From an uncultured Gemmataceae bacterium (GTDB taxonomy: Bacteria > Planctomycetota > Planctomycetia > Gemmatales > Gemmataceae), in NCBI GenBank assembly GCA_963750165.1, contig CAVVPN010000011.1, forward strand, positions 2,016,001-2,080,000: DNA of 64,000 nt. Direction: 5' to 3'. The notes under the pieces were generated by a model that searched no databases, had not been told where the DNA came from, and worked only from the letters and a program-made list of their open reading frames with translations. Made by a program: the position numbers and the translations under genes. Below, piece by piece: positions 1 to 64,000 of this stretch; the stretch's first letter is position 1; each line of letters starts with the position of its first letter.

Positions 1-142
1 GGCGCGCACGATGGGTTGAGCGAATTGCAAACGCCATGCCCGAGTGGCGGCCCTGAATTCGCCTCCCCATCTTCTTGCCCGCGGGGGACGTTTCGGGGTA
101 AGATAAAAAACCTGGATGACGTACCCGCCTGGAAGAGCAATC

Positions 143-1590
<1,448 letters not shown>

Positions 1591-1649
1591 GAGGAATTCA
1601 CCACAGAGAGCGCAGAGAGCGCAGAGAAAAGACAAAGAATTGTTTTTTC

Positions 1650-3156
1650 GACACTTTAGCATCAACAGTGGCCCGAATCAGGATCGGAGCGAGCGTGGTG
1701 CAGGGTTTTCAGAGTCCGAGCGCGTTGGCCAGCGCAGTTCGCGGTTCATGTCCAAGGCCAGGCGCTGGTCCAAGTGCTGCTTGGTCCGCACTCCGTAGAT
1801 GCTCTTCTGCGCCTTGCGGAAACGCCGATTGGCCCGCTCTACCGCGTTGCTTGTCGATCCCAACAAACGGTCATCCAAAAACAGCAGCGCCTTGGCCAAA
1901 CCGGGACTATTCAACTCCCGCAAGGCACGCGCCAGGCGCTTGAACCGCCGCACCCGTTGCCGCAATTTCAGCAGACGCCACAGCGCTGTCACTCGCCGGC
2001 AACGGCGGTCGAACAAGCGGTATACTTCGTCCATGATGTCACGCAAGACACGTAGGTGCGGCTGGCCGCGCAGTCAGGCGCTTCAGCAGTTGCTTCTGGG
2101 CCGCGCTGAGGTGATGTCGCACGAACAAGTGACGGTGCTCGAACAGGTCCGCGACGCGCTGCTGCAACCGCTGGCTCCGCCGCGCCTGGGCTTGGTCCTG
2201 TTGGCGGGGTCGGCCGCGCCGCTGCTTGGGGATCGTGGCCTTGATCTGCTTGCGCAACTTGGCCAGCGCCCGCAGTACCGCCTTGGTGATCTCCTTGAGG
2301 ATGTGGAAGCGGCAACGCTGGTGCGGGACAGCAGGCCACAACTCCTTGAGCACCTTGGGATAAAGCGGCGACCCGTCCGTGGTGATGCCGCGCACGGCCA
2401 GGCCGCGTTGCTGCAACTGCGCCTGGAAGTCCGTGAGGAAAACGCGGACGTCGTCCTGCGTCGGGTCGTGTTCGAGGACGCGGACGGCCAGCCGGTGGTA
2501 GCGGCGGTTATCCACCACGCTGAGGATGCAGTGCGGGCCATCGTAGACTTCGTCGATGGCCAGGTAACCGGAGAAGTCAGCCAGGGCCTCGTCGAGATAG
2601 GTGCTGGACAGGCCGGCCACCTTTTTTTTCCCCAGCCGCCTCGACCCAGTTCTGGATGGTGGCGTAGGGGACGAAGACGCGGTGGTCGCGCCAGAGATGC
2701 CAGGAGGCGGCCTGGTAGGGCAGCCCATCCTCGGCCACCAGGCGGACGGCCAACTCCTGGACGCGGCGGGTGTAGTGGCACTTGGGCCAGGCCAGGTCGG
2801 AGAGCTCGACGGCGAAGTAGCAGTCACAGTGGGGGCAGTGATGTTTGGAGTAGGTGACGCTGAGGTCGATGGGGCGGCCGACGCGCGGGTCGCCCAGGTC
2901 GTGCAAGGTGCGGACGTCAATGCTGTAGCGGCCGGCGCGGGCACCACAATGGGGGCAGCGGCGTGCGCGGTAGTTACGGCTGCGGCGTTCGCGGCGCGGC
3001 TTGGGGAGGTCTTCGGGCGAGGAAATGCCCTCGGTGACGTCCGGGACGTACTCGCCTGGTCCGAACATGGCTGTGCCCTCCACACCCAAATGCCCCCCCT
3101 ATATTCATTTTACGCCTGGTCGGGCCGGATTCGGTCACCGGCTATGCTAAAGTCTC
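1650..3156 (-). mobile_element. Insertion sequence (~1.5 kb) with DDE transposase
   Basis: Imperfect TIRs GACACTTTAGCAT... / ...ATGCTAAAGTCTC; 8-bp direct repeat GTTTTTTC at 1642-1649 and 3157-3164. Confidence 0.92.
1678..3068 (-). CDS. DDE transposase with N-terminal zinc ribbon, in three frames (shifts near 2625 and 2071); ISL3- or IS256/Mutator-like, family not resolved
   Basis: CPHC...CPHC, LAIDEVY, ITTDGSPLY, HQRCRFH, STSNAVERANR motifs across ORFs 2577-3089, 2039-3085 and 1678-2046. Confidence 0.88.
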
Positions 3157-3219
3157 GTTTTTTCCCACTTTTTGTCTTTTCTCTGCGCTCTCTGCGTTCT
3201 CTGTGGTGAATTCTCTTTT

Positions 3220-4104
3220 TTAATACGGCAAGTCCTTCAGCGCCTCGCCGAACTCCGCCGCCGACTGGAAGCGCAGTTTCGGCTCGCGCTCGACTGCCTT
3301 CATCAGAAACTGCGCAATGCGCAGGTCGAGGTCTTTCTTGAAGTCGCGCGGGTCGCGCTGCTGCGTGTTCATGTGGCTGAGCAGCGTCTGCATCGACTCG
3401 GCCTTCTCCCACGGCAACGTCCCGGTGTACATCTCGTAGGCGGTTACGCCCAGTGCGAACAGATCGACGCGGTGGTCCGTCGTCGTCCGCTTGATGAGTT
3501 CCGGGGCGAGGTAGTTCGGCGTACCAGTGCGGTTGCCCGGCTTGCAGAACTCCGGCGTGTATGGGATCGTCAGGCCGAAGTCGATGATCTTGACCACGTC
3601 TTCCTTGGTCACCATGATGTTGCGCGGGCACAGGTCGCGGTGCAGGTACTTCTGCTTGTGGACGTACTCGACGCCGGCCGCAATCTGCGCCAGCAGGTCG
3701 AGGCGCTTCTTTTCCAGCTGCGGGCTCCTGGTTTCGATCAGGAAATTCAGGCCCATGCCGTCGATCAGCTCCATGACCAGGTACTGCTCGCCCTTGGTGG
3801 TCAGGCCGTACTCGAAGGTCTGCACGATATTGCGGTGCCGCAGCGACGTGCAGATGGCGCCCTCCATCGGCCGCTTCATGCCCGGGAAGCGAGCCTCGAA
3901 CTTGGCGGTCTTTTCCTTGTCGAGCAGTTTCAGGCAAACGGTGCGGCCCAGCTGCTTGTCGCGGGCGCGCCAGACCTTGGACATGCTGCCCTGACCGGTG
4001 CGGCCGAGCAGGTCGAAGCGCTTCTCGACGTTGATGCGCGGCAGTTTCGTCTTGCCGCCACCGCCGCTCGCGAAGAGGCCCTTGAGACTGTCGAGGAATC
4101 CCAC
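3220..4104 (-). CDS. Hanks-type Ser/Thr protein kinase
   Basis: GQGSMSKV, CLK, HRDLCPRN, DFG, YLAPE, DLFALG motifs. Confidence 0.95.
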   Translation of the reverse strand: MGFLDSLKGLFASGGGGKTKLPRINVEKRFDLLGRTGQGSMSKVWRARDKQLGRTVCLKLLDKEKTAKFEARFPGMKRPMEGAICTSLRHRNIVQTFEYGLTTKGEQYLVMELIDGMGLNFLIETRSPQLEKKRLDLLAQIAAGVEYVHKQKYLHRDLCPRNIMVTKEDVVKIIDFGLTIPYTPEFCKPGNRTGTPNYLAPELIKRTTTDHRVDLFALGVTAYEMYTGTLPWEKAESMQTLLSHMNTQQRDPRDFKKDLDLRIAQFLMKAVEREPKLRFQSAAEFGEALKDLPY

Positions 4105-4152
4105 GGTTGCTTCCCTCAGGGAATGTCAGGCCCGACGCCTTCGGCGGCGCGG

Positions 4153-4971
4153 TTAATGCTCACAGTAGTCGATGATCCGGGCCAGTTCCGTCCGCAGGTC
4201 CTTGCGCGGCACGATGCGATCCACGAATCCGTGTTTCAGCAAAAATTCGCTGGTCTGGAAGCCATCGGGCAGTTCGAGCCGCACAGTGTTCCAGATGGTG
4301 CGCTTGCCGGCGAAGCCAATCAGCGCCCCCGGCTCGGCGAGGGTCAGGTCGCCCTGCAGCGCGAAGCTGGCGGCGACACCGCCCATGGTCGGGTTGGTCA
4401 GCACCGAGACGTACAGCCCGCCGGCCTGGTCGTAGCGCGCCAGCGCCGCCGACACCTTGGCCATCTGCATCAGCGACAGGATGCCTTCCTGCATACGGGC
4501 GCCGCCACCGGAGCCGCTGACGATGATGAGCGGCAACTGGCGCTGCGTCGCCTCCTCGGCGGCGCGGGTCAGCTTCTCGCCGACCACCGAGCCCATGCTG
4601 CCGGCCATGAAGGCGAAGTCGGTGACCCCGAAGACCACCGGCCGGCCGCGGATGTGGCCCTTGCCAACCACGGCCGCGTCGAGCATGCCCGTCTTGGCCT
4701 GTTCGAGCTTGAGGCGCTCGGCGTAACTGATGCGATCCTTGAATTCCAGCGGGTCGCGCGGCCGCAGGTCGGTGAACCATTCCTCGAAACTCTCCTCGTC
4801 GAGCAGTTGCTTGATGCGCTCGCGGGCTGGGAGGTAGAAGTGATGGTCGCACTCGGGGCAGACGCTGAGCCGCCTTTCCATTTCCTTGCGGAAGATGGTC
4901 GCCTTGCACTGGGGGCAGCGAATCCACAGCCCTTCCGGCACGCCCCGATTTGGCCTTCCTGCCGTTGCCAT
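4153..4971 (-). CDS. accD: Acetyl-CoA carboxylase carboxyltransferase beta subunit
   Basis: [11 protein letters not shown] zinc finger, [45 protein letters not shown]. Alternative start at 5004. Confidence 0.97.
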
Positions 4972-5069
4972 GGCCTTCCGGCTCTCGTTTGGTATCGTTC
5001 CCATTGGAATATGGTGTATATCTCAACCGAGCCGGGCGGCCCCGTCAAGGGGAAATGCCCGTAGAGTGG

Positions 5070-5123
5070 GCGGGGTCGCGTCAGCGCCCCGTGCGCGTCC
5101 ACGGGGCGCTGACGCGACCCCGC
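5070..5123. repeat. REP-like intergenic hairpin, 24-bp arms
   Basis: gcggggtcgcgtcagcgccccgtg-6 nt-cacggggcgctgacgcgaccccgc, with GTAG at 5061. Confidence 0.8.
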
Positions 5124-5134
5124 TCGAACAAGCC

Positions 5135-6325
5135 TCATTTCTCATCAATCTGCGCCAGCGCCGCGAACGGCGTGCCCTCGACGTACTCCAGGAACGCACC
5201 GCCGCCGGTGGAGACGTGCGTCATCTTGCCGTCGAGCCCGAATTCCTCGACCGCCTCAGCCGTCTCGCCGCCGCCGACGATGGTCGTCGCCTGCGACTGG
5301 GCCAGCGCCTCGGCCAGGGCGCGCGTGCCCTTGCTGTAAGGCGCGTCCTCGTATTTGCCCAGCGGCCCGTTCCAGACGACCGTGCCCGCCTGCGCCACCG
5401 CGGCGGTGTACAGCGCGATCGTCTTCGGGCCGATGTCCACGCCGATCCGGCCCTCGGGGATGTCGCCCTCGACCACCTGCGCGGTCTGCGGCGCGTCGAT
5501 CTTCTCGACAACCAGGTGATCGACCGGCAGCACGATCTTGCCCTGGCCGAGCTGGAGCAGTTCGCGGGCCACATCGAGCTTGTCGGCCTCGACCCTGGAG
5601 CCGCCGACGCCCTGGCCCTGCGCCTTCATGAAGGTGTACGTCATGGCGCCGCCGATCAGCGTTTGATCGACGATGCTGAGCAGTTTCTTGAGGAAGCCGA
5701 TCTTATCGGACACCTTGGCGCCGCCCATGATGCCGACCAGCGGCCGCCGTGGGGCCGACAGCAGCCGGTCGAGAATGTCCAGTTCCTTCGCCACGAGGAG
5801 GCCGACAGCGCGCGGCTTGCCGTGCATGGCGGCCGGCACCGCGACCATCGAGGCGTCGCTGCGGTGGCAGGTGCCGAAGGCGTCGTTGACGTACACGTCC
5901 GCCAGCTTCGCCAGCTGGGCCGCGAACCCGGCGTCGCCGGCCTGTTCGCCGGGGTGGAAACGGAGGTTTTCCAGCACCAGCACCTCGCCGGGCCTGAGCG
6001 CCGCGGCTGCCTGTTCGACCTGCGGCCCGACGACCGCATCGACCTTGTGGACCGGCTTGCCGAGCAGTTCGCCGAGGCGTTGCGCCGCGTGATCCATCCT
6101 GAACGGAGCGTCTTTTTTGGGGTCGCCCTTGGGCCGGCCGAGGTGGCTCATGACGATGACCGCAGCACCAGCGTCGAGCAGCTGTTTCAGCGTCGGCAGC
6201 GCGGCGCGAATGCGGCGGTCGTTGGTGATGTTGCCGGCGGCGTCGAGCGGCACGTTGAAATCGACACGCACCAGCACGCGCTGGCCCCGCAGGTCGGGCA
6301 AATCAGCGAGGGTCTTCTTGGCCAT
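5135..6325 (-). CDS. pgk: Phosphoglycerate kinase
   Basis: RVDFNVP, SHLGRP, LENLRF, NDAFG, GGAKVSDK, HVSTGGGA. Confidence 0.98.
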   Translation of the reverse strand: MAKKTLADLPDLRGQRVLVRVDFNVPLDAAGNITNDRRIRAALPTLKQLLDAGAAVIVMSHLGRPKGDPKKDAPFRMDHAAQRLGELLGKPVHKVDAVVGPQVEQAAAALRPGEVLVLENLRFHPGEQAGDAGFAAQLAKLADVYVNDAFGTCHRSDASMVAVPAAMHGKPRAVGLLVAKELDILDRLLSAPRRPLVGIMGGAKVSDKIGFLKKLLSIVDQTLIGGAMTYTFMKAQGQGVGGSRVEADKLDVARELLQLGQGKIVLPVDHLVVEKIDAPQTAQVVEGDIPEGRIGVDIGPKTIALYTAAVAQAGTVVWNGPLGKYEDAPYSKGTRALAEALAQSQATTIVGGGETAEAVEEFGLDGKMTHVSTGGGAFLEYVEGTPFAALAQIDEK

Positions 6326-6342
6326 GATGCTTCTCCCTTCTG

Positions 6343-6418
6343 GTCCGAGCCGGAGCGCCAGTCCGAGCCCGAGCGCCAGCGCGGGTTAGGCGCCTAACCC
6401 GCGCTGGCGCTCGGGCTC
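6343..6418. repeat. Palindromic repeat: perfect 54-bp palindrome 6365-6418 preceded by an 18-bp partial duplicate
   Basis: gagcccgagcgccagcgcgggttaggc|gcctaacccgcgctggcgctcgggctc; same family as 31920-31976. Confidence 0.88.
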
Positions 6419-6619
6419 CGACCGACCACAATAATGCAAGGTGTTGCCAGATTCGCGCTCTTCCTGCGATTCCAGGCATGAATAGGCGCCCAGGGCGCTC
6501 GTGTCAAGCAGGGCGCCGCGGCAGGCCCACCTATTGAAACCTTGTGGGACGGTTCGCTGAACCGATACAATGCCGCGAACAGGAGACCACCGAGATCGCA
6601 ACCGCAAAGGAGCACGTCG

Positions 6620-7240
6620 ATGGGCACACGTCTACTGATTCTGCTGTTGGGGTTGGTCGCGCTGCCGGGCCTGGGCTGGGCCGGGGGCGAAAAGACCCTG
6701 GTGGTGGAGAAGTTCGACGGCACCGGCCCCCGGTTGGGCAGCAGCTGGGAGACCTATCACGATGACAACAACCTCGGCACCAGGGTAAACCCCTTCGTCG
6801 TGGTGAAAGACGGCAATCCCAGGGGGGCGAAGGGGCACGGTCGCTTTTCCGGCCATGTGGGCAAGAGCAAGGAGCCGTGGCCCTGGGCGTCACTGGACCT
6901 GGCGTTCAACGACGACGGGCCGAAGGATCTGTCCGGCTACACGCACCTGCGCTTCTGGGCGAAGGGCGACGGCAAGAAGTATCGTGTCCGCCTCGGGCGC
7001 GTGGCGGTCGAGGATTATTGCGACCCCGAATTCGTGTTCGTGGCGCCGAAGGAGTGGACGCGGATCGTTGCGCCGCTGGCCAAATTCGCCCAGCCCAAGT
7101 GGGGCAAGCAGGTCAAGCCCGGCTTCAAGGACGTGACGCGAATGGGCTTCCTGGCGCTGGCCCCGGGCGATGACGAGGACTTCGATTTGCGCTTCACCGA
7201 GGTGGAATTCATCGCGGCAGCGCCGGCGAAGAAGCAGTAA
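6620..7240 (+). CDS. Secreted CIA30/CBM11-like carbohydrate-binding domain protein
   Basis: Signal peptide; DLSGYTHLRFWAKGDGKKYRV and F-x-P-x-EWT...P...FAQP pattern; AGGAG upstream. Confidence 0.75.
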   Translation: MGTRLLILLLGLVALPGLGWAGGEKTLVVEKFDGTGPRLGSSWETYHDDNNLGTRVNPFVVVKDGNPRGAKGHGRFSGHVGKSKEPWPWASLDLAFNDDGPKDLSGYTHLRFWAKGDGKKYRVRLGRVAVEDYCDPEFVFVAPKEWTRIVAPLAKFAQPKWGKQVKPGFKDVTRMGFLALAPGDDEDFDLRFTEVEFIAAAPAKKQ

Positions 7241-7487
7241 CGGGAGACACAGCACCCGGGGGGCCGGGAGGCCAGTGACACAGGGGTGTCACCGGTGCCC
7301 CGCCCCTTTCGGTGAATTTCTCGTTGACGGCGCGCACGGCGGCGGCCATGATAGCACCGGTTTTTACTTCCTCTGACAGCCCAACGTATGGGACGCTCAC
7401 CAACCGCCAGGGAGCCACCTCCCCCTCCCGCGGCCATGCTTCCCGGTGATGTCCTGCGGGCGTCCTTTCAGGAAGAAGTGGTGGCCC

Positions 7488-8561
7488 ATGTCCAGAACCG
7501 GTTCGTTCCTCCGGCAGTCGCGCGCCTTCACGCTCATTGAACTGCTGGTGGTGATCGCCATCATCGCCATTTTGATTGGCCTGCTCCTGCCCGCCGTCCA
7601 GAAGGTCCGCGAGGCCGCGGCCCGCGCCACCTGCCAGAACCAGTTGAAGCAACTGGCCCTGGCCGTCAACACCTACGAGAGTAATTACAAGGCGTACCCG
7701 CGCGGCGACGCCCTGAGTTCGTCCAGCTTTTCCACGGGCGACAACGGGGCCAGCTGGCTGTTCCTGGTGCTGCCGTACATGGAGCAGGACACCCTGTACA
7801 ACCAGGTCCGGGCGTCCGGCAGCCTGGCGAACGCGATCAACCAGGGCATCCTGCCGCACCTGCTGCCGTTCGCGCGCTGCCCCAGCGACGGCTGGAATCC
7901 GGACAACGCTTACCTGTGTAACTACGTCGGCTCGTCCGGGCCGCAGTGCAACAACACACCCTCGGGCAACTGCGACACGCCGATCTTTCAGAAATACTGC
8001 AACGGCGCCAACCAGAACTCGACCGGTCCGTCGGTGCCGCCGACGCTGAGCCCGCGGACCTACCCCGGCTACGACGCCAGCGCCAGCTGGGGCGACACCA
8101 GCGACGCCCATTTGCTGCGGGGCATGTTCTGCCGCGGCGGCGCCCTCATCCGCGTCAACGACGTGCGTGACGGCACGTCCAACACCATCCTGCTGGGCGA
8201 AATCCTGCCCGAGCTGTCCGAGTTCCAGCGCTACACTACTTACGGATGGGCGGGCAGCAACAATGTCTCGCAGGGCCAGACCATCCAGCCGATCAACTGG
8301 CCCATCGACCCCATTCCGCTGCCCGGCCCGGCCAACTACTCGGCCGATTGCCAGCAGACCGGGTCCGGAGCGTGCCCGAGCGGGCCGACGCACTGCATGT
8401 GGAACTGGCACGTCACCTGGGGCTTCCACTCCCGCCACCAGGGCGGCGCCAACTTCGCCTTCGCGGACGGCTCCGTCCACTTCCTCTCCGACAGCATCGA
8501 CCACCAGACGTACCAGTACCTTGGCTGCCGCAACGATGGCCAACCGGTCACCCTGCCGTAA
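7488..8561 (+). CDS. DUF1559 prepilin-type protein
   Basis: AFTLIELLVVIAIIAILIGLLLPAVQKVREAA, DGTSNT, SRHQGGANFAFADGSV (H-X9-DG). Confidence 0.97.
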   Translation: MSRTGSFLRQSRAFTLIELLVVIAIIAILIGLLLPAVQKVREAAARATCQNQLKQLALAVNTYESNYKAYPRGDALSSSSFSTGDNGASWLFLVLPYMEQDTLYNQVRASGSLANAINQGILPHLLPFARCPSDGWNPDNAYLCNYVGSSGPQCNNTPSGNCDTPIFQKYCNGANQNSTGPSVPPTLSPRTYPGYDASASWGDTSDAHLLRGMFCRGGALIRVNDVRDGTSNTILLGEILPELSEFQRYTTYGWAGSNNVSQGQTIQPINWPIDPIPLPGPANYSADCQQTGSGACPSGPTHCMWNWHVTWGFHSRHQGGANFAFADGSVHFLSDSIDHQTYQYLGCRNDGQPVTLP

Positions 8562-8581
8562 CAGCCCTCTCGGAGCATACG

Positions 8582-9049
8582 ATGTTGCACGTCCGCGTCT
8601 GGCTGCTGCTGCTGACCACCGCCGGGACCGTTCTGCTGACGACTGGCTGTGGGCAGCAGCAGCCCGTCTCCGTCCCTGTCAAGGGTATCCTCACCGTTGA
8701 TGGTAAACCACTCGCCAACGCCAACGTGCAGTTCCACGCCCAGGATCCCGGAGGCCAGGACGCCTACGGCACCACGAACGCCGAGGGTCGCTTTGAGCTG
8801 GCCAGCGGGCGCAGGCACGCCGCGGGGGCGCTGCCCGGCCGCTATAAAATCACCGTCACCTACTCCGCGCCCGTCGAGGCGGCCGCAGACCTGAAGACCG
8901 CGGCGGACGTGCAGAAGGCCGGAGTGTCCAGGAAACCGGGCCTGGTTCTGCCTGAGATTTACACGCAGCCCAACCAGACGGTGCTGAAGCACACGGTGCC
9001 GGACGACGGGGACGTGAAGCTGGAGTTGAAGAGCAAGTCAGGCAGTTGA
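8582..9049 (+). CDS. Lipoprotein, carboxypeptidase-regulatory-like domain (usual DUF1559 partner)
   Basis: Lipobox TTGC; VPVKGILTVDGKPL, GTTNAEGRFEL, GALPGRYKITV. Confidence 0.88.
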   Translation: MLHVRVWLLLLTTAGTVLLTTGCGQQQPVSVPVKGILTVDGKPLANANVQFHAQDPGGQDAYGTTNAEGRFELASGRRHAAGALPGRYKITVTYSAPVEAAADLKTAADVQKAGVSRKPGLVLPEIYTQPNQTVLKHTVPDDGDVKLELKSKSGS

Positions 9050-9077
9050 GCCCAGCACCTGGCGGAAAGTCGATTGG

Positions 9078-9401
9078 ATGGTAGAACTCCCAAACGCCTC
9101 GAATTTCCACTGTGCGCTGCGCACGAACCTGTCCCGGCAACAGGTCGCGGAGCTATTTCGGCCGCTGGCGACAACGATCCGCAAGTGCGCGTGGGATGAA
9201 TACGAGGTGCATTGTCCCTGGGCCGAATTGATCGTCGAGGCCGAGTCGCCCGTCCTCCTGCACGGCGCCGTGGCAGACGTGCTCGCAAACGCCGCCCGCC
9301 TCCTGGCTCCGCTGCAAGAGGCCGGGGTCGTCTACACGGCGGAATGCTACGACGAGGACGGTGAGCTGCTACGGGAGTTTTGCTCCCAGGAAGGAGTGTG
9401 A
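9078..9401 (+). CDS. Hypothetical protein
   Basis: 107-aa ATG ORF that fills the gap between co-oriented genes; no motif recognised. Confidence 0.6.
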   Translation: MVELPNASNFHCALRTNLSRQQVAELFRPLATTIRKCAWDEYEVHCPWAELIVEAESPVLLHGAVADVLANAARLLAPLQEAGVVYTAECYDEDGELLREFCSQEGV

Positions 9402-9406
9402 CGCCG

Positions 9407-11089
9407 ATGAAGAAGCTCGGCCACGTCACCGTGGACGGCCACCGGGCCGCGGTCGTCTTCCACGACCTGGCGGACGACCCGCTGTACTTCCGCGTCACGA
9501 TCACCTTCCACAAGCCGCGGTCGGCGCCCCGCATCCAGACCGCTCGCCTGCGGGTGACGCTGATGGAGCGCGACGGCGACCCTGACTACCCGCCCCTGAT
9601 GGGACTGTCGCCGCCGGGGCTGACCCTGCCCGAAAGCGCGGACGGCGACACGGTGACGGTGCGGGCCGACTACGGCTTCGACTCCGGTGACGGCTACGAG
9701 CGCGACATTACGGCGGTCGTCGTGTCCGTGGACGGGCTGCCGAAGGCGTTTTCCACGGAGGACACCGGCGGCCTGCCCGCACGGGTCGTGGCCGCCTGGC
9801 GGAACCTCGGCGCCTACTTCCACCCCAGGGGATACCCCCTCGACAAGGACGAGCCGACGGTGCCCGGCTTCAGCGTCACGCTGTCCCTGCTGGGGTTCAC
9901 ACGGCAGCTGCCGGTGCCGGCGAAGCCGTTCGGGCTGTACTGCTACGACCTGCCTGACGGGTTCCTGGCCAGGCTGCCGGGGCACGACCGGGCCACGGTC
10001 CTGTGGCTGTACACCAACAAGCTGTCGGCCGCCGACCTGAAGCAACTGTCCCGGTTGAAGCAGCTGCGCGTGCTGGCGATCGGCGGCCGACTCGGCGAAA
10101 CGGAGCTGAAGGTGATCGGCGGGCTGACGGGGTTGCGGCGGCTGCAACTGCACGGCGCCCGCGGCACCGTCGATACCCGGCACCTGGGGCTTTTGGCCGC
10201 CCTGAACCGGCTGGAGGCGCTGCACCTGGCGGGCGTCAAGGTCACCAACCGGCAGCTGGCGGCACTGGCGGTGTTCGACCGGCTGCAAACGTTGAGCATA
10301 TCGGAAACGAAGGTCTCCGACGCGGGCCTGGAACACCTGGCCGGGCTGACGCGGTTACGCACGTTGAAACTCTCCTATAACAGCATCCGCGGCCCGGGTC
10401 TGCAGCACCTGGCCGGGCTGACGCAACTGGAGGAACTGTACCTGTCCTGCAGCGGGTTGCGCGGCGGCCTGGAGGGCCTGGCCGGCCTGACGAAGTTACG
10501 TGCGCTGAATCTGAGCGGCTGTCTCCTCCCGGACGAGGAGCTGGCAGGATTGTCCGTATTGACGGGGCTGGAGACCCTGGACCTGACGGGGTCGTCAGCC
10601 ACCGGTGTTGGCCTGAAGGCGCTGGCCGGCCAGTCGCGGCTGCACACGCTGAAGCTGGGCGAGGGCAAAATCAGCGACGCGGGCTGTCAGGAACTGGCCG
10701 GCCTGACGGGGCTGCGGGTGTTGAATCTCGAATACTCCGGCGTCGGTGACGAGGGGCTGAAGGGAGTGGCCGGGTTAACGGAATTGCGCGCCCTGTTCCT
10801 GGACCGCACGCAGGTGACGGGCGCCGGCCTGAAGCACCTGGTCGGACTCAAGGAACTCCGCGAGCTGCACCTGTCCGAGACGCAGGTGGACGACGCCGGC
10901 ATGAAGTACCTGGCGAAGCTCGTGAACCTGCGCCGACTGAGCCTTTACCACACCTCGGTCACGGACGCAGGCCTGCGGCGCCTGACCGCGCTCCGGCAAC
11001 TGGAATTCCTGAGCATGGAAACCAACCACGTCACCAGGGCCAGCATCAAACGGCTGCGCCGGGCATTGCCGTGGACCTACCTCCGGTGA
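9407..11089 (+). CDS. Leucine-rich repeat protein
   Basis: Repeated ~24-aa LxxLxxLxxLxLxxTxVTDxGL units after an unrelated N-terminal region. Confidence 0.92.
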   Translation: MKKLGHVTVDGHRAAVVFHDLADDPLYFRVTITFHKPRSAPRIQTARLRVTLMERDGDPDYPPLMGLSPPGLTLPESADGDTVTVRADYGFDSGDGYERDITAVVVSVDGLPKAFSTEDTGGLPARVVAAWRNLGAYFHPRGYPLDKDEPTVPGFSVTLSLLGFTRQLPVPAKPFGLYCYDLPDGFLARLPGHDRATVLWLYTNKLSAADLKQLSRLKQLRVLAIGGRLGETELKVIGGLTGLRRLQLHGARGTVDTRHLGLLAALNRLEALHLAGVKVTNRQLAALAVFDRLQTLSISETKVSDAGLEHLAGLTRLRTLKLSYNSIRGPGLQHLAGLTQLEELYLSCSGLRGGLEGLAGLTKLRALNLSGCLLPDEELAGLSVLTGLETLDLTGSSATGVGLKALAGQSRLHTLKLGEGKISDAGCQELAGLTGLRVLNLEYSGVGDEGLKGVAGLTELRALFLDRTQVTGAGLKHLVGLKELRELHLSETQVDDAGMKYLAKLVNLRRLSLYHTSVTDAGLRRLTALRQLEFLSMETNHVTRASIKRLRRALPWTYLR

Positions 11090-11106
11090 GGACCGGCCGC
11101 ACCGCG

Positions 11107-12004
11107 TCAGAAGCGCCCCTGCCGCTTCAACAGGTACTCCATCAGCGCCCGGTCGAAGTTGACGCTGGTGTCCATCGGCACATAGTCGATGCGTGCCTTG
11201 GCGCACTCCTGGCGGTAGAACTCCCGGAACGTCCCCAGCGCCTCCAGGTAATCCGGCCGCATGGCCCTGGCGTCCAGCGTCATCTTCTGGTCCGCCTCCA
11301 CGTCCTTGAACTCGACGATGCCCTCGAACGGGAAGTGGACCTCCGCCTCGTCGAGGATGTGGAAGAGGATGATGTCGTTGCCGCGGTGGCGCAGGTGGTG
11401 CAGGCTCTGGATCAGCGGCGCCGGTTCGGTGAGCAGGTCGCTGAAGACCATGATGAGGCTCTTGCTGCGGATCATCGACGCCAGCTGGTGCAGACCGCCG
11501 GCCACGTCGGTCGGCGCCGGCTGGCTTCAGGTTCGCCAGCACCGCCAGCATGGTGCCCAGCTGCGTCCGCTTGCTGCGCGGCGGCAGGCAGGTGCGGATG
11601 CGCGTGTCGAACGTCACCAGGCCGACCGGATCCTGCTGGTGGATCATCAGGTAGCCCAGCGCCGCCGCCAGGCAAATGGCGTACTCGAACTTCGTCAGCT
11701 TCTGGCGATACGTGTAGGCCATCGAGGCGCTCAGGTCCATCGCCAGGTAGCCGGTGACGTTCGTTTCCGCCTGGAACTTTTTGAGATAATACTTGTCGGT
11801 CTTGGCGTAGATGTTCCAGTCGAGGTCCTTGAGGTCGTCGCCGTGGACGTACTTGCGGTGCTCGCTGAACTCGACGGAGAAGCCCTGGAATGGGCTGGCG
11901 TGCAGGCCGGCCAGGAAGCCCTCGACGATGAACTTGGCGCGCAGGTCAAGACGGGCGACCTGGCGGATGACCTCGGGCTTGAGATATTGTTCAGGGTTGC
12001 TCAT
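11107..12004 (-). CDS. DUF58 protein (MoxR partner); frameshift near 11516
   Basis: GLHASPFQGFSVEFSEHRKY, DWNIYAKTDKYY, DLSASM; C-terminal half in ORF 11107-11505. Confidence 0.93.
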
Positions 12005-12450
12005 GTCGCCTCCGCCACCAGCAGTTTGCCGTCCGCCGCGTGAAAGCCGCTGATGTCCGCCTGGTAAATGCCGTCCGTCTGCCGCGCCAGCCAGCGGCAC
12101 AGGTCCAGACAGACGCCGGCCAGCGTCAGCGCCGGCGGCGCGTGCAGGCAGAACAGCTGCGCACTCTGAATCACGCGCTGCATCAGCGCGGCGCTGTGCG
12201 GGTTGGTGTCCTGCACTTCCAGCCACGCCGCCCAGGTGTTCAGCTGCGCCCGGATGCCGGTTTCCGTCGCCCAGTACTGGTCCAGCTCCGCGGGCTGCTC
12301 GGCGCCGGGCGCGAACAATTCGACGCGGAACCAGCCCTGCTCGTCGCCGTGGAAGGCGCAGCGCAACTGCGGAGCGAGGTGCTGCACCTGCTCCTGCAGT
12401 GCCGCCGCAGCCAGCGGCTCGGGGCTCAGACTGAAGACGCGACACCACAT
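12001..12450 (-). CDS. Hypothetical protein in the moxR operon
   Basis: Stop overlaps the DUF58 start (ATGA); ends LARQTDGIYQADISGF. Confidence 0.7.
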   Translation of the reverse strand: MWCRVFSLSPEPLAAAALQEQVQHLAPQLRCAFHGDEQGWFRVELFAPGAEQPAELDQYWATETGIRAQLNTWAAWLEVQDTNPHSAALMQRVIQSAQLFCLHAPPALTLAGVCLDLCRWLARQTDGIYQADISGFHAADGKLLVAEAT

Positions 12451-12456
12451 TCGATT

Positions 12457-12968
12457 CACCACAAAGACACAAAGAGCACAAAGGAAAAGGCAGAGGAAGA
12501 GAAAGAAGTTAGCCGTGGACGAGCCGCCGGATACCGTTCCGCAACACTGGGACGTTGAAATTTAATAACAACCCCAACCAGTGGCCCGAGAGCCGCAGAT
12601 AGGTGAGCAACTGGGCATCGTGGATGCGCTCCAACTTGTCCACCGACTTCAATTCAAGCACCACGAGTTCGCCCACCACAATGTCCATGCGGTAGGCACA
12701 ATCGAGATCCAACCCTTTGTAGAACACCGGCAGACGCACCTCCGGTTCAAAGGCAATCCCGCGCAATTTCAATTCGTGTTCCAGACATTTCTGGTAAGCC
12801 GACTCAAACAACCCCGGCCCCAGGTGCCGATGAACTTCGATGGCCGCGCCGATCACCAGTTCAGACAGTTCATCCGCTCTGGCTTTATCCTCGGGGCGAT
12901 GACTCATTGCTATCTCCCTCCTTTCTTCCTCTGCCTTTTCCTTTGTGCATCTTTGTGTCTTTGTGGTG
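12457..12968. mobile_element. Inverted-repeat-flanked GxxExxY cassette
   Basis: Arms 12457-12500 (caccacaaagacacaaagagcacaaaggaaaaggcagaggaaga) and 12924-12968 enclose exactly one gene. Confidence 0.75.
12509..12907 (-). CDS. GxxExxY protein (PD-(D/E)XK-like)
   Basis: IGAAIEVHRHLGPGLFESAY, RMDIVV, ELKSV, AQLLTYL, GLLLNF. Confidence 0.96.
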   Translation of the reverse strand: MSHRPEDKARADELSELVIGAAIEVHRHLGPGLFESAYQKCLEHELKLRGIAFEPEVRLPVFYKGLDLDCAYRMDIVVGELVVLELKSVDKLERIHDAQLLTYLRLSGHWLGLLLNFNVPVLRNGIRRLVHG

Positions 12969-13988
<1,020 letters not shown>

Positions 13989-14157
13989 CGTGGCAATTCC
14001 TTGTAAGGAGAGGGCGACCTGTCCTCGGCTCATTGTAGCAGGCCACGCGGCTTTCTCCCTCCCTCTGAAACTGAACAGGCGGGTTGCGTTTCCGCGCGGT
14101 GGCTCCTATAGTGGCTGGCGTGTTGACCAGCAAGCTGCGCTAATGACAGGCGAACGT

Positions 14158-14469
14158 ATGAAAAGCCGCAAACAACGCTTTGAAGAAATGCTGACCGATG
14201 CCCCCGACGACGCCGAGCTGCGCTACGGCCTGGCGATGGAGTACGTCGGCGAGGGCGACGACGCCGGAGCGGTGCGCTGCTTCGAGGAGATCATGCGCCG
14301 CAACCCAAACTATCCGCCGGCGTATCACATGGCCGGCCGGGCGCTGCTGCGCCTGAGCCGCCTCGAGGACGCGCGCCGGGTGCTGGAGCGCGGCATTCAG
14401 GTGGCACAGCAGCAGCGCGACTCGCACGCCGCGGGCGAGATGCAGGAACTACTGGACAATCTGGAGTAA
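14158..14469 (+). CDS. Small TPR protein
   Basis: PDDAELRYGLAMEY, NPNYPPAY, DSHAAGEMQ. Confidence 0.88.
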   Translation: MKSRKQRFEEMLTDAPDDAELRYGLAMEYVGEGDDAGAVRCFEEIMRRNPNYPPAYHMAGRALLRLSRLEDARRVLERGIQVAQQQRDSHAAGEMQELLDNLE

Positions 14470-14473
14470 CGCC

Positions 14474-16813
14474 GTGCGCCAAGCGCTCCCCTGGTTCGCC
14501 GCCGTCCTGACGCTGGCCGCGCTGTGCGCGGCAGACGACGCCAGCGCCGCCGAGAAACCGCTGCCGGCCGCCGCGCCGGAGACGTTCGGCATCGCGCGCG
14601 AGCAGCTGGCGAAGATCGACGCCGTGGTCAACGCCACCATCGCGCGCGGCGCGTTGCCCGGGGCGGTGGTTGTCGTCGTCCACCGCGGCCGGGTCATCTT
14701 CCGCAAGGCGTACGGCGCGCGCAGCCTACAACCGCAGAAGACGGCCATGACCCCGGAGATCGTCTTCGACCTGGCCTCGCTGACGAAGCCAATCGCGACG
14801 GCCACGTCAATTCTGTTGCTGGTGGAGCAGGGCAAACTCAAGCTGACCTATCCGGTCAGCCGATATGTGCCGGCGTTCAAGCGCAAGGAGACGGAAGGCA
14901 TCACCGTCGCGCACCTGCTGCTGCACACCAGCGGCCTGATCGCCGACAACGCCCTGGCGGACTACCGCGCTGGCCGCGACCAGGCATGGGAGCGTATCGG
15001 TCAGCTGCAGCCAACCGCGGCGCCCGGCACGCGCTTCACCTACAGCGACATGGGCTACATCCTGCTGGGCAAAATCGTCGAGCAGGTGAGCGGCCTGTCA
15101 CTGGACGAGTTCGCCCGCAAGCATGTGTTCGCGCCGCTGGGCATGAACGAGACAACGTTCCGGCCGCAGGGCGAACTGAAGCGCCGGGCGGCGCCGACGG
15201 AGCAGCGCGAAGGCCGCTGGATGCAGGGCGAGGTCCACGACCCGCGCAGTTACCTCCTCGGCGGCGTCACCGGCCACGCGGGCCTGTTCTCGACGGCGGA
15301 CGACCTGGCGGTGTATGCGCAGATGCTGCTGAACAGCGGCGCGTACGCCGGCAAGCGCGTGCTGAAGGCCGAGACGATCCGGTTAATGACTGCGCCGCAG
15401 AAGGTGCCGCAGGCGAAGAAAGGGAGCGGCCTGCGCACCTACGGCTGGGACATGGTGACGGCTTATTCGAGCAACCGCGGCGAGTTGTTCCCGAAGGGCG
15501 AGAGCTTCGGCCACACCGGCTTCACCGGCACCTCGATCTGGATCGACCCGCGCAGCCAGAGTGCGGTGATTTTCCTGAGCAACCGCGTCCACCCGGCCGG
15601 CAAGGGCAATGTGACGAAGCTGCGCAGCCAGGTGGCGACGCTGGCGGCGCGGGCGATTTTGCAGGTGAATGCTGACGAACCAGCGCCGGTGCTGACCGGC
15701 CTGGACGTGCTGGTACGCGACCAGTTCGCGGCGCTGAAGGGCCGCAAGGTCGGGCTGGTGACGAACCACACCGGCATCGACCGCCAGGGCCGGGCCGCCA
15801 TCGACCTGCTGCACCAGGCGCCGGGCGTGCAACTGCTGACGCTGTTCAGTCCGGAGCACGGCATCCGCGGCGCCCTCGACGCCCAGGTGCCCGACGGCAA
15901 GGACGACAAAACCGGCCTGCCGATCTACAGCCTCTACGGCAAGCGCCGGAAGCCGGACGCCGCGTCGCTGAAGGGCCTGGACACGCTGGTCTTTGACATT
16001 CAGGACGCCGGTTGTCGCTTTTACACGTACATCAGCACGCTGGGCCTGGTGCTGGAGGCGTCGGCAGAGCACAAGCTCAAGGTGGTGGTGCTGGACCGGC
16101 CGAACCCGCTGGGCGGCGTCGCGGTCGAGGGGCCGGTGCTCGACGCCGGCCGCGAGTCGTTCGTGGCCCACCATCGGTTGCCGATCCGTCACGGCATGAC
16201 CGTCGGCGAGCTGGCGCTGCTGTTCAACAAGGAACGCAAGCTGAACGCAGACGTGCAGGTCATCAAGATGGAAGGCTGGCGGCGCAGCGACTTCTACGAC
16301 CGCACGAACCTGACGTGGGTGAATCCGTCGCCGAACCTGCGCGGGCTGAGCGCGGCACTGCTATACCCGGGCGTCGGCATCCTGGAGACGACGAACGTGA
16401 GCGTCGGCCGCGGCACGGAGAAGCCGTTCGAGTGGTTCGGGGCGCCATGGCTGGACGGCCCGCGCGTCACCGCGGCGCTGCAGCGCGAGCAGCTGCTGGG
16501 CATCCGTTTCGTGCCGATGCAGCTGACGCCGAAGTCGAGCGTCCACGCGGGTAAACTGTGCGGCGGCGTCAATCTGATCGTCGATGATTGGAGGGCGTTC
16601 CAACCAGTGCGGACGGGTCTGGCGCTGGCGGCGACGCTGCGGAAGCTGTACCCGCAGGCGTGGAAGGCGGAGCGCTACGACGTGCTGCTGGGCCACAAGG
16701 CGACGTTTTTGGGCTTGCTGCGCGGCGACGACTGGCGTGCGCTGGAACAGGCGTGGCAGCCGGGGCTGGAGGCGTTTCTGCAGGTGCGGCGGGGGTATTT
16801 GCTGTACGAGTGA
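14474..16813 (+). CDS. Serine hydrolase (class C beta-lactamase fold) fused to DUF1343/NamZ exo-beta-N-acetylmuramidase
   Basis: FDLASLTK (SxxK), LLLHTSG, YSD, GHTGFTG; then GLVTNHTG, FSPEHG, FDIQDAGCRFYTY, LDRPNP, PSPNL. Confidence 0.93.
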   Translation: MRQALPWFAAVLTLAALCAADDASAAEKPLPAAAPETFGIAREQLAKIDAVVNATIARGALPGAVVVVVHRGRVIFRKAYGARSLQPQKTAMTPEIVFDLASLTKPIATATSILLLVEQGKLKLTYPVSRYVPAFKRKETEGITVAHLLLHTSGLIADNALADYRAGRDQAWERIGQLQPTAAPGTRFTYSDMGYILLGKIVEQVSGLSLDEFARKHVFAPLGMNETTFRPQGELKRRAAPTEQREGRWMQGEVHDPRSYLLGGVTGHAGLFSTADDLAVYAQMLLNSGAYAGKRVLKAETIRLMTAPQKVPQAKKGSGLRTYGWDMVTAYSSNRGELFPKGESFGHTGFTGTSIWIDPRSQSAVIFLSNRVHPAGKGNVTKLRSQVATLAARAILQVNADEPAPVLTGLDVLVRDQFAALKGRKVGLVTNHTGIDRQGRAAIDLLHQAPGVQLLTLFSPEHGIRGALDAQVPDGKDDKTGLPIYSLYGKRRKPDAASLKGLDTLVFDIQDAGCRFYTYISTLGLVLEASAEHKLKVVVLDRPNPLGGVAVEGPVLDAGRESFVAHHRLPIRHGMTVGELALLFNKERKLNADVQVIKMEGWRRSDFYDRTNLTWVNPSPNLRGLSAALLYPGVGILETTNVSVGRGTEKPFEWFGAPWLDGPRVTAALQREQLLGIRFVPMQLTPKSSVHAGKLCGGVNLIVDDWRAFQPVRTGLALAATLRKLYPQAWKAERYDVLLGHKATFLGLLRGDDWRALEQAWQPGLEAFLQVRRGYLLYE

Positions 16814-16822
16814 CGCCTCATG

Positions 16823-17156
16823 TCAGGAGGGCTGCTGGTCTCCATTTTGAGGCTCCTCGGTTTCTGGCCTCTGATTGCCAACATTCCCTGGGAGGCCAGA
16901 GCTGGCTTCATCTGGGCCAGCCGAGGTTGTCTGGTTCGCCAGAGCGATAAGCGATACCAGAAGGGATTTCACTTGATCTGAGCGAAGCGCTTCTCTCAGA
17001 ATCTTAATTAACTCATCGTCAGAGGCGGCTTCGTTTTTCGGTTTTTTGGGAGAATCAAGCACGATCGTGTATTGTTCGATGTACTTCTCCCCAGCCGACT
17101 TTTCAAACACTTTGGCATCAACAATCGCAGGGTAAACAAGATCACTGCGATGCCTG
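16823..17156 (-). pseudogene. 3' remnant of an AT-richer hypothetical gene, cut by the repeat at 17157
   Basis: Protein-like reading LVYPAIV...DDELIKILREALRSDQVKSLLVSLIA with no start of its own. Confidence 0.55.
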
Positions 17157-17405
17157 GCGCGGTTCGCAGTTGCGTGGACCACGAACGGCAGGCCGGCGCT
17201 GCCAGGCGCCGATTCTCGACGTGTGAAAAAGTTGGCGTTCTTGGCGTCCTTGCTGTGGCAACCGCCGCCGTTGGTTGTTGAGTCGTGCCACCTGCACGGG
17301 GCCAGGGCGCCAAATCTCGACGTATGAAAAAGTTGGCCCCCTTGGCCTCCTTGGCCCCCTTGCTGTGGCAGAGCAGGCCGCTGGTGGTCAGCCCGTGCCC
17401 GCCCA
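17157..17405 (-). repeat. Dispersed ~250-bp repeat, copy A
   Basis: Reverse complement aligns by eye with 46073-46351; two units ending TTTTCA(C/T)ACGTCGAGA. Confidence 0.9.
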
Positions 17406-17494
17406 CTCGTGTGCAAACCGTGCGTGAACCGCTCCAGGCAACGTTCCAAAAAAGAAACGAGATCATCCTTCCTCTTTCGATCGGCCATTCTACC

Positions 17495-18610
17495 TCACCC
17501 CAGCACGCTCTGCGCGAACACCTGCGCCACGGCCATGCTCTCGCGGAACACCGGGTCGCGTTCACGATCGGACAGCTGGCGTCCAACCAACTCCGCCAAA
17601 TGCTGCGGCGGTGCCGTCACCGTCCGCGGCGCCCCGGCCACGCCCTCCAGGTGCGCCGATAGCCGTTTCTCATCCTCGACGACGACGTTGACTGCCGCCG
17701 GCTTGCCGTCCAGCGTACACGCCACGCGCACGTGCCGCACGTCGGACGGGCCCTCCGGCAGCCGGTGGATGCGCACCCGCAACGGCCCGTGCGGCGCCGT
17801 CACCTGCCAGAAGAATTCCACGCCCGGCTGCGTGTGGCCGCGCTGCACGTGCCAGTCCAGCCGCGACGCCAGCCAGCTCACCAGCTCCCACGCTTGCACC
17901 ACCGCGTGCGGCCCGTGCTCGACCAGTACCTCGGTGATCGATTGCAGCGCTCCCGGGGCGGTGTTCGGGTCCAGGGCCTGACCCAGCAACCGCCGCCAGT
18001 ATTTCAGCCGTCGCCAGTTCAAATCCGACACCACGCGCCAACCGTGGCCGGCGCCGCGCTCGAACCTGTCCAACCACGCCGCCGTCGCCGCCACGCCGCG
18101 CGCCGGCTCGCGCCAGCCGTTGCTGTCGAAGATCACCTGCTGCGCCGGCTGGGCCAGGTCGTAGGCCAGCTGCCCGGCCAGCGGCGGCGGCAGCGGCGCC
18201 AGCCACCACAGGTTCGTCGGCAGGTCGCCGATCAACAGTTCGCGCACCGCGAACGCCAATCGGCCGCCCAGGTAGCCGCGCGAGCGCAGCGTCACCAGTT
18301 CCGAACCAACGCCGCGGCCCCCGAGCTGCTGGCACAGCACCTTCGCCGTGGCCGACACCGGCTCCAGCTCGCCGCGCTCCGCCAGCAACAGCAGCACCCG
18401 CGCCGGGTGAGCGGCGATGACCTCGGGCAGCGCCGCCTCCAACTGCGTCACCTGCGCAGCGTCGTTGCAGTAGACGATCAGGTTCGCCATGTGCGCCTTG
18501 ATCAGCGGCGCCGCGCCGGCGGCGCGGCCGGCGTTCATCTGCCGATTCAGCTCGGCCTCGACGCGGTTCAGCGGGATACTGTCCGGCGGTGGCACATATT
18601 CCTCGTCCAT
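17495..18610 (-). CDS. opcA: Glucose-6-phosphate dehydrogenase assembly protein OpcA
   Basis: Coupled to zwf (TGATG); HPARVL, LLIGDLPTNLWW, DLNWRRL. Confidence 0.93.
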   Translation of the reverse strand: MDEEYVPPPDSIPLNRVEAELNRQMNAGRAAGAAPLIKAHMANLIVYCNDAAQVTQLEAALPEVIAAHPARVLLLLAERGELEPVSATAKVLCQQLGGRGVGSELVTLRSRGYLGGRLAFAVRELLIGDLPTNLWWLAPLPPPLAGQLAYDLAQPAQQVIFDSNGWREPARGVAATAAWLDRFERGAGHGWRVVSDLNWRRLKYWRRLLGQALDPNTAPGALQSITEVLVEHGPHAVVQAWELVSWLASRLDWHVQRGHTQPGVEFFWQVTAPHGPLRVRIHRLPEGPSDVRHVRVACTLDGKPAAVNVVVEDEKRLSAHLEGVAGAPRTVTAPPQHLAELVGRQLSDRERDPVFRESMAVAQVFAQSVLG

Positions 18611-20188
18611 CACAGCGTCCTCCACGCCCGGCCGTCCGTTTCGATGAGGCGGTCGGCTTCCAGCGGCCCCCAGGTGCCGGCCCGGTACTCCGGCAGAAAG
18701 CGCACGTGCGACCGTTCCCACTCTTGTAGAATCGGCGTCACCCACTGCCAGGCCACCTCCACGGCGTCGCGGCGCATGAACAGCGTGGCATCGCCGGCCA
18801 TCACGTCCAGCAGCAGCCGCTCGTACGCCTCCGGCGAACTGCCGCCGAAGCTGGAGCTATAATTGAACTCCATTTTCACCGGATAAATGCGCACCTTCGG
18901 CCCCGGCAGCTTGGAAGCGATGCGCAGCGACAGGCCCTCCTCCGGCTGCACGCGCAGCGACAGCACGGTCGGCTCCAGCGGCACATCGGGGTGGTCGTTG
19001 AACAAAATCTGCGGCACCTCCTTGAACTGGATGGCGACCTCGCTGGCGCACCTGGGCAGGCGCTTGCCGGTGCGCAGGTAGAACGGCACGCCCGCCCAGC
19101 GCCAGTTGTCCACGAACAGCCGCAGGGCGATGAACGTTTCGGTGGTGGAGTCGGGCGGGATCGGCTTGTTGCGGGCGGCGAAGAAGTCGCTGACCTCGCG
19201 GCGGTAGCCGGGCACCTCCTTGCCGTTGATCTCGCCGGCGATGTACTGGGCGCGCACCACGAACCTGTCCACGTCCGCCGGCGTCATGGGCCGCAGGCAG
19301 TTGAGCACGCCGATTTTGCCGTCGCGCACCACGTCGGCGTTGAGCGACCACGGCGGCTCCATCGCCACCAGGCACAGCACCTGCAGCAAATGGTTCTGCA
19401 CCATGTCGCGCAAGACGCCAATGCCCTCGAAGTAGCCGATGCGGTTGCCGACGCCCTCCTCCTCCGCGACGGTGATCTGTACATGGTCGATATACTTGGC
19501 GTTCCACAGTGGCTCGAAAATGCTGTTGGCGAAGCGGACCACCATCAGGTTTTGCACCGTCTCCTTGCCAAGGTAGTGGTCGATGCGGTAAATCTGCTGC
19601 TCGGCGAACGCCTGGGACAGCGAGGCGTTCACCTGTTTGGCGCTCTCCAGGTCGCGGCCGATGGGCTTTTCGACGATGACACGCGTGAAGGCGGGGTCGT
19701 CGGGCGACCGCACCAGACCGTTCCGTTTCAGGTGCAGCACCGACACGTCCACCAGGCTCGGCGGGATCGACAGGTAAAAGACACGGTTGCCGGGGATGCC
19801 GAACTGGTGATCGACCATCTCGAGCTTGGTTTGCAGTTCGGCGTAAGCGCGGGACTCGTTGAAGCTGCCCTCGACGTAGAACAGGGCGCGGGCGAAGTCG
19901 GCCCAGTGGCTCTCGTTGAGCGGTTGCCGTGAGAAGTGCTCGATGCCGTCTTTGGCCCGCGCGGATCCACTCATCGGGCTCGCCCTGCGAGCCGATACCG
20001 AAGCCGACGACCGCGAAGTTGGCGGGCAGCACGCCATCGAGGTTGAGGTTGTACAGCGCCGGCAGCAGCTTGCGCCAGGACAGGTCGCCGGCGGCGCCAA
20101 AGATGACAAGCACGCACGGCTGCGGCAGCAGCGCCTGGGCGGTGCCGGCGGTTAACGGATTCTCGTGTTGCAGGGTGGCCGTCGCCAT
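18610..20188 (-). CDS. zwf: Glucose-6-phosphate dehydrogenase; frameshift near 19958
   Basis: [50 protein letters not shown]. Confidence 0.97.
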
Positions 20189-20213
20189 CAAATGATCTCC
20201 AGGTGTTCTATTT

Positions 20214-20342
20214 TTAGCCACAGAGGACACAGAGGACACAGAGAGAAAAACAGAGGAAAAACTAATTGAATCAACCGTCTTGCTGACTTTTTCAATTCCT
20301 TCTCTTTTTTCTCTCTGTGTCCTCTGTGTCCTCTGTGGCTAA
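20214..20342. repeat. Long inverted-repeat element with no cargo
   Basis: ttagccacagaggacacagaggacacagagagaaaaa ... tttttctctctgtgtcctctgtgtcctctgtggctaa. Confidence 0.9.
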
Positions 20343-20351
20343 TTCTTGTTA

Positions 20352-21335
20352 TTAACCGCCCGTGGCTTTCTCGACGTGGCCGCCGAACTTGTAACGCATC
20401 GCCGACAGCACCTTCTCCGCGAAGGTGTGCTCCTGCCGCGACCGGAAGCGCGTGAACAGCGCCGTCGTCAGCACCTCCGCCGGCACCGCCTGCTCAACAG
20501 CCGCCTGCACCGTCCAGCGGCCTTCGCCGGAGTCCTGCACGAAGCCGGAGAAGTTTGACAGCGACGCATTTTCCGCCAGGGCCATCGCCGTCAGGTCCAG
20601 CAGCCACGACCCCACCACGCTACCGCGCCGCCACAGTTCCGCGATGTCCGCCAGGTTCAGGTCGTAGCGGTGCTCCTCCGGCAGTTCCTTCGACTTCGCC
20701 CCGTGGAACAGGTCGAAACCCTCCGCGTACGCCTGCATCAACCCGTATTCGATGCCGTTGTGGATCATCTTGACGAAATGGCCCGCGCCGGAGGGGCCGC
20801 AATACAGGTAGCCCTGTTCGGCGGTGCTGGTCAATTGCTCGCGGCCGGGCGTCTTCGGGATGTCGCCGGGGCCGGGGGCCAGGTCCTTGAAGATGGGGTC
20901 GAGGTGCGTCACCGCGTCTCTGTCGCCCCCGATCATCATGCAGTAGCCGCGCTCCAGGCCCCAGACGCCGCCGCTGGTGCCCACGTCCAGGTAACGAATG
21001 CCCTTCGACTTCAGCAGCGCCGCCCGCCGCACGTCGTCCTTGAAATAGGAGTTGCCGCCGTCGATAAGGATGTCGCCGGACTCCATCAGGGCCGCCAACT
21101 CGTGGACGGTCGCCTCGGTCGGGGCGCCGGCCGGCACCATCAGCCAGGCGGCGCGCGGCTTCGTCAACTGCCGGACGAACTCCGCCAGGTTGGCGGCGCC
21201 GGTGGCGCCCTTGGCGGCGTAGTTCTTGACGGCGTCGGTGCTGCGGTCGTAGACCACGCAGCGATGGCCGCGACGCATCAGCCGCTCGACCATGTTGCCG
21301 CCCATCCGGCCCAGCCCCACCATGCCCAGTTGCAT
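20352..21335 (-). CDS. gnd: 6-phosphogluconate dehydrogenase, short (YqeC-type) form
   Basis: [48 protein letters not shown]. Confidence 0.96.
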
Positions 21336-21417
21336 ATCGCTGCTCCTTGAGAATCCGTGGACGGGTTCGCCGCGCGGGGGCGACCTCGTTTTTTTAGGGA
21401 GCCGCGCCGGGACCACC

Positions 21418-21702
21418 AAGACGAATCACGAAAACACGACAGGACGAAAACACGAAAAAGAGAAGACGGAAACAGGAGTGCCAAGGGTAGCAGTCCAGGA
21501 CTCCCACCCAGATCACTCCTTTGGCTCTTCCGTTTTTAGGTGCGAAACACTGGATTTTCGGTGAACGGACGATCACGTGCCCCACGATTTTTCCAGGGAA
21601 AATTGAGAATCGGGCCGATAACCCGCACCTAAAAACGGAAGAGCCACTCCTTTTTCTGTCTTTTTCGTGTTTTCGTCCTGTCGCGTTTTCGTGATTCGTC
21701 TT
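21418..21702. repeat. Long inverted-repeat element containing a MITE
   Basis: aagacgaatcacgaaaacacgacaggacgaaaacacgaaaaaga and its near reverse complement at 21659-21702. Confidence 0.88.
21523..21645. mobile_element. 123-bp MITE with ISL3-like ends
   Basis: Perfect 22-bp TIR GGCTCTTCCGTTTTTAGGTGCG; 8-bp duplication ACTCCTTT at 21515-21522 and 21646-21653. Confidence 0.88.
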
Positions 21703-21769
21703 TGGCTCGGCTGACCAGGCGGCGGCGGCTTTCTACAATACCGGCACCTTTACACCAGGAGACGCTTGC

Positions 21770-23263
21770 ATGGCTACCCCCACCGCTGACATCGGCCTGA
21801 TCGGTCTGGCCGTCATGGGCGAAAACCTCGTGCTGAACATGGAGAGCCACGGCTATACAGTGGCCGTGTTCAACCGCACCACCGCCCGCGTCGATGCCTT
21901 CCTGGCCGGCCGCGCCAAAGGCAAAAAAATCATCGGCTGCCACACCGTCAAGGAGCTGGTAGCCGCGCTGAAGAAGCCGCGCAAGGTGATGATTATGGTC
22001 AAGGCCGGCCCGGCGGTCGATCAGGTCATCGAGGAGGTGGCGCCGCTGCTGGAACCCGGCGACATCCTCATCGACGGCGGCAACACCCACTACCCGGACA
22101 CCACGCGGCGCACGCAGGCGCTGAAGCAGCGCGGCCTGCTGTTCATCGGCACCGGCGTCTCCGGCGGCGAGGAGGGGGCGCTGAAAGGGCCGTCGATCAT
22201 GCCGGGCGGCGACCCCGCGGCGTGGCCTCACGTCAAGCCGATCTTCCAGGCCATCGCGGCGCAGGCGCCGGACGGTTCGCCCTGCTGCGACTGGGTCGGC
22301 GCCGAGGGGGCCGGCCATTACGTCAAGATGGTTCACAACGGCATCGAGTACGGCGACATGCAGCTCATCTGCGAGGCGTACCACCTGCTGAGCGGCCTGG
22401 GCGGGGTGACCGCGGACGCGCTGCATCAGGTCTTCGACCGCTGGAACAAGGGGCCGCTGGATAGTTATCTGATCGAGATCACGCGCGACATCTTCGGCTA
22501 CAAGGATCCCGAGACCGGCAAGCCGCTGGTGGACATGATCCTGGATGCCGCGGGTCAGAAGGGCACCGGCAAGTGGATGGTCGGCTCCGCCACGGACCTG
22601 GGCGTGCCGCTGACGCTCATCACCGAGGCGGTGTTCGCGCGCTGCCTGTCGGCGCAGAAGGATGAGCGCATCGCCGCGGCGAAGGTGCTGCACGGGCCGG
22701 CCGCTTCTCCCCTCGCTCCCCATGGGGGGAGAGGGGTCGGGGGCGAGGGGGGTACGGAGGCGTTTATCAAGGACGTGGAGATGGCCCTGTACGCCAGCAA
22801 GATCGGCTCGTACGCCCAGGGTTTCGCGCTGCTGAACGCGATGGCGAAGGAGACGGGCTGGACGATCAACAACGGCGCGGTGGCGCTGATGTGGCGCGGC
22901 GGCTGCATCATCCGCAGCGCCTTCCTCGGCAAGATCAAGGAGGCGTTCGACCGCAATCCGCAGCTGACGAACCTGCTGGTCGATCCGTACTTCGCCGGCG
23001 AGGTGGAGCGCGCCCAGGCGGGTTGGCGGCGGGCGGTCGGCGCCGGCGTGTCCCACGGCGTGCCGCTGCCGGCGATGAGCGCGGCCCTGGCGTACTTCGA
23101 CGGCTACCGCAGCGCCCGGCTGCCGGCCAACCTGTTGCAGGCCCAGCGCGACTACTTCGGCGCCCACACCTATGAGCGCGTCGATAAGCCGCGCGGTCAG
23201 TTCTTCCACACGAACTGGACTGGTCGCGGCGGCACCACCGCCTCGACGACGTATAACGTGTGA
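21770..23263 (+). CDS. gndA: NADP-dependent 6-phosphogluconate dehydrogenase, long form
   Basis: GLAVMGENL, FNRT, GVSGGEEGA, VKMVHNGIEYGDMQ, WRGGCII, QAQRDYFGAHTY. Confidence 0.98.
   Translation: MATPTADIGLIGLAVMGENLVLNMESHGYTVAVFNRTTARVDAFLAGRAKGKKIIGCHTVKELVAALKKPRKVMIMVKAGPAVDQVIEEVAPLLEPGDILIDGGNTHYPDTTRRTQALKQRGLLFIGTGVSGGEEGALKGPSIMPGGDPAAWPHVKPIFQAIAAQAPDGSPCCDWVGAEGAGHYVKMVHNGIEYGDMQLICEAYHLLSGLGGVTADALHQVFDRWNKGPLDSYLIEITRDIFGYKDPETGKPLVDMILDAAGQKGTGKWMVGSATDLGVPLTLITEAVFARCLSAQKDERIAAAKVLHGPAASPLAPHGGRGVGGEGGTEAFIKDVEMALYASKIGSYAQGFALLNAMAKETGWTINNGAVALMWRGGCIIRSAFLGKIKEAFDRNPQLTNLLVDPYFAGEVERAQAGWRRAVGAGVSHGVPLPAMSAALAYFDGYRSARLPANLLQAQRDYFGAHTYERVDKPRGQFFHTNWTGRGGTTASTTYNV
22706..22752. 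repeat. Palindromic repeat inside the gndA reading frame
   Basis: tctcccctcgctccccatggggggagaggggtcgggggcgagggggg, read as SPLAPHGGRGVGGEGG. Confidence 0.78.
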
Positions 23264-23343
23264 GCCGAAACAGGAGCTCGCAGTGCAAGCAAGGGCCAAC
23301 GTTTCAACCCTTGCTTGTGCCGCGGACTCCCTGGTGAGCAGTG

Positions 23344-23802
23344 TCAATAACCCAGCGTGAACGTCTGGGCGTTGCCCTCATAAAAGAATGTACAGAGGTT
23401 GAGCACGACGCGGCCGATCAGGGCTTGATATCCCAGGTGAGCAACCAGCGTCTTATCAACGACGGGCAAGGTGGATCGAATCAAATGGTCGCGGCGGTTC
23501 CCCGAAGGGTGCAGGATGGTCAGACTCACGTCGTACTGGAGGGCAAAAGAAATTGCACCGCTGCTTGGGTCAGCGACGATGGCAGCCGTCGGAACCTGCC
23601 CGGCCAGGAACGGCAAGTGCCGCGTATCGATAAAGGTCACGTCCGCTCCGCTGTCGATCAGATTGCGCAGGAGGATCGGTTGGAGGACAGCGCCTCCTTG
23701 CCCTGCCTGGCGCAACGTCGCCGCTCGGGTGCCGCTCACCGCGACCGACAGTTGAACCACGGGACCGACACTGGGATCAAAAGGCGAAGTGAAGAACGGC
23801 AT
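23344..23802 (-). CDS. Retropepsin-like (clan AA) aspartyl protease
   Basis: LIDSGADVT and ALIGR motifs. Confidence 0.8.
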   Translation of the reverse strand: MPFFTSPFDPSVGPVVQLSVAVSGTRAATLRQAGQGGAVLQPILLRNLIDSGADVTFIDTRHLPFLAGQVPTAAIVADPSSGAISFALQYDVSLTILHPSGNRRDHLIRSTLPVVDKTLVAHLGYQALIGRVVLNLCTFFYEGNAQTFTLGY

Positions 23803-23804
23803 GG

Positions 23805-24176
23805 TTAGCCCAGTGGATCCGGCGCAATTTTCTTCACCAGGAACGGCGTAAAACGAACTTTATCCTTGACGGGAACCCTAAAGGAAGGCCCGCTATAGGA
23901 CCCCTTGCCGAAACCGGCCACGGCAGACGCACAGCTTTCGGCGGCTCGCATCGCCTCCTCCAACTCGGCGCACGGTTTCGCCTGAGCTGCGGACTGCTCT
24001 ACCACCTCGATCACTCGCTCAAACACCTCCAGAAGTTGCGGGTGAGGTTGATCCCAAAACCGGCGCAACAACGGCTGGACCCGACGTCCACACCTGGCGG
24101 CAAATGCCACCCGCGCCCAACGAGGTAACTGTCGCAGGTCTGCTTCCGTTAGCGGTTGCGTCTGCACCACGGGCAT
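23805..24176 (-). CDS. Hypothetical protein, possibly truncated or chimeric
   Basis: GAGGA RBS; LPRWARVAFAARCGRRVQPL helical start; stops 2 nt before the protease ATG. Confidence 0.55.
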   Translation of the reverse strand: MPVVQTQPLTEADLRQLPRWARVAFAARCGRRVQPLLRRFWDQPHPQLLEVFERVIEVVEQSAAQAKPCAELEEAMRAAESCASAVAGFGKGSYSGPSFRVPVKDKVRFTPFLVKKIAPDPLG

Positions 24177-24419
24177 GTTCTTCCTCCGTCGCAATGCAAT
24201 GTTCGGCCGTCAGCCCTTCCTCTGATACCTCCCACTTAACGATTATCGCCCGGTGTGTAAATGCAACGGGCCGCTTACTGCATCCGGCCCCAGGCCGCTG
24301 GCTTTTGCGGCCCAGTCCCCACGCTGGGCACGGGCTTTGCAACGGATTGTCCTGGAAGACTGCTGGGACAGGTCGGCACAGGGCTGGCCACGACCGGGAG
24401 ACAGACGAGGAGGTGCGTG

Positions 24420-24620
24420 ATGGCGACTCACCAGAGCAAGGTGCCGCCGGACGAGGTGGTGCGGCGCGATTTCGAGACGGGCACCGTCCAGCCGGGGCCA
24501 GGCATGGCGCCCGAGAAGCCGCCCGCCGAGGACGAACTGGAGTACGCGGCGAAGCACGGCCAGACGGGCACGAACCCGGCCGGCAAGCAGGACCAGGGCA
24601 AGCCAGCGTCCGGCGGCTGA
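24420..24620 (+). CDS. Small hydrophilic hypothetical protein
   Basis: GAGGAGG RBS then MATHQSKV..., 66 aa; followed by a hairpin. Confidence 0.65.
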   Translation: MATHQSKVPPDEVVRRDFETGTVQPGPGMAPEKPPAEDELEYAAKHGQTGTNPAGKQDQGKPASGG

Positions 24621-24638
24621 TCGGCGTGCCAAAAACGA

Positions 24639-24669
24639 CCGCCGCCGCGCGGGGGCTGCGCGGCGGCGG
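24639..24669. terminator. GC hairpin between convergent genes, probable terminator
   Basis: ccgccgccgcgc-gggggct-gcgcggcggcgg with an A run just to the left. Confidence 0.6.
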
Positions 24670-24685
24670 GCGTCTCGTCAGAATG

Positions 24686-25153
24686 TCACTTGATCTTCAA
24701 CGCCGTTTGCAGGTCCTGGTAGGCGTTGGTGACGTGGGTTTGGGCGGTGACGTGATGCTTGGCGGTGGCACCGGACATCTGCGTATGCACGGTCTGCAGG
24801 ATTTGCATGGCCTGTTGCAGGTGCTTGTCGGACACAGACTGCGGCTGGTTGTTGCTCCCCGAGACGGGCGGCAACTTCGGGTGCTTGTGCTTGGGCTCCA
24901 GGGCGTGGATCGCCTGGCGGATCTGATGAGCGGCCTTGGCGCGGTAGCCGTTGTAATCGTGATCGGCGTTATGCACCAGCGTCCGCGCACGCACCAGCTC
25001 CTGCACCAGCTGGGCGTTCACAAGGTTGTTGTTCTTCTTCTTTTTCTGGCCGCCCTTCTGCATTGCGCCGGCGTCACCAGCCAGGACGGCGCTTACGGCC
25101 AGCGTCAGCGCCGTAACCGCCACCACGATCAACCGCCGAGAAATGGATCGCAT
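24686..25153 (-). CDS. Secreted helical His-rich hypothetical protein
   Basis: Signal peptide; ADHDYNGYRAKA and QPQSVSD motifs; GGAG RBS. Confidence 0.78.
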   Translation of the reverse strand: MRSISRRLIVVAVTALTLAVSAVLAGDAGAMQKGGQKKKKNNNLVNAQLVQELVRARTLVHNADHDYNGYRAKAAHQIRQAIHALEPKHKHPKLPPVSGSNNQPQSVSDKHLQQAMQILQTVHTQMSGATAKHHVTAQTHVTNAYQDLQTALKIK

Positions 25154-25407
25154 GTCGTGTCTCCTTGAAACAGACCTCTCGATGGAATTGTGCCTCTTCG
25201 TCCCGGTTGCACCATAACCGGCCGTTGCGCGGAGGGGATGACGGGTAAGACCTCCACCGAGCGGCCCGCTTCCAGACGATGACCATTAAACGCGGATTCC
25301 CTGGGAAAAGTTCCGCCAAACCGAGGAATTTCTGGCCGACTTCGCCGCCAGGCAATTTTGATACAATGCCTCGGTAACCCCGCATTCCTCCAACCCGCGA
25401 GACCGCC

Positions 25408-26142
25408 ATGCGCACCAGAGCTGCCTGTATCGCCGTCCTGCTGACCCTCGCCGCCGGCGCGGCCGGCGCCGGCGAACCGAAGTGGAAGCACCTGCTGGGC
25501 GACAACCTCAATGCGTTCAAGCAGCCCGTCGGCACCTGGATTCAGGCCGCAAGCGTCACCCTTGACAAGAATAATCCAAAAAAGCTCGTCGCCAAGCCGG
25601 GCAAGGGCATCTGGGTCAACGGCCCGGGCGGCAAGACGCGCGACCTCATCACCAAGGAGTTCTTCGGAGATGTGGAAGTCCACGTCGAGTTCCTGATCCC
25701 CAGGGGCTCCAACTCCGGCGTCAAGCTGGAAGGGCTGTATGAGATTCAGATCCTCGACACGCACGGCGCCAAAAAGTTGAGCGGCGATTCCTGCGGCGGC
25801 ATCTACCCGCGGGCCGAGCTGAGGCCGAAGTATCATCACATCGACAAGGGCATTCCGCCGAAGGTCAACGCCGCCAGGCCGGCAGGCGAATGGCAGACGC
25901 TGGACATCATTTTCGTGGCGCCGAAGTTTGACGCCAGCGGCAAGAAGGTCGCCAACGCCCGCTTCGTCAAGGTGGTGCTCAACGGCCAGGTGGTTCACGA
26001 CAACGTGGAGCTGCTGACGCCGACCGGCAACAACTACACGCGGCCGGAGATCGCCACGGGGCCGATCTTGTTGCAGGCGGACCACGGGCCAGTGGCGTTT
26101 CGCGATGTGCGTGTGCGGCCGTACCTGCCGGAGAAGAAGTGA
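25408..26142 (+). CDS. DUF1080 (3-keto-disaccharide hydrolase family) protein
   Basis: GSNSGV, YEIQILD, GEWQTLDI, GPILLQADHGPVAFRD. Confidence 0.93.
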   Translation: MRTRAACIAVLLTLAAGAAGAGEPKWKHLLGDNLNAFKQPVGTWIQAASVTLDKNNPKKLVAKPGKGIWVNGPGGKTRDLITKEFFGDVEVHVEFLIPRGSNSGVKLEGLYEIQILDTHGAKKLSGDSCGGIYPRAELRPKYHHIDKGIPPKVNAARPAGEWQTLDIIFVAPKFDASGKKVANARFVKVVLNGQVVHDNVELLTPTGNNYTRPEIATGPILLQADHGPVAFRDVRVRPYLPEKK

Positions 26143-26761
26143 GCGTCCGCGGAACGCCCTCCGTGGCGTTGTGACGGCGTTCAAAGATCCTGTCTGTCGG
26201 GCAGGGGAGAAGGTTCCACCAGCCAGGTGGTAGTGTGTTCGATGAGCACGACATCCTGATTGGCGACCTGTTTTTGTTCGAGGATCCAGCGCAGTTGCCG
26301 GAAAAAGTCCTTTGCCTCCTCGGTCTGAGGTGTGTACAGGACCATCAGCGTGTGGCGGTCAATAATCGGCCGTTCCGCTCCCGGCGGGGCCCAGGAGCCG
26401 TACCAGGGGGATGCCCCTCAGCGGAGGCTTCGGTATAGCCCGCGAAGCAGGCATGAAACAATTCGGCCAGCAGTTCGCGGTGCGCGCCGGTGAACACCTC
26501 CCGGCCCTCCGAAAGTGAAGGCAGGTGCACGGCGGGCATCGACCGTCCCTCCCAAAGAATGGTTTGTAGAGGCTCAACTCCCATGATCGTACAGAATACT
26601 GCCGCAGGCGCAACAGCGGAACGGCGCGTGCCTGCCGTTGCTCCTTCTCCGCGCGCCGATTTGACAAGCCCCCGCCGCTGGCCAATGCTTGCACATCGGA
26701 AGTGTTGCGCTCCCCCCGTGCCGAATCGCCTACACGGAGCTTCGCCGTACAAGGATCACGC

Positions 26762-28153
26762 ATGTCAGGCAGTTGTCTTGCCCTGGTCGCTGACGATCCG
26801 CAACTGGCCGAAGCTGTCCAGGCGCACCTGCGCCAGTACCTGGGTCAGCCGGCATTCCACTGCTCGTTCGACCGCATCCGTGACCACCTCAGCCACGACA
26901 CCGACGGCGTGCTGCTCCTGGCCGCCGGTTCGCCACGCGACTACCCGCCGCTGCTCCGGCTCATCCGCGACATCAACCTGCAAAAACTGCCGCCGCACCT
27001 GGTCGTGATCCTGGCCGCGGAGGGCGTCGGCGACGGCCTGGCGGCCCTGGAGCCGTACGTCACCCGCCAGCTGCGCTGGCCCGCGGACGCCGCAGTGCTC
27101 GTGCAGCTCGTCAAGGAGCGCGGCCGCCGCGGTCGGGAGTTTATCGGCACACACAACGAACCCCTTGAAGAAGTCCTGAGCCGACGCCTGCTGGCGCAAA
27201 CGCCGTCCCTGCTGCCGCTGGCCGAGCGCATCGCCCTGGCGGCCACCCATGATGTGACTGTGCTGCTCAACGGCGAGACCGGCACCGGCAAGACATTCCT
27301 GGCCCGGCTCGTTCACGAGCATTCGCCGCGCAAGCAGTACCGCTTCCTGACGGTGCCGTGCGGCGCCATCGCTGCCAACCTGATCGAGAGTGAATTTTTC
27401 GGCCACGCCAGGGGGGCGTTCACCGGCGCGGATCGGTCGAAGGTCGGCAAATTCTCGGCGGTCGGCGACGGCACGCTCTTGCTGGACGAGATCGACACAC
27501 TCGGCCTGGAACAGCAGGCGACGCTGCTGCGCGTCATCGAAACGGGCGAATTCGAGCCGGTCGGCAGCATCGATACGCAGCGCTGCACGGCCCGGCTGAT
27601 CGTCGCCAGCAACCTCAACCTGGAAGAGGCGGTGGAGCGCGGCAAGTTCCGCGCGGACCTGTATTTCCGGCTGAACGTGATGTCGTTCCACCTGCCGCCA
27701 CTGCGCGAGCGCGTGCAGGACATCGCGCCGCTGGCGCGCGGCATGGCGGCGCGCTTCAACCTGAAGTTCAACAAGGAACTGTTCGATCTGAGCCCGGAGG
27801 CGCTGGCGGCGCTGGAGTTGTTCCCCTGGCCGGGCAACATCCGCCAGCTGGAGAACGTGATTCAGCACGCGGTGCTGGTGAGCAGCGGCCCGGAACTGCT
27901 GGTGCAGCACCTGCCGCAGCCGTTGCAGGACCACGCGGTGTTGAACCAGGGCCAGGCGCCGCCGGCGCCCGCCGACTCGCTGCACCAGCAGCGCGACCTG
28001 ATCGAACGCAACGTCATCCAGCGGGCGTTGGCCAACCATGGCTACAGCCGCGCCCGCGCCGCCGATGCCCTCGGTATCAGCCGTGTCACGCTCTACAAGA
28101 AGATGAAAAAGTACGGGCTGATGACCACCCCCGTGCATCCGGCGCGGGCATAG
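26762..28153 (+). CDS. Sigma-54-dependent Fis-family activator
   Basis: GETGTGKT, ESEFFGHARGAFTGA, LLDEI, WPGNIRQL, C-terminal HTH; N-terminus looks like a degenerate receiver. Confidence 0.95.
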   Translation: MSGSCLALVADDPQLAEAVQAHLRQYLGQPAFHCSFDRIRDHLSHDTDGVLLLAAGSPRDYPPLLRLIRDINLQKLPPHLVVILAAEGVGDGLAALEPYVTRQLRWPADAAVLVQLVKERGRRGREFIGTHNEPLEEVLSRRLLAQTPSLLPLAERIALAATHDVTVLLNGETGTGKTFLARLVHEHSPRKQYRFLTVPCGAIAANLIESEFFGHARGAFTGADRSKVGKFSAVGDGTLLLDEIDTLGLEQQATLLRVIETGEFEPVGSIDTQRCTARLIVASNLNLEEAVERGKFRADLYFRLNVMSFHLPPLRERVQDIAPLARGMAARFNLKFNKELFDLSPEALAALELFPWPGNIRQLENVIQHAVLVSSGPELLVQHLPQPLQDHAVLNQGQAPPAPADSLHQQRDLIERNVIQRALANHGYSRARAADALGISRVTLYKKMKKYGLMTTPVHPARA

Positions 28154-28181
28154 TCAAAAGTCAGCAGTCAGGAGTCAGAGG

Positions 28182-29264
28182 TCAGCGCTGGATGCGCGCC
28201 GAGCCGCCGGCGGCGAAGGCACGCACCTGTTCCAGCGTCGCCATGGTCGTGTCTCCGGGGAACGTCGTCAGCAGTGCCCCGTGTGCCCAGCCCAGCTTGA
28301 GCGCCTCCTCCGCCGATTCGCCGTTCATCAGACCGTAGAAGAACCCCGCCGCGAAGCCGTCGCCGCCGCCCACGCGGTCGTATACGTCCAGGTCGCAGGT
28401 CAGCGACACGTGCGTCTTGCCGCCCACCCAGGCCACCGCGCCCCACTGATGCCGGTTGGTCGAGTGGACCTCGCGAAGCGTCGTCGCCACGACCTTCACC
28501 TGCGGATACAGCTTGACCACCTGGTCGATCATGCCGAAGAACGCGGTCGGGTCGAGCTTCGACTTCGACGCCACCTCCGGCCCGGCGACGCCGAGGCCCT
28601 TTTGCAGATCCTCCTCGTTGCCGACCAGCACGTCCACATGAGCCATGATGCGACGGATGACCTCGTGGGCGCGCTGCAGGCCGCCGCTGATCTTCCAGAG
28701 CTTTTCGCGGAAGTTCAGGTCAAAGGACACCACCGCCCCGGCCGCCTTCGCCGCCTGCATGCCCTCGACGATGACCTCCGGCGTCGTCGCCGACAGCGCC
28801 GCGAAAATGCCGCCGCTGTGGAACCAGCGCACCCCGGCACCGAAGACCGCCGGCCAGTCGAAATCGCCCGGCTTGAGCCGGGCCGCCGCCTCGTTGGCGC
28901 GGTTGTAGAAGACCACCGGAGCGCGAACGCCGTGGCCGCGGTCGCTGTAGACCGTGGCCATGTTCGGCCCGGTGACGCCATCGTGGATGAAGTGCTTGTA
29001 GAACGGCCGCACGCCCATGGCCCGGACGCGCTCGGCGATCAACTCGCCAATGGGGTAATCGACCAGCGCGCTGGCGACGCCGGTGTTGAGGCGGAAACAG
29101 TCGGCGAGATTGGCCGCGACGTTGAACTCGCCGCCGCTGACGTGAATCTGGCACTCGTGGGCCTTGCGGAACGGGATGAGGCCCGGGTCGAGGCGGTGGA
29201 CCAGGGCGCCGAGGGCCAGGAAATCGAGGGCGCCGCCCCGGGGGATGTTCAGGTGGGGGTGCAT
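28182..29264 (-). CDS. kdgK: PfkB sugar kinase, KDG kinase-like
   Basis: GGEFNVA, SFDLNFREKLW, GNEED, DRVGGGDGFAAG. Confidence 0.85.
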   Translation of the reverse strand: MHPHLNIPRGGALDFLALGALVHRLDPGLIPFRKAHECQIHVSGGEFNVAANLADCFRLNTGVASALVDYPIGELIAERVRAMGVRPFYKHFIHDGVTGPNMATVYSDRGHGVRAPVVFYNRANEAAARLKPGDFDWPAVFGAGVRWFHSGGIFAALSATTPEVIVEGMQAAKAAGAVVSFDLNFREKLWKISGGLQRAHEVIRRIMAHVDVLVGNEEDLQKGLGVAGPEVASKSKLDPTAFFGMIDQVVKLYPQVKVVATTLREVHSTNRHQWGAVAWVGGKTHVSLTCDLDVYDRVGGGDGFAAGFFYGLMNGESAEEALKLGWAHGALLTTFPGDTTMATLEQVRAFAAGGSARIQR

Positions 29265-29353
29265 GATGCTCTCCAGGTTGGCCGCGGAGTCGTACAGCGT
29301 CGGTGTACGAACCCGGGGCGGCGGCGAACATGGTGCAACCACGGCCCGTGCGG

Positions 29354-29800
29354 CTATTTGTTGCGGGCGGCCTCGTAGTGCGCGATGTACTGCTCTGGCG
29401 TCGTCCAGGCCACCAACCTGGCGATGGTCTCCAGCGGCAGGTCTTCCAGCTTGCGGAAGCGGACACAGGATTTGCCCATGTCGAGCTTCTTGCCGGCCTT
29501 CTTGAAAGCGTCCTGGAGGAGCGCCAGCTGTTTGGGGTCGCCGTGGACGCCCGTGAGGTAGATCGAGAAGTAATGCTTCTGGGCGGCCAGGGCGACGTAA
29601 CTGAGGGGCTGGCCGTTGTAGGTGTCCGGGTAGCGCTCCAGTGGGATTTCGTAGCAGATGGCGCCCCAGTTGATGGCCTCGCGATAGCCTTTGGGCAGAT
29701 GGCGCAGGATCAGGTCGCGGACGGCGGACACGATGGCCCGGCGATCTTCGGGGAGCGCGTCGAGGTACTCGGCAACGGTGGCGGCCTTGTTCTTGAACAT
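29354..29800 (-). CDS. DUF1801 (YdhG-like) protein
   Basis: TVAEYLDALPEDRR, YPDTYNGQPL, LAAQKHY, LDMGKSCVRF. Confidence 0.92.
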   Translation of the reverse strand: MFKNKAATVAEYLDALPEDRRAIVSAVRDLILRHLPKGYREAINWGAICYEIPLERYPDTYNGQPLSYVALAAQKHYFSIYLTGVHGDPKQLALLQDAFKKAGKKLDMGKSCVRFRKLEDLPLETIARLVAWTTPEQYIAHYEAARNK

Positions 29801-29840
29801 GCGGAACCTCTCGGACGAGTGGCGCTGGGAATCGCCAGCT

Positions 29841-29906
29841 GGCGGCGGCTGTCTAATCAAGGGAGCCAAGGGAGCCAAGGGAGCCAACTTTTTCACACGT
29901 CGAGAA
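29841..29906 (+). repeat. Dispersed repeat, single-unit copy C
   Basis: caa(gggagccaa)x3 ctttttcacacgtcgagaat. Confidence 0.85.
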
Positions 29907-30080
29907 TGTCATCCCCTGGCACTCGCAACTGCTGTGCAAGGCCGCCGCGGAAGTGTACCCGATCCTGAGCCGGAGGCCAACGAGCGGACGGCCACTTCGC
30001 AAATGTCCTTGTGGATTTTGGTAAACTTGCCGAGTTCTACCAGAGATTACACGATGAACGGAAGCAGCCAGGACTGCTCA

Positions 30081-30200
30081 TCACGAGTTTTCTTTGCCAA
30101 GAGCCGGCCCGGTGTCCCACTCACGGGGAGGTTCTCGTCCGTCACGCCGCGCAACAACTCGCCGAGCGTGGGCGGGTTCTCGGACGGGCGGCGAATGATG
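30081..30200 (-). pseudogene. 3' remnant of an AbrB/MazE-type antitoxin
   Basis: PTLGELLRGVTDENL then, one frame over, EWDTGPALGKE; resembles the MazE/PemI C-terminus. Confidence 0.6.
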
Positions 30201-30903
30201 CGCAGGTCCGTACACGTCGCCTGGTAACTGGCCTCCAGGTCGAGCGGCACCGAGAAGTCGGCGGCGATCCACAGGGGCAACGTCGGCAGCGGCTGGCCCA
30301 GCGCCATCAGCGCCGGCCAGAGCAGGAGCTTGTTGCGTCGCTTCTTCGCGGCCGACGGCCCGGTAAGACACCGCGGAGAGGTTTGACGGCATTGCGGCGT
30401 CGCCGGTCGTCACGCCCAGGAGGGACAGGATGGCGGCGTTCAGGTCGGCCCGGCGTGTGGTCACGGTGTCCACGACGACAACGCTACTGCCCTGTTGGAG
30501 GTAGCCGACACATTTGACGGCGAACGCTTGCCGGGCCTGGGGGCGGTCCTTGTAACGTGGGCTGACCAGTTCCACCGCGGCCGTCAGGCTCGGGTTGCCG
30601 TCGTCGGCGAACACCTGAACCTCGACGACATCAACCGCGGCTAACTCGACGGCGACCGCCAGACCAGGGGCTGGTGGCGCCCAGGGCTGGGGGCCGGTTC
30701 CGGGGACGGGGGCCTCGTGTTCGCGCAACGCAGCTACGTTGATTTCGATGGGACCATCGCGGTCAACGAGGGGAACGGCGTAATAGCCGTCTGGCAAGAC
30801 CCCCTGGTTGAGCAACCGGGCCATCGCGGCGGCCCAGGCGCCGTGGAAACTGCGCCAGGGGTGTACGGTTCAATGGTGGGTTGAAGTGATCGAGTAGCGG
30901 CAT
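30195..30903 (-). pseudogene. DUF4058 family gene with frameshifts near 30863 and 30330
   Basis: MPLLDHFNPPL, WRSFHGAW, AAVELVSPRYKDR, GQPLPTLPLW, PLDLEASY. Confidence 0.85.
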
Positions 30904-30928
30904 GCCAGGCTCCTCCGACGGATTCGCT

Positions 30929-31261
30929 TCATTTCTTTTTCGGTGGGGATGTGAGCCAATCCATGAGGTTCAAGAGTGGGAAAAGGACCAGAATACCAGC
31001 CGCTGCGCCTCCGGCGGCCACGAAGTAGGGCGGCCCCGGGGTCAATACGCCCATCAGCGAGATGAAAGTCGCCAGGCCGGCAAACACCCGCATCTCGCAA
31101 CTCGGTGCGGCGAGCAACCCGACGATTGCCACCGCTACACACGCCAGGATCGGACTGACGTACGCCGCCAGCAGAAACGTGAGTAAGCCCCCGAGCGCGG
31201 CGGCTAATGCAATTGCCACTAAAACCCCAACCCGCAACAGCCGATCTTTCCGGTCAGCCAC
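30929..31261 (-). CDS. Small membrane protein
   Basis: AGGAG then GTG; about four hydrophobic segments. Confidence 0.6.
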   Translation of the reverse strand: MADRKDRLLRVGVLVAIALAAALGGLLTFLLAAYVSPILACVAVAIVGLLAAPSCEMRVFAGLATFISLMGVLTPGPPYFVAAGGAAAGILVLFPLLNLMDWLTSPPKKK

Positions 31262-31304
31262 GGGCGGCTCCTGATCAGCGAAAAAGAAATCGCATTCCTG
31301 ACGG

Positions 31305-31805
31305 TCACCGTCCCCCAGGCCGTACCTCCACCGTCGCCGACTGCCCGACGTTCTCCTCCACCTCCACGCGCAGCACCTCCGGCCGGTAGTCGTGCTGCCG
31401 CTGCAAATCCTCCAGCAGCCGCCGCGCGATGTACCCCGCCAGCAGTTCGGCCGTCGTGTTCTCAATCGGCAGCAGGATGCAGTCGTCGCGCGGAAACACC
31501 CACTCCCGATCCTTGTAGCGCACGCGCACCGACGCGCCCTCCTCCTGCACGCTGATGAGCGGGTTGCGTGTCGCCAATAGCATGTGGTGGTCGAGGTAGT
31601 CCGTGATGACCTTGGTGCGCTGCTTCAGCGCGATGAAGTCGAAGACGTAGCGGTTGGCGTCCAGCGGTCCTTCGATCTCGACGGTGGCGCGGTAATTGTG
31701 GCCGTGCAACCGCTCGCACCTGTCGCCCTCGTAGCTGATGAAGTGGCCCGAGCAGAAAACCAGATGGTCCTTGGTGACGCGGACCTTGAAGTGCTCTGTC
31801 GCCAT
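31305..31805 (-). CDS. queD: 6-pyruvoyl/6-carboxy-tetrahydropterin synthase family
   Basis: FCSGHF, CERLHGHNY, LDH, NTTAELLA. Confidence 0.88.
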   Translation of the reverse strand: MATEHFKVRVTKDHLVFCSGHFISYEGDRCERLHGHNYRATVEIEGPLDANRYVFDFIALKQRTKVITDYLDHHMLLATRNPLISVQEEGASVRVRYKDREWVFPRDDCILLPIENTTAELLAGYIARRLLEDLQRQHDYRPEVLRVEVEENVGQSATVEVRPGGR

Positions 31806-31919
31806 GACGCGCCCTGGGATTCGACCCACCCGGCGCAGCGGTCGCCCGCACGGGCAATCAAATGGGCCGGGAGGAAGGTTATTGTAGCAACCTCCCTCCC
31901 GGCCCACAATCAAGCGGAA

Positions 31920-31976
31920 GTCCGAGCCCGAGCGCCAGCGAGGAGGCTGGCCCCTCGCTGGCGCTCGGACTCGGAC
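31920..31976. repeat. Palindromic repeat, same family as 6365-6418
   Basis: gtccgagcccgagcgccagcgagg...cctcgctggcgctcggactcggac. Confidence 0.88.
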
Positions 31977-31979
31977 GTT

Positions 31980-34286
31980 TCAGCGCCGCGTCGGCCGCCA
32001 TTCCAGGCCGAGCACGGTCATGCGCTCACGGCGGGCCATGACGGCGTACGGCGTGTTCGCGTAGTCCCTCGTGATCAGATCCCAGGTGCGGCGGACTTCC
32101 TTGACCCAGTCCTTGACTTTGCCCTCGGGAATGCTCACCTTATCCCGCGACGCCATGCGGTAGCCGGCGAAGCCAGCCTCCAGCGGCGGCAGCGAGTCGG
32201 TGCGAATCTGCGCCAGCAGGTAGTTGTACTCCATCAGATAGATCAGCCGCGACTCCAGCCGGGCCAGCACGAAATGGTAGTTCGCCGTCCAGCGCTTCGA
32301 GGTTTCCTTCGCCAGGTGCAGCTTGCCGGCCTCTTTCAGATCATCGAGCGCGCTCTCCAGCGCGAACGCGGCCCGGCCGGGCGCGCCTTGCTTCTCAAAC
32401 ACCTGCTTCTTGACCTGCGCGGTGCTGGCGCCGAAGAACACCTCGTCAAAGCGCACGTTGGAACTCTCGTTCAGCGCCTGCACGGCGTCCAGGATGGCCT
32501 TCTTCAACTCCGGCGAACTCGCGTCCGCCTGATACTGCTGGATCACCTCGGCCGGCAGCGGCGGCAGGTTGGACACGCGCAGGTCGTCGCGGACACCGCG
32601 CCTGCCGCGCACCGGCGGAATCTGATTGATCTCTTCCAGGATACGCTGCACCAGGGCGGCTGCGGCGGCCGGCTGGTTGTTGGGGCCGACCGGCGATGTC
32701 TCAATGGTCAGCAGCGCCGGTGCCGCTTCCTCCGGGTTCGGGTCGGCGCCGGCCGCCGCTTCCTTGCCGAACAGCCGGGCCGTCTGTGTCAACTTGTGCG
32801 GCATCAGCGTCTTCTGCATGGCGGCGTTGACGCGGTTGGTCAGCAGGTCCATCGGTAGGGGGCTGCTCGCCTCCGTGATGCCGGACGGCTGCGTCAACAG
32901 GCTCTTGGCCGCGCCGGTGAACGCCTGCAGGAACAGACTGCCGCTCTCGAATTCCAGGCTCTCCTGCTTGGCGTCGCAGGCCACCAGCACCTGCACACCA
33001 GCGGGCACCTGGCGGATTTTGGCGTCGAAGTCCTCGGTCAGCGCGCCGCCGCCGGGGCGGAGGTTGCCGGCGCCTGGGTTGTGGCGGGCGATGTCCAGCA
33101 CCAGCACCTTCTGCCGGCACTTGCACGCCTTCAATTGGTCGTACACCCACGACAGCTTGATGAGCGTGGCGGCGTCCGCCAGGTCGCCCTCCACCGGCAC
33201 CAGGTACGCCTCCTTGTCGATCTCGATGGCGTGGCCGGTAAACAGGATCAAAATGCGGTCCTGTTCGCGCGAGGTCTTCAAGAACTCAGTGATGGTGCTT
33301 TCGATTACCGTTTTGAGTGGTGGATACGGCTTCACAGTGGCCCGGTCGTTTAGCTCAAAGACCTGCCGCGCGGGGAAGCGCATGCCGCGCGCCAGCTGGT
33401 CGCGCAGCGAGGCCAGGTTGCTGCCGGGGAACTGGTCCCGCGGGTTCGACGGCGCATGGCCCGCGTTCAGTGGATTGGCGTACAGGTAGTCGCTGACGCC
33501 GATCAGCAGCGCCCGCCGCGGAAACGGCGCTTCCTTGGCTGGCCCCTTCTTCGGCGGGTTCTTGACGATCTCCGGGTTCTTCTTCGGCGTATCCTTCTTC
33601 GGCGGATCCTTCTGCACGGGCTCCACCTTGGGCGGATCCTTCTTCGGCTCCACCTTTCTGGGCGGATCCTTTGGCATGGGCGAATCCGGCGGGCCAATCG
33701 GGCCGGCGGTTTTCTTGTTGGGCGGATCCTGCTTGTCGTTCGGCTCGACCTTGGGCGGATCCTGCTTGTCGTTGGAATCGGTTTTCGGCGTGTTGGCGTT
33801 GGCGGGGGGGGACTGGCCGGTCGTTCCCTTGTCGTCGGTTTTCGGGTTTTCCCTGGACTCTTCCTGGGCCTGCTCGCTGGGTTTGTTGGGGTTGAACAGG
33901 CCGGAGAGCTGCGGCCCCAGCGCGACGAAGACAATGGCGGCCAGGGCCAGGACGCCGCCGCAGACCAGGACACCGACCCCCAAACTGCCGCTGCCCTTCT
34001 GCTTGTAGCGCGGCTGGTATGGGCTGGCGTTGGGATTAATGACCGCGTGCTGGATCGAGAACGGATTGGCGGTCACCACCGCCGCCGCGGGCTTCGCCAC
34101 CGGAACGACTGCTGCGCGAACCGGCGCGGCCACCGGCCGGGGCGCCGGCGCGGGCGTTGCTGAACTGGACCGGGCCTGGAAGATGTTGCTGCAGAACTTG
34201 CAGCGCATCGGCTGGGTCACCCATTCGGCCGGGATGCGCAGCACGTTCTTGCAGTACGGACACCTGGCCTGAACCACGGCGCTCAT
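31980..34286 (-). CDS. Zn-ribbon / TM / Pro-Lys repeat linker / caspase-like domain protein
   Basis: CPYC..CKFC, one TM helix, KDPPK repeats, RRALLIGVSDY, FTGHA, YLVPVEG, VLVLDIAR. Confidence 0.85.
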   Translation of the reverse strand: MSAVVQARCPYCKNVLRIPAEWVTQPMRCKFCSNIFQARSSSATPAPAPRPVAAPVRAAVVPVAKPAAAVVTANPFSIQHAVINPNASPYQPRYKQKGSGSLGVGVLVCGGVLALAAIVFVALGPQLSGLFNPNKPSEQAQEESRENPKTDDKGTTGQSPPANANTPKTDSNDKQDPPKVEPNDKQDPPNKKTAGPIGPPDSPMPKDPPRKVEPKKDPPKVEPVQKDPPKKDTPKKNPEIVKNPPKKGPAKEAPFPRRALLIGVSDYLYANPLNAGHAPSNPRDQFPGSNLASLRDQLARGMRFPARQVFELNDRATVKPYPPLKTVIESTITEFLKTSREQDRILILFTGHAIEIDKEAYLVPVEGDLADAATLIKLSWVYDQLKACKCRQKVLVLDIARHNPGAGNLRPGGGALTEDFDAKIRQVPAGVQVLVACDAKQESLEFESGSLFLQAFTGAAKSLLTQPSGITEASSPLPMDLLTNRVNAAMQKTLMPHKLTQTARLFGKEAAAGADPNPEEAAPALLTIETSPVGPNNQPAAAAALVQRILEEINQIPPVRGRRGVRDDLRVSNLPPLPAEVIQQYQADASSPELKKAILDAVQALNESSNVRFDEVFFGASTAQVKKQVFEKQGAPGRAAFALESALDDLKEAGKLHLAKETSKRWTANYHFVLARLESRLIYLMEYNYLLAQIRTDSLPPLEAGFAGYRMASRDKVSIPEGKVKDWVKEVRRTWDLITRDYANTPYAVMARRERMTVLGLEWRPTRR

Positions 34287-34491
34287 CACGTCACCCCCGA
34301 CGAAGCCGGCACCGATCCCCCTACGCCCTCGCGCAGGGCAACCCTTCCCCTTTAATAGACGATATTCTAGCCAATTCGGTTCCGCGAAGAAAGTACAGGT
34401 AGCACGGCCTGCCGCGCCAGCTGGTGTGGGTGGTGCCGATGGTAGTATAACATCTGCTGACGCCGCCCCGATCCCGCGGGAGAAGTTCGCC

Positions 34492-35616
34492 ATGTCCACC
34501 GACCTGCAACGGCCCTCGCCGGAACACTTCCTGACGCTGATCCGCCAGCAGCAGCGCGGCCGGCTAAAGGTGTACCTTGGCTTCGCCGCCGGCGTCGGCA
34601 AGACCTTCGAGATGCTCCAGGAGGGCCATCGCCTGCGGCGCCAGGGCGTGGACGTGGTGGTCGGTATCGTCGAGACGCACGGCCGGGCCGAAACCGCCGC
34701 GCTGGTCGAGGGCCTGGAGCAGGTGCCGCGGCGGAGCATCGAGTACCGCGGTGTGGCGCTTGCGGAGATGGACCTGGACGCCCTGCTGGCCCGGCGGCCG
34801 AACGTGGCCCTGGTGGACGAACTGGCCCACACCAACGCCCCGGGCAGCCGTTTTGCCAAGCGCTACCAGGACGTGGAGGAACTGCTGCGCAACGGTATCA
34901 ACGTCATCAGCACGCTCAACATTCAGCACCTGGAGAGCCTGTACGACATGGTGGAGCGGGCCACCGGCGTCAAGGTCAAGGAGCGCGTGCCCGACTACGT
35001 GCTGGGCATCGCCGACCAGCTCGTCAACGTCGATCTGTCCGCCGAGGATTTGCGCGACCGCCTGCTGGCCGGCAAGGTCTACCCGGCGGAGCGCATCAAC
35101 AGCGCCCTGGAAAACTTTTTCACGCAGGAGAACCTGACGCGACTGCGCGAGTTCGCGCTGGAGGAGATGGCCCACCGGCTGGACCGGCGCCGCCAGGAGA
35201 AGAGCGGGCCGCAGCCGAGCGGCTCGGAGCGCGTCATGGTGTGCCTGAGTTCGCAGAGCCCCAGCGCCGAACGGCTGCTGCGCAAGGGCGGCCGTCTGGC
35301 CGACCGGCTGGGCGCACCGTGGTACGCCGTCTACATCCAGACCCCGAGCGAGGCACTGGACCGCATCGACGCGGCAACGCAGCGGCGCATCAGCAACACG
35401 CTGGAGCTAACGACGCAGCTGGGCGGTACGCCGATGCAGTTCAAGGGTGCCGACGTGGTCAGCACCATCGCGGCCTTCGCGCAGGAGTACGGCATCACGC
35501 ACATTGTGCTGGGCCGCAGCCGGCAGCCGTGGTTTCGGCGCTGGTTCGGCCAGTCGCTGCTGGACCGCCTGCTGCAAACCATTCCTGGCGTGGACGTGCT
35601 CGTCGTGGACACCTGA
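34492..35616 (+). CDS. kdpD: Short KdpD (KdpD sensor + Usp domain, no kinase)
   Basis: RGRLKVYLGFAAGVGKT, ETHGR, LVDELAHTN, TLNIQHLESL, LTRLRE; Usp-like C-terminus. Confidence 0.92.
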   Translation: MSTDLQRPSPEHFLTLIRQQQRGRLKVYLGFAAGVGKTFEMLQEGHRLRRQGVDVVVGIVETHGRAETAALVEGLEQVPRRSIEYRGVALAEMDLDALLARRPNVALVDELAHTNAPGSRFAKRYQDVEELLRNGINVISTLNIQHLESLYDMVERATGVKVKERVPDYVLGIADQLVNVDLSAEDLRDRLLAGKVYPAERINSALENFFTQENLTRLREFALEEMAHRLDRRRQEKSGPQPSGSERVMVCLSSQSPSAERLLRKGGRLADRLGAPWYAVYIQTPSEALDRIDAATQRRISNTLELTTQLGGTPMQFKGADVVSTIAAFAQEYGITHIVLGRSRQPWFRRWFGQSLLDRLLQTIPGVDVLVVDT

Positions 35617-35759
35617 GAAGTTGTGATGGGATGAGTTGGGTTGCTGTCCTGGTTCGTAGTACCGCCTTGAGGCGGTCTTGCGCCTGACTGATCGTGGTTG
35701 CAACGACTACAATAGGCCCGTGCCATTTCGATCACACTGATCGGCAAGGGGGTATACGC

Positions 35760-38234
35760 ATGCTGCGCATCTTCGTCATGCTGGCCATGCTCGGTGTGGC
35801 CGCTGGGCCTAACGAAACGCTCGCACCCTGGGCGAAAAATGCTCATCCGACAGACGCGCCGAAACGCCATGTCGAGAAGATCGCGGTTGGCCGGCACGTC
35901 TACGTCATCCGTCAAGCCGGCACGATGGACGGCAGCAATTGCCGCTCACCCATCGGCGTGGGAATGATGGACGGCCCGCCCATCGAGCAGACCTGGGAGT
36001 CCAACCGCGCGGTGCGACTGGAGAATACGGGGGCAACGGACGTGATCAATCCCTGGCTGGCGAACGGCCGCAACGGCTTCCGCACACTCGATGAGATCGT
36101 GGCGTCGGCCGTCAAACCAGGCATGACGGATCGTGAGAAGGCCCAGGCGCTCTGGTTTCAGGAGATTCGCCATCGCTATCACTGGTCCGGCGACAACAAC
36201 GAACTGGGCGATCCGGTCAAGGTCTTCAACATCTACGGACACAACACCTGCGGCAACGATTCCATCTGCCTGGCGGGCCTCTGGAAGCGGGCAGGGTTGA
36301 AGGTGACGCCCGCACGGGTCGTTGGCCATTGTGTGACGCAATGTTACTTTGACGGCCGCTGGAATCTCTTCGATGGCGACATGCATTCGATGTACCTGTT
36401 GCGCGATAACCACACCGTCGCGAGTGAGCAGGACCTCGTGCGCGACCACGATCTGATCAAACGCACGCACACGCAGGGCATCCTGAACCCGGATCGGCGT
36501 GCGAACGATGAGTGGGAGGCGTCCATTTTCATGTTCGAGGGGCCGCCCGCCGGTGATCGCAATTGCGCCCAGAACACCTCCATGAACATGGTGCTGCGGC
36601 CCGGGGAGGCAATCACCTGGCGCTGGGGGCATACGAATCCAGTGAAGTATCATGGAGAAAAGCCGCGGTATCCCGACACCATCTGCAACGGCCTCTGGGA
36701 ATATCGGCCCGACTTCGGGCGCGACCTTTGGAAGAAGGGGACCGCCTCGGTCGCGGGCGTTCAGACGAAGGGCGGCGAACTGATCGCCGAAGCCGGAAAA
36801 ACCGGCACCATCATCTGGACCATCCGCAGCCCCTACGTCCTTGTGGGCGGCAGGCTCGAAACGGAGGGGAGCGGAGCAAAGTTCGCGCTGTCGTGGGACG
36901 GGAAAACGTGGCTGGAGGCGGGGCCGGACCTGGACAAATTCTTCCCGCCTGCCGGCCCGGCGCGCTACACCTATCGGCTCCGCTGCGAGTTGAACGCTGG
37001 TGCCCGTCTCAAGCGTCTGGGTATCGTCAACGACCTCCAGATGGCGCCGCTGGCGCTGCCGGCGCTGGCGGTTGGCGACAACCAGTTCGTCTACACGGAC
37101 CAGTCTCCCGGCAAGCGGCAGGTGCGCATCACGCACGACTGGGTCGAGCACTCCGCCTCCCGACCGCCCGAAGCTCCCACCACGCCCACGTTCCCGCTGG
37201 ACAAGGCGGAAGCCGAGGGCACCCAGCTTGTGTTCCGCTGGCCGGCGCCCAAAAGCGCCGACGGCATCGCCGATTACCATTTTGAACTCTCGGATCGACC
37301 GGACATGCGTTGGCCGCTGTCGCCGAACTTCTACAGGCTGATCTCGAAGACGGCCGACCGCGGTAAGTCGCAGTTCACGTTGCCGCACGGCGGGCTCCTA
37401 ACAGTGGACCGGAAATACTACTGGCGCGTGCGGGCGAAGAATGCGAAGGGCGTATGGGGCTCCTGGAGCGCGACCTGGAGCTTTACGCCGCGCGGGCCCG
37501 CGGCCCCCACCGACGTTCGCCTCGCCATCGCTCGCGACCGCGGCGCCGCTGTCCTGCGCTGGCAGCCGAACCCAACTGGGCGGAAGCCGGTGAAGTACCG
37601 CATCTACGGCAGCGACGTAAAAGGCTTCACGGTCAGCGACGAACCCTACAAGTCCGTCGTCGGCGTGTCGAAGGTGGTCTCCGCCAATCGGCCGGCCAAT
37701 TATGTGACCGAGGTCGCGGCGACCGAGGCGGTGGTGATCGGCGCGGAGATCAACTTGCCCAACGCGAACCGAGCCTACTACCGCGTCGTGGCCGTGGACG
37801 CGAAGGGGAACCGGAGCGGGCCATCCGATTTCGCCGAGGCGCCGCGGCCGCTCCTCTGGTCGCGTCCCGTCACCGCCGCCCAGGTGGGAGCAGCATACCG
37901 TTATACCCTCGCCGCCATCCGCTCACTCGGCGACCTGCGGACGCGCGTTGTCAACGGCAAGGAAACGATGAACTACTGGGACATCGAGAACCCGCGCTTC
38001 GCCCTTCAGAAAGGGCCTGCCTGGCTCAGGATCGACGAGCGCACGGGAGTGCTCTCGGGCGTTCCGGACAGCCCCGGCAAGGTGGTCATCACCGTGACCG
38101 CCACGATTGACCGAGAAGTTCGCAAGCTGGATGAGCGCGCCCTGAGCTGGGGGCAGGAAAAAACGTTGTCCACGGGTACGCAGAGGGTCGGCGTGGCCAC
38201 GCAGACCTTTACCCTCGAGATCGCGCCGCGCTGA
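35760..38234 (+). CDS. Secreted multidomain protein: transglutaminase-like core, FN3-like and Ig-like domains
   Basis: Signal peptide; TCGNDS...GHCV...WNLFDGD; YYWRVRA...GSWS; PAWLRIDERTGVLSGVP. Confidence 0.72.
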   Translation: MLRIFVMLAMLGVAAGPNETLAPWAKNAHPTDAPKRHVEKIAVGRHVYVIRQAGTMDGSNCRSPIGVGMMDGPPIEQTWESNRAVRLENTGATDVINPWLANGRNGFRTLDEIVASAVKPGMTDREKAQALWFQEIRHRYHWSGDNNELGDPVKVFNIYGHNTCGNDSICLAGLWKRAGLKVTPARVVGHCVTQCYFDGRWNLFDGDMHSMYLLRDNHTVASEQDLVRDHDLIKRTHTQGILNPDRRANDEWEASIFMFEGPPAGDRNCAQNTSMNMVLRPGEAITWRWGHTNPVKYHGEKPRYPDTICNGLWEYRPDFGRDLWKKGTASVAGVQTKGGELIAEAGKTGTIIWTIRSPYVLVGGRLETEGSGAKFALSWDGKTWLEAGPDLDKFFPPAGPARYTYRLRCELNAGARLKRLGIVNDLQMAPLALPALAVGDNQFVYTDQSPGKRQVRITHDWVEHSASRPPEAPTTPTFPLDKAEAEGTQLVFRWPAPKSADGIADYHFELSDRPDMRWPLSPNFYRLISKTADRGKSQFTLPHGGLLTVDRKYYWRVRAKNAKGVWGSWSATWSFTPRGPAAPTDVRLAIARDRGAAVLRWQPNPTGRKPVKYRIYGSDVKGFTVSDEPYKSVVGVSKVVSANRPANYVTEVAATEAVVIGAEINLPNANRAYYRVVAVDAKGNRSGPSDFAEAPRPLLWSRPVTAAQVGAAYRYTLAAIRSLGDLRTRVVNGKETMNYWDIENPRFALQKGPAWLRIDERTGVLSGVPDSPGKVVITVTATIDREVRKLDERALSWGQEKTLSTGTQRVGVATQTFTLEIAPR

Positions 38235-38314
38235 CGCCGCAGCGCGGGAAGACGACTGGCGCGAACCAAGGAAGATAACGATTGTCGCTGTGGGACTGGA
38301 ACAGGAAGAAGACC

Positions 38315-40807
38315 ATGCTCGCACGCTGCGCGATGTTGTGCCCGTACATGCTGCTCCTGATGGCGTGGAGTGGGATTGCTCAGCCAGTGAGCGCCACCGA
38401 GTCGGCGTCGATGCAGAAGCAGGGACCGCGCGTCGATGCGGTCGGCGATCCGCTTCCGAAAGGTGCCGTGGCACGGATTGGGACGCTGCGACTCCGACAG
38501 CCATCCGAAGTGTGCACCGTCGTTTTTTCTCCTGACGGTAAGCTGCTCGCAACAGGAGGACGCTACGACGGCGTGCGACTCTGGGAATCCACCACGGGGA
38601 AAGCACTCCGCTTTCTTCCCGCCAGGGGAGGACAGTGCATTTTCCATCTGGCCTTCTCGCCGGACAGCAAGACGTTGGTTTCCAGTGGCTTTGACGGTGC
38701 CGTGGAAGTATGGGACGTTGCTACCGGCAAGAAAATCCGCCAACTCGGCGTGGATTCTGTTGCTGCCAGGCTTGGCCCGCTGTGTTTCTCCGACGATGGC
38801 AAATGGCTCGCGTTGGCCGAGGGCAGGACCATGCGCGTCTGGGAAACCACAGGCTGGACCGAGCAAAAGCCTCCGCGACCCGAGGGCAAGAAAGTCATCC
38901 TTCCCGCCTTCGCCGGCAAACGCATGTATGTGAGAGGAATTGGAGCCGAATGGGGCAAGGACCACCTCTGGGACCTCGCCGCGCTGGAGCGACAGGTCGT
39001 CCCGGCGAGTTGGGGCACGGGTTGGTGGACCGCTCTTTCTCCGGACGGCAAGCGCCTGGCGGCAACGGACCCGGGAGACACGCTCGTCGTGGTACGCGAC
39101 ATCGCCACCGGGAAAGAGACGCTCCGCCTGGAACCGGTGGTGAAGAAAGGTGCCGCGGTGCGCGCCATCTGTTTTTCGCCCGACGGAAAACTCCTGGCCA
39201 TTGGGGGCTGGGGGATTCCGCTGCGCTGCATCGATCCCGAGACGGGAAAGGACAGGGTGCGCTTCGGCGATCAGGCGGTGGATTACACCACCCAGCTGGC
39301 CTTTTCTCCGGATGGCAAGCGGCTGGCCGTTGCCCGCGGGAACGGCGTCCGGCTCTGGGAGGTCGGCACCGGGAAGGAACTTTTGCCGTCGAGTAGCCAT
39401 ACCCATGGCGTGCGTGCCATCGCGTTTTCACCGAACGGGAAACGGCTTGCCTTCGGCGACGGACACTGGCTGCGCCTGTACGACACGACAACCCACAAGC
39501 AGGTGTGGCGCTTCCCGGAGGAACGGGATCATGGTTACCGAATCGCCTTCGCTGCGGATGGCAAGGCCCTCGTGGCCGGAAGCGTCGCACTCCTTTGCTT
39601 CCATGACACGCTGACTGGAAAAATGACCCACTCCCTGGGGAAGCAGTCGCTCGAACCACATCATTTCGGCAGTCCGGTCGAGTACGGCCTGTACACGCCG
39701 GACCTTGAAAAAGTAGTCTTTCTCCACCTCAACTCGGAAAACGATCCGTACACGACTGTTCTTGTTCGCTCAGCCGCGACCGGAATGGAACAGTTGAAGT
39801 TCAAGCACCTCGGTGGATCGGCAAGTGCCGCGAGCATTTCCCCCAACGGACAGTTCGTGGCAATTGGTTATCTGGAAGGTCCCATTCAGCTTTACCACCT
39901 CACGAGTGGGAAAAGGGCGAATCAACTGGATGTGACCGGGACGGACTGGCACAGACTTGTCTTCGCACCCGACGGCAGAACCCTGGCCACAAGGGACAAG
40001 AAAGGCGCCTTGCGACTGCTGGAGGTAGCCACCGGGAAGACGCGGCTGGTGCTGCAGGGCCCTGGGGCGCGGGACAGTTTCGTCTATTCTCCGGATGGAA
40101 AAGTGCTCGCAACCTGGGGGGACAGGACGGTCCAGTTGTGGGACACGAGTTCGGGTCGCAAGCTTGGTCGGCTGGAGGGGCACACCGGCCACATCAACGA
40201 GGTGGCCTTCATGCCCGGGGGGAGCATCCTGGCAACGGCCAGCGAAGATACGACCATCCTGTTCTGGGAGGTGGCCGACCTGATCCCCAGAGAAAAGCCG
40301 GCTCCGCTCGCCCCCGAGGCATTGACCGCGGCATGGAAAGACCTGGCCGGCCCGGACACGGCGCAGGCACACCGCGCCATGGTTTCCTTCCGCCAGGCGG
40401 GGCCTCAAGCAGTCGCTTTCCTGCGTGAACGGCTTCGGCCGGTGTCCATGCCGGCCGCGCAACAAATTGAGCGCTGGCTCAAGGATCTCGACCATGCGAA
40501 GTTCGCCGTCCGAGACCAGGCGGCCAGGGAGCTGAAGAAACAGATCGACGTTGTGGTCCCCTCGCTGCGGAAGGCGCTGGCTGCTGGCCCATCCCTGGAA
40601 AAGCAGCGGCGCTTGAATCAGCTGATTGCCTTGGCGGAGGAAGGGCACTGGACGCCGGAGGCCCTGCGAACCCTTCGAGCCATTGAGGTACTGGAACAGA
40701 TTGGTTCAGCAGAAGCGCGAACGGCGCTGAAAACGCTGGCCGGCGGCGCGCCGGCAGCGCGGTTGACTCGGGAAGCAAAAACCTCGCTGGAGCGACTGGC
40801 GCGGTGA
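38315..40807 (+). CDS. WD40 repeat protein, planctomycete type
   Basis: DAVGDPLPKGAVARIGT, many FSPDGK..LA repeats, C-terminal LRAIEVLEQIG. Confidence 0.95.
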   Translation: MLARCAMLCPYMLLLMAWSGIAQPVSATESASMQKQGPRVDAVGDPLPKGAVARIGTLRLRQPSEVCTVVFSPDGKLLATGGRYDGVRLWESTTGKALRFLPARGGQCIFHLAFSPDSKTLVSSGFDGAVEVWDVATGKKIRQLGVDSVAARLGPLCFSDDGKWLALAEGRTMRVWETTGWTEQKPPRPEGKKVILPAFAGKRMYVRGIGAEWGKDHLWDLAALERQVVPASWGTGWWTALSPDGKRLAATDPGDTLVVVRDIATGKETLRLEPVVKKGAAVRAICFSPDGKLLAIGGWGIPLRCIDPETGKDRVRFGDQAVDYTTQLAFSPDGKRLAVARGNGVRLWEVGTGKELLPSSSHTHGVRAIAFSPNGKRLAFGDGHWLRLYDTTTHKQVWRFPEERDHGYRIAFAADGKALVAGSVALLCFHDTLTGKMTHSLGKQSLEPHHFGSPVEYGLYTPDLEKVVFLHLNSENDPYTTVLVRSAATGMEQLKFKHLGGSASAASISPNGQFVAIGYLEGPIQLYHLTSGKRANQLDVTGTDWHRLVFAPDGRTLATRDKKGALRLLEVATGKTRLVLQGPGARDSFVYSPDGKVLATWGDRTVQLWDTSSGRKLGRLEGHTGHINEVAFMPGGSILATASEDTTILFWEVADLIPREKPAPLAPEALTAAWKDLAGPDTAQAHRAMVSFRQAGPQAVAFLRERLRPVSMPAAQQIERWLKDLDHAKFAVRDQAARELKKQIDVVVPSLRKALAAGPSLEKQRRLNQLIALAEEGHWTPEALRTLRAIEVLEQIGSAEARTALKTLAGGAPAARLTREAKTSLERLAR

Positions 40808-40954
40808 TCCTACCTGTTGATCGTAAGGCAAATTGCTCAGGAGGACGTTCCAGGCATCCACCCCGAGTTCGCGCATTGCCAGCGGAGCCAGTCTGCGGTA
40901 TTTTTGAGCCGTCGCATCGTCGGAGGCCTCCCAGGGAATATAACCGAGAAGCGT

Positions 40955-41316
40955 GAACCTGGTGTCACGGTGATTGAGAATGGCACCCTCGTTGACGGGA
41001 CCGGCGCCGCGCCAGCGGATCGAGCGCAGGCCGTGGTTGGGTCCCTCGGTTCTGCCATTGCTGGAACGCATCACGAAGTTATTCCCCCGGCGGCCAAGAT
41101 GCTCACGCTGTTCGACCACGACACCCTGCGCGTCGCTGCGGCCTGGGGCGGCGCCGGGTTCATCGACTGGAACGGCATCAATTTCAACGGCCGGCACCAG
41201 GTCCACCCGCGCGTCGTGGGCCGGGTGCTGTTCGCCAATCCGTCGGGCCCGGCTGGGCCAACCCCCAAACCGGCGGCTTCGACGACCCGCGTCTGCGGGG
41301 CCGCGAAGGTCTCCGC
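40955..41316 (+). pseudogene. Mosaic of gene fragments (amidohydrolase-like N-terminus plus an internal piece of a large secreted protein)
   Basis: TVIENGTLVDGTGAAP, then LFDHDTLRVAAAW..GFIDWNGINFNGRH..., shifting frame to WANPQTGGFDDPR; no coherent start or end. Confidence 0.5.
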
Positions 41317-41329
41317 AGACGGCAACCTG

Positions 41330-41883
41330 AGATCTTCGAGATAGGTCTGTGGGTTGGCCTTGCGCCAGCGTGGCGGTGCGTCGTCCTGTGGCCTGGGCGG
41401 CAGTCCGGGGCACACTTCCCGGAGCCGTTGCACGAGTTTGGCCAGGTCGCCTTCGTAGTCATTGCTGCGGAGGAAAACCGACTGCTGTTCGGCGAGCGCT
41501 TCCAGGTTGAAATTGGCCAGCCATTCCTGGTCGGGCATCGCCGTGTTGTCCAGGCGAACGGGAATGACGGTGTTTCCCGACTTCAGGCTGAGCGTGATTT
41601 CTTTCCTCACCCAGTCGTTCTTATCGGACAGGCGCGGGAAGCCTTCTAGCTTTCCCTTGTCAAACGAAGCAGTTTTCCAGCCGGGGCCGATGACCACCAA
41701 CATGACCGGGCAAGATTGTGCGTTGTCCTCAAGCACCTTGGTCCAGACCTCGCCACCTCGGAGTCGGGTTTTATCCCGAAACACGGCAGCCGCACCGAAT
41801 TCTCGCGTCAGGTCGCGGTCCAGGTGAGTGACCTGGTTGTTTGAATCTTTTTCACGGTAGCTAATGAAAATCATGTTTGGCAT
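41330..41883 (-). pseudogene. TIR-domain gene, apparently 3'-truncated (ORF runs on to 41071)
   Basis: IFISYREKDS, VFRD, LVVIGPGW, DWVRKEI, VIPVRL; after TYLEDLR it runs antisense into an unrelated fragment. Confidence 0.82.
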
Positions 41884-42050
41884 GAACTCGCTCCTCGGCC
41901 GGGTATGCAAGTCGGTATCCACTGTCACTTGCAGTTACCGACTTCGCTGCGCGGCAGACCTGGAGCTTCCAGGGCCAGTTGCTGCGGGGACATGATACGC
42001 CGCGTTGCTTCCTGAGCCAGACGGCACGCACGAGGGGCTGACTGTTGGGG

Positions 42051-45000
42051 TCACCAGCGGAAGAACCGATACGGGTCGTCCCATTCCTCCGGCACGTCGA
42101 GGTAAAGGCCGGTCAGCCAGCGCCGCTCGGACTGTGTTGCCGGCACCGGAGTGCGAAAGCGCTCCAGGACCGGCGTGGCGCTGGGCACCCCCAGGTTGGC
42201 AGTTAACCGGGTGGCGAGGCACGCGATCCGCCGAAACGTGCGACGCAGGTTCATCTGCGTTTTGTGCTCGAACTGCCAGGGGGCGAGCTGGCAGAAGATC
42301 GTGCCGTCGGCCCCGGCCGCCAGGACGCCGTTGCCGACCGGCGCGGCGCCGCCGGTGACCAGCGCAACGGAACGCGGGTCACGGTTGTGAACGTCAGCCG
42401 GGGCGACGCCGGCGAACAGCGAATATACGCCCGGCGGTTCAAAGAACGCGGCGATGTGCTCCTGTTTCTTCGTCGTGACCTTGCCGGGAAGGAATGCCTG
42501 CGCCTCGCCCTGGTCCAGCCCGAACGCCAGCACCCGGCCGCCCGCTTTCAACCAGGCACCGAGCGCCGCGCGGTCGCCGGCCAACTTCGCCCCGCCGCCG
42601 GGGCCGACGATCAACACCTGGTCACCCTGCAATTTGTCTTTGGCGTAAGCGCCGAGCGTGAAGCCGGCGGCTTCGAGATGGCGCTTGCCCGCCGGGTCGC
42701 CGGCGTACAGGGCCGAACGCATCGGCCGCGGCTTCCAGGCAGCCACGTATTGAACCAGGTTGCGCGCCAGCCGCTCGGCCGCCGGGTCGCTTTCGGTGCG
42801 CCCGGTCACGTCCAGCTGGCAGAAGAGCACCACCCCCCGGCCTTCGCGGTACTCCAGCAGCGGGCTGTATTGCAGCGCGTAGCCACCATCGACGACCGCC
42901 AGAAAATCGCCGCGGGCCGGCTTCTCGATCAGCACGGAAGCGACGTTGCCCCGACAGCCGCAGCGCCAGAGGTGGGGCACGTCGATACCGCACCATTGCA
43001 CCGTCGGGCCGTGCCGGGGCCGCATGGTGTAGGTGAGCTGCGGCGGCAGCAGCGTCGCCGCGCCGCGCCAGTCGTGCAGGTGGTCCGCCTTCAGCCCCGC
43101 CAGCAGCGGATGATCGGGCACACGCGGGAACACGTTGCGCAAGCCGTACTCCGTGACGCGGAAACCGAACCGCTGCTCCAGCACCTGCGCCGTCTGCTCG
43201 AAGACGATCACTTTCAGGCCGTCGCGCACCCGATCAACGTTCGGCCCCGGCCCGTCGGGCGTCAGCGCCTCCTTGCCGACGATGAGCACGTCAAATTTGG
43301 CGAGGTCGGTTTTGGCGTCCACTTGCTCGCATTTGAGTCCCAGGCCGGCGAGCAACCTGGCCGTGTGCCCCCGCGGATCGAACAGCGCCACCCGCGCCCG
43401 ACCTGCGGGCCGGCAGGTCGCGGCAACACGTCGATGGTAAACGCATCGGTCTGCGTCTCGCCGGTGCCGAAACGGACCGTCGCCTTGATTGGGTACTGGC
43501 CGGCCGGCAATTTCTTCGGCAAAGCGAAGCGGAGGGGAATGCGTTCCTGCTCGCCGGTCGGCACGGAGATTTTCCTGGTGCCGGCCACTGGCTTGGGCAA
43601 ACCGCAGGACCATTCGCAGACACACTTCACAGTTTGCCGTGAATTGTTGATGATGATGAGCTGCTTCTCGACGGTTTCGCCGGGGAAGAAGTTATGGCCC
43701 TTGCCCGTGAATTCCCCGACCTTGCCGCCGAGGTAGGCGAGCAGCGGCCGGTTGTTGCGGTAGAGGGCTTCCGCCGCGGCGGTGGGCACCCAGTCGGACG
43801 CCGCGTAGTCGGTGGTCATCTGCCCCGGCTGGCGCTGCGTGTAATCGGGACTGAAGCCCGGCTTCTGGAGTTGGTCCCAATCGACCTTGAACACCGTCCG
43901 GCCCTGGTTCGCGCCGTCCTTCCGCTTCCAGAAGACGTGATACTCCCACGGCGAATTGGCCGAGAGGCCCCAGGTGCGATGGGCACGCCAGTTGTCGGTG
44001 AGATACTGGGCGAAGATCGGTTGCCGTTCGTCGAAGTCGCGTGCCCCGACCTGGTGCGGGTAGTCCCAGCGGTGCCAGAGATTGCCCTTTTTGAACTGGG
44101 CCGCCTCAAAGCGGAGGTTCTGCTTCTCGCGCTCGCTGATCCGGTAAGCCTGGTCGCCGAGGAACTGCGCGTTCCACTCGGCCAGGCAGAATTCCCACGG
44201 CACCTTCGCGCTGCCGAACGAGCGCTCCCCTTTGTACCAGCCGCGGTACATGGTCCAGTCCCAGGAGAACGGCACGCCGTACTCGCACAGGAAGACCGGT
44301 TTGACTCCTTTCGTCGCCCAGTGCTCGAACCAGTCGGACATTTCCTGGACCGGCACGAAGTTGGCGTAGAAGTTGACGGTGTGCATCGAACCGAGGTTGC
44401 CCGAGGAGTGGTGGTAGACGATTCGGCCGGGGTCGAGCGCACGCACAATGGCCTCCGCCTTGAGGGCCAGGCCTGCGTTGTTACGCGACCAGGTGTCGCC
44501 CGCGCGGGTCGTCGCGGCCGTCCATCCGGTGCGGGTTCATGTCCTCGCCGTAGCCCGTGGCGTTGTGGCTCATCGCATAGGCCACAACCGCCGGGTGATT
44601 CTGGGCCGCGCGCACGTAGAACGCCGCGTGCCGGGCGTAGCCGTTCTTTTGTTCGGGATTCGGCATTTTCCAGTCATAATGGCCGAAGTGCGGCTGCGAG
44701 AACGCGACCAGCATACCGGCGTCGTCCGCGGCGCGCAGGATGTCCGTGAAGCTCACGTGCGTGCCGGGCTGACAACCGTAGTTGTGCGTGTAGACGAAAT
44801 TGATGCCGAAGCTTTTGAGACGTTTCAGGGTTTCACGGGCGGCTGCATAGGTGGCCGTGCGCGCCCCGATCTGGGCGTTGTCCAGCGGCACCGCCGAGAG
44901 GAAGATGCGGGTGCCGTTGAGGTAAAAATCCTTGCCGTTGATCCAGAACTCGCGGAAGCCGAAACGCACCGGATACGCGGCGTCCATCAGCTTGCCGCCG

Positions 45001-45974
45001 CCGTCCACCAGTGCCACCTCGGCCGTCAACTGATGTTGCGGAGTGTGGAGATCCCAGAGTTTTTTGGGCCGCCACTGCTCCGTGACGCTGACGCGGCCGG
45101 CCGTCAGTTCGCCGGCCTGGAACGGCTTGCTCGTGAACTCGCGAACGCTCTTGCCGTCCTCCCGAATCGTAACCCGCAGAGCGTACCGTCCCTTCGCCGC
45201 GAGGCCGTCGAGCGCGGCGCTGACGGCCAGCGTGCCCTTGCGCACCGAGGTGTCCACCTTCACGTCGGTGACGCGCGCGGCGGGCGTGCTGGTGAGGAAC
45301 ACGTCGCCGCACAGGCCGCGCCGCTCCACCTGGCCCTTGACCTCGCGGGCGGAGTTCGTGTCGTTGTAGGAGAGCAGGACGCCCTTGAGCGGCAGGGCGT
45401 CCACGCGCAGGCTGAGGAGATACTTGCCGCCGGGCTGGCATGCGTTGGAAAGATCGACCTCCGCGGCGGGGAAGCGGACCTCACCGGCTTTCTTGCCGTT
45501 CACGTACACGATGGCGAACGAATTCACGTACTCGACGTGCAGGGCGATGCGCCGGCCGGTCCAGTCCTTGGGGACCGTGATCGTGCGCTGATACCAGCCG
45601 GCGGTGAGGCCGCGCACATCGGCCGCTTTCCAGGCCGGGTGGGCGAACAGGGTCTGGCAATCTTCCTGAATGTAGTTGGCCTTCCCCGGCCAGAACGCGG
45701 GCACCTTGAAGAAGCCCCAGGCGCCGTCGGGCGGCGCCTCGTTGCCGGCCCTGGCGGGCTGGAAGCGCCAGAGGCCGTTCAGGCACATGCGTTCGCGGGT
45801 GGGCGACCGGTCGCGGTGGGCCTTATCGACATCCCAGACCGCCTTGACGCCGGGCGGAAGCGGCACGTCCGGTGTCCTGGGTTGTTGCGCTCCCGAGGAG
45901 CCGGACAAGGCGTGGGCGGCCAGGAAGCACAAAAAGGCATTCAACCATAGCGATCGGTAAATGGTCCACATCAT
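42051..45974 (-). CDS. Large secreted GH2-like glycoside hydrolase (~1,300 aa); frameshifts near 44500 and 43398
   Basis: Signal peptide, CLNGLWRF, FGFREFWINGKDFYLNG, NHPAVV, RALDPGR, FLCEYG across ORFs 44481-46193, 43262-44446 and 42051-43625. Confidence 0.85.
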
Positions 45975-46072
45975 GATAACCTCGAACGTGCGGTGGTCTC
46001 CTGATTCGGGGCGTTCCTTGCCCCGGCGCCTCGTGCGCGGCTGGTTCGAGCGGATCGCGCCTGGGGGTGGGA

Positions 46073-46351
46073 TGGCGGGCACAGCCTGACCAGCAGGGGC
46101 CTGCGCTGTCGCAGCAAGGGAGCCAAGGGAGCCAATGTTTTCACACGTCGAGATGCGGCGCCCTGGCCCTGTACGGCTGGCACGGCGCGACAACCACCGG
46201 CGGCGGTTGCCACAGCAAGGGGGCCAAGGGGGCCAAGGGGGCCAGCTTTTTCATACGTCGAGATTCGCGCCTGGCAGCGGTGCGCGCCGCTGCCAGGACG
46301 GCTCGGGAGCGCCGGCCTGCCGTTCGTGGTTCACGCAACTGCGAACCGCGC
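46073..46351 (+). repeat. Dispersed ~280-bp repeat, copy B
   Basis: Inverted homolog of 17157-17405. Confidence 0.9.
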
Positions 46352-47112
46352 TAGATAACAGGCTTCAGAGACCTGCCGCGATTCCGGCGCACAAGGCCGG
46401 TCACGATCAGCAAAGCGCCCCCGATGCTCGCCAGGACCAGCGCGGACGGGGTCGGGACCACGGGACCGCCGCCACCGGGGCCCGGAAACGCCTGCTGGCT
46501 GTTAGTGAACGCCACGGAAGATTGCTCGGTCGTGGGAAATTCGTTTGGCATTCCGTCGAAGAGAAAGGTGAAATGCCCTCCCGGATCAGCCGCAGAGGTG
46601 TATCCGTCCACCGGGTTGTTGTCGGCACCCGTAATATCGATGTTGTACGAACTCGAGGTCGTAATCGGAAGGTAGGACAGGTCGTAGGTCAGCGTGCCCA
46701 CGTCATAAGATCCTGCGGCAAGACCAAATTGGAACGGGTAGTTTTTTCCGGTAACCGGGTTCACATTCGGCGTGTCAGAAACCTGAAACAACGAGCCAAA
46801 TTGCTGCGTTGTCCAACCTCCCTGACTGGATGACTGCAAGACGGTCGAGTTCAGGTTAAAGCTCCATGCGCCATAGTCACCGTTCGGCGACAGCACGAGA
46901 CTACTGGCGCTCACGTCGATTCCGAAAGTCGATGCCTGGAAGCCCGTATCGGCCGGGGTGGTGCTGAACGTGAGATACACCTCGAAGCTGACCGTGTTCC
47001 CCGAGACGGCTGCCGTCCCGAGGGAGAAGGTGGCAAGACCGGCCGCGCAAGGCTGAACCCCACACAGCACGCCTATGACGGCAGCGCACCAAAGCAAGAT
47101 GGAGGAACGCAT
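46351..47112 (-). CDS. PEP-CTERM-like surface protein
   Basis: Signal peptide; C-terminal VPTPSALVL, TM helix, RRNR. Confidence 0.82.
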   Translation of the reverse strand: MRSSILLWCAAVIGVLCGVQPCAAGLATFSLGTAAVSGNTVSFEVYLTFSTTPADTGFQASTFGIDVSASSLVLSPNGDYGAWSFNLNSTVLQSSSQGGWTTQQFGSLFQVSDTPNVNPVTGKNYPFQFGLAAGSYDVGTLTYDLSYLPITTSSSYNIDITGADNNPVDGYTSAADPGGHFTFLFDGMPNEFPTTEQSSVAFTNSQQAFPGPGGGGPVVPTPSALVLASIGGALLIVTGLVRRNRGRSLKPVI

Positions 47113-47442
47113 GACTCATGCTCCGTGGGCGTTAAACAGAAGGATACCGCCAGTTGGACCCGTCGCCTATCTCCGGGAAGTAGTATGTTCACAGCTTGGA
47201 CAGGCAATGTCAAGAAAATCCGACGGAGATTTGCCGTCAGTGTGCCGAGCGGCTGGCGCGTCGAGACGGGAGGCCCCCGCGCCGCCGGGCGAGTACCAGT
47301 CCGTCCGGGTTGGTTTCCTCCACCGGCCCGGTGAACCACGGACGTCCTGGCCTTCTTCACGATGCCGTCGTTGCAAAAACCGGACCGGGGAAACTCACGC
47401 CTCTGGTGGTACACGCCGGGTCCACTGCGGCTTTTGTGCTTA

Positions 47443-47519
47443 GGAGGCGCCGAACAACAACTTCGTAGGACGGCTCTCCAGAGCCGTCCTACTCTTGGAA
47501 GTTGTTGTTCGGCGCCTCC
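47443..47519. mobile_element. 77-bp MITE-like element with an internal REP-like hairpin
   Basis: 22-bp perfect IR GGAGGCGCCGAACAACAACTTC flanked by TTA at 47440-47442 and 47520-47522; core GTAGGACGGCTCT-CC-AGAGCCGTCCTAC. Confidence 0.72.
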
Positions 47520-48164
47520 TTATGAAAACCACACCTGGCCGAACAGGTTTTTTCCTACGGAAGCCCGTCGTACTTCCTCGATCCCCGCAGCAGAAGAGTC
47601 CTTCCTGAGTGCGTTCACGTCTCGATCTTGTTGCTGCAGCTCCTGTTCGATGAGTTCACGCACTGCCGCAATCTCGGAGGGGTCAGGGCCGCTCTCCTCC
47701 TTGAGATCGTTCAGGAGGACGCCGTGTTCATCCAGCAATAGTTCAAGAAGGTCGAAGTTCCTGCCCGAGAGGAGATGTGCATAGCCAACGGCCCGCTTTT
47801 CAACTGCGCCAAGCAGATCCACGATTGCGGTTGCGATGGTATGAGCGACTGCGGACGATGGACCTCCAGTATCTTCTACTTCCGGCTCTCCCGCTGCCGA
47901 CGAAATGAGTAGCTGCCGGAAAGGCGTTAGCGACTCGGTAACAGACAGAGACGTGTCATTTAGCACGTGCTGCCAGGCGGCATCCAAATCGAGACGAAGT
48001 TTACCCTGCCAATCGACCATCCACGGCACACTCCGCACGGCTCGTTGAAAAACGGGCCATTGTCGTTCGGTGCAGGCCAAGGCAAAGGCAAAGGCGGCAT
48101 TGGCACCCATCCCAGCCAGCGCACGTTCAACATCTTTCAGGTGTTGAACAATTCTCTTGAACAT
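47520..48164 (-). CDS. Putative immunity protein; N-terminus resembles DUF416/YjaG
   Basis: ATG 3 nt after the toxin stop; AFALACTERQWPVF and IEQELQQQDRD patterns; helical and acidic. Confidence 0.72.
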   Translation of the reverse strand: MFKRIVQHLKDVERALAGMGANAAFAFALACTERQWPVFQRAVRSVPWMVDWQGKLRLDLDAAWQHVLNDTSLSVTESLTPFRQLLISSAAGEPEVEDTGGPSSAVAHTIATAIVDLLGAVEKRAVGYAHLLSGRNFDLLELLLDEHGVLLNDLKEESGPDPSEIAAVRELIEQELQQQDRDVNALRKDSSAAGIEEVRRASVGKNLFGQVWFS

Positions 48165-48167
48165 GTC

Positions 48168-48595
48168 TCAGCCTCCTCCGATGGGCCTGGTAATTTGCCC
48201 GTGGACAGATTCTGTTCCCGTGATGTTGATGACTCCTGCTGCGTTCTGCCGAGCCTCGCATGCGGTGCAGGCGTAGTGGGTACACGCCTGCCGTGCCCCT
48301 TGTGCTTCACTTCCCAGGTATTGAATAGCACGAGCTTCGGCGTGGTTTCCCGCCAATCCAGCGGCATTGCCTCCTGTCGTCCCCCTGACGAACTCCACAC
48401 CCTCGCCGAAAATCTCGGTAGCCCTGGCACGGGCCAGAACGCCAGGAACTTGTCGGGCCTGGCTCACGACCACTCGACCCGTTGGAGTGACCGTGACGGC
48501 GATCGGAACACCGGTTACTCCGTTCGCCCCGAAAGCGGCGTTGTGGATGCTGTCGGTGGCGGCCTGGAGTTCTGCATTGGTCCACTGGAAGGGTG
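48168..48595 (-). other. Zn-dependent deaminase-like toxin domain (~140 aa)
   Basis: HAE at 48336-48344 and CTAC at 48258-48269, 25 residues from His to the first Cys. Confidence 0.78.
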
Positions 48596-51500
48596 TTCGT
48601 ACTGCTGGAGCAGCATTCCCCGCGGCAGCTCCCCCCTCGGCAGTCTGCAGCGCCCCCCGTTCGGCGGCGCCCGGCAGTTGCGCCCCTTCCCCGGCCGCCC
48701 GTTCGGCGGCGCCCGGCAGTTGCGCCCTTCTTGCGCCGCCGCCTGCTCGACAGCGGCTGGCACTTGCGCCCCTTCCTGCGCCGCCGCCCGCTCGACGGCG
48801 CCTGGCAGCTGCGCCCCTTCCTGCGCCACCGCCTGCTCACCGGCCCCGACCACTTGCGCCCCTTCCTGCGCCACCGCCCGCTCACCGGCCCCGACCACTT
48901 GCGTCCCTTCCTGCGCCACCGCCCGCTCCACCGCCGGCAGTTCGCTGCTCACCGCCGCCGCCACCGTCGGCCGGGCCACCGCGCTCGCTTCCGAGGTGAC
49001 GGCGGCCGTTTCACTGCTCACGGTCGCCACCTCCGCCGTGGCCGTGGCGGCCCTGGCGGAGGCTCGCGCGGACGCGATCCCGATGCCGGTCAGGCCGACC
49101 AGGTCGATCCCAACGTCCACTACCGTAGCGGCCGTGTCGCTGCCAGTCGCGGCTCTGGTGATATCGTAGGTCAGCGTATGCGTCTGCTCACCGGAGATCA
49201 ACTGGCGGAGGCCCGCCTGCGCGTCGTCGATGCCCTTGAGGGCAACCGCCCCGCCGAAGAAGATGCCCACGCCGGTTTCCGCCGTGACCGCGGCGAAGGT
49301 CACTCCGGCGAAGGTCTGCATCACCCCCCCGACGAATTGCATGGCGCCGAAGACACGCGTAAAGAAGGTGCCGAACGGGTTCCCCCCCTGGGGTTGATTC
49401 TGGAAGTTGTTAAAGTTGATCCCGCTGTGGACGACGAGACGGTAGGACTCGCCGGAGTCGGTGGAGTCGTTGTGAACCAGCACCGCCGCGCCGCTCTCCG
49501 GCAGCACGACGAAGTAAGTGTGGTGCGCCTCGACGTGCAGGTTGTAGACCGGCTCCACGTCGCCGTTGGCGAACAGGTCCGTCAGCACGGCCCAGCTGGC
49601 GTCCGGCGTCCTCAGTTCGTCGCCGATGCGCAGGTCGGCCGCCATGACCCAGCCGCGGCCGCGGACATAGAACGGGTGGCGGTAGGTTGCCCGCACCACG
49701 TCGGCGCCGACGTGCAGCGTCAGGAGCTGGGCCGGCGCGTTGTGGAACGCCCGCGCCACCCGACACGGCTCCGGCGCCGCCAGCGGGTCACCGTCCGGCG
49801 CCGCCAGCACCAGGTCGCCCGCCTGCACCTCCTCGATCCGCTTCGCGCCGCCGTCCGCCATCAGCACCAGTGTTCCGGCGGCGAAGCAGTACTGGTAGAC
49901 GAGTTGGTCGCCCATCCCCGCGAAGGCGTCCAGCGACGCCGCGCCAGCGAGAGACCACCCACTGCCCAGATCGCCCAGGCTCGCCGCCACCGAGTCGCGC
50001 GTCAGGGCGTTGGAAAGCGATCCGGACCCGGGTTGAGATTGCGCGGCGATCTGCGTGACCGTCGCCGACCACGGCGCCGCCACGCCGCCCCCCGTCGGGA
50101 TGGTTGGCCCGCTGCCCCAAACCAGGGGCGCGCCGACCGGCGCGAAGTCGAGGCTGCCCGTCGTGCCCGTCCCCTGGTTGCTCGTCTCGACGTAGTGCTC
50201 CAGCAGATCGTAGCGCGAGTTGCCCGAGGCGGTTTGGGTCAGGGCGCCGTCGAGGTAGTTGCCGCCTTGCGCCAGACTGAGCGAGGTGCTCCCCGTGGTT
50301 GCGACCGTGTTCCCGCCGCGCGTCTCGGAGCGGTTGTAGTTGCCGTTCACCGAAGTGGTCCGGGTGAAACCGCCCGTCTGGGTGTTGCTCGACTCCACGA
50401 CGGTCGATCCGTCGGTCCCGGTCACCGTCACCGAGTAGGCGCCGCCCGAGTCGGTCCCGGTCTGGGCGAGCGAATACACGTCGCTGCCGTTGGTGGTCGT
50501 TTGGTAGCTGCCGCTGATGGTGTCTTGCGACTCGGTGGACGTGTAGGTGTTCGTGCCGCTGCCCACCAGGTGGTAGGGGTTCAATCCCGCAGTCAGGTCC
50601 TGCGTGAACGAGTAAGTGTCCGTGCCGGTGGTGTTGACGCTGTTGGTGCCCGTGACGGTGTTGCCCGTGCTCGTCGCGTGGCTGACGTCGGTCGAGGTGC
50701 CCGCATAGGTGAACGGCCCAGACCCGCCGGTCCCGCTCTGGGTCACGGCGGTCGTCGTCGTCGTGTCCATCGTGTTCGACCCCGACCCCGTCACGCTGTT
50801 GCCGCTGACGCTCGACGAAGAATCGACCGTGGTGACGACGTGAACGGTGAACGAGGTCGTGAGGTCATTGCTCGCCGACGATTGGTCGTCGGTCACCGTC
50901 GAAGTGCCGGACGACGTACCGGTGTACGCGCCGGTCAGGTTGTTCCCGGAGTTCGATTGACTCTCCGAGTCGCTCGTCGTCTCCGTCAGAGTGAAGTTGC
51001 CCGTCGGGACGCCGGTGACGGCGCGCGTCGTCGTGCCGTCGTCGGTCGTCTGCACGGCGCTGGTGAAGTCCCCGGTGACGTTGTTGCCCGAGCCGGTGGA
51101 GGTGTCCGTGGTCGTCGTGGTCGAGTTCAGGGTGTAGGGGTTGCCGCGGTTGCCGGTCTCGCTGTCCGTGGTCGTCGTGCTGTCGCTCCCGGTGCTGGTG
51201 TAAGCGCCGGTGACCGTGTTCTCCGTTTGCTGCTGCGTCGAGTTGCTGGTGGTGGTGTCGGTGCTCGTGTCGCTGCCGTCGCTGTAGGTGGTGCTCTGCG
51301 TCACCACGTCGCTGTCGTTCGTCGTCTGCGAACTGGTCATCGCCCCGGTCAGGGTGTTGCCGGACGACTGCGAGTTCGTCGTCGCGGTGTCGGTCTCGGT
51401 GCTCGTGTAACTGCGAGTATCGATCGTCCCCGTTTGCGTGTGGGTCGTGGTCTGGGTCTGGGTGGCCGTCTGGCTGTCGGCGCCGGTGATGCTATTGCCC

Positions 51501-54500
51501 GACTCGGTCCCCGACGAGGTGGTGGTGACGGTGTTGGTGTCGGTCAGGTTCTCGCCGGTGTTCGTCTCCTGCCACGACGAGCTGAGGGTGTCGGTGCCGG
51601 ACGATGTGGTCGAGAACGCGCCCGTGACGCTGTTGCCCGACTCAGACGACTGGGAGTGCGACGTTTCCGTGTGATTGTCGCTGGAGGTTTGCGTCTGGTT
51701 CGTGGTCGTGCCGCTGACGGTCGCCGTCGTGTCCGATGTGGTCGTATCCGTGAGGGCGCCGCTGACAGAGTTGCCGCTCTGCTGGTCCGTCGAGGTCGTC
51801 GTCGCCGTCTGCGAATCGGTCTCCGTGGAGGTCTGGTTCGTGGTGGTCTGGTCCGTCGTCATCGACCCCGTCGTGGTCTGCGTCGTGCTGAAGTCGCGCG
51901 TGCGGTCGCTGCCACTTCCCTGGCTGGTTGTGGTCGCCGTCTGGGTCTGCGTCGTCACTACCGTCAGCGGACCGTTGGTCATGGTCTCGTTCAGAGACTC
52001 ATTGATCGTCGAGGTGTCGGTCGTCTGGTAGGCGCCTGTCTGGCTGTTGCCCGAAAGGGTGTCGCTCGACGTCGTGGTCGTTGTCCCCGTCAGCGTGCGC
52101 GACATCGTCTGGTTCGTCTCGTCCTCGGTGAACGAGGAGGTCGAGGTGCCCGTGTCCGACGAGCTGTGGACGCCGGTGATCGAATTTGCCGTCCCCATGG
52201 AGGTGCTGCTGCTCGTGTCGGTCCCGTCCGACGTCACCGTGTCCGTTTGGTTGGTGTCGGTCTGGTGACGGTGGGTCGTCCCGGTGTTGGAGTCCTGGGT
52301 CGTCGAATCGCCGGTGACGGAGTTGCCCGTGACGGTGCTGCTGTCGTGGGTGCTGTCGGTCGTCGTGATGACCGAGGTCAGGGGATTGTTGGTGTCCGTC
52401 TCGGAGTTGGTGTCCGTGCTGTCGGTCGCGCTGGTCGTGGTGTACGCGCCGGTGATCGAGTTGCCCGACGACGAGGTGGTGCCGCCGTCGCTCGACGAGG
52501 TGGTGATGGCCACGCTCAGCGTTTGGTCGCTGTCGGACTCGGTCCCGCTGGAGGAGTCCGCGAAGGTGTCCGATGACGAGAACGCGCCGGTGATGGCGTT
52601 GTCGGTGCTCTGGGTCATGTCGGTTTGAGTCCCGGACGAGCTGGCCGTCACAGTTATCGTCAGGTTCGTCTCGGTGCGCTGCGAGGTCGTGGCGGTCGTC
52701 GAGGTGGCGGCCGTCGTCGTCGTGCCGAGCAGATCGTTGCCCGAGCCGGACGACGAACCCGTGGTCGAGGAGGTGTCGTGCAGCGTCGCCGTCTGCGTCA
52801 GGTAGGTGAAGGTCTGGTCCTGCGTGGAGTTGGCATTGTTCGTCCCGCTGATGGTGAAACTGCCGGCGATGCGGTTGCCGGAACGGTTCGACGTGTCGCC
52901 AGTGGTCGAGGTGAGCGTGATCGTGCTGACCGGGCCGATCGCGTTGACCTCAGTGGTCGCCTGCGAAGTCGAGTCGGTCGCCGTGACCTGGTAGTCGCCG
53001 GTGACGCTGTTGCCCGTCTCGGTCGAGGACGTGTTCGACGACTCGGTGCCGGTGGTGGTGATGATGTTGACCTGGTTGGTGTCGGTCTGCGACAGGTTGT
53101 CGGAGCTGCTGCTCGTCACCGTGGTCGAGTAGGCGCCGCTGTTGGTGTTGCCCGACGAGTCGGTTTGCGACGTGCTCTGGCCGCCGGTGCGGTGCGCCGT
53201 GCTGGTCAGCGTCTGGTTGGTGAGCGTATCGTCGGTGCTGAAGGTGGACGTGGTCGTGGACGACGAGGTGAAGTCGCCGGTGACGTTGTTGCTGGTGCCG
53301 GTGGTCGTGGTCGTGCTGCTGGTGGTGCCGGCGTCCGTCCTGGTCTCCGTCTGGTTGGTTTGCGTGGCGGACGAGGTCGTGGTAGCGGTCTCGGTGCTCG
53401 CGGTGGTGCTGGCGCCGGTGACGCTGTCGCCCGAGTCGGTGGACCCGGCCGTGTAGTCGGTCGTGGCCTGTGATGTCAGGCTGCGGGTCTGGTCGGTGTC
53501 GGTCTCGTTGGTCTGGGAGTGCCCGCCGGTGGTGGTCGCGGTGGACGTCCAGGCGCCGGTGAGCGAATTCGAGGTGGCCTGGGTCGTGGTGCTGCCGGAG
53601 TCGGTCTGCGTGACGAGCGTGTCGAGCCCCTGGTTGGTCGAGTGGTCGGTGCTGGTCGAGGATGTCGCGGCAGTGACCGTGCGGTCGTCGTCGCCGGTAA
53701 CCGAGTTGCCGGTGGCGGTGCCGCTCGAAGTGGACCCGGACGAGGAGGTGATCGTGTCCGTCAGGGGGCCGTCGGTGGTCGTCCGCGTCAGGCTCTCGGC
53801 GGTCGTGCCCCCCAGCGTGTTGTTGTAGTCGCCGGTGACATCGTTGCCGGTGCTCGTCGTGTTGCTGGTCGTGGTGGTGGTGTCGGCGTAGACGGCGGTG
53901 AGCGCACCGTTGGTGTCGGTGCCGCTGACGGTCGTGGTCTGCGTCGTCGCGCTGGTGGTCGTGAAGTCGCCAGTCACCGAGTTGCCCTGCCGGCTGCCGC
54001 TGGTGCCCGTGGTCACCGTCTTTGCATCCTGAGTCTGGAGCGTCTGATCGGCAACCGTTTCCGCGCGCACGTCGGTCGAACTGCCCTGCGTCTGCTCGTT
54101 CGTGTCGCCGGTAATCGTGTTGTCGTTGAACGTGGTCGTCGTGGACGACGTGAGCTGGCTGATGGTCGCCGAGACATGCAGGTCGCTGATGTCGTGCGTC
54201 TGTGTGCCGCTGCCCGTCGTGGCCGTTGAGGAAGTGCCGGACGAGTCGCCCGTCAACGAGTTCCCGGCGGCATGGTTGTGAGTAGTCGTCGTCGAGTGCT
54301 CGGTGAGCACGCCGGTCGCGCCGGAGTTGGTCGTGGTGTCGGTGCTTGCGACGGTCGTCGTGGCGGAATCGTCATTGACAAAGTCGCCGGTGACCTGGTT
54401 GCCGCTGCCGCTGCTGGTGTCGGTGGTCGTCGCCGTTGTCGTCTGCGTGTCGGTGAGCGTCTGGTTGGTCGTGGTCACCGTGCTGCTGGTCTGGGTGTTC

Positions 54501-57500
54501 GACGTGCCGTCGCTGGTGAAGTTGCCCGCGATCTGGTTGCCCGAACTGCTGCTGTTGGAGTTGCTGGTGCTCGTGCCGGTCGTGGTGACCGTCTGCCCCT
54601 GGTTGTGCTGGGTATCGGTGCTCGTGGTGGTGCCGTTGGTCTGGTCGGTGTTGCTGAAGTCGCCGGTGACGCTGTTGCCCGACGCGGTGGTTGTGTCGGT
54701 GCTGGTCGTGCTGGCGGTCGAGGTGTCGGTGAGTGTCTGATTCACCGTCGTCTGGTTGCGGCTGACGGTGCTCGTCACCGTCCCGCCATTCTGGTAGTCG
54801 CCGGTGACGGAGTTGGACGTGCCGCTGCTGTTGCCGTCGGTGTGGCTGGTGATGGTGACCGTCTCGGTCAGGCCGTGGTTGGTGTCGGTCTCGTCGCGCG
54901 TCGAGTCCGACGTGGACTGGCTCTGCTGCTGCGTGTCGCCCGTGATCGAGTCGCCCTGGCTGGTCGTCGTGGACGTGCCACTATCGGTGACAGTGGCTGT
55001 GCTGGTCTGTGTCTGGTTGGTCGTGTCCACGGTCTTGGTGTCGCTGCTGGTGGTGTTCTGGGTCGCGTTGAACGAGCCGTCGATGGAGTTCCCGGTATTC
55101 GTGGCCGTGGTGGTGACGGTCGCGTCGGTCGTCGTCGTGGAGGTCAGCGTCTGGTCGGCGACTCCCTCCACGTCGTCGGTCGTCGTCGTGGATGTCTGCG
55201 TGGTGTCGAAAGCGCCGCTGTAGGTGTTGGAAGTGCTGTCCGTGTGACTGACGATATGGGACGTGACGTTGCTGTCGGTCGTCTGGGGGTCGTTGGAGCC
55301 GGAGCCTGTCTGCGTCGCGTCGCTCGTCGAGTCTTCCGTGCTGGTGAAGTCGCCGGTGACCGAGTTGCCGTTAGACTGGTCCTGCTTGGTGCCGGTCACG
55401 TCGAGGTGGCTGGTGAACGTCGAAGTCTGGTTGGTGTCGGTCTCGTCCTGCGTCGTCGTCGAATCGACCTGCGACGAGGTGGCGCTGGCGCCGCTGAACT
55501 GATTGCCGGACTGCATCCCGTCGGAGGTCGTCGCCGTGGCCTGGGTGTTCACCACGGTCGTCAGGGTGTTGTTCGTGGTGGTGTCGTCGCGCGTCGTCGT
55601 CGTCTGAGAGTTGAAGGTGCCGCTGAAATCACCGGTGACCGAGCTGCCGTCGTTCTCCGCGTGACGTGTGTTGTCCATCGTGACATCGACGTTCTCGGTA
55701 ACAGACTGGTTGGTGGTCGTCGCGGTCTGGTCGGAGTCCTGGGTGCTGTCGTCCGTGGTCGAGAACTCCCCGGTGACACTGTTGCCGGAGTCGGTCAAGG
55801 TGTCGTCGGTCGTCGTGGACACGTGGTTCTGGGTGCTCACGGTCAGGTTGGTGGTCGAGTCGTCCCGCGTCGTCTCGGTGTCGCTCGTCTGCGTGGCCGT
55901 GAAGTCCCCGGTGATCGAGTTGCCGCTGTTGGTCACGTCCTGGCTGGTCGTGGTGGTGATGGTGGCGGTCCCGGACTGGGTCTGGTTGCTCGATGTCTCG
56001 TCGCGCGTCGAGCCGGCGTCGGCGTGCTGGGTGGTGGTGAAAGCGCCCGTGATGGCGTTGCCCGTGGTGGTGGTCGTCGTGACGTTGTCGCCGGTGCTCT
56101 GCGTGGTCCCCGTCACGGTGAGCGGGCCGTTGGTGGTGGTGTCGGTGCCGTCGGACTGTGAGGTGTCTGTCGCGTCGGTGCTGAAGTCCCCGCTGATCGA
56201 GTTGCCGGTGGTGGTCGTATCGGTGTGGCCGGTGGTCGTCATCGAGCTGACGACTTCCTGAGTCTGGTTGGTCGCGTCTTGGTCGGTGGTGGTGGTGTAG
56301 TCGTTGGTCTCCGTGCGGGAGTAGCTGCCGTCGATGGTGTTGCCGTCGGCGTCAGCGGTCTTGTCGGCGGTGGTCTCGACAGTCGTGTCGGCCGAGGTTC
56401 CCTGGTTGGTGATGTCGTGCTCGGTGGTGGTGTCGTCGGACTCCGTTTGCGACTGGGAGAACTGGCCGCTCAGCGTGCTGCCGCCGCCGGTCCACTGGAT
56501 CTGGGTGGTGCCGCTGCCGGTCATGGTGTCGGTCTGCTGGCCGTTGGTCGTCGTGCCCTGCGACGACGAGGTGTTGGTGGTGATGCCGTCGTAACTGTAG
56601 TTGCCTCCGAGGGTGTTGCCGCTCTTCTCCCAGTCATCAACCTCGGTCGCGTCGGTGGTCGAGTTGGAGGTCTGCGTCTGGTTGGTGCCCGTCACCACGG
56701 TGTGCGTGGTGGTGGTCGTCAGCTGGATGATGTCGAACGTACCGTCCTTCTTGTTGCCGGTGTTTTGCACGTTGCCGGTCGTGCTGGCGTCGCCGACCTG
56801 CTCGGTGTGGCTGCCCTGGTTGTCCTGGGTCGCGTCGTCGTGGGAGGTCGAGTTGAGGCTCTCCTGGTAGTCGTAATTGCCGGCGTAGAGGTCGCCGCTC
56901 TGGGTGAGATCCTTGTCCGCGGACGATGTCACGGTGTCGGAGGTCGTCACCGTCTTGTTGGTCCCGTCGGTCTCGGTCGTTGCGTCGGTGTGCGAGGTGC
57001 CGTTCAGGGAGTAGCTGCCGCCCTGGGCGTTGCCGGTGTTGGTCTGGTCGTAGGTGGTGTGGATGGAGCTGGTCTGGGTGACATCGGACGACTGGTCGGT
57101 CTCGTGCCGCGTCTGTTCCACGTCGGTCGTCGCGTCGGTCATCAGGGTGAACTGACCGGTGAGGTCATTGCCCGTCTTGTCGGCATCGGTGGTGACGGTG
57201 GTGCTGCCCGTGACGTTCGCCGACATCGGCTGGTTGACCTCGTCCCGGTTCACGATGTCCGAGGTCGTCGTCGTGGTCATGCTCAGGGTGTAGGCGCCGG
57301 TGATGAGGTTGATGGTCGCCGCCGTGGTCTCCTGGTCGAGCGTCGTGTTCAGCTCCTGATCGTAGCTGAAGGTGCCGTTGGAGCCGGACTCGCTGACATC
57401 GGTCTGCTGGTTCAGCTGGCGGGTGCGCTGCACGATGCCGGTGGTGTAGTCGCCCGTCTCCTCGATGTTGTCGGTGCTGTCGCTCGTGCCACTGGACGTG

Positions 57501-60500
57501 TAGTCGCCGATCAGCGCCTGGTTGGTCAGCTGGGCGGCCAGCTGGCCGGAGTCGGCGCGGATGAGGCCGTCGATTTCCCCCTCCAGGCTGGCATCGACGG
57601 TGCGGTAGCCCGTGCGCGTGTATTCGGCGTCCTCCGTGGTCATGGAGTTCCAGGTGAACTGGCCGTCGGTGTAACTCTTGGTCTCCTGGAAGGTGGACAG
57701 GCCGGTGGTGTCGCCCGTGTAGGTGTCGGCGATGTCATCGGACTTGATCGGGCCGTCGTTCAGCTGCTGGCCATCGAGGTTGGCGGCGTACTGATGCACG
57801 ACGAAGCCGCTCGCCGAGTAGCCGGTCGCGTCGAACTGGCCGGTGGCGTAAACGTTGTCGAAGTTCAGGATGCCTTTCTGCGCCTTCACCATCTGGGACG
57901 GGGCGCCCTGAACGTCGCCGTTGACCGTGTCGAGGCCGAACCCGTATTCGTACTGGACCTGGCCGTCAACGGTAGCCGTGGCCGTAAAGTTGCCGGTCGT
58001 GCGGTCCATCGACACGAATTCCTTCAGCCCGACCGAGCCCTGAACATAGCTGTTCACGTAGACCATGCTAGGGTCGTCCAGGCGGTTGATGTCCTCTTCG
58101 CTGCTGACGTTGATGACATCGGCAACCGAGACGACGACGGTGGCCACGTTGTTCCTGGTGTCCTGGATCTGGATGGTGATGTCGTACGGACCTTCGTGCG
58201 CGTAGGTGTGGTCGCCAACGACCTCGTAGAAGCCCGCCGCGAGCTGCGACGCCTGCACCATGCCGGTGCTGGTGTTGCCGTCACCCCAGTTGATGGTGGC
58301 GACGAAGTCGCTGGGGCTCGTGATCGCGCCGGTGGGGATGAACTCGGCCAGGGCGGCCCCGTTGGCGCGCCCCAGGCTCTTGTTGTCACTGACGGAGCGG
58401 CCTTCGAGCGTCACCACCACCTCGCCCCACGCGGGCGGCGGCGGCGTCGCCCGGATGATGGCCTGGCCGGAATCGGTCTGGGCCCAGAACGCCACCTGGC
58501 CGGCGGTGTTGACGGGGTCGTAGGTGCTGATGGCCTGCACCGTCCCCAGCCCGGGCAGCATCTCGCCAATGTTCGCCACGCGGTAGTCGCCGTAGAAGTC
58601 GCTCGACGGTAGGATGCCCGGGGCAGACGAGTCGAAGACGAAACTGGCCTCGTGCAGGCCGTCGCGCACGTTGCCGGCGGAGTCCTGCGCCTGGGCCATG
58701 TACACCACGTTGTAATACTTGTGCCCCGCCAGATCGGCCGCGTAGTTGATCCCCAGGCTGGCGTTGTCATCGATGTGGTCGATGGTGCCGACGCCCACGC
58801 CGTTGACGAGAACCTCGTTGGGGTCGAGGTAGCCGTCGCCCGTTTCGCCGACGACCTTTTCGACCGTGCCCGTCATCGGGTCCATCACGTAGATGCCGTG
58901 GCCCTGCAAGTTGCCGACGAAGGCAATCAGGCTGCCGTCGTCACTGATGGCGGCGTTGGGGCCGACGGCGCCGGGGATGGGCTGGGGGGCGCCGCCGGGG
59001 GTGAAGTATTCGGCGACGCCGTTGACGTTCGCCACGCCATAGCCGTTGTCGGCGAGATGGATCGCCTGGATGTTGCTCACCTGGTTGAGCACCGGCGCGC
59101 CCGGATTGCTAATCGGGTTGGGCGGCAGAATGCCGAGGGTGTTCGACAGGGTGAGCGAGGTCAGAGCGACGTTGCCGAGCTTGCCGTTGACGAGATACTG
59201 GTTGCCGTCGTGCAGGCTGCTGCCCCAGCCCGAGATGGCGAACTGGTCTTTGTTGTTGAGCGAGACCGGCGGCATGATGACCGAGAAGTCGTTCTTGAAC
59301 GAGAAGAGGGCGGTCCCGGCAACCACGCTGAGGTACGCGGCCGGGTTGTTGCGGTAGGGCTGGGCGACCAGCGCCCAGGTCGGATCGACCGGCGAGAAGT
59401 AGACGCTGGCCCACACCGGGTTGAGGATCCAGGCGCGCGGCGGCAGTGTGTACGACGCCGTGATGGCGAAGCCGATGGCACCCGGTCCGATGGCCCCGAG
59501 GACGGCCGAGATGTACATGTCAATGAACAGCGGGTTGCCCCAGGTGATGCCCGCCGCCGACAGCCCCATGTCGCCGACCGCCGCCTGCAGGGGGAGGATG
59601 TACTGGCCCTTGAGCGCGTCGGCTCCGTCCCAGGCCTCCGCGTAGGTGAGTATGGCCGGGGCGTAGGTGAGCAGCGGCAGGCCCAACGGCAGCGAACCGA
59701 TGGCCGTCTGCACGCTCATCTGCCGCTCGGCGAACAACAGGTCGTCATCGTTCAGCGACACGTTCTGGGAGAAGGCCGCCGACGGCACGCCGCCCGTGTC
59801 CGGCGGCAACAGGCCGCCGTTAAGCATTCCCGGGGCGACGAGCGATACGGCGCCGGTGGCCTTGGACCAGACATAGATGCTGTCCACATTGTTGGTCTGC
59901 GTCCCCTGGAAGCCGACGTGCCCGTTGTTGTTGATCGACGGCCCCATGCCGAGACTGTTGAAGCCGTTGCTCTGTTTGGCCACGATGTCATAGTTGAAGG
60001 CCGACGCGCCGGAGCGCACGATCAGCGAGACGACGGGGTCGCCGCCGGTGTCGTTCGGGCCGTGGATTTCGTAGTCGAAGGTATCGACGACATCGATGCC
60101 CTCCCGGGCGAACGTCTGCAGGGCCACCGAGTTGGTGGGGTCGTAGGTCCAGCTGCCGTCCCGGTTGACGTGGTAGACGGCGCCATAGTGGGAGAGGCCG
60201 TCGCCAGAGGTCCACAGCCCCGCCGTCTCGCCGAGGTCGGGCGAGGTGGCGCCGACCAGGAGGCCGTTGGCGGCCGGGACCGACAGCACCTGCGCCGCCG
60301 TCGCCCAGTAACCGCGATCAATGCTGGTGTCGCCGGGCACGGGCGGGTCGTCGGCGCCGATCACGGTGATGTGGACCGTGGCCGTCGCCCGCTCGCCGTA
60401 GGCGTCCACCACCGTGTAAGTGAACGTGTCGGTGTAGGTCTGCCCGAGCGGCAGCCAGGACAGGACGGTGCGCGGGTCATACGTGAAGCTGCCGTCGGGC

Positions 60501-63500
60501 GCGAAGGTGACGGCGGCGCCGGCGGCGCTGGTAGCCGCGGACACGGACGTGTCCACGACCAGGTTGGCGCCGTTGGTCACGTCCACGTCGTTGCTGAGCA
60601 CGCCGGTGGCGGCATTGACGACGAGCAGCACTTCCTTGCTGACGGTGTAGTTGTCGTCGTTGGCGGTGGGCGGGTCGGCCACGCCCGTCACTGTCAGCTG
60701 GGCCGTGCCCGATGTCCGGATGCCCTGCGAATCAACGATCTGGTAAGTGAAGGAATCGGCCAACGACTGGCCCGGCGCCAGAGCGCGGACCTGCGGCACG
60801 GCCGAGTCGTTGTACTGGAAGGTGCCGTCGGCATTGAGCGTCACCGTGGCGCCGAGGCTGCTGGTTACGCTGGCGGCCACTGCCTGGAGCGGCGCGTCGC
60901 CGGGCAGGGCGTCGGGGTCGGTGGCGCCAACCAGCACACTCTGACCGCCGGTGCCGTCCTTGGTGATGCTGATGGTGGCGGTTGTCGGCACGGGCGGCCG
61001 GTTGACCGGGCTCTGCACCACGACCTCGACGAAGCCGGTCGCTGTGGCCCCGTAGGGGTCGGTCACCGTGTAGGCGAACTGGTCGGTCACGCGCTGGCCG
61101 GCGGCCAATGCGTTGAGCGCGGCAACCTGCGTCGGGTCGTACAGGATGTGCCCGTTGACCAGGCTCACTGCCGCCCCGTCGGCACTGGTCGCCGCCACCG
61201 AGGTCAGGGTCAGGATGTCGTTCACGTTCGGGTCGTGAGCAGCGGAGAGCGGCACCGACTGGTCAATCGTGGTCGTTGCGCTGGCCCGCAGGTAGAGTTC
61301 GGGCGTGGACGAACTGGGCACGACGGTGCCGGCCGTCGGCGGCAAGTTGGCGCCCTGGACGACGATGTCGGCGGTCGCGGCGCCCTGGTGGCCCTGAGCG
61401 TCGGCGACCGTGTAGCTGAAGTGATCGACGACCTGTTCGCCCTGGCCGACCCCCTGGAAGCGGTTGCCTGCCGTGTAGGTGTAGCTGCCGTCGGTGTTGA
61501 CCTGGACCGTGGCGCCCCAGGCGCTCAGCGTGTCGGCAGCGACGATGTGTAGACCGCTGCCCACGCCGGCAGCCAGCAAGCCCGCGGCAGCGCTGACGGA
61601 CAGCGAGCCGCTCTGGCTGACGGTGAAGTAACTGTCTGCCGCCGGCCCGTGCAGCGCCGCCGGCCCCTGGACCACCAGACTTTGTGTTGCCGTTTCGCTG
61701 GTGCTGGAGTTGGCCGCCTGGACCGACGCGACAGCGGCGCCGGGCGCCGCCGCCGTGCTGAAGCCGAAGGTGAGTTGCTGCCCGGTGGTCAGCGCCGCGG
61801 CCGGGTCAGCCGCCTGCCAGGTCACACCGCCCGACGAGATCGAGACCGACCAACCCGTGGGGGTGACGAGGGAGTCGAAGGCCGTGCCGGCCGGGGCAGG
61901 CACGGTCAGGCTGTTAATGTCCCAGGCGGCGCCGGACGGGCCGCTGACGGTGAAGGTGTAAGCGTATTCGCCTGCCGTCGCCGGGCCGACCGAAGACGTG
62001 ACGGCCCCTTGCGCCTCAGGTCGAGCGTGAAGACGATATCGGTGACGGCGGAAGTCAGGCCGTGGCTGTCCCGGGCGACAAGGTGCAGGTGGTGCGTCCC
62101 TGCCGACAGCGGCGCGCCGTTGATCTCCGCCAATTGCTCGGCACTGAACGTGAAGCTGCCGCCTTGCAAGTCGGGCAGGACGTTGACCGCCGGCGCCGCG
62201 GCGTCGAAGCCGGCGAGGAAGGATGTCAGCGCGCCCTCGCTGGCCACGGTGCCGCTGACCGCGGGCACGCGCACGGTGGCGCCGCCGACCGACTGGCCGG
62301 TGATGACGGGGGCCATCAACGGCCCGCTGGTGATGGTCAGGCTGTACTGGCTGGTGTTGCCGGCGCTGTCGGTCGCCTGCACCACGAGCGTGTTGGGGCC
62401 GGCGGCCAGCGGCACCTGACTGAAGGTGAAGTTGCCGTTGGCGTTGGCGGTGGTCGTCAGCGACGTGCCCACAATCTGGAGCGTCATCCCGGGGTCGGTC
62501 TGGCCGTCAAGGATGGCCTGCGTGGCCGTGGTGTAGTCGGCGCCCTGGACGGGGTCTTGCAGCGACGCATCGAGGTGGAACACCGGCGTCGCCGGCAGCG
62601 TCGTCTTGACGGTCAGCGTCAGCGCCGGCGTCGGGCTGCTGAAGTTGCTGGCCGCGTCTTCGATGATCGCCGTGATCTGATGAACGCCGTCGGACAGCGG
62701 CGTCGAGACGATCTGGGCAACGCCGGTGGAGATGGCCTGCCCGATCATGGTGCTGCCGTCATAGAAGGTCGCCAGGTCGCCGCGTGCCGCGAAGACGCGC
62801 AGGCTCGGGCTGCTGTAGCGCGTGATGTGCGCGAGCGGGTTGACGCCCGTATTGCTGACGGTGAGCAGGTCGGGGGCCGCGGTGGCGGCCGGCGGCGTTT
62901 CGATCAGGGTGAAGCTCAGTTGCACCGGCGCGGCGACGTTGCCGTCCACGTCGGTCGCTTGCAGCGACAGCTGGTAGGAGCCATCGCTGAGCGGGCCGCC
63001 GAACACCTGGGCCAGCAGGGTCGGCGTCAGGATCAGCTGGTCGCCGTTCATGTCCGACGACACATCCACAAAGGACATGCTGTTGATCGATAGCTGCACC
63101 GAGGCCAGCGGGCTGATGTCGTCGATGACGGCGCGCACCGTCGGGTCGGAGGTCGTCGGCGTGCTGCCCGGGACGCGGCTGGTGTCGTTGACCAACCCCA
63201 GGGTGATGGTGGGCGGCGTGACGTTGTGCATCGTCACGTTGATGGTCGAGGTCGCGGTGTTGCCGGCCGCGTCGGTGTCACGCACGACCAGGGTGTTGGC
63301 GCCGCGGTTGACCGGGACGTTGGTGAGCGTGAAGGCGCCGCTGTTGGCGTTCGCGGTCGTCTGGGCCAGGGTGCCGTCCACGGTCACGGTCGATCCCGGC
63401 TTGGCGGTGCCGTTCAGCGTGATCGCCGGGACGGTGACGTTGTTGCCCGAGCCGTACTCGGCGTGCTGGAGCGTCTGGTCGAGCGAGACGCGCGGGGCGG

Positions 63501-64000
63501 TGATGCTGCGAACAACCGTGACATCCACTGGCGCCGTGAAGAAGCCGACGTTGCCCGCTGCGTCCAGCGCCACGGCGGTGTAGACGTAGGTGCCCTCGGC
63601 GGGCGTCAGGGTGAAGGTGATATTGCCACCGCCCGCGGCGCTGGCGACGGGGAGGCCGTTGGCATAAAGGACAACGGTGGTGCCGGCCTCCGCCTCGGAT
63701 GTCTGGAAGACCAGCGTGCTCGCACGGGTGACGAAGCCGCTGCCGCCATTCGGTACGAGGATGCCGGCGGGCGTTGTCAGTGGCGCGGGGGCGGCAGGCG
63801 GTGTGGTGTCGAGCGTGAACGAGACCGTGCTCACCGGCGAGACGTTGCCGAACTCGTCGGTCGCCACCACGCGCACCGAGACGGGGCCGTCGGGGATAGG
63901 GCCGCCCAGGATCGACACGAGGACCGAGGGGGTCAGCGTGAACGCTCCTTCGACGAGCGACGACAGGCTGCCGACGAACGGCGCGCCGTTGACGCTCACC
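48168..64000 (-). CDS. Giant polymorphic toxin (partial, >5,200 aa): Ig-like, cadherin/VCBS-like, PKD-like, 46-aa Thr/Ser repeats, Hint, deaminase-like tip; frameshifts near 62018 and 48725
   Basis: ORFs 61906-63999, 48515-61903 and 48168-48473 join into one stop-free frame if one base is restored at each of two sites; 5' end lies outside the window. Confidence 0.85.
48655..48945 (-). repeat. 45-bp (15-aa) tandem repeat linker, about 6-7 degenerate units
   Basis: AVERAVAQEGTQVVG / AGERAVAQEGAQVVG / AVERAAAQEGAQVPA etc. Confidence 0.92.
49469..49888 (-). other. Pretoxin Hint (intein-like) domain, 140 aa
   Basis: CFAAGTLVLMADG, IEEVQAGDLV, ATYRHPFYV, VYNLHVEAHHTYFV...VLVHN. Confidence 0.95.
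50230..57480 (-). repeat. About 50 degenerate 138-bp (46-aa) Thr/Ser-rich repeats
   Basis: Consensus GNSxTG(D/A)(F/Y)...TNQT...; anchors at 54387, 54525, 54663 and 54801 are 138 bp apart. Confidence 0.92.

Follow-up and report, generated by a model that had tools for sequence, protein, structure and literature searches.

The window, a 64,000-nt stretch from an uncultured Gemmataceae bacterium, holds on its minus strand a 4,462-aa open reading frame (ORF; 48515-61903) that spans a Pfam PT-HINT domain and a 45-nt linker repeat. A deaminase-like sequence follows in another frame. The question raised by this locus is whether these are parts of one toxin gene or of a broken one. We put the probability at about 0.72 that the region is the last (3') third of a single 46-kb giant gene, that the product is a secreted or surface polymorphic toxin, and that the six single-base frame changes in the gene are probable sequencing or assembly errors. 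The features in the window are as follows.

61909 to 64000, minus strand: Ig-like stretch (Big_13, Big_6) belonging to the fifth reading segment, which extends upstream past the window
62017 to 62020, minus strand: frame change J5, one base under a whole number of codons, between ...DIVFTLD and EAQGAVTSS...
57173 to 61903, minus strand: start of the 4,462-aa ORF, about 1,577 aa, beta-rich-repeat-like by sequence appearance
50264 to 57172, minus strand: Thr/Ser-rich stalk with about 50 copies of a 46-aa repeat, core G-N-S-V-T-G-D-F, from motif matches
49466 to 49867, minus strand: PT-HINT (pretoxin Hint) domain, Pfam PF07591
48926 to 49465, minus strand: Gly-rich segment after the Hint with two hydrophobic stretches, from hydropathy
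48618 to 48925, minus strand: Ala/Glu/Gln/Gly-rich linker of 45-nt (15-aa) repeats, from repeat units; contains frame change J6 at unit 48730
48171 to 48617, minus strand: 149-aa C-terminal tip, predicted deaminase fold, H92-A-E94 and C117-x-x-C120, from motif, profile and model
47520 to 48164, minus strand: 214-aa all-helical DUF416-fold protein, predicted cognate immunity protein, from synteny and model

One giant reading unit

Read through, the gene comprises 46,332 nt, or 15,444 codons (about 46.3 kb). Its 5' end, which the sequence-only reading had left to be retrieved, is an ATG at window-equivalent position 94502, 30.5 kb beyond the window end. The giant protein proposed by that reading would be larger still, and its figure of >5,200 aa gives way to about 15,444 aa. 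The one-gene reading is favored because the third-position GC (GC3) signal tracks the proposed frames unbroken over 46 kb and switches abruptly six times, because the 15,444 codons contain no in-frame stop, and because junction 2 is located within CARDB-like domain sequence. CARDB is a Pfam match in that segment, and the pattern at the junction is one that we take to be typical of the domain.

The unit runs from an Arg-rich N-terminus through Ig-like domains, the Thr-rich stalk, PT-HINT, the hydrophobic segment and the linker to the tip. The N-terminus carries an L-x-x-LEER-x-LL motif common to 57 long ORFs of the genome. The Ig-like part occupies approximately 11,000 residues (PPC, Big_5, CARDB, He_PIG, Big_9, Big_13), and the upstream segments match PPC, Big_5, CARDB, He_PIG, Big_9 and Dockerin_1 in Pfam. 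The Ig-like stretch in the window (Big_13 E 6.1e-38, Big_6 5.5e-14) belongs to the fifth segment, which is 3,672 aa stop-to-stop and extends to contig position 2088924. The first ~1,577 aa of the 4,462-aa ORF have no Pfam match at E <= 0.01. In the stalk, 33 motif matches lie a median of 46 aa apart, and Thr and Ser make up 31% and 16% of its 2,303 aa; it likewise has no Pfam match. Neither RHS nor filamentous-haemagglutinin families are found by Pfam anywhere in it, as had been claimed from the sequence. The 46-aa repeat is also present in a relative (G072).

The upstream neighbor of the gene is a divergent catalase-peroxidase; downstream come a 253-aa ORF without annotation and a glycosyl hydrolase. 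The sequence-only reading had suggested checking the neighbors for the secretion route. No secretion genes adjoin the giant gene in the flanks examined.

Frame changes and their origin

Two frame breaks had been recognized initially, and both are confirmed. There are six in total (three +1 and three -1, not all within long homopolymers), four of which lie beyond the window. At J5 the Ig-like frame reads ...DIVFTLD up to 62020 and the giant-ORF frame is sensible from EAQGAVTSS at 62017, 2 nt apart, so that a base restored near 62018 does join the Ig-like ORF. J6 lies in the linker, whose 45-nt units begin at 48910, 48865, 48820, 48775, 48730 and 48689. Four units are GAAGGGGCGCA and one is GAAGGGACGCA. 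The unit at 48730 is GAAGGGCGCA, one G short of its neighbors, the shortfall first noticed near 48725. Past this unit the main frame becomes Arg/Pro-rich for 70 residues and stops at 48515-48517. The alternative frame is open from 48836 to 48171 and carries on the linker repeat (AQLPGAAERAAGEGAQLPGAAER) stop-free into the tip.

The rpoC gene of the same assembly is spread over three frames by two frame changes, one of which falls within a conserved ...VDYS/... stretch. In about 30.6 kb of conserved genes (rpoB, rpoC, dnaE, carB, two secA and four uvrA copies, excluding a partial, broken carB at the end of a contig and with only rpoC inspected by eye), four frame changes were counted, a density of 1.3 per 10 kb. 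The giant gene has six in 46.3 kb, which is also 1.3 per 10 kb. The breaks are thus probably assembly artefacts rather than marks of a pseudogene, because essential rpoC is broken likewise and the density is the same in conserved genes. A genome-wide count based on GC3 found approximately 0.29 frame-switch candidates per 10 kb versus 1.1 in the giant unit. Either the giant gene is about fourfold enriched or the count misses most events; a stricter version caught two of the four breaks known in the conserved genes.

If the frame changes were genuine, the locus would be a decaying pseudogene of a formerly functional giant toxin, with the immunity gene perhaps retained against the toxins of relatives. 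This outcome, which the sequence-only reading attached to any real frameshift, is unlikely. Six changes in one unit at about four times the genome-wide candidate rate would fit it, as would the mix of +1 and -1 changes outside long homopolymers, and decay is tolerable in giant non-essential genes. The breaks in rpoC speak against it. Furthermore, GC3 is maintained at 0.92-0.95 and no in-frame stop occurs, which means that the indels come without substitution decay.

A narrower alternative takes 48725-48730 as the sole genuine break. That would leave the tip and immunity gene as a silent orphan cassette, kept for recombination behind a stalk that has lost its own tip. Hint-tip orphans are common (eight PT-HINT matches arrayed on contig C6 of the source genome and a stalk-less Hint-tip-immunity unit in genome G023), and the composition of the tip is foreign. 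Nevertheless, the linker repeat continues in register in the tip frame, and the main frame has no alternative toxin before its out-of-frame end. The orphan cassettes observed in this analysis begin with their own Hint, whereas the tip here is without one, and the break amounts to one base in a short run of G, in an assembly with shown indel errors. We consider the orphan cassette highly unlikely.

It is scarcely credible that the break in this G run serves as an on/off switch of toxin display, programmed or phase-variable. The run sits in a tandem repeat and such repeats can slip, but it is only 3-4 long, and known phase-variation tracts are far longer. The other five breaks, which are in non-repetitive sequence, would still require a separate explanation, and rpoC demonstrates that the assembly itself produces such errors.

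The Hint domain and the segment behind it

The PT-HINT match (E 6.9e-14) scores 52.7 bits versus a Pfam cut-off of 27.7. It includes an N-terminal Cys (YQYC/FAAGT), T-x-x-H (TYRH) and a C-terminal H-N (VLVHN/D), whose roles are presumably those known from Hint and intein chemistry. Of 120 genomes of the family, 63 carry PT-HINT-type matches, and the source genome has them at 11 places.

Counted from the end of the Hint, residues ~49-81 and ~117-138 give hydropathy windows above 1.4. This segment has a weak match to DUF4225 (E 0.0016, below cut-off), and the atlas gave DUF4225 (0.89) and PT-TG (0.87) as leads only. It is possibly a membrane-active pre-toxin module.

The deaminase-like tip

The tip contains GNHAEARAIQYL and THYACTACE and ends GGG*, with its stop codon at 48168-48170. 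Its family has 81 cluster representatives at E <= 0.001 among 1.84 billion proteins, and in 76 of them the match ends within 25 residues of the C-terminus. Among 50 representatives scanned, RHS families were found in 11, PT-HINT in four, and Fil_haemagg_2 and TSP3 in one each. E94, C117 and C120 are invariant across 43 family sequences, and D replaces the zinc-binding H in some members.

Motif, profile and fold agree in supporting a deaminase-like tip, as first proposed. In the AlphaFold2 model (pLDDT 93.6), HAE and CxxC open helices 93-105 and 118-127. Searching PDB sequences with a profile gave four matches, all dCMP deaminases (best E 2e-4), and HAE and CxxC align on their catalytic motifs. 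In Pfam, 16 of the 43 members match dCMP_cyt_deam_1 at E <= 1 and two match MafB19-deam (E 0.019); the other toxin-deaminase families have no match among the 43. No deaminase family reaches its Pfam cut-off (best 15.5 bits versus 25), and an NCBIfam search of the tip returned nothing. With VIA-align, deaminase-fold enzymes make up the majority of the best 40 matches (Z up to 7.7), and the non-deaminase EspK is second (Z 7.6); all Z are below 8, a level described as common for that tool. Foldseek E-values are 0.02 or weaker.

From its family and its carriers, the tip is predicted to be a toxin against rival bacteria, and toxicity and deamination are what we infer for it. It is quite improbable that it instead acts on a free nucleotide or small molecule, or is a catalytically dead binder. 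That idea draws on the significant sequence matches, which are limited to nucleotide (dCMP) deaminases, on the lower structural scores of known toxin deaminases (DddB Z 5.9, the Pseudomonas syringae T6S toxin 5.6, DddA 5.1) and on the D for H at the zinc site in several homologs. The invariant residues oppose it, as does a toxin signature in the position of the tip, which stands at the C-terminus of RHS, Hint and haemagglutinin carriers and ahead of a gene that co-varies with it. Zhang et al. 2012 (PMC3482391) also describe a clade of toxin deaminases characterized by 'H[occasionally D]xE, CxxC'.

The downstream gene and the probable origin of the pair

The ATG of the 214-aa ORF is at 48164, 3 nt separating it from the tip stop, as originally read. 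The protein has 20 homologs. A relative of the gene lies directly downstream of the tip in all seven other loci (L006, L032-L037), three of which are near-identical to each other. Where tips are 51-60% identical, the immunity homologs are just 25-27% identical. In a Foldseek search with the model (pLDDT 86.1), the best two matches are the DUF416 structures 2q9r and 3f7c. Synteny and fold indicate that this is likely the immunity gene of the tip. Together with the PT-HINT score and the modular tip on varied carriers, this bears out the polymorphic toxin layout proposed at the outset.

GC3 is 0.59 in the tip and 0.57 in the 214-aa gene versus 0.92 in the stalk and 0.85-0.95 over the upstream parts as a whole, and therefore the pair was most likely acquired as a cassette, via recombination at the linker. 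The tip is present in one of 60 related genomes. The nearest stalk and Hint relative (G072, in an open frame of 4,302 aa) shares 52% identity as far as ...VLVHNDS of the Hint, is unrelated past that point and is followed by another Hint cassette. The homologs therefore do not share one invariant C-terminus.

A proposed mechanism

The export route and the Hint cleavage are inferred. The giant protein would be exported and displayed as a long fiber. The Hint would cut at its own C-terminal His-Asn to release a fragment of ~440 residues, consisting of the hydrophobic module, linker and tip, and the hydrophobic module would aid entry into a neighboring cell. There the zinc-dependent tip would deaminate a base in a nucleic acid or nucleotide. 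The DUF416-fold protein would bind the tip and so protect the producer and its kin.

Comparison with known systems

Deaminase toxins that are released by a Hint and paired with immunity genes have been known since 2011-2012 (Iyer et al. 2011, PMC3239186; Zhang et al. 2012, PMC3482391), and Planctomycetes are listed among their hosts. The layout of the giant gene is of this known kind (PMC3482391): a trafficking N-terminus, repeat stalk, pretoxin Hint, variable deaminase tip and downstream immunity gene. It is set apart by its size (~15,444 aa) and by a stalk of Ig-like domains and a 46-aa Thr-rich repeat, not RHS, FilH or ALF. The tip is caught by no Pfam or NCBIfam model. By description only, the tip family fits the 'sce3516-like' clade of Zhang et al., with HAE (H occasionally D), CxxC and HINT, RHS or FilH carriers; SUKH immunity is listed for this clade, whereas a DUF416 fold is predicted here.

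The gene also resembles the planctomycete 'giant genes' of Kohn et al. 2016 (PMC5177795), which exceed 20 kb and encode Ig-rich presumed surface proteins in large genomes. In the sections cited here, their function is left open between a structural role and secondary metabolism, the word 'toxin' is absent, and the largest gene is 36,239 bp versus 46,332 nt here with a toxin module at the end.

A closely similar pair is present in Tuwongella immobilis (P0005 and its neighbor P0093; matching locus L006). NCBI calls the two 'polymorphic toxin-type HINT domain-containing protein' and 'DUF416 family protein'. The tip is 77-78% and the immunity protein 62% identical to those of the giant gene, in the same order and spacing (immunity ATG 2 nt past the stop). 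The unit differs in being a stalk-less cassette of 324-329 aa that starts at the Hint Cys, and its tip follows the Hint with neither a hydrophobic module nor a linker repeat in between.

DddA-DddI of Burkholderia cenocepacia (6u08, 8e5d), DddB (9k3e) and the P. syringae T6S cytidine deaminase toxin (9c63) are C-terminal deaminase-fold interbacterial toxins, each neutralized by an immunity protein encoded next to it. These toxins are among the structural matches of the tip at Z 5.1-5.9, below housekeeping deaminases (Z up to 7.7), and none of the solved toxin deaminases matches it at the sequence level. DddA-type toxins are delivered by the T6SS, but no T6SS context is seen at the giant gene.

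CdiA of contact-dependent inhibition is a long surface filament exported by two-partner secretion, with a C-terminal toxin behind an entry-linked pre-toxin region and a VENN-type boundary, and with the immunity gene downstream. The giant gene is predicted to share the filament, the pre-toxin region, the C-terminal toxin and the immunity gene directly downstream. It has no Fil_haemagg or TPS domain, and the flanks examined have no TpsB-type transporter gene. One tip homolog (P0031, 3,119 aa) bears haemagglutinin repeats, as a point of likeness to CdiA. Release would be by the Hint in the giant gene, as opposed to the VENN-type boundary in CdiA.

Extent and architecture of the giant gene

The giant gene lies on contig C11 of an uncultured Gemmataceae assembly (G000) of 9.62 Mb in 12 contigs, and its full length is about three times what is visible in the window (C11:2016001-2080000). 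Every one of its features in the window is on the minus strand. The main features are as follows.

Features of the giant gene and its neighbour (window numbering, continued past the window end where needed)
48515-61903, minus strand, 4,462-aa open reading frame (ORF), C-terminal part carries PT-HINT
50264-57172, minus strand, Thr/Ser-rich stalk with approximately 50 copies of a 46-aa repeat (31% Thr, 16% Ser)
49466-49867, minus strand, PT-HINT domain (PF07591), ORF residues 4013-4146, E 6.9e-14, 52.7 bits against a cut-off of 27.7
48171-48617, minus strand, the tip, a C-terminal domain of 149 aa
47520-48164, minus strand, 214-aa ORF encoding P0002, the predicted immunity protein
62017-62020 and 48730, minus strand, the last two frame changes (J5 and J6)
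~72530-72546, 76434, 83565-83573 and 87529-87534, minus strand, the other four frame changes

Six consecutive minus-strand stop-to-stop segments of 2,471, 1,489, 2,470, 1,433, 3,672 and 4,663 aa overlap their neighbours by 287-694 nt, and the third-position GC (GC3) signal is handed from segment to segment without a gap. These are not separate genes, because the second frame change (J2) falls within a CARDB-type domain sequence and splits it. The 4,462-aa ORF was likewise rejected as an independent gene; the first GTG of this ORF falls within a domain, and its frame is coding further upstream too. The start is an ATG (MKRPSYY...) at contig position 2110502, or 94502 in window numbering. Counted from there through the final tip codon, the gene spans 46,332 nt, which is 15,444 codons, and no in-frame stops were found across them.

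The upstream segments contain PPC, Big_5, CARDB, He_PIG, Big_9, Big_13 and Dockerin_1 domains (Pfam). No Pfam family of RHS/YD repeats, or of haemagglutinin repeats with a TPS domain, was found in the part inside the window at E <= 0.01 or in the five upstream segments at E <= 1e-4, and an RHS- or CdiA-borne tip was rejected on these grounds. Towards the C-terminus, PT-HINT is followed by a hydrophobic segment rich in Gly, by a linker built of 45-nt repeats and finally by the tip. The sole Pfam match of the hydrophobic segment is DUF4225 (E 0.0016, under the cut-off). It has no Pfam match to PT-TG (PF14449) at E <= 10, and an Atlas PT-TG score of 0.87 is taken as a lead only.

Further giant reading units of 27-41 kb are present in the assembly (C4 ~674,800-716,000; C3:3184620; C3:2539890; C4:229980). 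Frame-switch candidates are absent from some of them and number one or two in others; one unit of 34 kb is unbroken. Elsewhere on C11 (553486-559326), a single open frame of 2,327 aa contains two full-length UvrA matches in tandem, to be explained either by fusion into a double UvrA or by a stop that was missed.

The linker and the hidden frame of the tip

The linker units begin at 48910, 48865, 48820, 48775, 48730 and 48689 on the minus strand. Four of them read GAAGGGGCGCA and one reads GAAGGGACGCA. The sequence-only reading of this DNA had noticed a repeat unit near 48725 that was one G short, and the unit at 48730 is indeed one G shorter than its neighbours. Beyond this unit the main frame decays to Arg/Pro-rich text and then meets a stop. 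Another frame, open from 48836 to 48171 and closed by a stop at 48168-48170, continues the repeat into the tip, as had been proposed. The gene for P0002 begins 3 nt after this stop, also as described. The second frame change, which had been placed near 62018, is at 62017-62020, where an Ig-like frame (...DIVFTLD) gives way to that of the giant ORF (EAQGAVTSS...). The original observation is thus confirmed.

Frame changes and the quality of the assembly

The giant gene contains six frame changes. The first three (J1-J3) have one base too many and the last three (J4-J6) have one too few. We attribute them to assembly error with a probability of about 0.8, in preference to the main rival explanation that they are real and that the gene is a true pseudogene. 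The pseudogene explanation is weakened by the state of rpoC in the same assembly (C12:317287-321531). Its matches are spread over three open frames, with two single-base frame changes seen by eye, one inside ...KRVDYS / and the 20 residues that follow, and the other inside ...HDILRI / GAETVQNYLVREVQSVYR. We take both broken stretches to be conserved in this essential enzyme. The 3' part of rpoC is also duplicated approximately 4.7 kb away, at C12:312568-313418. The breaks and the duplicated 3' part indicate that the assembly contains errors of both kinds, indels and duplications.

Among other conserved genes, rpoB, dnaE, carB on C7 and secA on C12 are unbroken. A second secA and one uvrA paralog have adjacent matches in differing frames, as judged from match positions, with inspection by eye given to rpoC. 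This amounts to four frame changes in ~30.6 kb of conserved genes, or 1.3 per 10 kb, in a count that leaves out a broken partial carB copy. The giant gene, with six frame changes in 46.3 kb, likewise has 1.3 per 10 kb, and this equal density argues against a pseudogene. So does the GC3 of 0.92-0.95 throughout the stalk and Hint domain, where there is no sign of substitution decay. The partial carB, at the very end of C4 (C4:1338827-1340884), repeats a gene that is intact on the small contig C7 (C7:8088-11432) and is probably an assembly redundancy at contig ends.

One result favours a pseudogene. A genome-wide, GC3-based count finds approximately 190 candidate frame switches over 6.56 Mb (0.29 per 10 kb), a rate exceeded by the giant unit with five in 45.8 kb. 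This count is blind to events near gene ends or in short genes, and an earlier, stricter version recovered two of the four breaks found in the conserved genes. Because such counts are rough and their false positive and false negative rates are not known, they are used here only as a caveat to the preferred explanation of assembly error. Since frame changes occur at approximately 1.3 per 10 kb in this assembly, even in rpoC, large genes can be expected to be annotated as strings of fragments or as pseudogenes, which calls for caution in annotation.

The Hint domain and C-terminal polymorphism

The residues expected of a Hint domain are in place (the first Cys, TxxH and the terminal HN). PT-HINT, classed as a pre-toxin releasing peptidase, sits just upstream of the predicted toxin module, as in polymorphic toxin systems defined by Zhang et al. 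(2012, PMC3482391). The nearest relative of the stalk end and Hint domain is found in a related genome (G072), inside an open frame of 4,302 aa, with 52% identity over 327 residues up to ...VLVHNDS. Beyond this point there is no likeness, and the relative is followed by another PT-HINT cassette. Carriers of the same type therefore differ in their tails, and the tip is common to unrelated carriers, both of which are features of polymorphic toxins.

PT-HINT-type matches were found in 63 of 120 genomes of the family. The present assembly has 11, eight of them in a single minus-strand array (C6:8398-30396; loci L008-L011, L013-L015 and L017). Six of these eight have a common segment before the Hint domain and tails that differ after it. 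The array has the look of a classic set of orphan toxin cassettes behind another large gene. An ORF of 3,751 aa (C11:709743-720995) stops a few residues past its PT-HINT without a toxin tail; its tip is either lost or hidden by another frame change.

The tip as a probable divergent member of the deaminase superfamily

A HMMER search of 1.84 billion cluster representatives identified 81 relatives of the tip at E <= 0.001, and in 76 of them the match ends at most 25 residues from the C-terminus. Fifty relatives were scanned for carrier domains (Pfam): 11 have RHS, four PT-HINT, one Fil_haemagg_2 (3,119 aa), one TSP3 and 33 nothing. In an alignment of 43 sequences E94, C117 and C120 are invariant. 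The H of the H-A-E motif is mostly retained and is D in several sequences. The AlphaFold2 model of the tip (pLDDT 93.6, pTM 0.89) places H92-A-E94 at the N-terminus of helix 93-105 and C117-x-x-C120 at that of helix 118-127, as in zinc deaminases. This is the arrangement that characterizes the zinc-dependent cytidine/dCMP deaminase superfamily (CDA fold), with H(C)xE starting helix 2 and (P)CxxC starting helix 3.

A profile of the tip family (A1) was compared with all PDB sequences and gave four matches, each a dCMP deaminase (E 2e-4, 2.9e-4, 0.0029 and 0.17). Both tip motifs were aligned on the catalytic motifs, so the tip family has sequence similarity to the deaminase superfamily. As a single sequence the tip has no match among PDB sequences at E <= 10. 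It scores 15.5 bits to dCMP_cyt_deam_1, below the cut-off of 25, and this family appears below its cut-off in 16 of the 43 tip-family members (best E 7.5e-5). MafB19-deam was seen in two of the 43 (E 0.019); carrier families aside, nothing else recurs in more than two. No Pfam or NCBIfam family matches the tip over its cut-off, and NCBIfam has nothing for either the tip or P0002.

Structure searches bear on whether the tip has the three-layer alpha/beta/alpha fold of deaminases. The top Foldseek rows for the tip are nearly all deaminases and are weak (E >= 0.02, TM 0.35-0.46). VIA-align gave Z scores of 5-7.7, under the caution line of 8 for this tool, for approximately 30 chains of the deaminase fold. 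These include guanine, dCMP, tRNA and cytidine deaminases and the toxins DddB (5.9), a Pseudomonas syringae T6S cytidine deaminase toxin (5.6) and DddA (5.1). Because the motifs, the model, the A1 profile and the weak structural matches concur, the tip is classified as a divergent member of the deaminase superfamily.

Two metagenome loci have an unusual form of the tip (L033:1415-1930 and L034:1505-2020). These tips are without the first helix, since RHS-type YD-repeat text runs into the tip at approximately residue 22. The zinc-binding H is replaced by D (GGDAE). From their sequences these tips may be recombinant or inactive, with the immunity gene still kept.

The neighbouring gene and its predicted immunity protein

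P0002 has 20 relatives of approximately 200-270 aa, one of which, from Tuwongella immobilis, is named a DUF416 family protein by NCBI. A locus in a related genome (G023) has a Hint-tip ORF of 329 aa with a tip domain 77% identical to ours, and 2 nt further on a 214-aa homolog of P0002 (62% identical). In six metagenome loci (L032-L037) a P0002 homolog also directly follows the tip on the same strand. The homolog is thus right behind the tip in all seven loci, of which L032-L034 are near-identical to one another. An immunity gene directly behind the toxin and coupled to its type is a further feature of polymorphic toxins, and the placement of the putative immunity gene agrees with it. For tips of 51-60% identity the neighbour shares only 25-27%, and this faster divergence is what would be expected of an immunity protein.

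The model of P0002 is all-helical (pLDDT 86.1). The first two Foldseek ranks are crystal structures of DUF416 proteins, 2q9r (TM 0.62/0.68, prob 1.00) and 3f7c (TM 0.53/0.56), and the next row has a TM of 0.20. P0002 is therefore predicted from its model to have the DUF416 helical fold. It has no match to the DUF416 Pfam model (PF04222) even at E <= 10, and the same model catches nine of the 20 homologs weakly (E <= 1, best 9.7e-4). In the nearest Atlas clusters DUF416 is found in 17-28% of members, and one cluster also has Imm6. Imm6 is tied to YwqJ deaminase toxins by Iyer et al. (2011, PMC3239186).

Just downstream of the P0002 gene is a minus-strand ORF of 253 aa (46351-47112) with a signal-peptide-like N-terminus and a hydrophobic and basic C-terminus. 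It has no Pfam match, and its GC3 is too low for the coding filter.

Probable origin of the tip and predicted immunity gene

The tip and the P0002 gene differ in composition from the regions upstream of them, with a GC3 of 0.59 and 0.57 as compared with 0.86 in the linker, 0.85 in the post-Hint segment, 0.95 in the Hint domain and 0.92 in the stalk. The tip was found in only one of 60 related genomes, and contig scans, one using just the tip and one an alignment of 10 sequences, gave no confirmed relative. Because the tip is rare among relatives and GC3 drops relative to upstream, the pair has the appearance of a cassette that was acquired recently and attached at the linker.

Export and proposed mechanism

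The N-terminus of the giant protein has an Arg-rich stretch and an LxxLEERxLL motif (~94400 in window numbering), which are common to 57 long ORFs of the assembly. In ORFs of at least 300 aa, 57 of 61 matches to L-x-x-L-E-[DE]-R-x-x-[PL] are within the first 200 residues. The carriers include an ORF of 11,412 aa on C3. The Arg-rich stretch together with the L-x-x-L-E-[DE]-R motif may be a sorting or export signal specific to this lineage. No Pfam secretion domain was found in the giant protein. Secretion genes flanking the locus were considered and rejected; the flanks are a catalase-peroxidase, an unannotated ORF and a glycosyl hydrolase.

The sequence shows how the domains are ordered, the residues of the Hint domain, the motifs of a deaminase and a gene pair that is conserved. 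The mechanism proposed for the giant protein leads from export to protection. It would be exported and displayed as a fibre. A cut by the Hint domain at His-Asn would free a fragment of approximately 440 residues. The hydrophobic segment could aid entry (the DUF4225 and PT-TG leads are weak), and the tip would deaminate bases inside the target cell. The DUF416-fold protein would protect the producer.

Significance and relationship to known systems

This analysis provides a concrete and testable predicted function, interbacterial toxin delivery, for one planctomycete giant gene. It also defines a compact predicted toxin-immunity pair outside the curated family libraries (a domain of 149 aa with a probable deaminase fold and a protein of 214 aa with a predicted DUF416 fold), which offers a plausible role for DUF416-fold proteins. 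Base editors have come from new deaminase toxins.

A wider reading is offered tentatively, and we consider it unlikely to hold in full. The 15,444-aa protein would be the largest polymorphic toxin yet described. At least some of the unexplained planctomycete giant genes would be weapon stalks, fibres of Ig domains and Thr-rich repeats with a lineage-specific N-terminal export signal, that present swappable Hint-released cassettes to neighbours. The tip would be the founding member of a clade of deaminase toxins that Pfam and NCBIfam lack. It would be paired with a dedicated inhibitor of the DUF416 fold and might have a new substrate preference useful for base editing.

Parts of this system are already known. 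Hint-released deaminase toxins with immunity genes, planctomycetes included, are described in two earlier reports (PMC3239186; PMC3482391), and a PT-HINT group of pre-toxin architectures is already published. Kohn et al. (2016, PMC5177795) do not settle what the giant genes of planctomycetes do and make no mention of toxins. No literature uniting "giant genes" with "polymorphic toxin" was found among the matches listed. New in this system are the size, the type of stalk, a family of tips that the curated libraries do not include and the predicted DUF416-fold immunity partner.

The giant protein differs from RHS toxins and CdiA-type filamentous haemagglutinins in the absence of their repeats and TPS domain (Pfam). 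A candidate counterpart of the tip is the sce3516-like toxin deaminase clade, which Zhang et al. (2012, PMC3482391) describe as having HAE, with H occasionally D, CxxC, a C-terminal hairpin after helix 3 and HINT, RHS or FilH carriers. The motifs and carriers of the tip fit this description, on which the comparison is based. After helix 3 the tip model has only short strands and a 4-residue helix. The immunity type listed there for the clade is SUKH and differs from the neighbour of the tip, which is predicted to have the DUF416 fold.
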